From: Podarcis tiliguerta
Lineage: Eukaryota
Assembly (NCBI GenBank): GCA_965153285.1
Contig: OZ229110.1
DNA length: 64,000 bases
Reading direction: 5' to 3' (one strand)
Part shown: positions 1-64,000 of the stretch, one piece after another
Layout: the number at the start of each line of letters is the position of its first letter
How positions within the stretch are numbered: the first letter of the stretch is position 1
Notes under the pieces: generated by a model
What the model was told of the DNA's origin: nothing
Databases searched by the model: none
The model's input: the letters and a program-made list of their open reading frames with translations, nothing else
Made by a program: the position numbers and the translations under genes

Positions 1-647
1 TTTTATAGTTTTTGGTCACTTTTTCCCCTTTCAAGAATGAGGAAGAAATCTTACTCTTGCTTCTCCTTCACTACTTGCTGTGGTTGGTATGTGAGAAATT
101 GGGGTTTAGATGCCCACTCCATCATGAACTGATCTGCCATTCCCCCCCCCTTTCCCTTAGCCCATCTCATTTTTATTGTAACATTAATTCAGCGCATCCA
201 AGTCACAACTATAACCAATGATTATTCTCTATGTGGCATGGCTCTTCCTAAAACTACATAAGTTTTGTTTTTGTACAAGGATGCTTTGATAGGAAATCCT
301 GTATGTATTGAGATAATGTTCTCAGGAAAGTAACAAGTCCATCTTGACAACTGATCGTTTATACTGATATTACTTGATCACAGAGAAGAGAATGTCTATA
401 ATACAGCAAGGATTGCAAGGCAGTGGGATGGTAAGAAGGGTTACACCCAGCCGTGCAGTCAATGAGCATGAGAAGTGCCCCCTGCATTTCCCAATGTATG
501 CATGGTAGAGCATTTCCGTGTGAGGGGGAGATCTCAGGATATTTGTTGTTCATTTGTTGTTCAGATACAGAAAAGGATTTTCTTGCTTTTCCTAGAGGCC
601 TGAAAACTAATATTAAAATAACTGGGCCCTTTTGTTTTTCTCTGTAG

Positions 648-745
648 GTTCATGTGTGCTCAGTTGCCCAATCAGGTTCTGAAGAGCATTAGCATCATAG
701 ACAGCCCTGGCATTCTTTCAGGAGAGAAACAGCGAATACGCAGAG
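648..745 (+). CDS. EHD4: EHD4 coding exon (98 bp, G-domain; [29 protein letters not shown])
   Basis: tag|G acceptor and G|gtaag donor; EHD-family motif [14 protein letters not shown]; upstream exons lie outside the window. Confidence 0.95.
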
Positions 746-1603
746 GTAAGCTTGTTGCTTTGTTTTATCTATAGTAAAATGTATGTCCCACCCTTTCCCT
801 GTCCCAGAGTACTTACAACAAACAAAACAACATCAGGTTCTTAATTAAATAAGTAGTGCAGAAAAATAATTGCAGGGACTAGTGACCTGTTTTGCTGTAC
901 AGGCTAATCCAGCTAATCTCTTGAGTGCTTGCTCTATCAGCTTGGCGACAGCATGGTCCAGTAACATTCCTGGAAGTCTCTGGTGCCTTGTTTTAAACTA
1001 ATGCCTGCTGAATGGATAGGCACCAGGTTTTATTAAATCCATGTTTTGCATTCTGTTGTGCATGGGTTGGTATTGCTTTCTATAATGTGAAAACTCACAG
1101 CCCGCATCTTTATACAACTAGAGTTCATTTTTTCAAAGAGACAACAGAATATATACTGGTAGCAGGATAAAGGTCTGTTTCAATGCTTGACCTCCCACTT
1201 ATCATAGTTCCTCCTCATGGAGGCTTATTCAATGATCCAGTTCACACGTCACATTAAACAACAGTTCAAAACAAGCTGTTGTTTAATGTGCAGTGCTACT
1301 CTTCCCCAACTCCTACAGCTGCTGGGAATCAAGCCAGACTCTGGCTTGTTGTGATGTCTGAATGTGAGTTCATGGTTCATTTTTATCATCCTGACCCAAC
1401 AAACCACGCCCATGGTTTATTCTGTTTTGGAGAAGCACAAGATAAAACTCGAAGTTTCTGTTCCCCTTGCATTTTTGTCCAGTGCCAGGCTGGAGGATAA
1501 TATTAATTTCAAAACTGAAGCAGAATCTGTTGGATTGTTAAATGCAAGGGAGCTCTTAGATGTCAACTCTGTGTGAAAGTTCACTATTTTACTTGTTGGA
1601 TCA

Positions 1604-1661
<58 letters not shown>

Positions 1662-1835
1662 AGCCTCATTTTGCTTTTCAAAATGAAAATATTTATTTTA
1701 AAGACCACCCAGCTGCTTCGTTGAGCACTTACATAGTTATCTTATTCCTACCATTTCCTCTTCTTGGCTGATATCTGATTTGCCAGTGATATCATATAAC
1801 ATCTCCATCTGTCAGGAAATCTCCTAATCTAGGGT

Positions 1836-1874
<39 letters not shown>

Positions 1875-2311
1875 TTTAGAAGGTCTGTTTCTTAATTAAC
1901 TTAAAAACAGTGACTACATTGGAAGTGATCCAGCCAAAATTAATGGCAATTTTTTTAAAAAAAAATCAATAGGAGAACTAGGTGCATGATAAAATATTAC
2001 TTTGAAATTCTGTCATAACTGATGACAGAATTTCTGTCAGATAAAAGTTCTACATTTTGTGATTTAAAATACCCTTTGCATCATCAAAGCTAGCATGAAC
2101 CTGCAAGAAGTCTCACTGAATGTATCTAAGGTATCTTGAGTTTGCCCCCAATGCAACATCTGAACTCGCTGTTTTCCCAAGCATTTTAAAATTATGTCCA
2201 GACTCTTCTCAAAGTACCTGTGTTAGAAAATTAAAATTACTTCTAAATAATTATAAGCACTGTCTAAGCAATTTTATACCCTCCCCTATCTTTCCCCCCT
2301 TTCTCTTTCAG

Positions 2312-2724
2312 GCTATGACTTCTGTCAGGTTCTGCAGTGGTTTGCTGAGCGTGTTGATCGTATCATCCTCTTATTTGATGCCCACAAACTTGATATTTCT
2401 GACGAGTTCTCAGAAGCAATCAAAGCGTTCCGGGGTCAGGATGACAAGATCCGGGTTGTGTTGAATAAGGCTGACCAAGTAGACACCCAGCAGTTAATGA
2501 GAGTCTATGGAGCACTCATGTGGTCTTTGGGGAAAGTGATTAACACTCCAGAGGTATTGCGTGTCTACATTGGCTCTTTTTGGTCTCAGCCCCTGCAAAA
2601 CTCAGAGAACCGAAAGCTGTTTGAGGTGGAAGCACAAGATCTGTTCCAGGACATCCAGAACCTACCACAAAAGGCAACAGTGAGAAAACTGAATGACCTT
2701 ATCAAGAGATCACGACTTGCAAAG
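2312..2724 (+). CDS. EHD4: EHD4 coding exon (413 bp; GYDFCQVLQWFAERVDRII...NKAD...RLAK)
   Basis: AG/GT boundaries, phase-compatible with neighbours; NKAD motif; EHD4-type residues; adjacent to SPTBN5 as in mammals. Confidence 0.96.
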
Positions 2725-5292
2725 GTAAGATTGTGAGATAAAGCTTGACTTTCCTTGAGCACTTCTTGGTGAAGTGCCTTTTTTGTTATCTTTCCTCCTC
2801 CACTTTCTGTGCAGCAGTGGACAGCAGTGTAAAGTCAGTTGAGCTGACAGTATTAAATCAAAGTGATTATTGTTTTACTTTTAGGGGAGGAAAGGAAACT
2901 TTCCAGACCAACAGGGACCTGTGGTCCTTAACTTATTCATAAATGACTTGGAGTTAGGGATGGACAGAAAAAGATGGCTGATGACAACAATTTTTTCAGG
3001 TTGGGATTCAAAAAGGGATTGCAGGGAACTCCAAAAGATCTCTCCAAATTGGGTGAATGAACATTAAAATGGCAAATGCTGTTTCAGTGTAAGCAGCTAT
3101 AAAGTTATGCACATTGGGGGGGGGGGAAATCCTAACCATATGTGGAGTCTGAACTGGTAGTGGTTTAGCACTAAAGAGATCTTGAAGATTTTAGTGGACA
3201 CCCAGTGAAACTTCTGACCTAGTGTGCAACGGCTGTGAAAGGAAAGGACAGTTTCTCAACCCATCCTCCTTCCTCCAATCACCATCAGCCCCTCAAAAGC
3301 TCATCCAGAGAGTCTGGGGCCCTCCTGAACAATCTGGGATGGGGTGGTGGTGAGGGAATGGGAAACATTCCTTTTATAAGCATCTTTATCTTAGGATCAA
3401 AGTCCAATTTTGGATAATGCTCCCCACCCCACCCAGTCTCATGGTGCTTGAGGGGGTGTTGTAGCTGACTGCAAGGGTGCATGGATAAGAGGTGAAACTT
3501 TGCTTCCTTGAACTTCCTTAGCTTATCATAGAATCTAAGCCAAACTGTTAATTGTCTAAATGGCAAACTGAGTTGAAAAGGAAGTTTGAAATGACTTTAA
3601 ATGGATTCCAGTCAATACAGCAGTTCTTTTAGAGCACCACATTCTTTCTTTCTTTTAGTGGGTGTTTGTTTTCTTTTATAGAAAAGCAAAAGCATTATGT
3701 AGGTTCTCATTTTGATGTTGCCTTCGCCTCCTAAGCATACTCTTGAAATTCCTATCATGTTAGAATAATTGAGTAAGTCAGTTGTCAGCTCCCTATCAAC
3801 TTCAGGGTCTTATCAGCCGCTCTGGTATTCCTTGTGCGCAGTGTGATAGGTCATATTTAAATGCTTTGAAGGCTGAAAACCTCATCTGTAAAAGCACAAT
3901 GGGGGCTTTGAAGAAATGCAATTGGTTAAATGAGACGGGGGGGGGGGAATACTATTGAAGGCATTTAGCATTTGACTTCCCATACTCCTTGCATCAAAAT
4001 CTTGTCATTCTATCATGGATCACATTCAGTAAGAATGTAGAAACTTGCTGGATCAGTGTCATAATTTGCATAAAAATAATATACAGACACCATGTTTTAA
4101 GCTCATTTGCACACACTTGATCAGTACATCCTAATTAGATCCTCACCTTCATTCTGTTACAGTAGCTCGCTCACTCTTGCTTGCTTGCTTTCTCTGATCT
4201 TTGCTTGGTTCTTCTCTATGTTCCTTATGTCTGTATTTGTCTGTTCTATGTAGTTAAGTGCTTGATGTTTCTGCTTCACATTGTATTAGATGGGTGATTA
4301 AGTGATGGATAGGAAGAAGGGTTGTAGGGTTTGTTCTTGCTAAAGTGAATAATCAACTAACTTTTAAAGTGATTCATTTCAATCACTTTACTGTCCATGG
4401 TAGGTATGATACATAAATAGTAGCTTAATTTGTCATAGACAGGAACTGCTCTTCTTTCCTCATTGCATCTCTTTGTGGTGGTCTTTAAATACAGAGGCAG
4501 CAAATATATAACACACACTTCTATTTTGGTTACATTCAATCCATATCATTGGCCTTGCTCACATGCCACTTTAAACCATAGTTAAACTTAAGTAAGCTAT
4601 GGTCTGGCTTAGCAATACAGCTGAACCTGAGCAAACACACCATAAGCAGAAAGCTAAGAACAAACCTTGGTTACAGCTTGTGGTTTGTTTGGAGAAAGAC
4701 AAATCACAAGCCCAGCTTTGGGTGTAATACTAAACCTGACCATGGCTTGTTTCCTGGCAGTCTAGCAGCAGCAGGGGAGGAGCATGGCTTTAGCCCCATG
4801 CACAGCTAAGTTTAACTATGGTTTAAAACTGATGTCAAAACCAGACATTTTAACTGATAGATTTGTATTTTTTTTGGAGGGCGGGAATGATGACCACATA
4901 GGTTAAATTCATAAAGGTTTATGAGCAAATAATATGTTTTCCCTTAAGAAGGCCCTAGCTTTCTTTAACGTAGTCATTATCTGCCATCTCAGCCACCTGT
5001 AATTGCACTAAGCTGCAAAGCGACGTCTCAGTAGTTTTCCTGGCTACCACTTTTTTCTCTCTTTCTTCAAGAGACAGAATGTTATAATACCCTTTTTTCT
5101 TCTTTTGGAGATGGGGAGCAGTTTTTGCAAAGCTAAAATGAGTGTGTCAGTTATATGGAATGTTTAGTATTTGTGTATTTTGTACACTACAACGAACATT
5201 AAACTGGTGTCTCTTGAGGGTTTTTCTTGTTCACATCTGTTGTGAGGCATGAAAATCACTGCTAACTTGAATCGCCTGCTGTTCTGTTTTAG

Positions 5293-5457
5293 GTACATGC
5301 TTATATCATTAGTCACCTGAAGAAGGAAATGCCTTCGGTATTTGGAAAAGAAAATAAGAAGAAAGAACTGATCAACAAGCTACCTGAGATTTATGTTCAG
5401 TTGCAGCAGCAGTACCAGATCTCACCAGGGGACTTCCCTGATGTCAAGAAAATGCAG
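5293..5457 (+). CDS. EHD4: EHD4 coding exon (165 bp; VHAYIISHLKKEMPSVFGKENKKKELI...KKMQ)
   Basis: ttttag|GTA acceptor, CAG|gtacaa donor; EHD helical domain sequence. Confidence 0.95.
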
Positions 5458-5554
5458 GTACAAGAATCATAGAATCATAGAATCATAGAATCATAGAGTT
5501 GGAAGAGACCACAAGGGCCATCGAGTCCAACCCCCTGCCAAGCAGGAAACACCA

Positions 5555-8476
5555 TCAGAGCACTCCTGACATATGGTTGTCAAGCCTCTGCTTAAAGACC
5601 TCCAAAGAAGGAGACTCCACCACACTCCTTGGCAGCAAATTCCACTGTCGGACAGCTCTTACTGTCAGGAAGTTCTTCCTAATGTTTAGGTGGAATCTTC
5701 TTTCTTGTAGTTTGTATCCATTGCTCCGTGTCCGCTTCTCTGGAGCAGCAGAAAACAACCTTTCTCCCTCCTCTATGTGACATCCTTTTATATATTTGAA
5801 CATGGCTATCATATCACCCCTTAACCTCCTTTTCTCCAGGCTAAACATGCCCAGCTCCCTTAGCCGATCCTCATAAGGCATTGTTTCCAGGCCTTTGACC
5901 ATTTTGGTTGCCCTCCTCTGTACACGTTCTAGTTTGTCAGTGTCCTTCTTGAACTGTGGTGCCCAGAACTGGACACAGTACTCCAGGTGAGGTCTGACCA
6001 GAGCAGAATACAGTGGCACTATAACTTCCCTTGATCTAGATGCTATACTCCTATTGATGCAGCCCAGAATTGCATTGGCTTTTTTAGCTGCCGCGTCGCA
6101 CTGTTGGCTCATGTTAAGTTTGTGGTCAACCAAGACTCCTAGATCCTTTTCACATGTACTGCTCTCAAGCCAGGTGGCACCCATCTTGTATTTGTGCCTC
6201 TCATTTTTTTTGCCCAAGTGCAATACTTTACATTTCTCCCTGTTAAAATTCATCTTGTTTGTTTTGGCCCAGTTCTCTAATCTGTCAAGGTCGTTTTGAA
6301 GTGTGATCCTGTCTTCTGGGGTGTTAGCCACCCCTCCCAGTTTGGTGTCATCTGCAAATTTGATCAGGATGCCCTTGAGTCCATCATCCAAGTCGTTGAT
6401 AAAGATGTTGAATAAGACCGGGCCCAATACAGAACCCTGTGGCACCCCACTAGTCACTCTTCTCCAGGATGAAGAGGAACCATTGATGAGCACCCTTTGG
6501 GTCCGGTCAGTCAGCCAGTTACAAATCCACTGAGTGGTAGCATGGTCAAGACCGCATTTTACCAGCTTCTTTACAAGAATATCATGGGGCACCTTGTCAA
6601 ATGCCTTGCTGAAATCAAGGTAGACTACATCCACTGCGTTCCCTTCATCTACCAGGCTTGTAATTCTGTCAAAAAATGAGATCAGGTTAGTCTGACATGA
6701 CTTATTTTTCAGAAATCCATGCTGACTATTGGTGATCACAGCATTCCTTTCTAGGTGCTCACAGATTGTTTGCTTAATGATCTGCTCCAGAATCTTCCCT
6801 GGTATTGATGTTAGACTGACTGGGCGGTAATTATTTGGGTCCTCTCTTTTCCCCTTTTTGAAAATAGGGACAACATTTGCCCTCCTCCAGTCTGCCGGGA
6901 CTTCGCCTGTTCTCCAGGAATTCTCAAAGATGACTGCCAGTGGTTCTGAGATCACATCTGCCAGTTCTTTTAATACTCTTGGATGCAGTTCATCTGGCCC
7001 TGGAGACTTGAATACATCTAAACTAGCCAAGTATTCTTGTACTATCTCCTTAGTTATTCTGGGCTGTGTTTCCTCTGCTGAATCATTTCCTCCAAATTCT
7101 TCAGGTCGGGCATTGTTTTCTTTATCGGAGAAGACTGAGGCAAAGAAGGCATTGAGGAGTTCAGCCCTTTCTGTGTCCCCTGTTTGCATTTCACCATCTT
7201 CTCCTCTGAGTGACCCCACTGTTTCTTTGTTCTTCCTTTTGCTACGAACATACCCATAGAAGCCTTTTTTGTTGCTTTTAACCTCTCTAGCAAGCCTGAG
7301 TTCATTCTGTGCTTTAGCTTTTCTGACTTTGTGTCTACACGTGCTGGCTATTTGTTTGAATTCCTCTTTGGTGGTTTCCCCCCTTTTCCATTTTTTGTAC
7401 ACATCCTTTTTTAATCTTAACTCAGTTAAAAGTTCTTTAGATAGCCACCCTGGCTTCTTTAGGCACCTTCCATGTTTCCGTCTCATTGGTATTGCCTGAA
7501 GTTGTGCTTTTACTATCTCCCTCTTAACAAAGTCCCAGCCATCATGAACTCCCTTTCCTTTTAGTATTACTGTCCATGGGATCTCACCCAGCACTTCCCT
7601 AAGTTTTATGAAGTCGGCTTTCTTAAAGTCAAGAAATTGAGTCCTAGTATGCTTGGCTGCTCCTTTCCGTTGTATAGTAAACTTCAGAAGAGCATGATCA
7701 CTTGCGCCTAATGATCCTTCCACTTCTACTCCATTAACCAGGTCATCGACATTGGTTAGGACCAGATCTAAAATGGCTGTTCCTCTTGTTGCTTCTCCCA
7801 CTTTCTGGACAATGAAGTTGTCTGCAAGGCCAGTGAGGAATCTGTTTGACCTTATGCTCTTGGCTGAGTTTGACATCCAACAAATATCTGGGTAATTGAA
7901 GTCCCCCATTACTACTATCTCCCTTCCTTTTGCATGCTTGGCCATCTGTTCCAGGAAGGCATCATCTATGTCCTCCGTTTGGCTTGGGGATCTGTAGTAA
8001 ACTCCCACAATGAGGTCACTATTATTCTTCTCTCCCTTAATTTTGACCCAAATGCTCTCACTTTGGCTTTGAGGTTCTAAATCTTGGATCTCTTCACAGG
8101 TATACACATCCCTGACATATAACGCCACTCCTCCTCCTTTCTTGTCTGGTCTGTTTCTCTGAAATAGATTGTATCCCTCCATTTTTACATTCCAATCGTG
8201 GGACTTATCCCACCAGGTTTCAGTGATGCCTATTATGTCATATTTAGTTTGCTGTACCAAGAGCTCAAGCTCATCTTGTTTATTTCCCATGCTTTGTGCA
8301 TTAGTGTACAGACATTGAAGTCCATTAGTCATTCCCCCGTGTCTCTTATTTAAGGATTTTTTCCTCCCACCACTAGGTCTGCTTGCTGTTTGCTCCATTT
8401 GGTCTATGACATTTGGATGATCATCTTCATCAATTAATAGACTCCTACCTTCAGGAGCACTGTCTCCCTCCCCCAC
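5555..8476 (-). CDS. CR1 ORF2: AP endonuclease + reverse transcriptase
   Basis: Uninterrupted 973-codon frame; APE motifs YTNAQS, GITETWW, MGDFN, SDH; RT motifs [23 protein letters not shown]; true start codon uncertain (track start is GTG). Confidence 0.96.
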
Positions 8477-8481
8477 ATTAG

Positions 8482-9510
8482 TCAGTTTAAAGCCCTCCTG
8501 ATGAGGTTTCTTAGTTTTTTGGCAAAAACATTCCTCCCAACCGTTGTGAGGTGCAGCCCATCGCTTGCCAGAAGTCCATCCTCAAGAAACTGCAGTCCGT
8601 GATCTAAGAATCCAAACCGTTCCTGTTTACACCAGTTGCGAAGCCAGCTGTTTACTTCCACTATTTTCCTCTCTCTCCCTGGGCCACGTCGTTCAACTGG
8701 GAGGACAGATGAGATGACGATTTGTGCATTTAATTGCTTCAATTTCCTGCCCAGAGCCTCGTAGTCTCTTTTGATCTTCTGGAGGCTATTGCTTGCAGTG
8801 TCGTTGGTTCCCACATGAACCAAGAGGAAGGGGTATTTGTCAGTGGGTTTTATGATTCCTTGCAGTCGTTCAGTTACATCTTGGATCTTAGCCCCGGGGA
8901 GACAGCACACTTCCCGAGACATCTTGTCAGGCCCACAGATCACTCCTTCTGTTCCCCTCAGTAAGGAATCCCCTATCACCACTACACGCCTTCTCTTAGG
9001 TTTGGTCAGGGTTCTTCCGTGAGCGGTCCGTTCCAAGGTCGCCTGCACATTCCCTGAGGACTGACTTTGCTGCTCATCTTCATATACGTGATCGACTGTA
9101 ATGAGGGAGAGATCCTCAAATGGAGTCTGCTCTTCGTCTTCCATGCTAGGGGAGAGGACCTCAAAGCGATTGTGTATTTCTAGACAATCAGAGCGAACCC
9201 TGGGCCTCCTACTTCTTTGAGTCACGTTTCTCCACATATCGGGCTCCTGTGTTGGTGAACTAGCCTCCTTCTCAGGGGAGTCCCCTGTCTCCTCCTTGGT
9301 GGAGACGGTGTGCTCTGTTGCTTCCAAGAAGAGCTCCAGCTCTCTAATTCTTTGGAGCGTAGCTACACGTTCCTCCAGTTGCTGGACTTTGTCTTTTAGG
9401 AGGGCAATCAACATGCAATTGCTGCACGTAAAGCTGCCTGCAACCTTTGGCAAGATGGCAAACATTGCGCAGGAACCGCAGGCGACTGCAGCTGTTCCCT
9501 CCCCCTCCAT
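8482..9510 (-). CDS. CR1 ORF1: zinc finger/coiled coil + SGNH (GDSL) esterase
   Basis: CxxC...CxxC N-terminus, heptad region, IGDSL, GTND and DGLH motifs; ATG start. Confidence 0.92.
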
Positions 9511-9591
9511 CTTGAGAATGTGTCGTTGGGCTTGAGACTAGCTCCCCTAAATCTGAAAGATGGTTCAAACTGCGCGCGCCGATAGGCGCGC

Positions 9592-12454
9592 GCCGCTGCC
9601 CTGCAAACACTGATAAGCTCCTCCCACAGCTAATCACCTGCCTCAACAGAAACCCTGCCCCCTCTGACCTTTGACCAGGGAAAGCAGCTAATCAGCCACA
9701 AGAATCACACACACAAGAAACCCCTTTTGGCTCCTTCTTCAGCCGCTGCCCTGCAAACACTGATAAGCTCCTCCCACAGCTAATCACCTGCCTCAACAGA
9801 AACCCTGCCCCCTCTGACCTTTGACCAGGGAAAGCAGCTAATCAGCCACAAGAATCACACACACAAGAAACCCCTTTTGGCTCCTTCTTCAGCCGCTGCC
9901 CTGCAAACACTGATAAGCTCCTCCCACAGCTAATCACCTGCCTCAACAGAAACCCTGCCCCCTCTGACCTTTGACCAGGGAAAGCAGCTAATCAGCCACA
10001 AGAATCACACACACAAGAAACCCCTTTTGGCTCCTTCTTCAGCCGCTGCCCTGCAAACACTGATAAGCTCCTCCCACAGCTAATCACCTGCCTCAACAGA
10101 AACCCTGCCCCCTCTGACCTTTGACCAGGGAAAGCAGCTAATCAGCCACAAGAATCACACACACAAGAAACCCCTTTTGGCTCCTTCTTCAGCCGCTGCC
10201 CTGCAAACACTGATAAGCTCCTCCCACAGCTAATCACCTGCCTCAACAGAAACCCTGCCCCCTCTGACCTTTGACCAGGGAAAGCAGCTAATCAGCCACA
10301 AGAATCACACACACAAGAAACCCCTTTTGGCTCCTTCTTCAGCCGCTGCCCTGCAAACACTGATAAGCTCCTCCCACAGCTAATCACCTGCCTCAACAGA
10401 AACCCTGCCCCCTCTGACCTTTGACCAGGGAAAGCAGCTAATCAGCCACAAGAATCACACACACAAGAAACCCCTTTTGGCTCCTTCTTCAGCCGCTGCC
10501 CTGCAAACACTGATAAGCTCCTCCCACAGCTAATCACCTGCCTCAACAGAAACCCTGCCCCCTCTGACCTTTGACCAGGGAAAGCAGCTAATCAGCCACA
10601 AGAATCACACACACAAGAAACCCCTTTTGGCTCCTTCTTCAGCCGCTGCCCTGCAAACACTGATAAGCTCCTCCCACAGCTAATCACCTGCCTCAACAGA
10701 AACCCTGCCCCCTCTGACCTTTGACCAGGGAAAGCAGCTAATCAGCCACAAGAATCACACACACAAGAAACCCCTTTTGGCTCCTTCTTCAGCCGCTGCC
10801 CTGCAAACACTGATAAGCTCCTCCCACAGCTAATCACCTGCCTCAACAGAAACCCTGCCCCCTCTGACCTTTGACCAGGGAAAGCAGCTAATCAGCCACA
10901 AGAATCACACACACAAGAAACCCCTTTTGGCTCCTTCTTCAGCCGCTGCCCTGCAAACACTGATAAGCTCCTCCCACAGCTAATCACCTGCCTCAACAGA
11001 AACCCTGCCCCCTCTGACCTTTGACCAGGGAAAGCAGCTAATCAGCCACAAGAATCACACACACAAGAAACCCCTTTTGGCTCCTTCTTCAGCCGCTGCC
11101 CTGCAAACACTGATAAGCTCCTCCCACAGCTAATCACCTGCCTCAACAGAAACCCTGCCCCCTCTGACCTTTGACCAGGGAAAGCAGCTAATCAGCCACA
11201 AGAATCACACACACAAGAAACCCCTTTTGGCTCCTTCTTCAGCCGCTGCCCTGCAAACACTGATAAGCTCCTCCCACAGCTAATCACCTGCCTCAACAGA
11301 AACCCTGCCCCCTCTGACCTTTGACCAGGGAAAGCAGCTAATCAGCCACAAGAATCACACACACAAGAAACCCCTTTTGGCTCCTTCTTCAGCCGCTGCC
11401 CTGCAAACACTGATAAGCTCCTCCCACAGCTAATCACCTGCCTCAACAGAAACCCTGCCCCCTCTGACCTTTGACCAGGGAAAGCAGCTAATCAGCCACA
11501 AGAATCACACACACAAGAAACCCCTTTTGGCTCCTTCTTCAGCCGCTGCCCTGCAAACACTGATAAGCTCCTCCCACAGCTAATCACCTGCCTCAACAGA
11601 AACCCTGCCCCCTCTGACCTTTGACCAGGGAAAGCAGCTAATCAGCCACAAGAATCACACACACAAGAAACCCCTTTTGGCTCCTTCTTCAGCCGCTGCC
11701 CTGCAAACACTGATAAGCTCCTCCCACAGCTAATCACCTGCCTCAACAGAAACCCTGCCCCCTCTGACCTTTGACCAGGGAAAGCAGCTAATCAGCCACA
11801 AGAATCACACACACAAGAAACCCCTTTTGGCTCCTTCTTCAGCCGCTGCCCTGCAAACACTGATAAGCTCCTCCCACAGCTAATCACCTGCCTCAACAGA
11901 AACCCTGCCCCCTCTGACCTTTGACCAGGGAAAGCAGCTAATCAGCCACAAGAATCACACACACAAGAAACCCCTTTTGGCTCCTTCTTCAGCCGCTGCC
12001 CTGCAAACACTGATAAGCTCCTCCCACAGCTAATCACCTGCCTCAACAGAAACCCTGCCCCCTCTGACCTTTGACCAGGGAAAGCAGCTAATCAGCCACA
12101 AGAATCACACACACAAGAAACCCCTTTTGGCTCCTTCTTCAGCCGCTGCCCTGCAAACACTGATAAGCTCCTCCCACAGCTAATCACCTGCCTCAACAGA
12201 AACCCTGCCCCCTCTGACCTTTGACCAGGGAAAGCAGCTAATCAGCCACAAGAATCACACACACAAGAAACCCCTTTTGGCTCCTTCTTCAGCCGCTGCC
12301 CTGCAAACACTGATAAGCTCCTCCCACAGCTAATCACCTGCCTCAACAGAAACCCTGCCCCCTCTGACCTTTGACCAGGGAAAGCAGCTAATCAGCCACA
12401 AGAATCACACACACAAGAAACCCCTTTTGGCTCCTTCTTCAGCCGCTGCCCTGC
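9592..12454 (-). repeat. Tandem array of 19 apparently identical 150-bp monomers plus a 13-bp partial, forming the CR1 5' UTR
   Basis: Unit GCCGCTGCCCTGCAAACAC...CTTCTTCA recurs at 9592, 9742 ... 12292, with partial at 12442; lies inside the CR1 TSD. Confidence 0.95.
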
Positions 12455-12534
12455 CCTGAGGACAAGAGGTACAGTACCTCAACAAATGGATAGTTTGTTT
12501 ACCTCTAATTATTTCAATCACAGCTTTATCATAA

Positions 12535-12909
12535 CTTTGTGGTTCAAGGACCCCCGACCCCCGTGAGGTGGAAATAAACACACAAGGACGCGTGGTATAA
12601 GGTTTATGGGCAAGGAAAAGGCCACAACTTTATTGGTTACTGCAATGCAAAAGGTATTGGCTTAGGCATTGGATGACCACAGCAGAGGGGTTGAATCATC
12701 AGGGGGGTAGACAGAGCCAGTTGATGCCTATCCAACTATAGGCTCACCCCTGATGTCACCGGGGTCGTGCCATGGCCTCCAGCCAAGCAGGCATCGGACA
12801 GAATACACGACCGCCGGATTCCTTTAACGGAATACCCAAATCGAAGGCGTAGGCGATGGCCACACCTAGCCTTCCCACACAGCATAACACCCAAATCCAA
12901 TGCCTAACC
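12535..12909 (-). repeat. Ngaro repeat B2 (375 bp)
   Basis: Matches 13308-13682 at offset 773; minus-strand AATAAA at 12629-12634. Confidence 0.93.
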
Positions 12910-13087
12910 TACCCACCAATACCACAAAAGTTGTGACGGTTGCTACGAGGTAGGCGAAAAAACCCATAGGCCTAATGCCAACAGGAAAAACTCCTACCAG
13001 GCCCCCAGACAACCGGGCGACCAACCTAAGGTCCATAGCAAGGCCAGAAGAAACCTGAGCCCTGAGCTAGAGGGAGTGGAGGGTGGG

Positions 13088-13309
13088 TGACTCTCGAAGC
13101 GGCTGTGAAGAAAGAGGGTGAGGAGGGGGCCGGCGCCAGCATATATTCCGGGTTCAGCCCGCCCCCTTGTGGGCGGCTCCAGGTGGGAGCCGCCTCCTGG
13201 GCGTGTGGCGCCGGCCAGGTGAGTTGGAGGAGGCAGGGGCTCCCGCCCCTGCGTGGGCGGGTCGGAGCTCCCGTCCACAACCACTCCCCTCCCTCTGGGA
13301 GGAGAGTCT
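13088..13309 (-). repeat. Ngaro repeat A2 (222 bp)
   Basis: Matches 20565-20786 at offset 7477; GC boxes and TATA-like GAATATAT. Confidence 0.93.
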
Positions 13310-13682
13310 TTGTGGTTCAAGGACCCCCGACCCCCGTGAGGTGGAAATAAACACACAAGGACGCGTGGTATAAGGTTTATGGGCAAGGAAAAGGCCACAA
13401 CTTTATTGGTTACTGCAATGCAAAAGGTATTGGCTTAGGCATTGGATGACCACAGCAGAGGGGTTGAATCATCAGGGGGGTAGACAGAGCCAGTTGATGC
13501 CTATCCAACTATAGGCTCACCCCTGATGTCACCGGGGTCGTGCCATGGCCTCCAGCCAAGCAGGCATCGGACAGAATACACGACCGCCGGATTCCTTTAA
13601 CGGAATACCCAAATCGAAGGCGTAGGCGATGGCCACACCTAGCCTTCCCACACAGCATAACACCCAAATCCAATGCCTAACC
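13308..13682 (-). repeat. Ngaro repeat B1 (375 bp)
   Basis: Matches 12535-12909. Confidence 0.93.
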
Positions 13683-13717
13683 GCCACCCGAGCCGAAAAG
13701 GCTCGCCGCCAATACCC

Positions 13718-14292
13718 TCATAGCCGTAACCAATCCCTAACATTCCTGATTACGCTGTCCAACCATAAGTCATTCCCCTTGTCCGTTAGGTGAACCCCGT
13801 CATCCCGGTATAAGGCGCCATCGCCTATCCGGATGCGGTCATGACTGATAACTTGGCCATACAAGAAGCGCACCCAGCGGGACACGGCCCGGTTCAGAAC
13901 TCTTCTGGATCTTTCAATGGCCATACAATTCTGCGCACCGCGCCAAACAGATCTTTTCAGGAGGGATGACCAAAACAACGTCGTTCCGGGGCACAAAGCC
14001 GCAATTTCATCGATATCAGTCCTTATGGCCCAAGATAAGTCCACGCTTTTTCTGTTCACAAGATCATTCTCGCCCAACTGAATGATCATAATGTCTGGGG
14101 GGCCGAATGCTGCCACCTTCGCCCTCAGCAAGGGCATAAGTTCCTGCCAGAGCATGCCTCTTCTGGCGTACCAATATACACGTACTCCTGGGTGCAAGCC
14201 CAGGTTGACGGTGAGGCCCCGGCTGACGGCTCTCTTGTGGGCCCAGTGAACAATACTGTGGCCACAAATCCACACGGTCTTCGTGAAAGCCA
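13718..14292 (-). CDS. Ngaro SGNH/GDSL hydrolase (open frame extends to 14500; domain starts after a splice acceptor at 14293)
   Basis: VWICGHSIV (block I), RRGM (block II), QLGEND (block III), DDGVHL (block V). Confidence 0.85.
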
Positions 14293-14348
14293 CTACGAAA
14301 ATGAAGGAGAGAGAAAAAGGGTAAGCAGGGAGAAGAAATAGGCCCAAA

Positions 14349-15254
14349 TTAGCGTATGTAAGACTTATAAGCGTTAGACTTCCAGCGGCCCAATTCCTTA
14401 ATTCTATCAGCAGGCAGCCCCAAGCACGCGGCTGTCGTGGCGGCACCGATCCTAAATGAGTGCGCCGCGTAATCCTGTGATGGTAAACCGCACGCGTCAA
14501 TGGCCTTGCGAAGCACCCTAGTGAACTGGTGCCTCAACAGAGGAGACCCGTCCTCATGGACCAGCAGTGGACCCGGACCGGGAGGGCGCAGGCGGAGGAA
14601 TCGTCTAGTATCCTTAACCGGGCATGGCCCAGGCTCCGCTGAAGCTGTGAGTTTTATTAGGACCCCCCTACCGGCCTGATCCGTCTTAGACTGGCGGATC
14701 CGGACGGTCATGCCCGCTTCGGACAAGTGGACATCCTCCATCAGGAGCCCGCGCATAGCGCCATTTTCCGCCGCCTCGGCCACCACCTCGCCTACCCGGA
14801 GGGCGCCGAAAAAGGCGATGGCGAAGGCAGCCGAAAAGAGTCTGGCCTCAAACTTGGACCTGCAAATTGACCTTAGCTTTTCCCGTATCTGGCTGAGCAG
14901 CCCATATGAAATTGGTTTGCGGCCTGCCGCTCTGGATGGTTGAGATCTACCCCATCCCTCTATTGCTCTACGAACTAGGAAGTCACAGCAAGGGTCGGAG
15001 GCAAATGTCGCTTTGGAGAAAAAACTGATGGCGGCCGTATGTATTTTTAAGGTTTTAGAAGCTCGCCCCAAGTCGTCCAGGTGTGCTAAGTATTCTAATA
15101 CGTCATCAGTGGTGGGTGGCACGCCGGCGGGTTGCCCCGATACCCTGACCCTAAAGCCCAGGAAATCGCACCAGGCCCTCTTGTAGGACCTAAGAGTGGA
15201 AGGCGCGATAGACGCTAATACTCCCTTGATCACTTTGCGTCTCCAACGCTCCAC
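14349..15254 (-). CDS. Ngaro tyrosine recombinase
   Basis: FFGALRVGE, SKTDQ, HSFRIGAAT and GRWKSNAYKSY catalytic motifs; no ATG near the 5' end. Confidence 0.93.
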   Translation of the reverse strand: MERWRRKVIKGVLASIAPSTLRSYKRAWCDFLGFRVRVSGQPAGVPPTTDDVLEYLAHLDDLGRASKTLKIHTAAISFFSKATFASDPCCDFLVRRAIEGWGRSQPSRAAGRKPISYGLLSQIREKLRSICRSKFEARLFSAAFAIAFFGALRVGEVVAEAAENGAMRGLLMEDVHLSEAGMTVRIRQSKTDQAGRGVLIKLTASAEPGPCPVKDTRRFLRLRPPGPGPLLVHEDGSPLLRHQFTRVLRKAIDACGLPSQDYAAHSFRIGAATTAACLGLPADRIKELGRWKSNAYKSYIR

Positions 15255-17134
15255 AGGTGCTCCGGAAAGGGTTCGGGCAACAGTTGTGCTCCAGGTGCTA
15301 GCGACCGGAAGCGGGACATCTGAAATCGAGACAAAGCATCAGCGATGTTATTATCCACCCCGGGTACAAATTTAGCTGAAAAGACTATATTATACTCAAG
15401 ACACCGGAGGACGAAAGATCGCAGGAGGGCAGAAACCCTTGCTGATTTTGATGATTGCCTCGCCAAGATTTTTACCACTGCCTGATTGTCAGACCTGAAG
15501 CACACCCGGCGATTTCGGAACTCCTCTGTCCAGATGTGAACCGCTACTGCTATAGGGAAGAACTCGAGGAAAGTAAGGTCACGAGTGATGGCGGTCCCTT
15601 GCCAGCTCTGCGGCCAACGCTGAGCGCACCAACGACCCCGGAAGTACACTCCAAAGCCTAAAGAACCTGCTGCGTCGGATTGGACCTGGAAGTCTGAGGA
15701 AAGGTTAGTAACGTCCTGCCACAAAGAGACCCCATTGTAGTGTTCCAAGAACATAGCCCACACCTCCAAGTCCGACTTGATTGACTTAGGGAGACGGACT
15801 CTGTGATGCGGGTACTTAAGGCCTGCTGATAGTCTAGCCAGCCGGGCGCAGAAGGGGCGCCCTGGGGATACTACCCTACATGCAAAGTTGAAATGGCCTA
15901 GAAGAGACTGAATCTGCCTGAGTGTGATCTTTGTGAGGGTAAGGGTGGACTGTATCATTTCCTTGAGGTTGCCAATTTTTTCCTCAGGTAAGCGAGATGA
16001 CTGGGTGACTGTGTCTAGCTCGATACCGAGGTATGTGAGGCGTGTGGCCGGGCCCTCCGTTTTTTCTGCCGCCAGGGGTACTCCCAAGTCCTGCGCTAAG
16101 GCTGAAAATGCCTGAAGGAGTGAAGCACACTCCCCAGACCCGGGCCTGCCCACAAAGAGAAAATCGTCTAAATAATGTGTGACCCCAGTGGAATTTGTCC
16201 TAAACCTCAAAGCCCAATCCAGAAAGGTACTGAAGGACTCGAAAGCCGAACAGGCGACTGAGCAGCCCATCGGCATGGCCCTATCTACGTAATACTGACC
16301 CCTGAATTTGAAACCCAGCAACCAGAAGTCCTCGGGGTGAACCGGCAGGAGGCGGAAGGCCGATTCAATATCACATTTTGCCAAAAGGGCTCCCTGGCCG
16401 AAAGTCCTAATTAACTTAACCGCCTGGTCGAACGTGGCGTATTTTACTGTGCAAAACTCCGGCGGAATGGCGTCATTCACTGATCCCCCTTTTGGATATG
16501 ACAGGTTGTGGATGAGGCGGAATTCCCCCGGGGTCTTTTTTGGCACAATACCCAATGGGGATATGTGAAGATTTGGTATGGGAGGCTTTTCAAAGGGGCC
16601 CGCAACCCGGCCTGCGGACACCTCTTTGGCTATCTTCCTTTCTGCGACTTCCGGATTCATCCTAACTGATTTCTGATTAGGGGAGTCCCTGGCCAACAGG
16701 TGGCCCACAACCGGAATGCGAAACCCTAACGAAAAACCCTCCCAAAGATATGATGCTGCCGTTTTGTTGGGGTACTGTGCTAGTAACTCGTGAAGGGGGG
16801 TCAACTTAATAGGGGAAAAAGCCATTTCCAACCTCACCTCACCTTCTGTTCCCGGATCCGGGGGCTCCCCTGGAACTGGTATGATGGAACCCCCGGCCTC
16901 CACGAAAGGGCTGTTTCCCTCCTTTAAAACAGGTCGTCGCAGGATGAGCTCCGGCGCACCTCTCACACTCGTGAGGGTATTTGCATGCTGGCCGCTGACA
17001 GGAACCTTTATTAAACTCCCAACATACCCTGCGCCTAAAGTCCCTTCTGGGATCTGCCCTGGCAACACGCAAAGAGTCGCCCTGTCTCTCCTTGACATAT
17101 GGGCCCACTGCAATTGACCAAATACCGTTCTCAA
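15230..17134 (-). CDS. Ngaro reverse transcriptase / RNase H
   Basis: KCDIESAFR, MPMG, HYLDDF; RNase H SDAAG, LEFFP, SDNQA, NIADALSR; start uncertain (ATG at 16825 is one candidate). Confidence 0.94.
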   Translation of the reverse strand: MRTVFGQLQWAHMSRRDRATLCVLPGQIPEGTLGAGYVGSLIKVPVSGQHANTLTSVRGAPELILRRPVLKEGNSPFVEAGGSIIPVPGEPPDPGTEGEVRLEMAFSPIKLTPLHELLAQYPNKTAASYLWEGFSLGFRIPVVGHLLARDSPNQKSVRMNPEVAERKIAKEVSAGRVAGPFEKPPIPNLHISPLGIVPKKTPGEFRLIHNLSYPKGGSVNDAIPPEFCTVKYATFDQAVKLIRTFGQGALLAKCDIESAFRLLPVHPEDFWLLGFKFRGQYYVDRAMPMGCSVACSAFESFSTFLDWALRFRTNSTGVTHYLDDFLFVGRPGSGECASLLQAFSALAQDLGVPLAAEKTEGPATRLTYLGIELDTVTQSSRLPEEKIGNLKEMIQSTLTLTKITLRQIQSLLGHFNFACRVVSPGRPFCARLARLSAGLKYPHHRVRLPKSIKSDLEVWAMFLEHYNGVSLWQDVTNLSSDFQVQSDAAGSLGFGVYFRGRWCAQRWPQSWQGTAITRDLTFLEFFPIAVAVHIWTEEFRNRRVCFRSDNQAVVKILARQSSKSARVSALLRSFVLRCLEYNIVFSAKFVPGVDNNIADALSRFQMSRFRSLAPGAQLLPEPFPEHLWSVGDAK

Positions 17135-18323
17135 TCTGGTCCCAGCGCGCAGTAGGGATCCTAGAGGCCTTTCTACGGAATTTTTTATCGTAGCTTATCG
17201 CAGCGGCCTCCCCAGAGAGGGCATAAGCGGTACGGATGTGCGAAAGATAAGCAATTAAATGGACCGCCCTCTTGGGATAAGCGGCGACTATGGTTCCCAT
17301 GAAGGCCTGAAAGCCATCGAGCCAATTTTCGAAAGTTCTTGGCACAGAGGGGTACTTACTCTTCCTCTTGCCATGGGAGGGCCTCCTTTCACCCCTCCCT
17401 AATTCCTCCACCGGAGGGACTAGTTTAAACATGTCCACAAACTCTCCATTTAGAATTTTTGCACGCAATTTGGGGGAGAGATGATCTCCAGGGATCACAT
17501 CGGAGGTTGAATAAGTGGAGGCTGGGGAATCTTTTAGCAGGGCCCCATCCTTCCATTCCAGAGTGCCACCAAACTTTTTTCTGTGAGAGTTGGCCCGCCT
17601 AGCAATGGCCCAATCAGGGAGACCTGAAACCCCCTCCCCCTTGCCCCAATAGGATCCCAGGGAGGCGTCGCTATCATAGTCTGATGTGGAGCTACCTGTC
17701 TCATCGTCGGTGTCGCTCTTTTTGGACTTTGACCTCTTGCAGGTGTGCTTCTTCTTTTCCCGTCTCTTGCCAGCTGGTTTTTCCTCAGGTAACCGGCCGG
17801 GTGTCTCGTCCGCGTCCTGCTGCTCTTCGTCCTCCGATGAAGAGATTGGCTCTGTTCGTTGCACCCTGGACCGCCTGTTCTGAACACAAGTGGTAGAGCT
17901 GGACAAGGAAACCTTATCAGCACGCACAGACTTGTTGGACGCCTTACCCCCTCCATCTCTAGATGTGGATGTTGACGTCTGGGCTCGTGATCTGGTCCGC
18001 ACGGGCTCCACCCTGCCTGTCGCGCCCGCCCTTGCCAGTTGTGTGTTACTGAAGAGGGCGGCGGAAGTGCTGGGAAGTTCCTCATCGGGAGACGATCGGG
18101 GGCTCTCCGGGACCACCTGTGTATCCGGGATTGCCTCAGGGGAAGACGGGGGGCTGGGATTCTCCTCCGGGAAGCGCTGTTCGTATTCATCTATAAAAGA
18201 TCTGAAAGCTTGGAGGAAATGAGAGACAGGTTTTGGGGTGCTGCTCTTTCCCTGTGGTCTCCCCGACGACTTTGCCACTGCACTGCGTGCTGCATCGGTC
18301 GCACGCTTCCTTTTTGGAGCCAT
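16839..18323 (-). CDS. Ngaro gag-like ORF1 with C-terminal Cys/His zinc fingers
   Basis: ATG at 18323 (MAPKRKR, NLS-like); FENWLDGF core; CWEFNKGSCQRPACKYPHECERCAGAHPATTC; overlaps the RT frame. Confidence 0.85.
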   Translation of the reverse strand: MAPKRKRATDAARSAVAKSSGRPQGKSSTPKPVSHFLQAFRSFIDEYEQRFPEENPSPPSSPEAIPDTQVVPESPRSSPDEELPSTSAALFSNTQLARAGATGRVEPVRTRSRAQTSTSTSRDGGGKASNKSVRADKVSLSSSTTCVQNRRSRVQRTEPISSSEDEEQQDADETPGRLPEEKPAGKRREKKKHTCKRSKSKKSDTDDETGSSTSDYDSDASLGSYWGKGEGVSGLPDWAIARRANSHRKKFGGTLEWKDGALLKDSPASTYSTSDVIPGDHLSPKLRAKILNGEFVDMFKLVPPVEELGRGERRPSHGKRKSKYPSVPRTFENWLDGFQAFMGTIVAAYPKRAVHLIAYLSHIRTAYALSGEAAAISYDKKFRRKASRIPTARWDQIENGIWSIAVGPYVKERQGDSLRVARADPRRDFRRRVCWEFNKGSCQRPACKYPHECERCAGAHPATTCFKGGKQPFRGGRGFHHTSSRGAPGSGNRR

Positions 18324-18619
18324 GTGAGAAGCGGCACCCGAAAGGCGGCTCACAGCTATTATTATTTTACTGTTTATTAATGCGTGTTATTGTTGCTATT
18401 AGTATACGTTAAAGTCTGTATCTGTCTATCTATCTATTTACCTTCTCTCTATTCAACTATCTGTCCAAAGTGTGTATGGATGTAAGCGTGTGTGTGTGTG
18501 TGTGTGTGTGTGTGCTAATTATCTAAATCAGTATAAATATTGCAGTGCGTGTGTGAAAGTAGCGTGTGTGTGTATGCGTGAGTGTGTGTGCGAAGTTGTT
18601 ATTAATCAAGGATTAAATA

Positions 18620-18854
18620 NNNNNNNNNNNNNNNNNNNNNNNNNNNNNNNNNNNNNNNNNNNNNNNNNNNNNNNNNNNNNNNNNNNNNNNNNNNNNNNNN
18701 NNNNNNNNNNNNNNNNNNNNNNNNNNNNNNNNNNNNNNNNNNNNNNNNNNNNNNNNNNNNNNNNNNNNNNNNNNNNNNNNNNNNNNNNNNNNNNNNNNNN
18801 NNNNNNNNNNNNNNNNNNNNNNNNNNNNNNNNNNNNNNNNNNNNNNNNNNNNNN
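18620..18854. other. Assembly gap (235 N) inside the Ngaro 5' leader
   Basis: Run of N next to (GT)n-rich sequence. Confidence 0.99.
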
Positions 18855-20564
18855 TGGTATGTACCTCTGCTTATTTTCCCAAAGAGTTGACTATTAAATT
18901 GCGTGTCAAATTGTTAAATCATAAAGATCTTCAACAAATGAACTGCAACTCAGCTAAATTCCGTATCCAAATAGCTTAAATTCGTCCCTTCTATTTGTAA
19001 ATTTTTATTTTTTTTTTTTAAATGTTGTTATATGATGTATCCAACCCAAGCAATCTGGTGACTCACAGCAATGAACTAGATATCAATATCAAATTAAACC
19101 CCAGTAAATCTAAGAAACTGTGCTCTCAAGCCTGCTCTCTGGCAGCCACCAGCACCCCCGATGTGATGGCCTTTTGCTACAATATTAGGTAGCAGCCAAG
19201 GGAGGTGAAGCTACTGGCAACTCTGTAACAATGACTTGGCTGTCCACGTGGGATCAATGTGTCTATAGCTTGGAACTCCAGCAATCACTCAGCAATCAGT
19301 GAACAATAGCCTAGCTACCAAGGACAAAAGGTGCAGCTGCTCGGCAGCAATGTAACAAAAGCCTGGCTCCAAGTGATCCGACAATCCTCAGCAATCAGCG
19401 AACAATAGCCTGGCTGCCGGGTTGCCTAGCAACCAAAGCGTCTAGCTGGGGAGGCAGTAGGCTCAGAAAGCAGGAAGAATAAACTGCTCCCAACAGTATC
19501 GCAAACACCCAGTAAACAGTGTAAAATACAGCAGAGTATAATAGCTAGGCAATCAGTTCAGCAGTAGGCTGGCCGTTCAGCAATAAATGTAAAATTGCCC
19601 AGCCCTCAATTCAGTAAGCAGGCTGTGCTGGCTGCTGCAATTGCTTAGCAAATAGCGAAAAGGAAATGATGTGGGGGGGGTGGGGGGTGGGGGGTGGGGG
19701 AAACTTCGCTGGGCAGGAGCGCAGACTAAGGCCAGCAGCAAACACAGAGCAAAACCAGATCGAAATTGTAAGGGCTCCCCAAGCTTTAAATTAACGTATT
19801 ACCACAAATAACTAACAGGACACAAAGAAGACAAACACAAAGGACATAAACCTAACAGAAACCTAAACACAGCAGAAAACAACAGAAATGGTGTGTGAAA
19901 TTAATCCTAACAGAAAACAAACAGGCACGGGAAGACAAAAAGGCACGGGGGCGGGTACACACACTGCACGTGGCAATGTTTCTGTTCTATGCTAAGCACC
20001 AACTGCAGATGAACCGCTTGCGTTCCCTCACCCAACGTGCTGATAGGGAAACCTACAGATTCCTACAGGCAGATACCCCCCCACGGGAGCAGATTATTTG
20101 CTAGGGGCGCCTGCCGCCAGAAACACAACCTAGACAGCCACAATGGTAAAGACAGGGAAGCACAGAAGCAAAGTTTCCCAGAGGAGAATGGGTGGGGGGG
20201 GTAGCAGGGTTAAAGCAACGGGGAAGGAAGCTGAAGCAAAGGCAGCAAAAATGCAAACAACGGCAGAAGCAGGGTCAAAGCAATGGGCACTCACACGGGA
20301 GGTAAAACACTGGCTGGTTAAAGGGGGGGGTCGCTTTTCCAGGCAGCAAATGCTGTATGAAGCTTATAAATCAGGAGGAAACACAAAGCGCTGTTGCAAC
20401 AACAGTAACAAAGGAGAAACGTACACCAAGGGCTCACACACACACTGGCCCCTCAGACTGCACACTCTAACCATACGACTCACAAGCTAGCCAGAGTCCA
20501 CCCCCCTAACCACGTTAATACTTCCCTGGCTTCTGTGCAGCGTAGATGCTCCTCCTGAGGATCT

Positions 20565-20786
20565 TGACTCTCGAAGCGGCTGTGAAGAAAGAGGGTGAGG
20601 AGGGGGCCGGCGCCAGCATATATTCCGGGTTCAGCCCGCCCCCTTGTGGGCGGCTCCAGGTGGGAGCCGCCTCCTGGGCGTGTGGCGCCGGCCAGGTGAG
20701 TTGGAGGAGGCAGGGGCTCCCGCCCCTGCGTGGGCGGGTCGGAGCTCCCGTCCACAACCACTCCCCTCCCTCTGGGAGGAGAGTCT
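20565..20786 (-). repeat. Ngaro repeat A1 (222 bp), 5' terminus and probable promoter
   Basis: Matches 13088-13309. Confidence 0.93.
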
Positions 20787-21911
20787 CTACCAAAAAACAA
20801 CAACAGCTTTATCTATTGTATAAGGAAATCAGACACTTAATTTGTTTATTCAGTACATTTATTTCCTGCCTTTCAAGGTGTCATGCATAGTTATCCCCCA
20901 CTCCTTTTTTTTAATCCTCACAGATATTAGGTAACCTTGTAGTTGAATCTGGCTCGAAATTAGGACCATGTAGAAGGCACATCAGTGGGATTGCTAATAA
21001 GGCATTGCTCAAAAATGGCTGTTGTTTCAGGTTTCATAAGCCTGGACTACACATGAGCCAAGCTACACATGATGCTGAGTTGCATATAGTTTTTTGCCTT
21101 GAAGTGGGATATTTTACTTTACAAATCTATCTTGGGGTGGTGGTATCTTTATGTGAAAAAGAAGTTCTGTGCAGAGGGAAGATGGGAAAGGCTTTAAAAG
21201 CTCCCATCTCCAGTGTTTTTCCCCCCTGGGATCTCAAGAGGTAGTGGGGGAAATCAAAACCCTGTAAGTGCAGATACCAGTACTCCCTCCCTGGGGGACT
21301 TTGGGGGAGAGAGCTACTGAAAGGGTAAGGGGTCAAAAGCCCCATTCCCCATACTGGTCTTCTACTTGATATTGTAGCCTCTGCAGCTGCATTTGGTGGT
21401 GTTGGGGCTTATGGCAGAACTTCCAAGTTTGGCGTTGAAAGGTATGTAGATTATGAGAATGTCACCAGAAAGTTAGTCATATCTCTGTTTCTCTTCAAGT
21501 TGCTCAATACCCTTCTGAAACAGAGAACAGCTGAGACACTTGAGAAATGAGTTGCTAACTGTCACTCCATGAACAAACAAAAAAAGATGTATCTTTAAGA
21601 ATATCATCCAGTTATTAAGGCTGACAACACAGCCATTGTTGTGGCTGTATTGTGGTAAGCTGAATTTTTTGCAGGTTGTCCCAGAGTGGCAAGATTCTCT
21701 CTGGATTCACATGCAGGCACCTCTTCAGATCATAATTTGGCCACAAACTGGAAGCCATTTGAAATGTGTGTTATGACAAGCTGTGACTTTCACTAGATAA
21801 TTCCACTGTGCCAGAACTGCCTGGAAACATCAATTTAGGGTGATTTTGTTATGCAAGAACAGCCCTAAGAGAGCCTCTTTTGTAAAGTAAATAGATAAGT
21901 AGGGGTGCAAT

Positions 21912-22245
21912 ATAAGAACAGCCCTGCTGGATCAGACCAAAGGTCCATCTAGCCCCAACTCCCTGTGCTCACAGTGATCAAGCAACTGCCTATGGGAAGC
22001 CTACAAGAAAGGCATGAGTATAATAGCACTATCTGCTTATGATCCCCAGGACAATATTTAGAGGCATCTTGTCTTGGTTCTGGGAGTAGTCCTTGGATGG
22101 CCATCATGACTAGTAGCCAATGATAACCTGAGCCTTTGTGAATTTATCTAGTCCCCTTTTAAAGCTTCCCAAGTTTGTTGCCATCTCCACATCTTGCACA
22201 AGCAAATTCCATAGTTTATCTGTGTCTTTGCTGGTACAGGGTAAA
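21912..22245 (-). mobile_element. Old, decayed CR1-type 3' fragment
   Basis: TAAGAACAGCCCTGCTGGATCAGACCAAAGGTCCATCTAG end motif; residual LWN...FKRGLDKF peptide; similar decayed copy near 24060-24310. Confidence 0.5.
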
Positions 22246-22530
22246 TGTTTGTAAGTACACGGTCTTACTGTCAACACTCCGTTGTTTCTCTTCAAGTACC
22301 TTGGCTTCCTTCTATCTAAAGCATTTCACAGAACTATATTTTTGTGTTGTTTTTCTATGGTGCAGCCTGGGTAACTATAAACATGAACACGGCTTCCTAA
22401 ATTGAAGGCTTCTTTCATACAACATTCATTCTGGAATCATCCTTATTCACACTTGGCAGATGCCAAGAATTTTATCAAGGAATTGTTGAACAGTGTTCTT
22501 ACTTGCAATCACTGTTTTTCCATTTCACAG

Positions 22531-23067
22531 GAGCAGTTGGAGAAATACGACTTCACCAAATTCCATTCTCTGAAGCCAAAGCTGATTGAAGCTGTAGATA
22601 ATATGCTGGCAAACAAAGTTGCCTACCTCATGACTCTGGTGAGCCAGGAAGAGCGTAACACGCCTGCGCAGAAGGTTCAAGGTGGGGCATTTGATGGCAC
22701 CACAGTAGGACCATTTGACCAGGGCTACGGGGAAGGTGCCAAGGAAGGAGCCGGCGAGGAGGAGTGGATTGTTGCCAAAGATAAACCTATATATGATGAA
22801 ATCTTTTACACTCTCTCGCCAGTCAATGGTAGAGTCTCGGGGGCCAATGCAAAGAAGGAAATGTTGACCTCCAAACTGCCCAACAGTGTCCTGGGAAAAA
22901 TCTGGAAGCTTGCTGACTGTGATAACGATGGCATGTTGGATGAGGAGGAATTTGCATTAGCAAAGCATCTTATCAAGATAAAACTGGAGGGATATGAACT
23001 CCCCAGTAACTTGCCTGTCCATCTGGTACCTCCATCGCATAGAAAACCTTTGCGTGGAGCACAGTGA
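22531..23067 (+). CDS. EHD4: EHD4 last coding exon with EH domain
   Basis: cacag|GAG acceptor; GGAFDG linker; EH domain SKLPNSVLGKIWKLADCDNDGMLDEEEFALAKHLI; TGA stop. Confidence 0.96.
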   Translation, partial: EQLEKYDFTKFHSLKPKLIEAVDNMLANKVAYLMTLVSQEERNTPAQKVQGGAFDGTTVGPFDQGYGEGAKEGAGEEEWIVAKDKPIYDEIFYTLSPVNGRVSGANAKKEMLTSKLPNSVLGKIWKLADCDNDGMLDEEEFALAKHLIKIKLEGYELPSNLPVHLVPPSHRKPLRGAQ

Positions 23068-26000
23068 TAAACGCATTCTAAAAATGTTAAAAGTTCAGTA
23101 CCTGTTACAGTTAAAGATTGTATAACACACTTGAAGGTAGGGTTCTTGTCAAGCATTTTAGGGCCACTTCAAACACTGAATCTGTCCTATATGCACACGA
23201 AAAAGCACAGAAGCTATCATGTACCTCATGCACTGGGGAGCGATGCTTAGTGGCAGTTTTCTCATATGTGCATTTGTGCAACATGTATATCTTGTAAAAT
23301 AAACACATGTATAGTCATGGCATGTGTCATGACAGGCTCCACATGCTTTCTGGCATTTGAAGTGGCCCTCAGTTAGATGCTGCATTCCGTGCACATTACA
23401 GGAACTGGCAACATAGCACAGGGATAAACCTATGTTAATAGATCTGAAGGCCCCTCGGTAAAAGGACAGCAGGGGAAGTGTTTCTTACAAGTGCCTTTGA
23501 AAATTACCTTCTGGTTTTTGTGGGTAAGGTTTTGGACATTTTTCCCCACTGTGTTTACAATCAAAATACTAAACTGGGATTGAGCGGATGTAAAAATAGT
23601 TGCAACTATATACTAAACAATACTTTGATAACACAATGCAAAACTACCTTTATTCTTCAAAAGGAAATCTAACATTTTACACTTCCAAGGAGGCAGGAAT
23701 TTGTTCACTAATGATACTTGAAAAGAAAATCCACCTTCTGCAATTCCATTTAGAGATTGTAAGAATGCTCTTCAGTTCAGTTCAGGTTTTTTTTTGTTTG
23801 TTTTTTTTTTTGTTCTAGCCAAAAATTAAAAGCCTGTCTTGGACTAGGCTTCTTTACAAAGTCATATTTGTTTGGGGAAGGAGAAAAGGGGAACGTATGC
23901 ATGGAAAGAGCTTTCATAAGAATATGTAATTATATTTAGAAAATCAACAAATTACTATATTTGAAAGTTATATATATTTAAATTGACATTTAAAAAATCT
24001 TACTGCTCTTTAGCTACTATAGAGGTTATCACTGTTGTCTCTGTATAAGTAGAATATATATGAAGAGCCCTGCTGGATCAGGCCAAGGGTCCAACAGTGG
24101 AACCCAGTGTCAGGACATGAAGGCAATAGTCTCCGCATTGTTTACCTTCACATCTGCTAGTTGGAGGTGTGCTATTCCTAAACATGGAGATTCTTTTTTA
24201 GCATCATGCCTACTAGATAGAACTAGTCTCTATTTATCTTAGGCATTTTTTAAGCTATCAAATACAGAGGCCTTTGCCACATCTTGTGGAAGTGAATTCC
24301 ATAAGTTAATTTTTGTTGTAATACTGTGAAGCCCCTGGTAGTTGGTTGGTTGTTTTTTTTTAAGAAAAAGAATAATGTGCATTATATACAAATATTGACA
24401 CCTCTGTTCACTGCAGTGATGAATTTCAAAAGTCCATTTGGAGGGCTTAATCCCAAAGTACGACTTTGCTGAAAACACACCTACATATGTGACAGAGCTA
24501 CTTTGCAGAATATATATATGCACTTGCGTCAGTAGAGGGTGAGGTGACAAATTAGTTGATTATAGTTTGCACAGGTAAAAGCAGTTTGATCTACTAATTC
24601 TAAGGCTTTGTTTTTAACATCCACAGGAAACCTTCCAGTATATAACCTACAAAGCGTTATTTTCACTTCTTTCTTTTATGGACTGCCACTAGATTATGAC
24701 TGCCTTGTGGCATGAAACCTGCATCAAGGGAGGGCCACAGCAGTCTAGCCAAAAGGCCTGTAGGTGTCCTTTCATGAAAGACAGAGCAAATGAGTCAGAT
24801 TCTCCTGTTGCATTAGCAAAGTACTATTCATGGACTTAATCACTTATGCTGTCACCTGTGGACTCAGTCTGAGCAACAAATGATGTCACCCAGAAATCTC
24901 CACACTTTATATGAAACTGCTTTATACACATTACTGGTCCATCTGTCTTAGTATTATCTACTGTTATCTATTCTGGCACTCCAGGGTCTGGGGCAGGATC
25001 TTTCCCAAACTAGTAACTTCAGATCTTTCTAAACTGAGTTGTCAGGGATTAAACTTTGGACCTGCTTGAAAAGCAGAAGGCCCCTCCATGTGTTATGTGG
25101 AGATCAGCCTATCCCTATACAGTAGCTGAGAAACTTAAGACTGATGTGATCATCATCTTAGTGCATCCTGTTAATGCTATAGTTCAGTGAGAAATCAATT
25201 AACAAACTAACAGCTCTGTTTCTACTAGGTTTGTGTGTGTTCTTTGTTTACAGGCACAGACATCACTCGGGATAAGTAGCATAGGCTAACTTAGTGTTCT
25301 TCTTGCTTTCTGGGGCTTATGGTTTTCAAAATAGTTGATTTGGGGGGGGGGGGGCAGGATTGTGTTATGGGGGAGGGGGGAAAGGAAGGAAAGAAGACAA
25401 ATGAGTCAAGAGGCCAGACTTCAGGAAGAAGTTTGTTTATGTTCTTGTTGCACCTTGAGTCTTTACCTGCTCCTTTGTGTTTATTTTTTTGACAATGCTT
25501 TATTACCTTTTCAAAATAAAACTGAAGTCACTGGATGCTAGCAGATAAGATACTGCAAGATCAGATTTTATCTGTTTCATCACATGTAGGCAGAATATAT
25601 TATTTCTCTTACAGCTCAGAAATCCAATTTCACTCATATTTAAATGACCTCACGTTCTGGAGAAAAGTGTCTCTCTCTTGCTGCACTATCTTTCTCTAGA
25701 ACAGTTGTTAATATTTATCTAAGCATCTGCTTTTCTTGTGCAATTTCCTCAGATCTTTGTTTCTCCCCACAATGAAATCATGTTTCCTGTTATTTATTAT
25801 CCTGCAGTGATTTTAGAGGTTTTGTAACTGAAATGTGCTGCAATTTCAGTCAGCTAAGTCGAAACAACCATATTTTTGTCAACTACAGTGTCAGAATTTT
25901 TGAATGACTTTTAAACATGGTAGAGTTGCGGTTTTAGGTAAAGGCACACAAATAATGAAACTTGTTTGCTTGTTTTGGTTATGATCCTTATTATTTCAAG

Positions 26001-26562
26001 AACCCGAAGTTTTGATCTATGAGCCTCTTCATGCGGCTTCATACGTGGTGTAAGAATCAGTGGAATATGAAACATGACTGATTTGGACATCTTTTTTCAT
26101 GCTTCTAGAGTCTTTTGTGAGTTGCCCTTATGCATATCTCCCTTGTGGCGAGTTGCATCCTACACTGATAATACACACTTCAACTCCTTTTCATTATCAC
26201 TCAAATAGTTCTAAACATCCTCAAGGATATGAACCACTTAATTTAATCAGAGTTTCTATACCATTATTGTTACATATTTATAGATCCAAGATCAGGTCAC
26301 TTAAAAAATAAATAACAATGATTGACCAATCCTTATATTACTGTGAAATATTTCAAGTGTCATCAAGAGACTATATATTATTGCTTTTTGTTTGCTAAGG
26401 TTCAAATAACAAAACTCTTGGTAGAAATATTAATTTTCTCCCCAAGAGCTTAAATTCATTGGTGTTGCACTTTGATTATCTGCACGAATCATTACAGACG
26501 CTGTAATATATTTTTGTACATGTTTTTAAGATTTCTCCTTTTTGTGTGTAACAGTTCTGGGA

Positions 26563-26585
26563 AATAAAATTCGCTGTTTAATAAA
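26563..26585 (+). terminator. Candidate EHD4 polyadenylation signals (two AATAAA)
   Basis: AATAAA at 26563 and 26580 followed by a GT-rich tract; other AATAAA exist upstream, so the true site is unproven. Confidence 0.35.
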
Positions 26586-26789
26586 GTTACTTGCATGCTT
26601 GTGGTTGGTTTATTCATTTGTCTATTCCTGTGGAGGACTGCTCTCCAGTGGTTAGAAGGTAGTATTGCAGGAGCTGGACTTGCTATATAAAAGTTCTAGA
26701 GCTGATACAAACTTGGTAATTTGGTATTATTGCATTGTACCTTTTCTGGATTTAAGTTTCAAAAATATTATTGCCAAATTATAGACAGG

Positions 26790-27237
26790 AAATTGGAAGA
26801 TTTCAAAATTTTACACCATAAACATAACATTTTCAAACCTTAAAAAAAGTGGTTCTTTCAAACCTTGAGATGTCCTCCTCTCCCCTCCATGGGTTCCAAT
26901 TCTAATTTTTTCCCCTGCATCTTTTCCTGTAATCTATTATATTTTCCTGTAATCTATTCTATAATCGTAAGTATCCAAAATCCATGTTACATTACAAGTG
27001 TCATTGTATTCCTGCCAATGATTTCAACCGTTTACAGTGGTCTCTCAGATATGTTAGAAAATTATTCCAGTCTTTTAAGAATACTTGGTCTTCCTGATTT
27101 CTGATCTTTCCTGTCAGTCTAGCTATTTCTGCATATTCCATCAGCTTGGTCTGCCACTCCTCTCTGGTTGGTATTTCTTCTTTCCATCTCTGGGCAAGAA
27201 GCATCCTTGCTGCTGTTGTTGCATAGTTCAGGTACAA
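26790..27237 (-). mobile_element. 5'-truncated L1-clade LINE 3' fragment
   Basis: Peptide YATTAARMLLAQRWK...EWQTKLMEYAE...W..F..Y resembles the non-mammalian L1 ORF2 C-terminus; boundaries approximate. Confidence 0.65.
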
Positions 27238-29123
27238 AAGAGCTGAACATCACTCCACTTATTGGAAACTGGAAAGGCAGCCATTTCTTTGAAGAATGTA
27301 AGCCTGTTGCACAAGTAGTGAAAATTAGGTGTCCCCAGGATTATTTGGGTAGCTTGTTTTCTTTTGTCATTACTCTCAGGTCCTGCTGTGCTCCATTAAC
27401 TACTGAAAATCAGCTGCCTTAGCACAAAATTTGTTTTACCTGAAGGAATGCTCAAATTTCTTTGGTTCTTTTTATATGATTTATTTTTCTATGTTTTTAT
27501 ATAGAAAAACAGTTCTTATATTTATCTGTAAGCTGCCTTGAGTCTTTGTCAGGGAAAAAGCAGTGTGTGTGTGTATGTCTTATTTTATCAGCCCAAAGGG
27601 TCATATTACATGGAATAAACTTTTGGCAGGCTAGCTGCAGCCAATGGCCCAATATTGTAAATTAGAAGGCTTTCTAATTCCAACACTTGGCATTTATTTT
27701 TATACTTTATGAAATTACCTTTATGGAATTACCTTTGTCATTTACAGCCTTGTACTATGGGCCAGGTAGTGACTGGAATAATCTCCTCCAACTTAGCGTG
27801 GGAGTTACATATTTTCTTTATCATGAGCACCTGTTGGCATCAGAGCCCAACTTCCTGTTCTAGTACATTATGTCAGCATCTGAACTGCAGATATATCATA
27901 ACCATTCTGCTGAGAACCTTTACCCCCAATATTCTAATGACCTTTTCCCTCTCCAGCCAGGTGTAGCGTTTTCATATAGATTATAAATACTTTCTCACTG
28001 TCACAGTATTCAAAGGTCACTTTGTATGCCAGAATAAACCAGCAGTTCTGGAGTAAAAGTGTTTATTCTATTGAAGGGTTTCTTGCTGGCTTTCAAAGGG
28101 ACATCTTTACAAGGCTGGGTAAGTTTAGACTTCAAGGAATTCCTTTGCTTTCTGTGGATGGGACAAATGAGAGTATAGGCATTTGAGTCATCTCAGAATT
28201 GCTTGAAGACAAATGTTATCCTTGCGAGAAGGTACGTTCTTACAAGTGACAGGCGAGATGTTCTAAAAAGAACTGACAGTCCTATTGTATGGTACTGCAT
28301 GTGCAAAAAAAAAAAAAAGTAAGTGAAGAAATGACAACTAAACAGAAAGCATAATCATTTTTAGCTGATTTTGGCTGACAAGTGATCCAGCCATTTCGCT
28401 GGGACCAGAGGTTAAGCAAGAGAAAGGCAAGGAGGATAATGTATCTTCTTCAGGAAGAAAAAAAAGTACTGAGGACTTCCCGAAATGTGCGGGAGCTGGT
28501 GAATTGTGGGCAAAAATCCCTCCTTCTGGCAGGGTGAAAGGGCTGCTTCAGAAAATTAGATTTCTGTAGCTTTTTGAAAACAGTTAATTCTCCCATTGTG
28601 CGGGAGGACCCTTGAACTTGTTGTGGAGTCCTGTGTATGAACTGAAAAGTAGGGTCCCAGCATTTTGTCTTCCCAGAAGTACATGTCACTAGGGTATATT
28701 TCGCCAGCAAATAGTGACCGTCATCATTTAAACAATATTTGAGCACAGGTCTGAGGAGGTTTTGGTTGTGGGTCATCTACCACATCCCCTAAGACCAGAT
28801 CTGACCACAAAGATCTTTCAAGCACCACTATTCAGTCACTGCGCCATAAAAGTTGGTTGTGGGGAGCCCAAGTACATTTTTGGGTGAACCAATTGTGTCC
28901 TGTGTGTTGGATTTGTTAAGTAAGAAATGATGGCATCACACACGAATGCTAATTTTTCTGAAGTTTTGATGAAACTAATCATCAAAGAAATTATTTTTTA
29001 TATAGCAAATATTAACTAACCTAACCAAGTTCATATTACAAATGGGGAAAAATAAGGAAAATGTCTTTAATGTACAAATTAGGCAGGCAGAATGCTGGTG
29101 TCTTTCTTCAGAAAGCACAATTA

Positions 29124-29384
29124 CAGTATTTTTCACTCTATAAGATGCACCAGACCACAAGACGCTCCTAGTTTTTGGAGGAGGAAAACAAGAAAAAATA
29201 TATATTCTGAATCTCAGAAGCCAGAACAGCAAGAGGGATCGCTGTGCAGTGAAAGCAGCAATCCCTCTTGTTGTTCTGGCTTCTGGGATAGCTGCGCAGC
29301 CTGCATTCGCTCCATAAGACGCACACACATTTCCCCTTACTTTTTAGGAGGGAAGAAGTGAGTCTTATAGAGCAAAAAATACGG
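29124..29384. mobile_element. Tc1/mariner-pogo type MITE
   Basis: TIRs CAGTATTTTTCACTCTATAAGA / TCTTATAGAGCAAAAAATACGG with TA flanks; internal palindrome. Confidence 0.75.
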
Positions 29385-30508
29385 TACTTAGAAACTAGTG
29401 CAAGTGGAACCAGAAAAGCAGGCCGTCATTAAGAGCAAACTGAGTTAAGAATATATGAGGTTTACCAAGGAGTCCAGCACTCTTGCGTATGCAAAAGATG
29501 CCTCTCCTCAAGTAACCACAGGGGCCCATCAATAGGAGGCAGCTACTGGTTTGGGGAGCCCTTGCCCTCAACTCAATCTCTGGAACTGCTTCCAAGATCT
29601 CTTTGTTAGTAAGAGGAAGCTTATACTGAGCCAGACATTTGGTCCATCTAGCTCAGTATTGTCAAGGGTTCAGTATTTCAAAGGTTCCCAAAGTATGGTT
29701 TGTGAACCACATTCAGGTGGTCCCTAGCATGTCTGTAAAAATAAAATTATAAACCATGCAGCTTCTAGTACGGCCTGATACATACAACATGCAGGCAAAT
29801 CATGAAGTGTTCAACCAAGACCCTCAGAAATATTCAAGTGGTCCATGGGGGCAGGGGGAGCTTGGAAACCTCTGGTCTAGACTGGCTGGCAGCATCTCTT
29901 CAGGGTTTCAGGTAAGTAGTCTTTCTCATTCCTACCAGGAGATGTCAGGGATTGAAACTGGGACTTTCTGCATGCAAAGCACACTACCATTGAGATTGGT
30001 CACTCCCCAAAATTGCTAACACTGCATTCTTTGGGTGCAATCTGAAGTTCTTTGTCTTTCAAAGACAAAGGAAAGAGAATAGAAGAAAGGCATGCCCAGC
30101 CCCATTATTTATTTTATTTCAATGTTGAAAAGCCAAAACTAGTATTTACGTTTTTCTCGTTACAGTTTTGTTAACACTTTAATCCGATAGCTTTCCAAAG
30201 TGTGTTCAGCTTAATAGAGATCTTCCTTGGTTGTTCTCAGCTTATTAGTTGGTGAGTAGCAGCACCCACTTCCTTTTGGCAAGAAATGCATTGCAGGAGG
30301 TGTGAAATTGGTTCTGACCAGAGAGGAAGTGAAACGGAAGAACGTGGGCTGGTAGTTTTCTGTTGAATGCATAATCTGGTCACATTCCTTGGCTTCAAGG
30401 AGAACAAGAAAGCTCAAGAATGCAAGAGAATTGGCAGCCAGCTGGGGTGGGTGATGCATGGTTATTTTGGGAGGAGTCATGTTGGAATGTTTCTGTTTTT
30501 AGGGCACC

Positions 30509-30619
30509 ATGGAGGAAGAATATGTTCAAGGACAGTTCAAAAAGCTGCAGGAGCAGCGTATGACCATGCAGAAGAAAACGTTCACCAACTGGATCAACAA
30601 TGTGTTCTACAAACATGGT
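30509..30619 (+). CDS. SPTBN5: SPTBN5 first coding exon ([31 protein letters not shown]), CH1 domain
   Basis: Acceptor at 30502, Kozak [17 protein letters not shown] motif, gtaggt donor in phase 0. Confidence 0.9.
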
Positions 30620-32067
30620 GTAGGTACTTTCCTCAAGCTCCTTCAGATGTGATCAGCTTAAAGACTTCCTTGGTGGACTGACAAACAACTCATGGAAAGC
30701 CCCTGACAAACTTTATCCATACAGTATCATTAACTGCGAGCTGCAACAGTGTAAGCAATGGATTTTGAACTTCCATTGACATCTAAGGTTACCTCATTCA
30801 AGATGGCTTCAAAACAAACACCAGCCTGGGCAAAGCATTAGTGCAGCATCTGAAACCATTGTGCCTTAGTACAATTTGCTATTACTTAAACATTTTAGTA
30901 ACTTGACAACTGCAATTTGCTGTCACAGATAGAGCTTCTCAAACTCTGTAGGTTTTCAGTCAAGGCCTTTTCCCCATTCAGCTGTGAGTCATCAGGTTGT
31001 ACTTGTCAAGATGTATGTGTCATCCTTAATGCTTTCGTTTACACCAATTACAAGCTAATATAATATTTATGACTAGGCAGTTAATGTTTTAACATCAACC
31101 CAGAAGGTATTTCAGCTGTCAGAGCTGGACATAGACATTTTAATCATTCATTTACAGTAATTCCATTGATGAATTGCTCCCTCAGAAACATCTCAAAGTG
31201 ATTAACAGTGACCGCACCAATAATGAAAGCAGTAAAAGCAATACCATGTATTAAAAAAAAAAAATCAAATCCAGTACAGATAAAGACTGCAGTGACAATA
31301 AAATCTCCACTTAAAAGGCTTTGACGTGCACCAAAAAGATGCTAGAGGTGGCACCTGTCTGATATGTGAGAGAGAGATTCACAGTTGGTGCCTCTACACT
31401 AAAGGCCTGATTCCTAGTCGTAGGGAACAGACCTCTGGATGAGATGGTATCTGCAGGAGGCCCTCTCCAGTAAAAGCACAGTGATTGGTTGGGAATTATA
31501 AGGGGCGAGATCAGATATCCAGGTACCAAGCCTGGTACCAAGGTTTTGCATACATGTGCTAGCTGCTTGAACTTAGCCTGGTAGCGAATCGGCAACCAGA
31601 GCTACTGCTTTTTGTTGCAGCTTCTGGAACAAAGATTGACCTTTTAAAGTTGCAGTCAGAAGCACCAAACTGTTGCTAAAAATGTGTTTTAAATGAAGAT
31701 TCTGGCAGCGTATCAGCCAATGGATTGAAGGCTGCAAATATTCCAATCACCCTTTCAGCTGACTAGAATAGGGGATATTTGTCAAGAATCCACGGAGGAC
31801 AGTGTAGGTAAAGGAGTATGGAGAAGTTGTTCAGACCTACCCATAGTTTCTTTCCATGTGCAGTCCTGTTCAGAATATTAAATGATGTGAATTCAATTGG
31901 CTCAGAAGCAAATAATTTCTCTCTTCTCTTCTCTTCTCTTCTCTTCTCTTCACGCCAGTCAAACAGCAAGTACAGCACTTGCTTGCCATTATCTATCCTT
32001 GTGTGACATCTGTTCATGTCATTGGCTGTGAAATTTTGGCTGAATTCTTTGATGCTTCATTTTGCAG

Positions 32068-32235
32068 GTGGACATTAGGATTCATGATCTCTATACTGAA
32101 CTGAAAGATGGCATTTATCTCCTGCAGCTGTTAGAGCTGCTGTCTGCTGAGCAACTGCCCAGACCAAACAAGGGTAAAATGAGGGTTCATTTTCTGGAGA
32201 ACAACAGCAAAGCTATCCAATTCCTCAAAACCAAG
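32068..32235 (+). CDS. SPTBN5: SPTBN5 exon, CH1 ([20 protein letters not shown])
   Basis: AG/GT, 168 bp, CH-domain motif. Confidence 0.93.
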
Positions 32236-32519
32236 GTGAGAACGTAAAGGTACAATGCAGACTTGTCAAGTTGCAGGACAGTGTGAGGTTGCATATTTAT
32301 AAATTTATGTTTAATCTATAGTCCGTCAGGTGTCATTGGTACACAAATTTAAATAAATTCTCTTTAAGAGTAATGTTAATTAACAGTAATGGAACAGTTT
32401 TAAACTATAGTTCCATAGAAAGGTTAAAGTCTTCCCCCTATTTCTTTTTTAATGTTGGAGATAGTTGATATATTTTGATAATTGCGTGTGTTCTGTGTGA
32501 ATCAGGTGCTTTTCCTCAG

Positions 32520-33320
32520 CCACTCTTGGCAGCTTATAGCATATCTAAAAACATAAAACATCAAGATTAAAAAACCTCCTGATACAGGGCTGCCTTCAGA
32601 TGTCTTCTAAAAGATGTATAATTCTTTATTTATCTCCCTGACATCTGGTGGGAGGGCATTCCACAGGGAGAACACCACTGCCAAGAAGGCCCTCTGCCGA
32701 GTTCCCTGTAACTTCGCTTCTCGCAGTGAGGGAACGACCAGAAGGCCCTCGGCGCTGGACCTCAGTGTCCAGGCTGAATGATGAGGGTGGAGATGCTCCT
32801 TTAGGTATACTGGGCCAAGGCCATTTAGGGCTTTAAAGGTCAGCACCAACACTTTGAATTGTGCTCAGAAATGTACTGGGAGCCAGTGAATTTCCTTTAG
32901 GACCAGTGTTATATCATCCTGGCTGCTACTCCTGGTCACTAGTCTAGCTGCCACATTCTGGATTAGTTGTAGTTTCCGAGTCACCTTCAAAGGTAGCCCC
33001 ATGTAGAGTGCATTGCAGTAGTCCAAGCGGGAGATAACTAGAGCATGCACCACTCTGGCAAGACAGTTTGCGGGAAGGAAGGATCTCCACCTGTGTACTA
33101 GATGGAGCTGGTAGACAGCTGCCCCAGGCACAGAATTGACCTGCACCTCCATGTACAGCTGTGAGTCCAAAATGCCTCCCAGGCTGCTCACCTGGTCCTT
33201 CAGGGGCACAGTTACCCCACTCAGGACCAGGGAGTCCTCCACACCTGCCTGTCCCCGCAAAACAGTACTTTTGTCTTATCAGGATTCAGCCTCAATTTGT
33301 TAGCCACCATCCATCCTTCA
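32520..33320 (-). mobile_element. L2-clade LINE 3' fragment (frameshifted RT C-terminus)
   Basis: KLRLNPDKT and SRLDYCNALYMGLP...LQLIQN motifs; related fragments at ~31180-31600, 43660-44000, 53660-53815 and 54610-54735. Confidence 0.8.
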
Positions 33321-33634
33321 ACCACAGATTGGCAAAGTTGACTGGAACTGATGGGAGTTGGAGTTGAACAACATCTGAAGGGCCATAGGCTGACCACTTC
33401 TGCTTTATCCATCCATCTGTTCATTCTTCAAAAAAATTCCCCATGAGTTTCCAGGGCAGGTTACAACAATGTAAAAATACAACATTGAAACTAATTAAAA
33501 CAAGCTTAAAGCCTCAAGTTGTAGAAAGTTGTGTTTTTGCATTGTTGTAACCTGCCCTGGAACCTCATGGGGTTTACAGAAACAAACTGACAATGGTAAT
33601 AATTGCTGAAAAGCTACATTTGTGCATTTAACAG

Positions 33635-33751
33635 GTACAGGTGAAAGTAATTGGACCTGAGAACATTGTAGATGGAGACCGAACTCTCATTCTTGGTTTA
33701 ATGTGGATAATTATCCTCAGATTTCAAATTGCATCCATCAGACTTGATAAG
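33635..33751 (+). CDS. SPTBN5: SPTBN5 exon, CH1 ([27 protein letters not shown])
   Basis: AG/GT, 117 bp. Confidence 0.93.
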
Positions 33752-33913
33752 GTAAAACTGTTCTTTAAAAGCCTTTGTCCTCTTTGCTTTCTGTTGTTCC
33801 AAAATGTCCTTGATCCCTAGCAAAGTGAAATTTGACTCTTAGGTTTCTAATTAGATTGAAAGCCTAGTCTAAGTAAAGGATTCAAGTGTTTGCATGTGAA
33901 TAGGGGAAGTGGC

Positions 33914-34146
33914 CTCCTGCCAACCTAGCAGTTCGAAAGCACATCAAAGTGCAGGTAGATAAATAGGTACCACTCCGGCAGGAAGGTAAACGGTGTTTCC
34001 ATGCGCTGCTCTGGTTCGCCAGAAGCGGCTTAATCATGCTGGCTATATTACCTGGATGCTGTACGCCGGCTCCCTCGGCCAATAAAGCGAGATGAGCGCC
34101 GCAACCCCAGAGTCGGCCATGACTGGACCTAATAGTCAGGGGTCCT
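33914..34146 (+). mobile_element. 5'-truncated Sauria-type SINE
   Basis: 13-bp TSD TAGGGGAAGTGGC (33901-33913 / 34147-34159); body recognised from memory as Sauria SINE. Confidence 0.75.
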
Positions 34147-34464
34147 TAGGGGAAGTGGCAGAGAGAGAGCCTCTTTACTTGAGGGTAATTTAACTTTAGC
34201 TAGCACAGTAACACCCACCACCACCACCAAGTGTAACATGCATCTAATAATAAGTGGTTAATAAACTGTAGATAGAAAATGCCTCACTAAATTTATAATT
34301 ATAAATCCTTAAATTCAGTTTGTAAAAAAAAATAAAAAATGGTTTCATCCTAGAGCAAACTTGTGAGAAGTTTTCAAATCTGGATATGTTGTTGCATGGC
34401 AGATTTTCAGTTACCGGTATATATGCAATTGTCCTTTGAGTTTTTCTCCTTGGTGTGTTTCTAG

Positions 34465-34622
34465 GAAGAGTTTGGAGCTAAAGCCAATGTCCTTTCTGCC
34501 AATGATGCCCTGCTGGTCTGGTGCCAGTATAAGACTGCCAGCTACCCCAATGTCAATGTGAAAGACTTCTCCAAAAGCTGGAGTGACGGGTTAGCCTTCA
34601 ACGCACTCATTCATGCTCACAG
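34465..34622 (+). CDS. SPTBN5: SPTBN5 exon, CH2 (ALLVWCQ...[16 protein letters not shown])
   Basis: AG/GT, 158 bp. Confidence 0.93.
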
Positions 34623-35997
34623 GTAAAGGAGAACTAGGAGATCCTGCAGCAGTAGCTCAGACTTTCCCGTAATTCTTTAATGGAGAAGGTGATCAAATCT
34701 GACAAGTTGAATAATTTTTTGCGGACAATATCATGTTAGACAAATGGAAATTATTTGTTAATGAGCTCAGAAAAGTTACTAGAGATAAAAAGGTGCTTTT
34801 CAAAAATTGTAAATTGGATTCCACAAGGATTAGGATGGGTTGGGATAAAGAATAGGGAATTTCCACAACCTTTAGTGCAGGACTTCTGAGCTCCCAAAAA
34901 TAGGCTTCTCTCTCACCTAGCCCTTAACATCAGAAGCCAAGTTCATGCCCTGACACCAAAACTAACCTTCCTTGATTCAATAAGCTGCTAGGAGCTTGAA
35001 CTGGGCAATAGGGCTTGTTTCTAAAGTTCAGATTTCAGTTTCTCTTCCACCTCCCATGGTGTCCTTTGTTCTTCCTCTCTCTTGCCACCACTTCCCGGGC
35101 AGGGAACAGGTGGAACCCTTATGCTTTCTTTTTCCTCAAAACAAAAGAGAAAGGAAAGGGGCCCATTTATTCCCTTGCTAATGCCTGATCAGATTTCTTG
35201 ATCAGCCTCAGTTGCCCAGAGTAGTGAAGGTGGTGAAGGAGATTGTCTGGAGCTCTGCTCCACGACAGCACCCCGTGTTAAAGAATAAAGTCATTTTTTA
35301 CAGGAAGGATGTTGTGATGACTGTCATTGAAATGGTGTCATTGTAGGCTCACCTCCTCACCTACCCTGAGGAGCTGGTCCCTAGACCTGATTGCTGTAGT
35401 CTCACCTTAGCAGCACCCCCAACAATGTGGTCTGACCCAAGACACACCAGGAGTTCCTAGCTAACTGGAGATTGAACTCAAGTCTTCTAAATCTGGTTGT
35501 GGCTGCTCTATGCTCCTCCCAACCTCACTTGTCTCTTTTAACTACGCATACTAGAAATTCCATCAGCTGAACCAGAGGGAGAGATTGGAAATGGCCAACC
35601 AACACCATTCTTTGGGCTCTGCTGAGAGACCAGCTTCAATGGAGTCTTCCTCTTTCTGAACGGCTTCCATTTCAGATGGCCATCTGAGAACAGATGCCTG
35701 AATCTGCTTGTTTTCCCTTTTCCACCCATTCCGTTTTCCTTATGTGCCATGTCTTTCAGATTGCAAACCCATGGACCAGGGCTGCCTTGTTTTCATTTGA
35801 TCTGATGTAAGCCCTTTTGACTGAAAAGCGAAGCAAAAGAATTGCTTGAATAAATAAAGGGTAGTGAATGGAAGATTGAAATGCACTTTAGGTAGTATTT
35901 CTCAGGCACGCTCGACTTTACATGCAAGTCTCATTTCATTTTTGAAACATAACCTTCCTTGTATGTTTCCCCATCACCCCTTCTTTCATCTCCCCAG

Positions 35998-36226
35998 GCC
36001 TGATCTCATCCAGTACAGCTCGCTGAGGCATGACCAGCCCATCAGTAACCTAAATAATGCCTTCACTGTGGCAGAGAAGCAGCTGGGAATCACAAAGCTG
36101 CTGGATGCTGAGGATGTGGCCGTGCCATTTCCAGATGAGAGATCCATCATGACTTACGTGTCATTCTACTACCATTACTTTTCCAGGCTGAAGCAGGACC
36201 AGACTGTCCAGAAAAGGCTCACCAAA
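35998..36226 (+). CDS. SPTBN5: SPTBN5 exon, CH2 (PDLI...PDERSIMTYVS)
   Basis: AG/GT, 229 bp. Confidence 0.93.
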
Positions 36227-38798
36227 GTCAGTGTACTGCGGTCACATAAATTAGCATACCCTGTCTCTCAAGTAAATTCTCTCCACAGGCTAAATCAGAT
36301 GGTGGATCAGTTCTAATGTATGTAATCTGTGGATAATGCCAAGGGCTTTTCACAGGAAGAATAAAAGTCAATATACTCCTCTACATTCAGCTTAAGGAAA
36401 AGCCCTCCATGGTCAAAAGGCAGATGCTTATGCAGTAGGAAAACTCATTGCAGTTTGTTTCCTTTGCGTAGGGCAAATGTCAGCAGGTTTCTGCCATTTT
36501 TGGCTCACCTTCATATAAAAAACATTTAAGGGTACCACAGACAAGCAGGCAAGCCCAATGGGATACGTTCTGGCTGAAGAACTAGGTAGAGCTTTGCAAG
36601 TGCCAAAGGAGCCAGCCAGAAGCTTTATTAAAGAGGAACCCCAAAATCTGGGATCTCCTTCAAACTGATACCAAAGTTTTGTAATTGTTTTGTACCATTC
36701 TGTGGAGCCAAAGCTAGCTTGGGTATTGCACAGACCCCTCTTTGGAAGGCTTTCACAGATACAGTGACTATGTAAAGGGACAGAAACACACACACACACA
36801 CACACACCTTAGTACACATGCTCTTCTACATATCCCCATATATTCATACATTGCAGGTGGTTGGACCTTTGCGTCGCTTCCAATTCTACAATTCTATGCT
36901 TCCATGATATTCCCATTGCAAGTTTTAGAAGAACCTAAGACTAGCTCTGCTGGATTGGACCACATGCCCATGCAGTCTGGCCTCCTGTTCTCACAGTGGC
37001 CAACCAGCTGCCTATTGGAAGACTTCTAGCAATACCTGGGTGCAACTGCAATTCAGAAGCATACTGCCTCTGACAGTGGCCGTGTCCTTTGTGTGCTTCT
37101 TGCTTTAATGGTTTTCCATCCCACTCCAATTCTCTCTCGGGGTTCTTTCATGCAGAGCCCTTCTCCTTCTCCTCCCTCCCTTCCTAAATAAACACAGGGA
37201 GACATGATAATCTCTCACTGACCTCAGTCACCCTCAATAAGGCAGCTCTGAGTTCCCTAATAGGATTGTGGCAGGGAAGCCTCCCTTGTGTCAAAGCAGC
37301 TTCAGTATGCGCTAAGACTAGTGGGTGACCAGGGAGTGCAGAGGGAATCCATGCGGTGAGGTAAATCTCCCTTCCCCCACCCCTCTCCAGTGACCATGCA
37401 TTTGTTAGGATCCTTCAGCGAGAACTGGGTGCGATGGCAGAACATACAGAACGGAGCCCTAATGCCCCAGGCAGCTTTTCCTGCACTCAAGGTTGGTGCT
37501 GCTGTTTTGCTCCTTCTCCTGCCCGTAGCTGGGCTTGCTTTGTTATTTGTGTGCTCTGAAATGGATGCAAGCAGATTAGCACTTCCAGCTCATCGGTTTT
37601 TTGTTCGGTTTCAACACTTTCCTCATTAACGCAAGGAAACAACTGGGGTTCGGCCGAGGCCTCCTCGAGAGTGACATGGAGCATTGTCCTGCGTTGTCTG
37701 TTGCAGTTTGCTGTAGTTTGGGGCATTTCGCTTTGAGCTCTTTCGAAGCTAGGATTAAGAAGTGGAAACCAAAAATAGCAAATGAAAGGGGAGGGCAATG
37801 TGAGATAGACGGTTACTTTTTGCACTCTGGCGATGCTTCCATAGGGTTTGTTTCCGGTGCTGAATGAACATGACTGTCTATCAGTCCACACAGGGAAGGT
37901 GCAGGTATTTTATGCTTAATGCTGATAGTTCAAATTGACTAACAGAATCAAGGCTTTATCTGGTAACGCCAAACCCTGTGCTGGATGGTACCATGTTACA
38001 GAGTCCCCTCTCATCATATTCTGATGGGTGCTTCTGATATTAGTTACGGGAAGCAACTACTTGCAGGCCACTATCAGAGAGTTTTGGCAACGAATGTTCT
38101 ACTGTAAAACTGGATCTACTCACATCAAAGAAGTGTTGCAATTAAACGCGTTACAAACTTTGTATGAGAAATCAGGTTAGCAAAAATGGAACTCCATATC
38201 GCCATCTGGTGTCACGGTGTTAGAATGCACAAACAACGCATATAAAGCATTTTTTTCTTTGCCAGTGTAGCTGGGTTCCATGTTTAAATTGAAATGAATG
38301 AATCCAAGAGTCTTCAGTAAGGTTGTGGATTCCTAACCTACAGTCAAAAACAGAAAATTGCAGACTGGTGGAGGGGATGTATTTCCAGATCTTTGTTTAA
38401 ATAATAGCAGTAGTAGTAACAACAAGGTTCAGCAGCTGAATTGCAGAGGGTGGTTATCAGAGTTTGGTTATTTATGGTAAAACTTGTGGTGATAACGTTG
38501 AAACGTGCACCTTAAAATACCAGCAGCACTATTTAGTGAAGTACTTGCCTCTTTCTCTGGTATTAAAATGTGTTGTGAGTCCCATGGAAGTGTTGTGGAG
38601 GGGCTGAGTGGATCCAGAAAAGACATGGAAGGTGCTTGGAGAGTGGGTGCTGGACGATCCTAAGTAGGGTTCCACTTGGCAGCAGGTCTTCAATTCTAGG
38701 CTTCAAGAGGGGCCTGATCCTAGCAGCAGTTTGGGGGAACAATCCCCCAGCAGTTTGAGGAAAGGAGATCTGGAGGGCTGTGGTGGTGATGAAAGAGT

Positions 38799-39046
38799 AG
38801 GCCAGTGTGGTGTAGTGGTTAAGAGCGGTAGTCTCGTAATCTGGTGAACTGGGTTTGTGTCTCCGCTCCTCCACATGCAGCTGCTGGGTGACCTTGGGCT
38901 AGTCACATGTCTCTGAAGTCTCTCAGCCTCGCTCACCTTGCAGAGTGTTTGTTGTGGGGGAGGAAGGGAAAGGAGAATGTTAGCCACTTTGAGACTCCTT
39001 CGCGTAGTGATATAGCGGGATATCAAATCCAAACTCTTCTTCTTCT
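38799..39046 (+). mobile_element. tRNA-derived squamate SINE (Squam3-like), full length
   Basis: A box TGGTGTAGTGG, B-box-like sequence, (CTT)n tail, TAGGCC at both ends. Confidence 0.8.
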
Positions 39047-39659
39047 AGGCCTCCCCTAGTTGTGCCTTGGCCTTGAAGCAAAGTAGGAGGCTTCTAGGAC
39101 TGCTTTTGTTTTCCAGATGTATTTATTTCAAATATTTATATACTTCTATACTTCTGTTCTTTAGAAAATATTCTCAGGTTATTGAAAAAAATTAAATAAC
39201 ACAGTGTATAAAACAATAAAACAGACAAAACATTGAACTCCACAAAATAGGATTCTACCCACTCAACACCCACACAAATTCCACACCCACTAATGCGCTG
39301 CTACCTCAGTCTGCATGACACCTACACTTGCACACAGACTTACAGGCAAACACACACGCACACACCCTCACTCTTAACAATTACTGGTCTCAATAATCTT
39401 CTGGGTATATACAGAAAAAGACTGCACTACCACACTTGGCGACCTTTAACACCAGATCTAACCTCTACCCACCCCAATAAACACCTCATACCACCCACAC
39501 AAACACAAATTCAGATTTAGATGTGGTTATTATCTGTGGCTAAGGAACAAATCTGTCATCCTAGTCTCGCCCAAAGCCTGGATTGACTGGAGCCAGTCAT
39601 AAAACTATGCTAGGTTATATGATTAAGTATTTTATTTTGCTCCCCCCCCCCCCGCACAG

Positions 39660-40294
39660 ATTGTGTTCTTCCTGAAGGAGACGGATGACTTGAAGTTCCA
39701 GTATGAGCAAATGGTCTCAGAGCTCTTGAAATGGATACAGCTCAAAGTGGTGGAACTGGACGATCACTTCTTTCCCAACTCCCTCAAGGAGATGCGTCTT
39801 CTCATGGGCAACTTTAAGACCTTCCGCGTCGTGGAGAAGCCTCCCAAGTACCGGGAGAAGGGAATCATTGAAGCCAATTTCTTCCACATCAGAACCAAAC
39901 AGCGAGCCCACAACCAACGTGCCTACCTGCCTCCTGAAGGAAAGACACTGAGAGATTTGGAGAAGGAATGGGTTGTTTTGGAGAAGGCAGAACACAACAG
40001 AGGAAAAGCAATCCAGGAGGAGCTCTTGAGGCTGGAGAGAGTTGAGCAACTGGTCCAGAGATTTCTGAAGAAAGCAGCTGTTCGTGAGGCCTACTTGGAG
40101 GACATGAGAGGGATAATAAAGAAGCAGAACGACTGGCAGCCCGAGAGTGTGGAAGAACACCAGGCAGCCACAAGGAAGCTTGAAGCCATTGAGGCAGATA
40201 TGCTTTCCCGAGACCTACGCTTCAAAGCACTGTCTAAGATGGCTTCAGAAATCAAGCAGGAGAACTACCATGGCAAGATCCAGATTGAAAAGAA
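39660..40294 (+). CDS. SPTBN5: SPTBN5 exon, first spectrin repeats
   Basis: AG/GT, 635 bp; [10 protein letters not shown] and YLPPEGK motifs. Confidence 0.93.
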
Positions 40295-40462
40295 GTGAGC
40301 TGAAAAGTGGCGGTGTGTGGTTTTGGGAGGTGGGAGAAGCAGGAATAGCTTTAAGGAGAATTAGAAGGACACGTAGAAAATAGTTGTGTTGGTAGCATGA
40401 ATAATGGAGCTCCCCTTTTCAGAAAGGGAGCAATGATAGAGATTAACAATGGCGATGGATTT

Positions 40463-41015
40463 TGTTATTAATTGAGTTCGACCTCTTCCAATAAATCTCC
40501 TCGGACAGATTTATGGTGTAATGGCGCCCGGCACCCTTCCTCTGCGTGGGCCTCTGTAGGTCGTAAAATCATCAGCAGAATTAGCGTAGCGGTGTGTGAT
40601 AAGGGATGACTCCCGAGACATCAGCTCCTGTTTCTCAAGTTCTTTATTGTTCCGAAAACACATATATACACAGATCAGCATCCATCGGAGTGTAGCTGCA
40701 TTTTCCCAGCTCCTTTCCTCCTTGAGCTGGGCAGTTCAACTAACTGCTTTCGATTCCCCTGAACACACACAGCATAGCAGGCTGTTTACGTCATGTCCTG
40801 CCTGATAAGCTCTTCCCCTCAGCTCCGAGGCACAGCAGATTAACTCTTTACTGCTCTCAACACCCCCTCTTGCCTCGCGTCTGAGGGGAGAATCGACCCT
40901 TGGTCGTCCCAAACCTAGACCTTTGCAAAACTCTCCATGTCTCTGGAAGGAGAGTGGCTTCGTGAACCCATCAGCTAGGTTCTTCGCAGAGGGACAATAC
41001 TCCACCATGCTTCAC
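40463..41015 (-). mobile_element. Ty1/copia remnant: RNase H C-terminus, PPT and 400-bp 3' LTR (40463-40862)
   Basis: VEYCPS..NLADGFTKPL motif; PPT AAGAGGGGG directly before TGTTG...TAACA. Confidence 0.8.
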
Positions 41016-41521
41016 ATTCGTGCTTTTGAATAGACAGTGGACTGATTTTTTAAAAAAAAGAGAAACAGTCTTTTTTTTCAAATAAGAAGATTTTTCAAAT
41101 AAAATCTTGGGAGAAACCCCTTCTCCATGTTTCAGCACTGGGTGAGGCATGTTATGGGTGACACAAGGGCCTTCTGCGCAGTGTCTTCCCATTGGCAGAA
41201 TACAATCCTCTTAGAATTGTGGTTAGAGCCAGTGCTTTTTTCTGGGGTTAGTCAAGGGTACACAGCACCAGCTCCTTTTTTTCTAGAAGAAAAGCAGTGG
41301 TTAGATCCAACACTTCTATCATTTCAGTGCCAAGCTAAAAAAGACCTTTTGGTTTCCCCAGACATTTTCAGTGGTTTAGTTAAATAAACTAGCCACATGG
41401 GAATCATGAGGGAACTTGACAAGGGCCTACATTTTCGTTGTTTTCCCTGCGTTTCCTTGAAATACGTAGTTCTGCTCAGAACCTTTTGATATACCATGTT
41501 GTTGTTTTCCCTCCCATCCAG

Positions 41522-41660
41522 GCAAAATGACATTGCGCATCAATGGCAAGACCTTATGACCCAGCTCCAGAGACAAAAACACTCCTTGGGGGCGATGCAG
41601 GAAGGCCTGGTCCTTTTGAGGGACATCGATACCATTACAGAAGAACTAAGAGGGCTGAAG
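41522..41660 (+). CDS. SPTBN5: SPTBN5 exon, spectrin repeat
   Basis: AG/GT, 139 bp, phase-compatible. Confidence 0.88.
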
Positions 41661-42059
41661 GTATCTCGTGTTATACATTTTGCATGTTAACAAGCACATT
41701 GTTTTAGTGACAACTAAAGACTGCAATTGATGTCATGTTGTGAAAGAACATGGTGTCTTCAGGTTTGAAAATAGGCACATAGTCATTGACATCCCAGGCT
41801 TCTTTATTTATTTATTCAAATAATAATAATAATATAAATAAATAAATAAAAAATAAATAAATAAATAAGATTTAGGCATACAATTGTCAATACAAACTTC
41901 ATTTTCCAGGGACAACTAAATGGAAAATATTCCATTTGCCGGAATAATAGAATATGGACTTGAGGCTAAGAGCTATAGATTATCGGCATGCACAAAAATC
42001 TGTTCATTTTCCTTTGCATTAGGTTAAAAGGCCTGTTTCTTGCAGTGAAAGCCAGTTAC

Positions 42060-42815
42060 GTGACGAGTTCCCACCTCCCCCCATAGAAATAAAGACACAG
42101 ACACAAGAATTCGAGTTAATGGGTCAAATTAGGCCACAACTTTATTGATTACATTGAGTGGTATTGGCTTATGCATTGGTCCTACAACTAACCGGCCTGG
42201 CCGGTGAGGGTTAACCACCAGTGGGAGGAGTCCTGCTGAGGCACGTCAACTAGGACCTCCCCCGGGGCCACCGTGTGGGGGCGTGCCATGGGCCCACACC
42301 TCCATAGGCTTAGGACGAGGCCACGCCCCCCGGAATCCTTTACCGGACTACCCTTTATTTGGGGGAAGTGGATGGCGCTCCTTCCCCCCTTCATCTGCAT
42401 AACAATAAAACAGTACCCCCACCAATGGCTAACCGCCAATACCGTGGAGTTGTGACGGTTTGCTACAAGGTAGGCAAAAACCAAATGGCTGTTGCCAATC
42501 TGCCAGTTGGAAAAATTCCTACCAGGCCCCTTGACGGTGACCAACCGAGGTTCATAGCAATGTCCAAGAACCTAGCCTAACGGGTGGGAGGGGAGGGAAA
42601 ACCAGGTCAGCTGTGGTGCGGGAAAGAGGGAGACCCTTGGCCGCGCCAGACCTAAGTAGGTGAGGCCACGCCCCCTGCGCCAGCCGATTGGCTGGCTCGG
42701 GATATGACGCTTCCGAGGATTCCCTGCTATCGCGTGGGGCTGGAGCCAGCCCCCACAAGTGTGGGGTAGGGGCGTGAAGCCCGCAACCCACCTCCTCCCT
42801 AGCTCGGAAGTGGAT
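42060..42815 (-). mobile_element. Solo A-spacer-B terminal module of a diverged Ngaro subfamily
   Basis: Collinear shared blocks with 12535-13309 (AGGCCACAACTTTATTG, GGTATTGGCTTA, CGTGCCATGG, AGTTGTGACGGTT, TCCTACCAGGCCCC); TTAC at both ends. Confidence 0.8.
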
Positions 42816-43101
42816 TTACATATAGATTATAAAACTGAATCATCCATACAGAGGCAGTGCATACAGGCTTAAATTGAGCTTAGGTTTAGCATGGGTTCCA
42901 AAACCAGGAGTACCTATGACCATATAACTGCCTTTCTTTATCATAACCTATTTGGTCCCACACTTCTGGGATTAGGAGAATTCAGGTTAAAGGGCATGAC
43001 TTCTAGGCAGTCTAGCAACCAGGCACAGTACATGTTGGAAACTAAGCACTGTGCTTATTATCACTATACCCGTTTGTAATATGTACTGTATGTGGATGAT
43101 G

Positions 43102-43160
43102 CTTGGCAGGGGGTTGGACTCGATGGCCCTTGTGGTCTCTTCCAACTCTATGATTCTATG
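43102..43160 (+). mobile_element. Very short 3' end of the same young CR1 family
   Basis: Reverse complement of the CR1 3' end at ~5484-5542, including the ATTCTATG tail. Confidence 0.8.
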
Positions 43161-43286
43161 AATTTGCATCTTTCCTTTGAGATTAGTGGGCCTTGGATAC
43201 CACCTGATGATTGCTAGCTGACATTGGGTGATAATTTACCATTGCATGAATGTAACAACATCATTTCTATTTCATTTAATTTCCAG

Positions 43287-43519
43287 AGTCTAGTGAGTTC
43301 CCAGGATTGTGGTAAACAGCTCTTGGAAGCAGTAGATTTACTGCAGAAGCATAAACTGCTTGCCTCTCAGATCTCTTCCCTTGGGGAGAGGGTCAGGCAT
43401 ATCACTGAAAGAACAGAAGCGATTGTCAAAGGTAAATCGTTCAAGGCAGATGTGCTTCGAGCTAAACATCAGATGCTTCAGCAGCTGCATCAAAACCTTG
43501 TGGATCTCTGCAAAACACG
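43287..43519 (+). CDS. SPTBN5: SPTBN5 exon, spectrin repeat (SQDCGKQLLEAVDLLQKH)
   Basis: AG/GT, 233 bp. Confidence 0.9.
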
Positions 43520-44352
43520 GTAAATTTCTTGTTTTTGTGACTCAGTTCTTCCTGAGGAGGCTGGCCAATTCTTTTATTTAAGAAATTCAGGAGTAGAATA
43601 TCCTAATTGTGGGATGTCAGGCGTGTTTGTATGAACCCCCACAATGAACATATAACAACAACAACATTTTTTTATTTATACCCCACTCATCTGGCTGGGT
43701 TTCCCCAGTCACTCTGGGTGGCTTCCAACTGAATATTAAAAACAATAAAGCGTCAGACATTAAAAACTTCCTTAAACAGGGCCACCTTCAGTTGTCTTTT
43801 AAAAGTAAAATAGTTGTTTATTGCCTTGACATCTGCTGGGAGGGCCTTCCACAGGGCAGGTACCACTACCGAGAAGGCCCTCTGCCTGGTTCCCTGTAAC
43901 CTCACTTCTCACAGCGAGGGAACCGCCAGAAGGCCCTCGGTGCTGGACCTCAGTGTCCGGGCTGGATGATGGGGGTGGAGACACTCCTTCAGGTATACTG
44001 TGTAGCAGACAGCTGGTCATGCCCCTCTCATGCCAGCATGGATACTGTCCCCATTCCCACAGCTGTGAACACCTGGTGTTAGTGAGAAGGGGGCCCCGCA
44101 CACCCACTGACATTCAGCATTAGCAAGAAAAGTACCCCATGCATGTTCAGCAGTAAGTCTATCAGACTCCACAGCTGAGAACCCTGAGCTCACACATTGG
44201 GGTTTCTCTGCCTTCTGTTTGGATTGGATTCAGATTCTTATCTTAAAGTTACAAAGGAATTAATTCACTACTTCCTTCATGTTGTTCAAATTCATTAGGT
44301 AAAGATAGTTGTTTTGAAGCAGAATTGAAAGCTGCTTCCTTAAAACCAAGTA

Positions 44353-44594
44353 CAGTGGTACCTCGGGTTAAGTACTTAATTTGTTCCGGAGGTCCGTTCT
44401 TAACCTGAAACTGTTCTTAACCTGAAGCACCACTTTAGCTAATGGGGCCTCCTGCTGCCGCCGAGCCACTGAAGCACGATTTCTGTTCTCACTCTGAAGC
44501 AAAGTTCTTAACCCGAGGTACTATTTCTGGGTTAGCGGAGTCTGTAACCTGAAGCGTATGTATCCTGAAGCATATGTAACCTGAGGTACCACTG
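44353..44594. mobile_element. Tc1/mariner-pogo MITE
   Basis: TA-CAGTGGTACCTC...GAGGTACCACTG-TA. Confidence 0.85.
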
Positions 44595-44812
44595 TATGGA
44601 TTTTACCTGAAACCAAGGAGAATACAGAGAAGTGTCTAGGGCACAACTTAAGTATAAATAAATATTTCAAATGTGGCCTACGTTGGTGGCTGGTCCAGCT
44701 TAGGAAAAGGAAGCCTGATTAATCCAGATTCCAAAATGCTGGAAGTACTAGAAAAAACATGATGTGGCTTTATAAACATTACCAAATGCATTTCTCCCCC
44801 CTTTTGGAATAG

Positions 44813-44966
44813 ACAATATCAGCTGGAAAGTGCTTTAAAGCTTTTTGAGTTTTTCCATGAGTGCAAAGAAGAGGAGCTTTGGCTGTCTGACAAACTGAAG
44901 CTGGTGACAGCAGGACACTTAGGACGTGATCTCAGTCACATTACAGCCTCTCTTCAAAGCCATAAG
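44813..44966 (+). CDS. SPTBN5: SPTBN5 exon, spectrin repeat (LFEFFHECKEEELWL)
   Basis: AG/GT, 154 bp. Confidence 0.9.
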
Positions 44967-44994
44967 GTTAGTGATGTGTAAATTCTTGGTCGCT

Positions 44995-45358
44995 TGTGCA
45001 GGTTTTAGAGGGCTTTCAGAATTTTCTAGCAGAAATATACTCGGAGTCACGTAGTGATTTCATGCTCTTTATTGCATCTCGTAAAACACTGAATGAATTT
45101 CCCCCCAGACCTCAGGCTTTATATACATTATTTACACAATGGGTTCCGCCTGATTGGCTGATTCTGCTTCCCTCCTGGAGCCTGGTTGGGCTGCTCCTGC
45201 AGGCCAATCAGTTGTTGCATTCTAGGATCCTACCTGCCTAATAGGCTGATTAACCAGCTCCTGGGGTCTAATTGGTTTGCTCCTGCAGGCCAATCAGGTT
45301 GTTGCATTCTAGAATCCTACCTGCCTATTGTTCTAGGATCCAAGCTCAGTACATAACA
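44995..45358 (-). mobile_element. Probable solo LTR
   Basis: Minus strand begins TGTTATGT, with internal repeat carrying CCAAT boxes, TATATAAA and AATAAA in LTR order; left boundary and TSD unresolved. Confidence 0.5.
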
Positions 45359-46226
45359 CTGTTTCTAGTAGCATAGATACTAAAGTGCACGTTCAAAAGA
45401 TTTATAACAGTTCTAAAAAGGGGTGGGGTGGGAACTGGTGGTGAACTGATGTAAGATCTTAATATTATAAAACTCTTTACCGATGAAATGGAAAACTGTT
45501 AAAGATATGAGGTCAAAGTAACTTACAAATTTACCAATATTGCTTGAAATGTGCAGGCATAATCAGCCCAGAGCCAGTGAAATTGACTGATTGTACTCTT
45601 CTGTTTCAAGAGGTCTAGGCAGACAATGGTATCACCCTATTTGCCTCTTGATTGGTTTAGCTAGTTTGATGTGACAAGAACAAAGAAGCCTTGAGTTAAA
45701 CAATCAAATTCTAAAAGTGACTTGTTTATTTCTTTCTTCTTTTCTTTTTCTGAAATGTTATTTTATTTGTTTGCCTCCTTAAGGGTTGTGAGGGTTGGAT
45801 TTGTTAGAAACACTGTTTAATTTGCTTATGTGGAACAGTATACCCCTATTGTTGCATTTGTGATATGCAAATTGGTTTTAAAAAAAAACCCCAGGCCATA
45901 GCCAATTTGCCTGATAGCCAAATTCCTACCTGGAATGGTTTTTTTCCTACAGCAACCACCACAGCCATAGCAAGGTCAAATCAATAAGTAAAATGCAAAA
46001 TTAATGGAATGGGTGGATGGGTTGTGTTAGCAATTTCACGCCTCCAAGGCTGCACTTTGTGATTAGTGGAAATCACACGGTCTGTCTGAGAGGAAGCATG
46101 AGAACCTGATATAGTCTTATCTGTATGTATTATATGATGTACTTTCACTTTTGCCTGTTCTCTCTCAGAGCTGGATGAGAAAGAGCACCATGATTCCTTG
46201 TCTGTGTAATACAGTGTCAATAAATA

Positions 46227-46452
46227 CAGTGGTACCTCGGGTTAAGTACTTAATTCGTTCTGGAGGTCCGTACTTAACCTGAAACTGTTCTTAACCTGAA
46301 GCACCACTTTAGCTAATGGGGCCTCCTGCTGCTGCCACGCCGCCGGAGCACAATTTCTGTTCTCAACCTGAAGCAAAGTTCTTAACCTGAAGCACTATTT
46401 CTGGGTTAGCAGAGTATGTAACCTGAAGCGTATGTAACCTGAGGTACCACTG
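46227..46452. mobile_element. Tc1/mariner-pogo MITE, same family
   Basis: Same TIRs and TA TSD; similar body to 44353-44594. Confidence 0.85.
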
Positions 46453-46821
46453 TAGTAGTTCAGAACTACGATGCCTCTTTCTTTTACTGTGTCAAGAGAG
46501 GCGGCTAGTGTGCATAAATCAAGTTGGTTTATGTCACTAGAGCACCCTGGAGAAGAACAGGGTGCCTTTTCCAGAGCTATGCTCACCGGAGGACACTCAG
46601 AGATTGGGGAGGGGTGCTGCTGATACCCCAGAGAGTTTTCCCAATATGGTAGCAGAACTGATGAAAAAGAGCGGGTGTCGGGGGCCGGTGCAAACTGTTT
46701 AAATCCCCCCTGGGAGCTGACCTGAAGGAAGCCTGATTTTTCCCTCAGGCCTGCCTCCAAAGAGCCCTGCCCTCTGCACCAGCCAGCCATTGGCCAATTT
46801 GGCAGGCTGGCATGGAGCCAG

Positions 46822-47087
46822 ATTCTAGGATCCTACCTGCCTAATAGGCTGATTAACCAGCTCCTGGGGTCTAATTGGTTTGCTCCTGCAGGCCAATCAG
46901 GTTGTTGCATTCTAGAATCCTACCTGCCTATTGTTCTAGGATCCAAGCTCAGTACATAACACTGTTTCTAGTAGCATAGATACTAAAGTGCACGTTCAAA
47001 AGATTTATAACAGTTCTAAAAAGGGGTGGGGTGGGAACTGGTGGTGAACTGATGTAAGATCTTAATATTATAAAACTCTTTACCGAT
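46822..47087 (+). repeat. 266-bp direct duplicate of 45219-45484
   Basis: Apparently identical at offset 1603. Confidence 0.9.
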
Positions 47088-47614
47088 TTCAAGCTGGGAG
47101 AGTGTGCATTCCCAGCATCCCAGTTCTGCATGGGGGGGCGGGGCAGGTGCTGGCTGCCCTGCAAGGCCGCCGCACCCTAAAAGTGGTTAAGCGGACTTGC
47201 TGATGTTACATTAGGGATTAGTGTCATAGCTCCATCGTTTATCTTCTTATTTTCTGCGACAGTTGCTTTGCCAGTTATGACGACCCAGTCATAAGCCAGC
47301 TATTGCGACATAGTTAATTCCTCCTGCTGCCTCCAATCAAAGTATTGCATGGCTGAAAACAATGATGCTCAGCTATATTTGATTGCACAGTAAATGTTGG
47401 TGGTAGGTATAATACAATTTGCACAAATGATTTCACCAGAGAAGATCACTTGACTCATGCGAGTGGAATGGTGAGATATGTTATTCCTTATAGTAATCAC
47501 TCCTGGAATAATAAAGTGGATAAAAGAAGTGAAAACAGCATTCAAACTAGCATGACTGGGTTTGGCTTCATGGTGACATCCAGTAATTACGACCCTCCGA
47601 CTTCCCCCTGGCAG

Positions 47615-47815
47615 GCTTTGCAAGCTGAATGTGACTCCCACCAACTGATTTGTTCTAAGATCATATGCAAGGGCCGGGAGCTAGGTCAGAAAAACCCTTC
47701 AAATCAGAGGAGCATCCAGAAGGAGACTGACAATATCCAGAAATTGTGGCAGCAGCTCCAAGATGAGGTGGCCAGACGTAAAACCAGTTTGGAGGCAGCT
47801 TCTCTCGTCAAACAG
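47615..47815 (+). CDS. SPTBN5: SPTBN5 exon, spectrin repeat
   Basis: AG/GT, 201 bp. Confidence 0.9.
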
Positions 47816-48333
47816 GTACGTTGGTCTGCAGCTCTGTTTAGATTGAACTGAATTGATTATTATTAAGAAGTCTAAACAAGATCTTAGCCTGTCCATTAAG
47901 CTTGGAAGGTCTTGTTATGTTAAAACAGCAACAACAATAGCACAGCCTTGCATCTAAGCACGTGTCCCCACTGGGGACAAGGAATTGCACACAGGTGAGT
48001 GAGCAGGCTAAGAAAAGAGAGGTGGAATTCTTGGTCTCTCATTTGCACCTGGCATAAAAACCAGGAAGGCCACCACCAGCAAGTCATTGATGGAGGTAGG
48101 GTTCTCTCTGCCCCTCTTCTTTCACCTCCCAGAAGGCTAGCTGAATTTTTCTCAGGCAAGTCACTTATTTACAAGGTTGCAATAACAGTAATGCTCAAAA
48201 AGAACCAGTCTTTCTTTCCTTTGAGTCTTGAAGAAATTGTTGCTTTCGTTCAGATACTCTCCTAATGTGATATTGCTAGTATGTCACAAGCAGGCAAGCT
48301 ATAACAACACAATTGCCCTATTTCCCCCCTCAG

Positions 48334-48540
48334 TACTTTGCTGATATTGATGAGGTGGAGTCTTGGATGCAGGAGCAACAAACCCTGCTAGCTAGCAAAG
48401 ATTACGGGAAGGATGTATCCAGTGCAGAAGCTTTGTTGCATCGCCACTTTCGTTTGGAGAAAGAGATAGCTGCGTATTCTTCCGAAATAAGCCACTTGGA
48501 TGAGCAGGCTCATTCTGTAGCAAAGCAGGCTGCATCAGTG
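48334..48540 (+). CDS. SPTBN5: SPTBN5 exon, spectrin repeat (YFADIDEVESWM...DYGKD)
   Basis: AG/GT, 207 bp. Confidence 0.9.
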
Positions 48541-49846
48541 GTAGGTAGCACTCATCCTATCTTTTTATTGCATTTCTATTAAGTTACAGATCAGTTTGGC
48601 CCAAATATGGTTGCTATTGCTGATGAAGCCAAATAAAACCAAAGCAGACGCAGACACAATTTGGTCTGAATTAAACAATTCCTTTCATCTTCAGTTCCTG
48701 TGTTGTGATATTTCCCTCAAAACACCATTTTTTTCTTTCTGTAGAATTGTGCCTTCAATCTTCTTATTTTTATGTTTACTCAATGTCCTAGAATTGTATG
48801 CTAATCAGCCTACTGTCGTCCCATAATATCTCATACTGACTTTGTAGAACGTGAAGTATTTGTATTTTAAACCACCTGAAAGCCCTATCCTCATAGAAGT
48901 AACTCAGATGAGGTAAAGTCATTTTGAATATTTTGTGAAAACTGTCCTCACCAGCCAGCCTGGAAGTGCTGGAAAATTTCTTTGGGTGAAAATGATAGGA
49001 GCCATGGCCCAGTTTTGGGAGCTAATTGGAAGATGTAAAGTTCAGATTTAACTTTTTAACTCTGATAATGCGACTATTTGCTCTAAAACGGTGATAGCAA
49101 TTTTGTAACATCCTCAGCTATTGTTCTCACATCTGTTGCTGTTTGAAAAATATTCTTTCAAATGCACACACAAAAGTGGCCTTGGCACATCTTAACTGCA
49201 GCCATTTTAGAGAATAGCCATTGTATTTCTACTGCAACATCTGGTGGCGAATTCATTTTTAAAACTCAGAAACACTTTTGTTTGTTCACAGGCTATTTAG
49301 AGATTCTGGGAATAGCAAAGTAAGATACAACATTCCTATAGTTGTAAAAGGTCTTTGCTATCTTCAGACCTTGCTATCCTAGATGCAACTTAGGTTATGT
49401 TCACATTACCATTTAGTGTGGCTCCACTGCACTCCTACTGTTGATGCTTGAAGCCAAGAACACATGACATTGGCCACAATCCATATGTTAACCTGTAGTT
49501 TGATGTGTTTCCCTTCAAACCAGCTTCCATCTGATTTGAAAACATGAGCTGAGGTATGTACATTTGAGACAGCCATCATGTATACACACATGAGAGCTTC
49601 ATGAATAGGAGTTCAGGGGTGGTGCAAGCAGGTCATGCACACTAGGTGGAGAAATCCCCACCCCCTCTCTGGTGCACACAGCAGTGTGCAAATGTCTAAT
49701 GTGTACCTGGACAGAATTTGGCATCTTAAGCTAAGGCTACCTATTGAAATAAAACTAAAAGTAAATTTAATTTGAACTTGTGAGCAATGCCAGTCTCAAA
49801 AACACAGAATTCAGTTGTTGTTGTTTTTGTATATTTCTTTTGACAG

Positions 49847-50059
49847 ATGGTATCGGTGCCAACAGCAAACACAAAGATCCATGGCAGCACAGTACAGAGG
49901 GTAACGAAAGCGCCAGCAAGTCTTTCTGTGTCGTGCATGTCTGCCCAAACTACGCCAACAAGTCCATTTGGCTCTGATCCTCATTTTGTTACAGAAAACA
50001 TCTGGAAAGCCCAGAATAAGATTAATTTATTATATGAAAAACTGCAGACCATGGCTGAG
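49847..50059 (+). CDS. SPTBN5: SPTBN5 exon, S/T/P-rich insert plus repeat helix C
   Basis: AG/GT, 213 bp, phase 0-0; ends with Q..I...YEKLQ.MAE. Confidence 0.8.
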
Positions 50060-50866
50060 GTATCAAGTTTTTCTCATAATATTTTGAGTTCTCCCTCTCT
50101 CTTTTTAAAGACATAGAGTAATTGTTTATAGAATTGCATTGCAGACTTTGGTTTCTGTTTTTTTGCTATCCTGGCTCCAGATATGAAAACTTAATGTAGC
50201 TTTTAGAGTTTACTCTGCAGAGAAGATACCAAGAATCCTGAAATGTGTTGCTGAAGACTGGTTTTTATATAACTGAATGTGCTAATTGCCCTATTGCAAA
50301 ACCTCCAGGTGGGCAATATGTGAGAAACCTGACAAATTCTAAAAAACAGCATCCCTGCCAGTTTCCTCCAGTCATGAAGAAAACCAACTCAAATGGAAAA
50401 GGCTGACTTTTTTAAAAAAAAATGCTCAGACTTATAGCAGGGAAATGTTTTAGGCCAGGGCAACCACCAAGAATAGCTCTCTACAACAAATGGTGCTATT
50501 AACAAAGCGTTTCATGTCATGAGTGAAGACAAATGTTTGGGTATGCAGGCCCAAGCCATTATATCCTGAGACTCCCTTCTCAGTTTTTCCTGAGAGAAGA
50601 ATTTAGTCTGAAATCTATGGACAGTAGCAGAATTTCAAATATATCATGACTCCCATCTTCCACATGTTTCACATTTGACAGTACTAATGCACAAATCATG
50701 GCATAGGACTACACAAATAGCTAACTTTTGGTGATTTGTTGGTGCCTCAGCTCTGAATTTGTTTTTAACCTGTTACCCTCATCTACTGCCTTTGTGTTGA
50801 TATATTTGTATATTTGTATCAGAACATATTTATTCTCATACAGTGTTTGGATACTTATTCCTACAG

Positions 50867-51019
50867 CACAGGAGAAAAGAGTTAGAAGAAAGGATCCGAC
50901 TCTACCAGTTCTACAGTTCCTGTGAAGAATTTCGGTCTTGGATGGATGACAAAGAGAAAATTGTTCAGACTATTCAGCCAACAGCAGATAATGTGGAGAC
51001 TATGCAGCATAAATACCAG
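50867..51019 (+). CDS. SPTBN5: SPTBN5 exon, spectrin repeat
   Basis: AG/GT, 153 bp. Confidence 0.9.
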
Positions 51020-52629
51020 GTGCTGTTTCCACCTACATTTTTCCTGGCATTCTTACTCAGAGTCATAATTTACTTCAGTCTGTCAGCCAGGGTTGAATTT
51101 AGAGGAACCATTTCTGATTTTAGTAAAAAGTGACAGAGATATGTTATGGGGGGGGGGGACTCCCAGCAACTGTCAAAAGCCTGCAAGGTTAAATGGGGGG
51201 GGGGGGGACCAACCCTATTTATTTCAAATTCACTTTGTTGCAGTTCTAATACCTCATAAACAAGGCAGTATTAGGAGCACAGGCTAAACAATTAGCCCTA
51301 GAAATGGAGTTGTGCCTTTGACTTGCAAACCTACATAGTACATAGGTCCGTTTTATTGTTGATAACAATAGTTGCTCGGCAGTCAATTGCTATAAATATA
51401 GGCACTTTGGAAAATAATCACATGCGGGCCAAAATCCTAGGAGGGTGGTATTATGCTACTACCCCTGACCCATGCTAAAGACACTTGGATGGAGCAGAAG
51501 TTGAAGTGCGTTAAAACAGTATCAATAAACTCTGAGAAGATCAAGAGGTCTTGAATTATTTTCAATCCGGGCTGAACTCATTTTTCCAATCTTAAATCCA
51601 GTTCTCCACATTTCTGCATAAAGGATTTTCCCTCCAGTGTTTTAGTGTGGATTTGTCTTAATAGACACATTTTTGAATCACTCTGAAATTTCCTGTTGGT
51701 ATAAAAATGTTGTTTGTCAAAGTGTGGATTTTCAAAGGGAACATTATTTCACATCTCTTGCTCACTAAAAAAAGAAAGTGGACTATCCACTTGTTTGCTT
51801 CTCAGAGTGTTAACAGGAACAACTAGGTAAAAGTGAAGCATCACACCACTGAAGTTAATGTGGGAAGTAAATTAAATCTGTTTGGGAAAGTAACCTGAAG
51901 ATAATAACCTTGAGAGAACTTCCAGAGATGTCTGTCTGTAGTAGCAAAAACAGAAGTTGTGGCTTCTGAAAGACTAGGAAATTTATTATAGCATGGGCTT
52001 CAATTCACTTCATCATAGCTCAGCTGGCAGGGGTGTGGGTGTGTGGGTGCCAGGGGTGCCGGGTATAGGGGGCAGAGGGGGCTTCCCCAATATTTTTGGA
52101 AAAGGGGCGGTGTCTCTCCCCACCCCCCCAAAAAAAATATTGAGGGGGCTGCCAGGAGCCAGGTGGGACAATAAAGATCTTTGCTTTTGTCCTCTGCACA
52201 TCCTGCCCCCACCCAGCACACAGCGGGTAGTGTCATGTGACGCATCATGTGGCTACGTCCCCTCAAAGTGGGGGGGCAAGTCAGCGCCCCTGGTGGGTGC
52301 TCACACACACAAATGTTGTAATCGGTGCATCAAACAGCAGGGAAATATTTAAAAAGTCCATGACCATTCTTTGTAAACCATTACATAAGCAAAATGACCA
52401 TTCACAAAAGCAGCAGTTGGTGATCTCAGTTGACGCCTGATACCTGAGAAATAAACACCCTATTCAGTTCTAATTCAGCAGTTTCATGCTAGAATTTCAA
52501 GGGGAGAGACCCTAGATACTGATGCGTAAAGCAGGTTACCAAAGATTCTTTTTGTTAGTTGAATTCTATAACTTCAAAGAGTTAAACAAGAAATTATTAC
52601 TGCTGTCTTTGTTGGTTTCTGTTATTCAG

Positions 52630-52760
52630 AGTTTTCTAACGGAATTGGCTACTGGGAAGAGACAACTGGATGAGATCAGTTGCTTAGCAGATATGTTTTC
52701 AAAGAGCAGTCCTGGAAAACAGAATGAGATTCATGTCTATCAGAAAGAGATAAATGCGAG
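52630..52760 (+). CDS. SPTBN5: SPTBN5 exon, spectrin repeat
   Basis: AG/GT, 131 bp. Confidence 0.88.
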
Positions 52761-53127
52761 GTAAATGGTGGTTCATATATAGAGTTAACCCTGTGATGTC
52801 TAAAGGATAAGCTTTACTTTAAATGTAACTTCTGGTTTAGACATAGTGTTTTCTAGAAGGTGGTTGTTTTATTGATGAATTGTTAATTATTTTATATAAT
52901 TTAAGTTACAATTGTATTTGAGGTGCCTGTTTGCTTGCACAGACGAGAGCAGGCTACAAACTGAAACCACCATCGTGTTCTTCATAAGAATATGATACAC
53001 ATGTTGAGACACATTAATTTTGGAGTAAAATGTCCCTGAACATGTGCAGAGTTCCTTTCTCTCATCATAGTCCAACAGCATAGTCACCACTGCAGCAGCC
53101 TTATTTACGGTACTTTTCGGCTCTTAG

Positions 53128-53379
53128 GTGGGAGCGCTTGGAAGCACTGAAAGACGAGAAGGGCTCAATGCTGATTGGCGTGGCTGACGTGAAGACGTTC
53201 CTTCAGGATTGCCAGGACACTCAAGGGCTGCTACAAGACAAGATGACCCGGCTTGAGGACTTAGGACATGGGAACATGCCTACTGTTCTGTCGGCTGAGG
53301 CGCGCAAGCTGACAAACTTTGAGCGAGAGGTCTTAGTGCTGGAGAGAAAAACTGAATACCTGAAGAGTGTCGCCAAATC
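53128..53379 (+). CDS. SPTBN5: SPTBN5 exon, spectrin repeat
   Basis: AG/GT, 252 bp. Confidence 0.9.
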
Positions 53380-53761
53380 GTAAGAAACCAGCCCTTTGGT
53401 GCATTGTAGTCAGTCCTGGGGCCCTGCCTCTGGGTGCAGTAATGGCTTCCTTCCCTTTTTCAAACAGGTCTTCTACCTTATTGAATTATTAGGAACTTGG
53501 ATCTAGTTTGGTTGTGGAGAATGAATAATCCACAGCGCTTGCGGTCATTGATAGGATTTAGGACATATCATACAATTCAACAACCCATAGGCATCCCCCA
53601 AAACACGCACACATTAACCGTGTACATGGGAATTTGTAGAGAATCATGGTGCATTTTAGGGAAGTTTTTAATGTCTGATGTTTTATTGTATTTTTAATAT
53701 TTTCTTGGAAGCCACCCAAAGTGTGGCTGGGGAAACCCAGCCAGATGGGCAGAGTATAAAT

Positions 53762-53762
53762 A

Positions 53763-53816
<54 letters not shown>
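53762..53816. repeat. (ATT)n microsatellite, tail of an L2-like fragment
   Basis: Directly visible. Confidence 0.9.
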
Positions 53817-53818
<2 letters not shown>

Positions 53819-54091
53819 TGCTCCCTATGTTCAGAGCCCCATAGCATGCAGAATAGGGTTCCCTCCTTTTCCTCTTGATGATGATAAACATTATTCTGTC
53901 CCACCTTTCATCCAAGGAGCTGAGGGTAGCACTCAAGATAAGGAAATGTTTTTGCTTTTCTCCAGCACATCCAACCAAATCTCCCAGCTGACATTCCTTG
54001 ATGGATACTGGTGGAATACAGTTCAGGTCATAATGAACTTGACCTGAGCCCTAGCACTAATTCAAAAATGTGTCTTGGCTTCATTATGCAG

Positions 54092-54379
54092 GATCAAGGA
54101 TACCAATCCCGCAGAGAGCAGGGCCATAACAGAACAGGTTGAAGATATGGAGGAGCTCCTGTTATTGCTAAAGTCAAAGGCAGATGAGAAGGGGAAGGCT
54201 TTGCAAGTAGCACAGGACCAACAGGCCTTCCTGCAAGACAGCCGTCGACTTCTGTGGTGGGCAGATGCCATGAGAGAGAAAATGGCCAGGGAAGAAATGG
54301 GGGTAGATGTGGCCTCTGCAGAGCTGCTGCTAAAGGAACACCAGGATTTGCTGAAAGAGATACACAGTCAAAACCACAG
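54092..54379 (+). CDS. SPTBN5: SPTBN5 exon, spectrin repeat
   Basis: AG/GT, 288 bp. Confidence 0.9.
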
Positions 54380-54791
54380 GTAAAGATCTTTAAAATACCC
54401 CTTCAAAGTTGCTTTCAAAGTCCCCCCACTTCCCTTAGAATAGAAAGTGACCACACACTGCATAAGTTAAAAATGGTTTACTTCAAAGGTTTACTTCAAA
54501 CTCTTCAAAGGTCAGATTTGTGTGCTTTTCTATACAGCAGCAAGAAAAGACAGGCAGAATAACTTAGGTTCCAACAAGTGGTAAATGTTTCTGCATCAGC
54601 TCTATATCAGGAAGTTTTTAATGTTTAATGTTTTAGTTTGTTCTAATATGTGCTGTGAGCTACCCAGAGTGGCTGGGGAAACCCAGCCAGATGAGCGGGG
54701 TATAAATAATAAAATTATTGTTATTGTTATTGTTAGGATGTGGTTTTCACTTATGACAATAATACATGCCATTTTCGTGGAACTTTCACAG

Positions 54792-55035
54792 GTTTAAGCA
54801 GCTGCAAGAGTTGGGTCAGAAGATAATGGATGGCCCATTCAACACCAAGGCTTTGGAAATCTGTGAGTCTGTGCAAAAGCTTGCTCAGCAAAGGAATGAG
54901 CTAGATGAATTGTGGGTAAAACGGCGGGAGAAGCTCCAGGAAGATGTTGAACTTCAGAAATTCAACAGAGAAATCAATGGCATCCAAGCTGCTCTCTTGA
55001 GCCATGAGGCCTTTCTCCAAACTGATAATCTTGAG
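54792..55035 (+). CDS. SPTBN5: SPTBN5 exon, spectrin repeat
   Basis: AG/GT, 244 bp. Confidence 0.9.
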
Positions 55036-56875
55036 GTAAATACTTATGGCTACAAAGCTGATCATATTCAAATTCAGAGTACAAGTTAGTAATTTGTATC
55101 TGAGGTAATAAATTATTGGTATAAAAATATTTTTTAAAACCTTTCATGCTACGTTGGATCTCATCCAATATTTAGAGTTAGGATGAGATATAAAAATACC
55201 ACAACAAATACAAAACACGCTTGGTTTAATCTTGCATATATCTGAGAATGGAGTCTTTAAGCCATGCTATTAATCCTCCCCCACTAAAAAAAATCTCAAT
55301 GTTCTCCTCTGCAGAAAACTGAGACAGCATTTATATATGTATTTTTATATACGTCTTTTATACACGTATGAGTCGAGAAAATTCATTGGTTTCAAGGATG
55401 ACGTGTTCTGATATCATGGAAAACCTTGTAGTGAGACATTAGCAAAGCCTAGGTTATTCTAACTGGAAAAAACCTAGGCATGTTCACTGACAAGTTTATT
55501 GTGAAGGCTGCTTGCTTGCACAATGAAGAAGGCAGAGATAGAAGATATGCCAGAGATAGTGGCTGTGTTTGAACATCATGTAAGCAATGGTTTACTGTGG
55601 TGAGAATGAACTTAGGTCAGCACTGGGCCTGTATACCCCTCTTTCCCTTCCCTTTCCTGACACAACTGAAAGTAGGAGATCAGAAACTTTTTCTTCTGTT
55701 TTTGATTCACCACAGTCTGTCATGTGCTCTGAACCCAACAAAATGTGGTTAACCTTAATTATGGTTTATTTGAAACTTTAAACCATGGTTTATGAAGCTA
55801 CCTTGTTTCAATTAACTAAGGTTTACGTTAACCACAGTTTAGACTTTTACTATAATGCTGAACTTAGGTTAATCAGAAAGAAAATGAAATCTTCTATTCT
55901 CCTGCTTACGGCTGCGCCAGAGGAAGAGAGGGGTCTATGGAGTGCCTCAGTCGTAGACTTGCCTTGGTTTGTTGCCATCAAAATAAGCTGTAGTTTATTA
56001 TGACTTAAAACATAGCTGATGCCATCTCCGAAACTGCTGTAAGAATAATGAAATTGTGGATTTTAATCTGTTTTAGTAATTTAACTTCTTGTCTGTTTTA
56101 AAGTATTGCTGTAATGGGTTGTTTTTTTAAAAAAATATTTTGGTAAACCATTTTGAGGGGGTTTTTTACACGATCAAACAGTGTATAAATATTATGAAAT
56201 AGATAAAAATGATAAATGAAGGAATAAATATGCTTACACCATGATGTGGGATTAGGGCTAATCTGAACATCCATACCCCACCTCCTGGACTTCTCAGTGT
56301 TTAGTTGGATTCTAGGGATTTTTTCAGTTTCAGATTCAGATTCAGGGAGGTTGGGAATCTACACAAATATCAGGAGAATGCAATGGACATGCAGTGCAGG
56401 GGAAGGAGAAAGTGAAAATTCAGAATGAGAGGATGTTTACTATTTGAAGAGACGGCTGAGGACAATCTTTCAATTCCCCCTGTCTCCTTAACATTAAGGA
56501 AAGGCAAACGGCTGCATTCAACAACCTGCTGCCAACCGAATGGTGCTGGGAATGTTGTGATGTTGGAGCATAGTTCCTGGGAACATCTTACGTGGGACAA
56601 GATGACCATCTCCACGGACAGTCTTGCATCCTCACATATCAACGTTCTCAGCACCATTTGCAAACTGACTGCTGAATGCTAAATCACCTGACCACCTCAT
56701 CCATCTGTAAATACTCCACCCACTCAAAAGTGCTTTGATGTTTATGGGAATCTGCCAAGTTCACATAAATGCTCATCACACCTTCATTTGGAGGATGAAG
56801 GTCCAGTGAATGTGGGAGGTGGGGTCATGCTCGGCCAATGTGGGGTGTGGTCATGCTTGTTTTCCATATCTTCAG

Positions 56876-57015
56876 GACCACGTTGGTTCTACTCAGAGCC
56901 TCTTGAAGCGGCATGAGGATTTTGAACGAGTGCTACTGGTGCTGAAAAAGCGAGTAAATGCAGTCAATGAGCATGGATATCAGCTGGTGGAAAGGGGTCA
57001 TTTTGCTTCTGACAC
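56876..57015 (+). CDS. SPTBN5: SPTBN5 exon, spectrin repeat (SLLKRHEDFE)
   Basis: AG/GT, 140 bp. Confidence 0.9.
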
Positions 57016-57425
57016 GTACGTGTTTGATTTTCATTTATTTAGATCTGGAACACAGGGAAGGCGAAGGCCTATTCATGCATGATATTAAGAAACACATTAG
57101 AGTGCCCTTTACATTTTTTTGTGTCATGTATTAATGCTATTAGCTTTTATTCCTTTGTAAAAGGAATTTACACAGCATTAGCCTGCCTTCCTTTAGCCAG
57201 AAAAATCCAAATGTCTTATATTGAATAGCAGAGTAAACTGTGGATTAATTTGAGTTACATATTCAGCTATCCAAAACTGCCACAACACCCTGTAGATCAG
57301 TCTACTAAGGTTCAAAAAGATGAAATGTTTTACCAACTTTGTAAATTATTTCTGATAGAGCTCCTCACCTACAACCCATGTAATACCTTTTGGAGAAATT
57401 GAATCTCCTCTTATTCCATTTACAG

Positions 57426-57525
57426 GATTGAGGAGAGAATGGCTGCCATACGAGAGAGATGGAAATTGCTAATTAATAATAATGAACAGAGGAAGAAGAG
57501 GCTACTAGCTTCTCTTCTGTTACAG
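57426..57525 (+). CDS. SPTBN5: SPTBN5 exon, spectrin repeat
   Basis: AG/GT, 100 bp. Confidence 0.88.
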
Positions 57526-57748
57526 GTTAGAGGGCAGTGTATCAGAAACCATATGTAGAGAGGTTGGATGGGGTTTGTTTGTTTGCTTGCTTACTTGCTT
57601 ACTTGCTTACCTAGGTTGAGTATTCTCCAGTTCAGAGGTACCTAACATAGTGGCTTCCTTTTGTTTTGGACTACAACTCCCATAATCTCCAGCTGTCATG
57701 GCCAAGGTCAGGGGTGATGACAGCTGTAGTTCATAACATCAGATTATA

Positions 57749-58232
57749 TAGTGGTTTTCAACCAGTGTGTTGTGGCACCCTGGGGTGCCTTGAATGATGG
57801 TCAGTTGGTGCCACGGGCAACACTGGCCTCTGTCCCTCTTTCCTTGCCCCCCTCCTCTGATGCCCTCTTGCGTCTCTGCCTCCCCAAGGCTTGCACAGCT
57901 GTTTGTTGCAGCAGCCCTGGCTACAAGCTCCCCAGGTGAATGGTGCTTCTGGGCCTGGCCCTGTGGGGCAGGGTGAGGAGGCACCTCTCTTTGGGGCAGG
58001 GGGAGCAGTTCAAAGACCAGGTGCAACGACAGCAGCTGCCCGGAGGGCTCCCAACGAGAGGGGAGAGGCAAGGAGGCTGAGGGAACACTCCACAAGGGAG
58101 GGTGTTCAAAAAGCTCTGCAGGCAAGGGGTGACATAACTGGGCTCCCGAGCCCCGCATGGGTGCCGCAGAAAGAATGGGAGCAAAGAATGGTCAAGGAAG
58201 CCATGGACTCAAAAAGGTTGAAAAAACCTCTG
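57749..58232. mobile_element. hAT-like MITE
   Basis: TAGTGGTTTTCAACC / GGTTGAAAAAACCTCTG termini; GATTATA on both flanks. Confidence 0.6.
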
Positions 58233-58992
58233 GATTATAATATTCAGAAAGAGCATATAGTTTATCCTAGAATGTGGCTGGAGTAACACATATTTAAAAG
58301 CTTCCCCACAGAAAAAATGACCTGCATGTAGACACTAGCATATCAGGGAGAAGGTTAGGCCTGGATACTGCTCTTTGACATGTTTGCTTTCCACAGCAGA
58401 TCATTTTTTGACGCAGGGGAACATTAGGTATTGTGACCATTCACTGGTGTTCTAAAGTGTAACCTGAAGAGTTCACCTGGGGCCTGTTTTAAAGGATGGG
58501 TATATTGTTCTTAATCTTTCTTTGCAGGGAGTGTGCCACTTTTGTATTCTGCATTGGCATGAAATAAATGCTGGTGATGTTTATAGCAGACTTTAATATG
58601 TTAAGGGATAAGAGGCATTGTGGATCAGCAGGGACATATTATCACACCAAGTTCTTGAGGGATTGGCCCAAGTTTGCCTTTAATGCCCACTTCATCATAT
58701 ATTCCAACTTTCTGATAAGAGAGGGTTCACCTAACCTTCTCTAAAAAGAGTATTTTTACCAGTATGCAGCTGTAGGAGAAATTTCAAAATAAGAATCAAC
58801 CATAATGTTTTTCTGTGCTGTGACTGCGAAGGGTCGGGTTCACAGGAACATCCCATAATGTGACATTAAACGTTGTAATTGAATACACACTATGTTTAAT
58901 GCATTTTTGTTTTTATTGTGTTATCTGTAAATATATGTTTTAATGTATCAATATGTACATGGGGAAAAAAGAGAGATTTAATGCAATTGTAG

Positions 58993-59163
58993 GAGTTCAC
59001 TCATGACACTGCTGAGCTCTTGATGTGGATGGAGGAGAAATACAAGATAGCATCAGATGAGTCCTACCGTGAGCCAACAAACATACTACGGAAGCTCAAA
59101 AAGCATGAAGCTGCAGAACAAGAAATGATGGCCAATAAGAAGCATTATGTGGAGCTGATGGTG
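58993..59163 (+). CDS. SPTBN5: SPTBN5 exon, spectrin repeat (ASDESYREPTNILRKLKKHEAAE)
   Basis: AG/GT, 171 bp. Confidence 0.92.
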
Positions 59164-59975
59164 GTAAGGCTCGTCTCATGGAGACATATTGATGACTGGC
59201 AGAATAGCCAACAATTCCTTGTTTGATTAGAACATTTCAAATTTAAGTACAACAGTTCCGTGCATATTTCTGCATTCTAATAGCAAACAATCAGGCCTGT
59301 GCTCACATGCACAGCACACAGCACTGCATCTGGAATTCTGTGTTTCTGAAAAGCTAGTATAAAATTTTTGTTTTTAAATATTTCTAATATTAAAACTGAA
59401 AAGGTGTTGGCGCTTTCTGCAGAAGCCTAAAACTAGGCTTTCAGGGGAAGCAAAGTACAGAGCCTCAAAGAACTGTGCCTATCAAGTATATTGCTTACTT
59501 TGCTGTTTGTAATATCACTTAGGGTGCCTGCATATAACACTAAAAAGCAGAAATTGAATTTTAAGAATAGAAGTCTAGTAGTACAACAGTTACACCTATG
59601 TATTAGGAAGAATGTTCTAAGCAAGTGTTTGTTTGTTTGTTTGTTTGTATGCATGCATGGACTTTCCCATCATATGGTGTTAAGAGATGTCAAAGTTCAT
59701 GCAAAAGACTGATGGGAAGCAGAGTTTTCCTACAGCAAAACAGATGAAAACAACGCACTGCCCTTAAGTTCAGCTTGAATTTCAGCCTTCTGAAATCAGG
59801 CCCACCAATGTACAACATTGTTGGTTTGTTCAGTGACTGGCTGGTGAGCATCGCTTTGCAGTTTTTAGGATACTGGCTTCTTCCGCATACAATGACTTTG
59901 ACATAAACAGAGGCAGGTAGGAGTAACCAGAGCTACAGGAGTTTTCTCTTGACCAAATGCACCGTCTCTCTCCAG

Positions 59976-60140
59976 GCTGGAAAACAGCTGGTTCAGGATG
60001 ACCACTATGCTGCAGATTCCATTCAAGACAAAATGTCAGAGCTGAAGAAGAAATGGGAGAAGCTGTACAGCAAGATGATAGAGCGAGGAGACAAACTGAG
60101 GCAGGCTGGACAGCAAGAACAACTTATGGAACTTCTTGAG
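59976..60140 (+). CDS. SPTBN5: SPTBN5 exon, spectrin repeat
   Basis: AG/GT, 165 bp. Confidence 0.9.
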
Positions 60141-60708
60141 GTCAGGGGCAAATGCCTTTCTGCCGGGAAGGCTACGGCTGAACTGAGTGCCATTGCCACT
60201 GTTTATAAATTTTAAAAGATCGTTGGCCATGTTGGTTGGGGCTGATGGGAGTTGAAACCCAACATCTGGAGGGCTACAGTTCCTCTTCCTGTTTTAAAGT
60301 ATTTAACCAGTGAATAGTTTTAGGTTCTCAAACTAGTAAATAAAATGTAAAGTAGCGGAATACCTGAGCATCTGCTTTGCATGCAAAAGGTCCAAGTTTT
60401 AGTCCCCAGGCAGGGGTGAGATTGTCCCTTGTCTGAAACTCTGATGAGCCTCTTCCAGTCAGTGACAACAGTCATGAGCTAAATGGATCAATGATTTGAC
60501 TCTATATAATGTAGTTTCCTCTGTTCCTCCTATGACAGCAGAAAATGAGCATTTGCAGTGCTCATAGCAGATTCTGCACCAAGGAATAAAAACCAAGGTG
60601 CAGAGCTTGCTGAATGGTTGCACCATTCCATCCGCGCCGCAGAGAATTTATGCCAGAGGAAAGAGAGCAAAGCGGGGAATCATCCACATGTCAATATTTC
60701 CCCTTTAG

Positions 60709-60935
60709 GATGCTGAAGAGAAGATAGAGAAGGTTGAGAAGAGTCTTCGAGATGCAGAGATGGGCCATGACATGCGGTCTAGTCGCAGTTTGCTCAAGGA
60801 ACACAGTCAGCTGGAAAATGAGATGCAGGGATTGGCTGAGAAAATGAGCTCGATTGTGTTGCACGCCAAGAAAATGGCTACAAATCATTTTGACAGTGAA
60901 AGGATTCTGGATGAGACACAGAAGTATTTGGAATG
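60709..60935 (+). CDS. SPTBN5: SPTBN5 exon, spectrin repeat
   Basis: AG/GT, 227 bp. Confidence 0.9.
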
Positions 60936-61070
60936 GTGGGTTGCTCTTTCTGTAAACATAGTGCATTGTACAAGGCTTCATTATTCTCCTGTCCATAAGG
61001 ATTTACTTTTATATCTCAGCCAAGCTCAGTCTGATACTGCTTGTTCCACAGAACTCAGAAGACTACTTTA

Positions 61071-61275
61071 AGGGAACCGGGTTCGTGTCTCCGCTCCTCC
61101 ACATGCAGCTGCTGGGTGACCTTGGGCCAGTCACACTTCTCTGAAGTCTCTCAGCCCCACTCACCTCACAGAGTGTTTGTTGTGGGGGAGGAAGGGAAAG
61201 GAGAATGTTAGCCGCTTTGAGACTCCTTCGGGTAGTGATAAAGCGGGATATCAAATCCAAACTCTTCTTCTCTTC
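61071..61275 (+). mobile_element. 5'-truncated copy of the same SINE
   Basis: Near-identical to 38845-39046. Confidence 0.8.
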
Positions 61276-62030
61276 TTTAACAATAGAATAAAGCATGAAC
61301 TTTTTTTCAGCTGGAATTTGCCAGAACTCAGTTTGGGCACCTCTCAGGTGGGCGCCATTGCCATTCTAAGAGAATTAGAGAGGTATTCATAGTGAGTTTT
61401 GGCACCTCTTTTTCTAGAAATATAACACTGGAATAAAGCCTAACATAACATAAGCAGATAATGCAGAGAGAGCTAGTATGGTGCAATGAAAAGAGTACTG
61501 GGCTTGGATGTGGTGGAAAACTTAAGAGTCAAATCCCCATTTTACTATGAAGGGATGACCAAATCATTATCTCAGCCTAAAGTATCTCACAGGCTTTATT
61601 GCAACGGTAAAATGCTGATCAGCTTCCCTGGTATTCTTAGCTTGCCACTATTCTTTCTTGCTTCCTTCACCAGATTATTAGCAGGACACAAACACATAAA
61701 AATCATTTACATCGAAGTATGATTGGAGAAGTGACTCTGCTGGCTTCTATAATTCATAACATTCCCAACATGCAATTTTACATTGGTTCTTCTAATTAGT
61801 TTTGGCAATGTGGGTGTAGAAAGCAAGCTGGGTGCACAAGATTAAAATCAACATTTCAGAATTATACATTACTGTAGAGGGGAAGATATTTCACTGACAG
61901 CTGGATCACTGACCTTTTCTTTGTGACTCATCAATTATGTTGACTAATAAGAATGTTTGCTTATTGAGGGGATCCTGCATTTTCTTGGGCTGAGTGTGTG
62001 AACTTCATTGTTTTAACATCTGGTTCACAG

Positions 62031-62217
62031 GTTTGCCTCTCTCCAGGAACCTCTTGCTGAGAGAGGACAGCTGCTTCAGGCCAGAGTGGAATTGTTCCAG
62101 TTCTACCATTACCATGACATGGAAATGAAGTGGATTAGTGAGCGGATGTCAGTGGCCAGTTCCACAAACCGAGGCCAGTCCTTGAATGTGGCTCAAAGCT
62201 TTCTACAGAAGCACAAG
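62031..62217 (+). CDS. SPTBN5: SPTBN5 exon, spectrin repeat; gene continues beyond the window
   Basis: AG/GT, 187 bp. Confidence 0.9.
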
Positions 62218-63658
62218 GTAACTCCTGAGTTCTGATAGCCGTTGTCACAAGTTTACAGCATGTTTTCTATTTCAGGATGAGATTAATAGCTGATTCTCCA
62301 ACCAGCTGGAAGATGTTTCAGGAGAGTTTGCTTCTTTCCCTAGCTGTAGGGTTGAGATCTGTAATGGTAAACAAGTGGCAGCTTCCTAATGCCATGGCAA
62401 CATGCTTGCTTGATGGTTCTATACTTTAGCAGTATGTATGTGACCTCCAAAAGCATAGTGAAGCTGGAGACCACTGGGCAACTCTAGATGCAGAGCGCCT
62501 GGTGCTTAGCAGAGAGAGGAACAAGGTACCTTCCATCCTTCCAACATATGGCTTTAATGAATTATTTTTGCTGCCCGTCACATTCCAAAAGAGGGATATC
62601 CCCGAGCTTATCTGATAGCATATAGGAACTATTCCATAATTGTATCACCTCATATATATTTTTTACAAAAGTGGTGTTTAGAAAGGCTGTTGCTTTTTTG
62701 TTAACTTTTCCTCTCCCTTGAATAATCAAAACTATTAATAGTGAAAAAAGAGAGTGCCACCCTGAATATAACAGCTGTGCTTGCCAGAATCACATTGCAC
62801 TGGAATATAAAATGGCTGTTTCCCTATGTTTCTGGAATTCCCTTTTCCTGCAGACTCAACAAAATATGAGCCATAAGTTCTGACAGAAGCGCTACGGTAT
62901 GCATGTTTAGTATTGTTTTTAATTGTTTGGTTTTCAATAACAGGAGGGAGTAATGTGATATTATTACATTAATTGGTATTTTATGCATTTGTTGCAAGTT
63001 ACTGCTCTTGAAAGCATAATAAATTTTGTGTGTAGATGAATGCCTTTGAAAGGAGCTTACATTTGGGTTTTGGACTGGACGACAGCAGTGTTTTGTAAAC
63101 CCAGATGAACAGCAAATGTACTATGCCAACGCATAGAATCATCTGAGGATTTACTTCCTCACAGCAGGATCTCTTGGCAAATCAGCCCAGCCACTGAAAG
63201 AGAGAGAGAAGAATTAGGGAGCCTGTGGCGTCCCAGGTGTTGCTGGATTACAACTTTCATCACCAGTGACATTTGGTTATGTGGTCTGGAGCTGATGGAG
63301 GTCCAACAAAATCTCAAGGGCTACAGGCATTTATACCCCTGCTATAGACACTCATTTTAAATGGCTCCAGGGGATGGAGAAAATATTGCAAATATGTGCT
63401 TAGTGAAAAGTTGGATCATTTACTAGTTGCACTGCACAGAGATTAGCGAGCATAGAATTTGCAGTGGAAATGGAGAAAAAAGAAACCAAATTTCCTTAGG
63501 GTAGGTTTGTTGACTTTATCTATTACTTTCCACAACAAAAACTTCAGAAACAATTTACAACAGGAACAAAATGCAGCAATGAAAATATGTAGTATTTTAA
63601 AAGCATAGAATAAAAACATCCAAACATTTGGTGCTTCCAAAATGCCCAAGAAATCTAA

Positions 63659-63897
63659 CTTAAATCTTGTGATGTGGGTGGAGGGTAAATAAGAATCTGT
63701 AGGAGTGGGTGTCAATTTGTGAAAGCCGTAGCAGGGAAGGAAGGAAGTCTGAGCGTGACAAAGCGCAGTGTAAATAAGAAAACACTAAGATGCTGGATGT
63801 AAGAGTTTATGTTTAATTGGACTTTGTTTTTGAAAATTTGACTTATGTTCTTATTTGATTTTGCTTTTGAAAATTTAATAAAAAGTATTTTTTTTAA
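63659..63897 (+). mobile_element. 5'-truncated L1-type retroposed fragment
   Basis: 20-bp TSD AAAATGCCCAAGAAATCTAA (63639-63658 / 63898-63917); AATAAA near the 3' end. Confidence 0.75.
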
Positions 63898-64000
63898 AAA
63901 ATGCCCAAGAAATCTAAAATGCCTGGCACCTAAATGATGATAAAGTTATTCCTCTCTAAGACTAGAATTCATGGACATTCTGTGAAGATGGAGGTTGGTC

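Follow-up and report, generated by a model that had tools for sequence, protein, structure and literature searches.

Does the interval 12535–13309 of the window, by which we mean the whole 64,000-nt stretch of Podarcis tiliguerta DNA that was analysed, hold a separate gene for a highly structured non-coding RNA of about 500 nt, as a sequence-only reading had proposed, or is it part of the retroelement on whose minus strand it lies? The analysis identifies the interval as the usual 3′ terminal repeat module of a lizard Ngaro element (DIRS order), which is young and apparently intact. That this normal 3′ end additionally carries a cis-acting 3′ RNA signal, in a block of about 430 nt, is judged to be rather probable.

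On the minus strand, the element is arranged in the order A1, four ORFs, B1, A2, a unique 178-bp spacer (S) and B2. The 5′ terminal repeat A1 (20565–20786; 222 nt) and the internal copy A2 (13088–13309; 222 nt) are 100% identical, as are the internal copy B1 (13308–13682; 375 nt) and the 3′ terminal repeat B2 (12535–12909; 375 nt). B1 adjoins A2 with the dinucleotide AG in common and is preceded by GGTATTGG and a small hairpin after the hydrolase stop codon. The spacer between A2 and B2 (12910–13087) matches, within the window, only itself and one diverged solo copy and is without a second copy in the element, so that its uniqueness, as claimed in the sequence-only reading, was confirmed. A1 contains GC boxes and a TATA-like box and is presumed, from these motifs, to be the pol II promoter of the element. 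B2 contains an AATAAA signal at 12634–12629, followed by a GU-rich tract; the AATAAA block was found in 3 copies in the window (B1, B2 and the solo copy) vs 0 expected.

Four overlapping ORFs (whole span 13718–18353, minus strand) were located between A1 and B1. The gag-like ORF (18353–16839) was taken from the ORF list, and the reverse transcriptase (RT) ORF (17134–15230) was identified by Pfam RVT_1 (E = 1.4e-11, 45 bits against a cut-off of 29.6). The putative tyrosine recombinase (YR) ORF (15254–14349) was assigned from weak Pfam matches (Phage_integrase and Phage_int_SAM_4, a SAM-like N-domain; E = 0.002 each, both under the Pfam cut-offs) together with its position and order, which are as expected for Ngaro. 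The GDSL/SGNH hydrolase ORF (14500–13718) was matched by Lipase_GDSL_2 (E = 5.7e-07, 30.6 bits against a cut-off of 32.9); its best relatives are unnamed lacertid lizard proteins carrying PF13472, from Podarcis muralis (71% identity) and Zootoca vivipara, and a gecko protein was likewise among them, from which a squamate host follows. A methyltransferase domain was not matched by Pfam in any ORF of the element. Upstream of the gag-like ORF, a 235-base N run (18620–18854) lies inside the element, and its 5′ untranslated part is therefore incomplete in the assembly.

The split direct repeats with 100% identity, the RT, YR-like and GDSL matches and the agreement with the A1-[ORFs]-B1A2B2 scheme published for Ngaro, whose amphibian members also have the hydrolase ORF (PMC9210276, PMC8547959, PMC4157794), together assign the interval to the 3′ end of a Ngaro. 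The likeness comprises the repeat order, A1 = A2, B1 = B2, B1 adjoining A2, and the combination of RT, putative YR and SGNH hydrolase known from amphibian Ngaro. The Ngaro schemes that were consulted show A2 directly followed by B2, whereas here 178 unique bases lie between them, including the best-conserved and best-folding part of the module. The spacer may already have been described in the original Ngaro literature (Goodwin and Poulter 2004).

No target-site duplication was found, as the flanks differ (...GGTAG before A1, TTATG... after B2). The dinucleotide AG is common to the B1/A2 junction (13308–13309) and to both outer ends (20785–20786 and 12535–12536); it may be the crossover point of the recombinase, with chance (1 in 16) as the alternative. 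The segment between the hydrolase stop and B1 (13683–13717, minus strand) contains a small perfect hairpin (CGAGCC-TTTT-GGCTCG context), which has no counterpart at the corresponding place before B2. An array of 150-bp tandem units (9442–12591), of which about 19 are 100% identical, starts within approximately 70 bases of the B2 end. A 62-nt inverted repeat (5483–5544/43100–43161, 100% complementary, arms 37.5 kb apart) is probably explained by some other repeat that occurs twice, once in each orientation.

A diverged stand-alone A-S-B unit (42055–42812, minus strand, ends approximate; S domain at 42564–42456) aligns end to end with A2-S-B2. Using tblastn, no match to the element's proteins was obtained outside the element, and no Ngaro ORF was found near the unit. 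A covariance model of the spacer domain scored the solo copy at 126 bits; in the window, the model returned the two known copies and one weak match only (E = 0.065). This weak match (45861–45977, minus strand, 13.8 bits), in which CCTTGCTATGG and CAGGTAGGAATTT are kept and the 3′ half is not, may represent an old remnant of a related domain and sits inside direct repeats of 1.6–1.9 kb (44348–47087).

To judge by its layout, the solo unit is a solo-LTR-like product of A1 × A2 recombination. Solo AB repeats "reminiscent of solo LTRs" were reported for the Ngaros of Cafeteria (PMC8547959), and SIRE of Trypanosoma cruzi joins the initial 185 bp of VIPER to 220 bp of its 3′ end through an exclusive region of ~30 bp; SIRE corresponds to the A2-B2 region of the VIPER split direct repeats, its origin and mobility having been left open (PMC6681497). 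There is thus precedent for an A-spacer-B unit standing alone as well as for a unique piece separating A2 from B2. The known units, dispersed in their genomes, each combine A with B across a short exclusive stretch, and the unit at 42055–42812 is of the same type. SIRE differs in that its exclusive region is only ~30 bp long with no conserved fold reported, whereas the lizard spacer measures 178 bp and has a predicted fold. On the point of whether the module layout had been described before, the units and the exclusive region accordingly have forerunners, and a description of the conserved fold was not found: a literature search that covered work other than the original Ngaro papers yielded no paper on a conserved fold in the Ngaro 3′ region.

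The minus-strand motifs on which the sequence-only reading was built were all recovered, namely GAATATAT (TATA-like, 13148–13141), the pyrimidine tract, the AATAAA signal and the GU-rich tract. The five helices it listed (12653–12660/12916–12923, 12662–12673/12896–12907, 12697–12705/12747–12755, 12940–12945/13036–13041 and 12949–12954/12993–12998) are without exception perfect Watson–Crick complements. Its description of the interval as full of complementary pairs was borne out by counting inverted-repeat words over 12610–13120 against 500 dinucleotide shuffles: 11 words were found at k = 8 (shuffle mean 1.9) and 2 at k = 12 (shuffle mean 0.004), the observed value being reached in 0/500 shuffles. 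Directly after the hydrolase stop, the closing partner GGTATTGG was present as described, and B1 is thus able to close the same stem as B2. The helices claimed for the solo copy held in part. Those at 42460–42465/42555–42560 and 42469–42474/42518–42523 are perfect; the third (42160–42180/42421–42443) retains its 8-bp arm, and one compensatory double change and two adjacent mismatches fall in its 12-bp arm.

For the spacer, a four-way junction was predicted on the minus strand (S domain, 12936–13045), in which a closing stem of 8 bp (13041–13034 with 12947–12940) bounds three hairpins. The minimum free energy (MFE) structure has −45.1 kcal/mol and accounts for 19% of the ensemble, and the z-score of the domain is −2.43 on the sense strand vs −1.08 on the antisense strand. 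The solo S domain (42564–42456) folds into the same architecture (z = −1.88 sense vs −0.81 antisense), which survives the loss of 5 nt from hairpin 2 and the exchange of the inner hairpin of hairpin 3 for another. Six G-U pairs, impossible on the opposite strand, are part of the S domain fold. For the 511-nt interval as a whole, the sense (z = −2.59) and antisense (z = −2.62) strands scored alike (solo copy, z = −2.26), and its fold is modest and not strand-specific.

These strand comparisons bear on a reading at the level of DNA, according to which the inverted repeats are sites where the tyrosine recombinase binds or brings about synapsis, or else fold within single-stranded cDNA to prime the second strand or to recombine. 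It would accord with z-scores of approximately −2.6 for both strands of the 511-nt interval and with the single-stranded, mostly linear cDNA of DIRS-1 (PMC7192593); the listed helices, being perfect Watson–Crick repeats, carry no strand information. The S domain itself folds clearly better on the sense strand, with its six G-U pairs, and the conserved span described below stops at an RNA landmark, the poly(A) signal, instead of reaching the element end, where recombination must act. A DNA-level signal is for these reasons considered distinctly unlikely.

B is closed by a predicted long-range stem (minus strand). Its 5′ arms lie at 12896–12923 (12923–12916 and 12907–12896) and are the complements of 12660–12653 and 12673–12662; the corresponding 3′ arms (12653–12673) are located immediately upstream of the poly(A) signal. 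The 8-bp closing stem of B is present in the MFE structures of B2, B1 and the solo copy, and an internal partner competes for the 12-bp arm in the MFE structure of the full copy. A degenerate third 3′ stem-arm motif was noted inside B (12785–12797, minus strand); in the MFE structures of B1 and B2, the 12-nt 5′ arm pairs with this motif instead of its perfect distal partner, an alternative that is not kept in the solo copy.

For the comparative test, the two copies were aligned by sequence anchors (13045–12650 vs 42564–42157, 65% identity), and this alignment was used in place of a plain MAFFT alignment, which misplaced the stem arms for RNAalifold. The two-copy consensus folding energy was −95.7 kcal/mol, and column shuffles placed the sense strand at z = −7.2 and the antisense strand at z = −5.3. 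Covariation was close to chance: 12/34 changed base pairs (35%) are still paired, compared with 24–48% in partner-slid controls, a count from two copies only. Changed pairs being at chance level, the structure signal comes from conserved complementary blocks and not from covariation. Positions 12983 and 12965, which pair with each other, read U-G in the window copy and A-U in most family contigs, one double change at the consensus level; the third common contig difference, at 12967, opens a pair.

Chance-level covariation in two copies, along with single-sequence z-scores that are modest (−1.9 to −2.6), is what would be expected if the module had no function and its helices and conserved blocks stemmed from shared ancestry, a G+U-rich composition and chance. 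The excess of inverted repeats, seen in none of the 500 shuffles, speaks against this view, as do the junction architecture kept through indels and a replaced inner hairpin, and the retention of the blocks in four organisms in which neither A nor the greater part of the ORF was seen. The absence of any function is hence regarded as very unlikely.

The conservation that these arguments draw on was determined in two ways. Between the full and the solo copy, identity is 73% in the S domain and 76% in the block of 3′ stem arms and AATAAA, followed by 65% in the B interior, 62% in the B tail after the poly(A) signal and 59% in A; shuffle controls for these segments gave 52–55% (54% for A). In addition, Logan contigs with a likeness of at least 80%, from runs labelled as four different organisms and made from DNA or from material of unstated kind, were compared over 12401–14500; their depth is not copy number and cannot rank gene parts, and they show presence, not absence. 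All four organisms have many distinct contigs on 12611–13100 and on B1, and 35, 17, 45 and 16 contigs, respectively, carry the family letter at 12965. For three of the organisms (B, C and D), 0 contigs were found on the A core (13101–13170), and long stretches of the hydrolase ORF carry very few, if any, both in presence-only data. Contigs of all four organisms also pile up on 12401–12470, in the tandem array near the B2 end. The conserved span extends over ~430 nt from the closing stem of the S domain (13045–12936) through B to AATAAA, leaving out the promoter repeat A and the B tail; its end at the poly(A) signal is presumed, from the position of this motif, to be the 3′ end of the genomic RNA.

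Against this background, the proposal of a separate gene was weighed. It would require a transcript of ~500 nt, driven by A2 and running from ~13120 to 12610, which serves in trans as primer, template or packaging partner for RT and YR, the solo units being further copies. B2 does supply an AATAAA signal, and A2, which equals A1, would be able to fire if A1 is a promoter; a complete stand-alone A-S-B unit exists, and the primer of the DIRS order is not known. The promoter-bearing A is, on the other hand, the least conserved part, close to its shuffle control, and its TATA-like box has been lost in the solo copy; contigs of three other organisms on the A core numbered 0 in data that show presence only. 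Stand-alone A-spacer-B units are expected from recombination between A1 and A2 and have been described (PMC8547959, PMC6681497). A2-spacer-B2 is the defining Ngaro 3′ end, and the same RNA sequence would already be part of any read-through genomic RNA; Rfam, moreover, gave no match. A separate non-coding RNA gene is consequently held to be unlikely.

The larger number of distinct contigs on S and B than on the ORFs, in four organisms, could also be explained by a short non-autonomous repeat, in which the S+B block is an abundant SIRE-like or SINE-like element that is mobilised in trans by Ngaro proteins and merely shared by the full elements. SIRE of VIPER offers a precedent for this. A solo A-S-B transcript would be without the B1A2 junction that is needed to rebuild the ends, no tRNA-like or other pol III head was found, the sense strand contains T5 and T6 runs, and contig depth is not copy number. 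Such a repeat is considered quite unlikely.

Known RNA families were screened with Infernal/Rfam. No match at E ≤ 1 was obtained over 9000–22000; with Rfam 15, the module and the solo copy reached at best 7–24 bits against gathering scores of 51–99, including self-cleaving ribozymes and retron ncRNAs, and nothing came near any gathering score. ARAGORN detected no tRNA gene in the window. With no known RNA family or tRNA found, the ribozyme and retron-like readings put forward for the interval were dropped; the helix-rich spacer and B are matched by no known RNA family, and no LTR-type tRNA primer-binding site (about 18 nt complementary to a tRNA 3′ end, beside a repeat) was recognised that would explain them. 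The sole TGG-led conserved tract (12998–12983) is itself one arm of hairpin 3, and a tRNA pairing with it would have to carry a non-canonical G at position 61. A conserved spacer pattern of 26 bases had 0 matches in metagenome, prokaryote-genome and viral collections, and a protein-guided metagenome scan found no relative. A coding reading of the module was also tried and rejected, as the 134-aa ORF across A2 and the spacer has no Pfam match. Regarding 5′-3′ cyclisation, the longest complement of the 3′ region to the 5′ leader is 8 nt, which is typical of shuffles.

Taken by its position and conservation, the ~430-nt block most likely represents a cis-acting 3′ region of the element's genomic RNA, a reading that follows from the exclusion of A from the conserved block. 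The spacer behaves as a well-folded, conserved RNA-like domain in prediction and is a reasonable candidate for the replication signal of the element. We infer the limits of transcription from the motifs: A would act like U3 with a short R, providing promoter and start site, and B like R with U5, having the poly(A) signal ~275 nt in and then a tail that would not be transcribed. B1A2 would be an internal copy of the circle junction through which the ends are restored. As this replication model needs the B1A2 junction in RNA, it requires a read-through genomic RNA, which would carry the B1A2 junction, the spacer and B2; a second gene would not be needed, because such an RNA already contains the spacer and B2.

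Within this RNA, the long-range stem of 8+12 bp would close B and put the spacer domain next to the poly(A) signal. The spacer, being located upstream of B2 only, may favour the poly(A) site of B2 over the identical site of B1, so that B1 would be read through. A2, equal to A1, may well be active in the way that a 3′ LTR can be. In DIRS-1, reverse transcription has no known primer, the RT works in trans, and single-stranded, mostly linear cDNA is produced (PMC7192593). An RT that works in trans without a known primer implies that a cis signal must exist. For the Ngaro element we infer a corresponding role at the RNA level: the RT/Gag of the element, acting in trans, would recognise the block when selecting the template and starting minus-strand cDNA synthesis.

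Comparable arrangements are known from the 3′ UTR stem-loops read by stringent LINE RTs, from hepadnavirus epsilon and from retroviral packaging or poly(A) upstream elements, with which the Ngaro block shares a conserved, structured, non-coding 3′ region of the template RNA and an RT acting in trans. It differs from them in having no sequence or Rfam similarity, its role being deduced from position and conservation only. The likeness to retron msr/msd is loose and consists of a structured non-coding region adjoining the RT and bounded by inverted repeats; the Ngaro element is, by contrast, eukaryotic, of pol II type and equipped with a poly(A) signal, its structured region lies downstream of the RT, and neither a branching-G context nor an Rfam retron match was identified. 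A further-reaching proposal, which we consider tentative and rather unlikely, is that the spacer junction and the stem-closed B form the initiation site of reverse transcription in Ngaro and DIRS-order elements. Folded at the 3′ end of the RNA, they would bind the RT and hold a primer (self, protein or host RNA) in place, in a role comparable to hepadnaviral epsilon or retron msr. The same region would then also be transcribable alone from A2 or from solo units, and the short RNAs could compete for the RT or feed it in trans.

For the DIRS order, it is not known how cDNA synthesis of the retrotransposons is primed and how the template is chosen (PMC7192593). The compact fold of ~110 nt predicted here sits in the sole unique non-coding segment of the 3′ repeat module and is kept across diverged copies and contigs of several organisms, unlike the promoter repeat. 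It is thereby a concrete, mutable target for retrotransposition, RT-binding and structure-probing work. A-spacer-B units in lizard genomes should not be annotated as new genes but as ends of Ngaro elements or as solo units.
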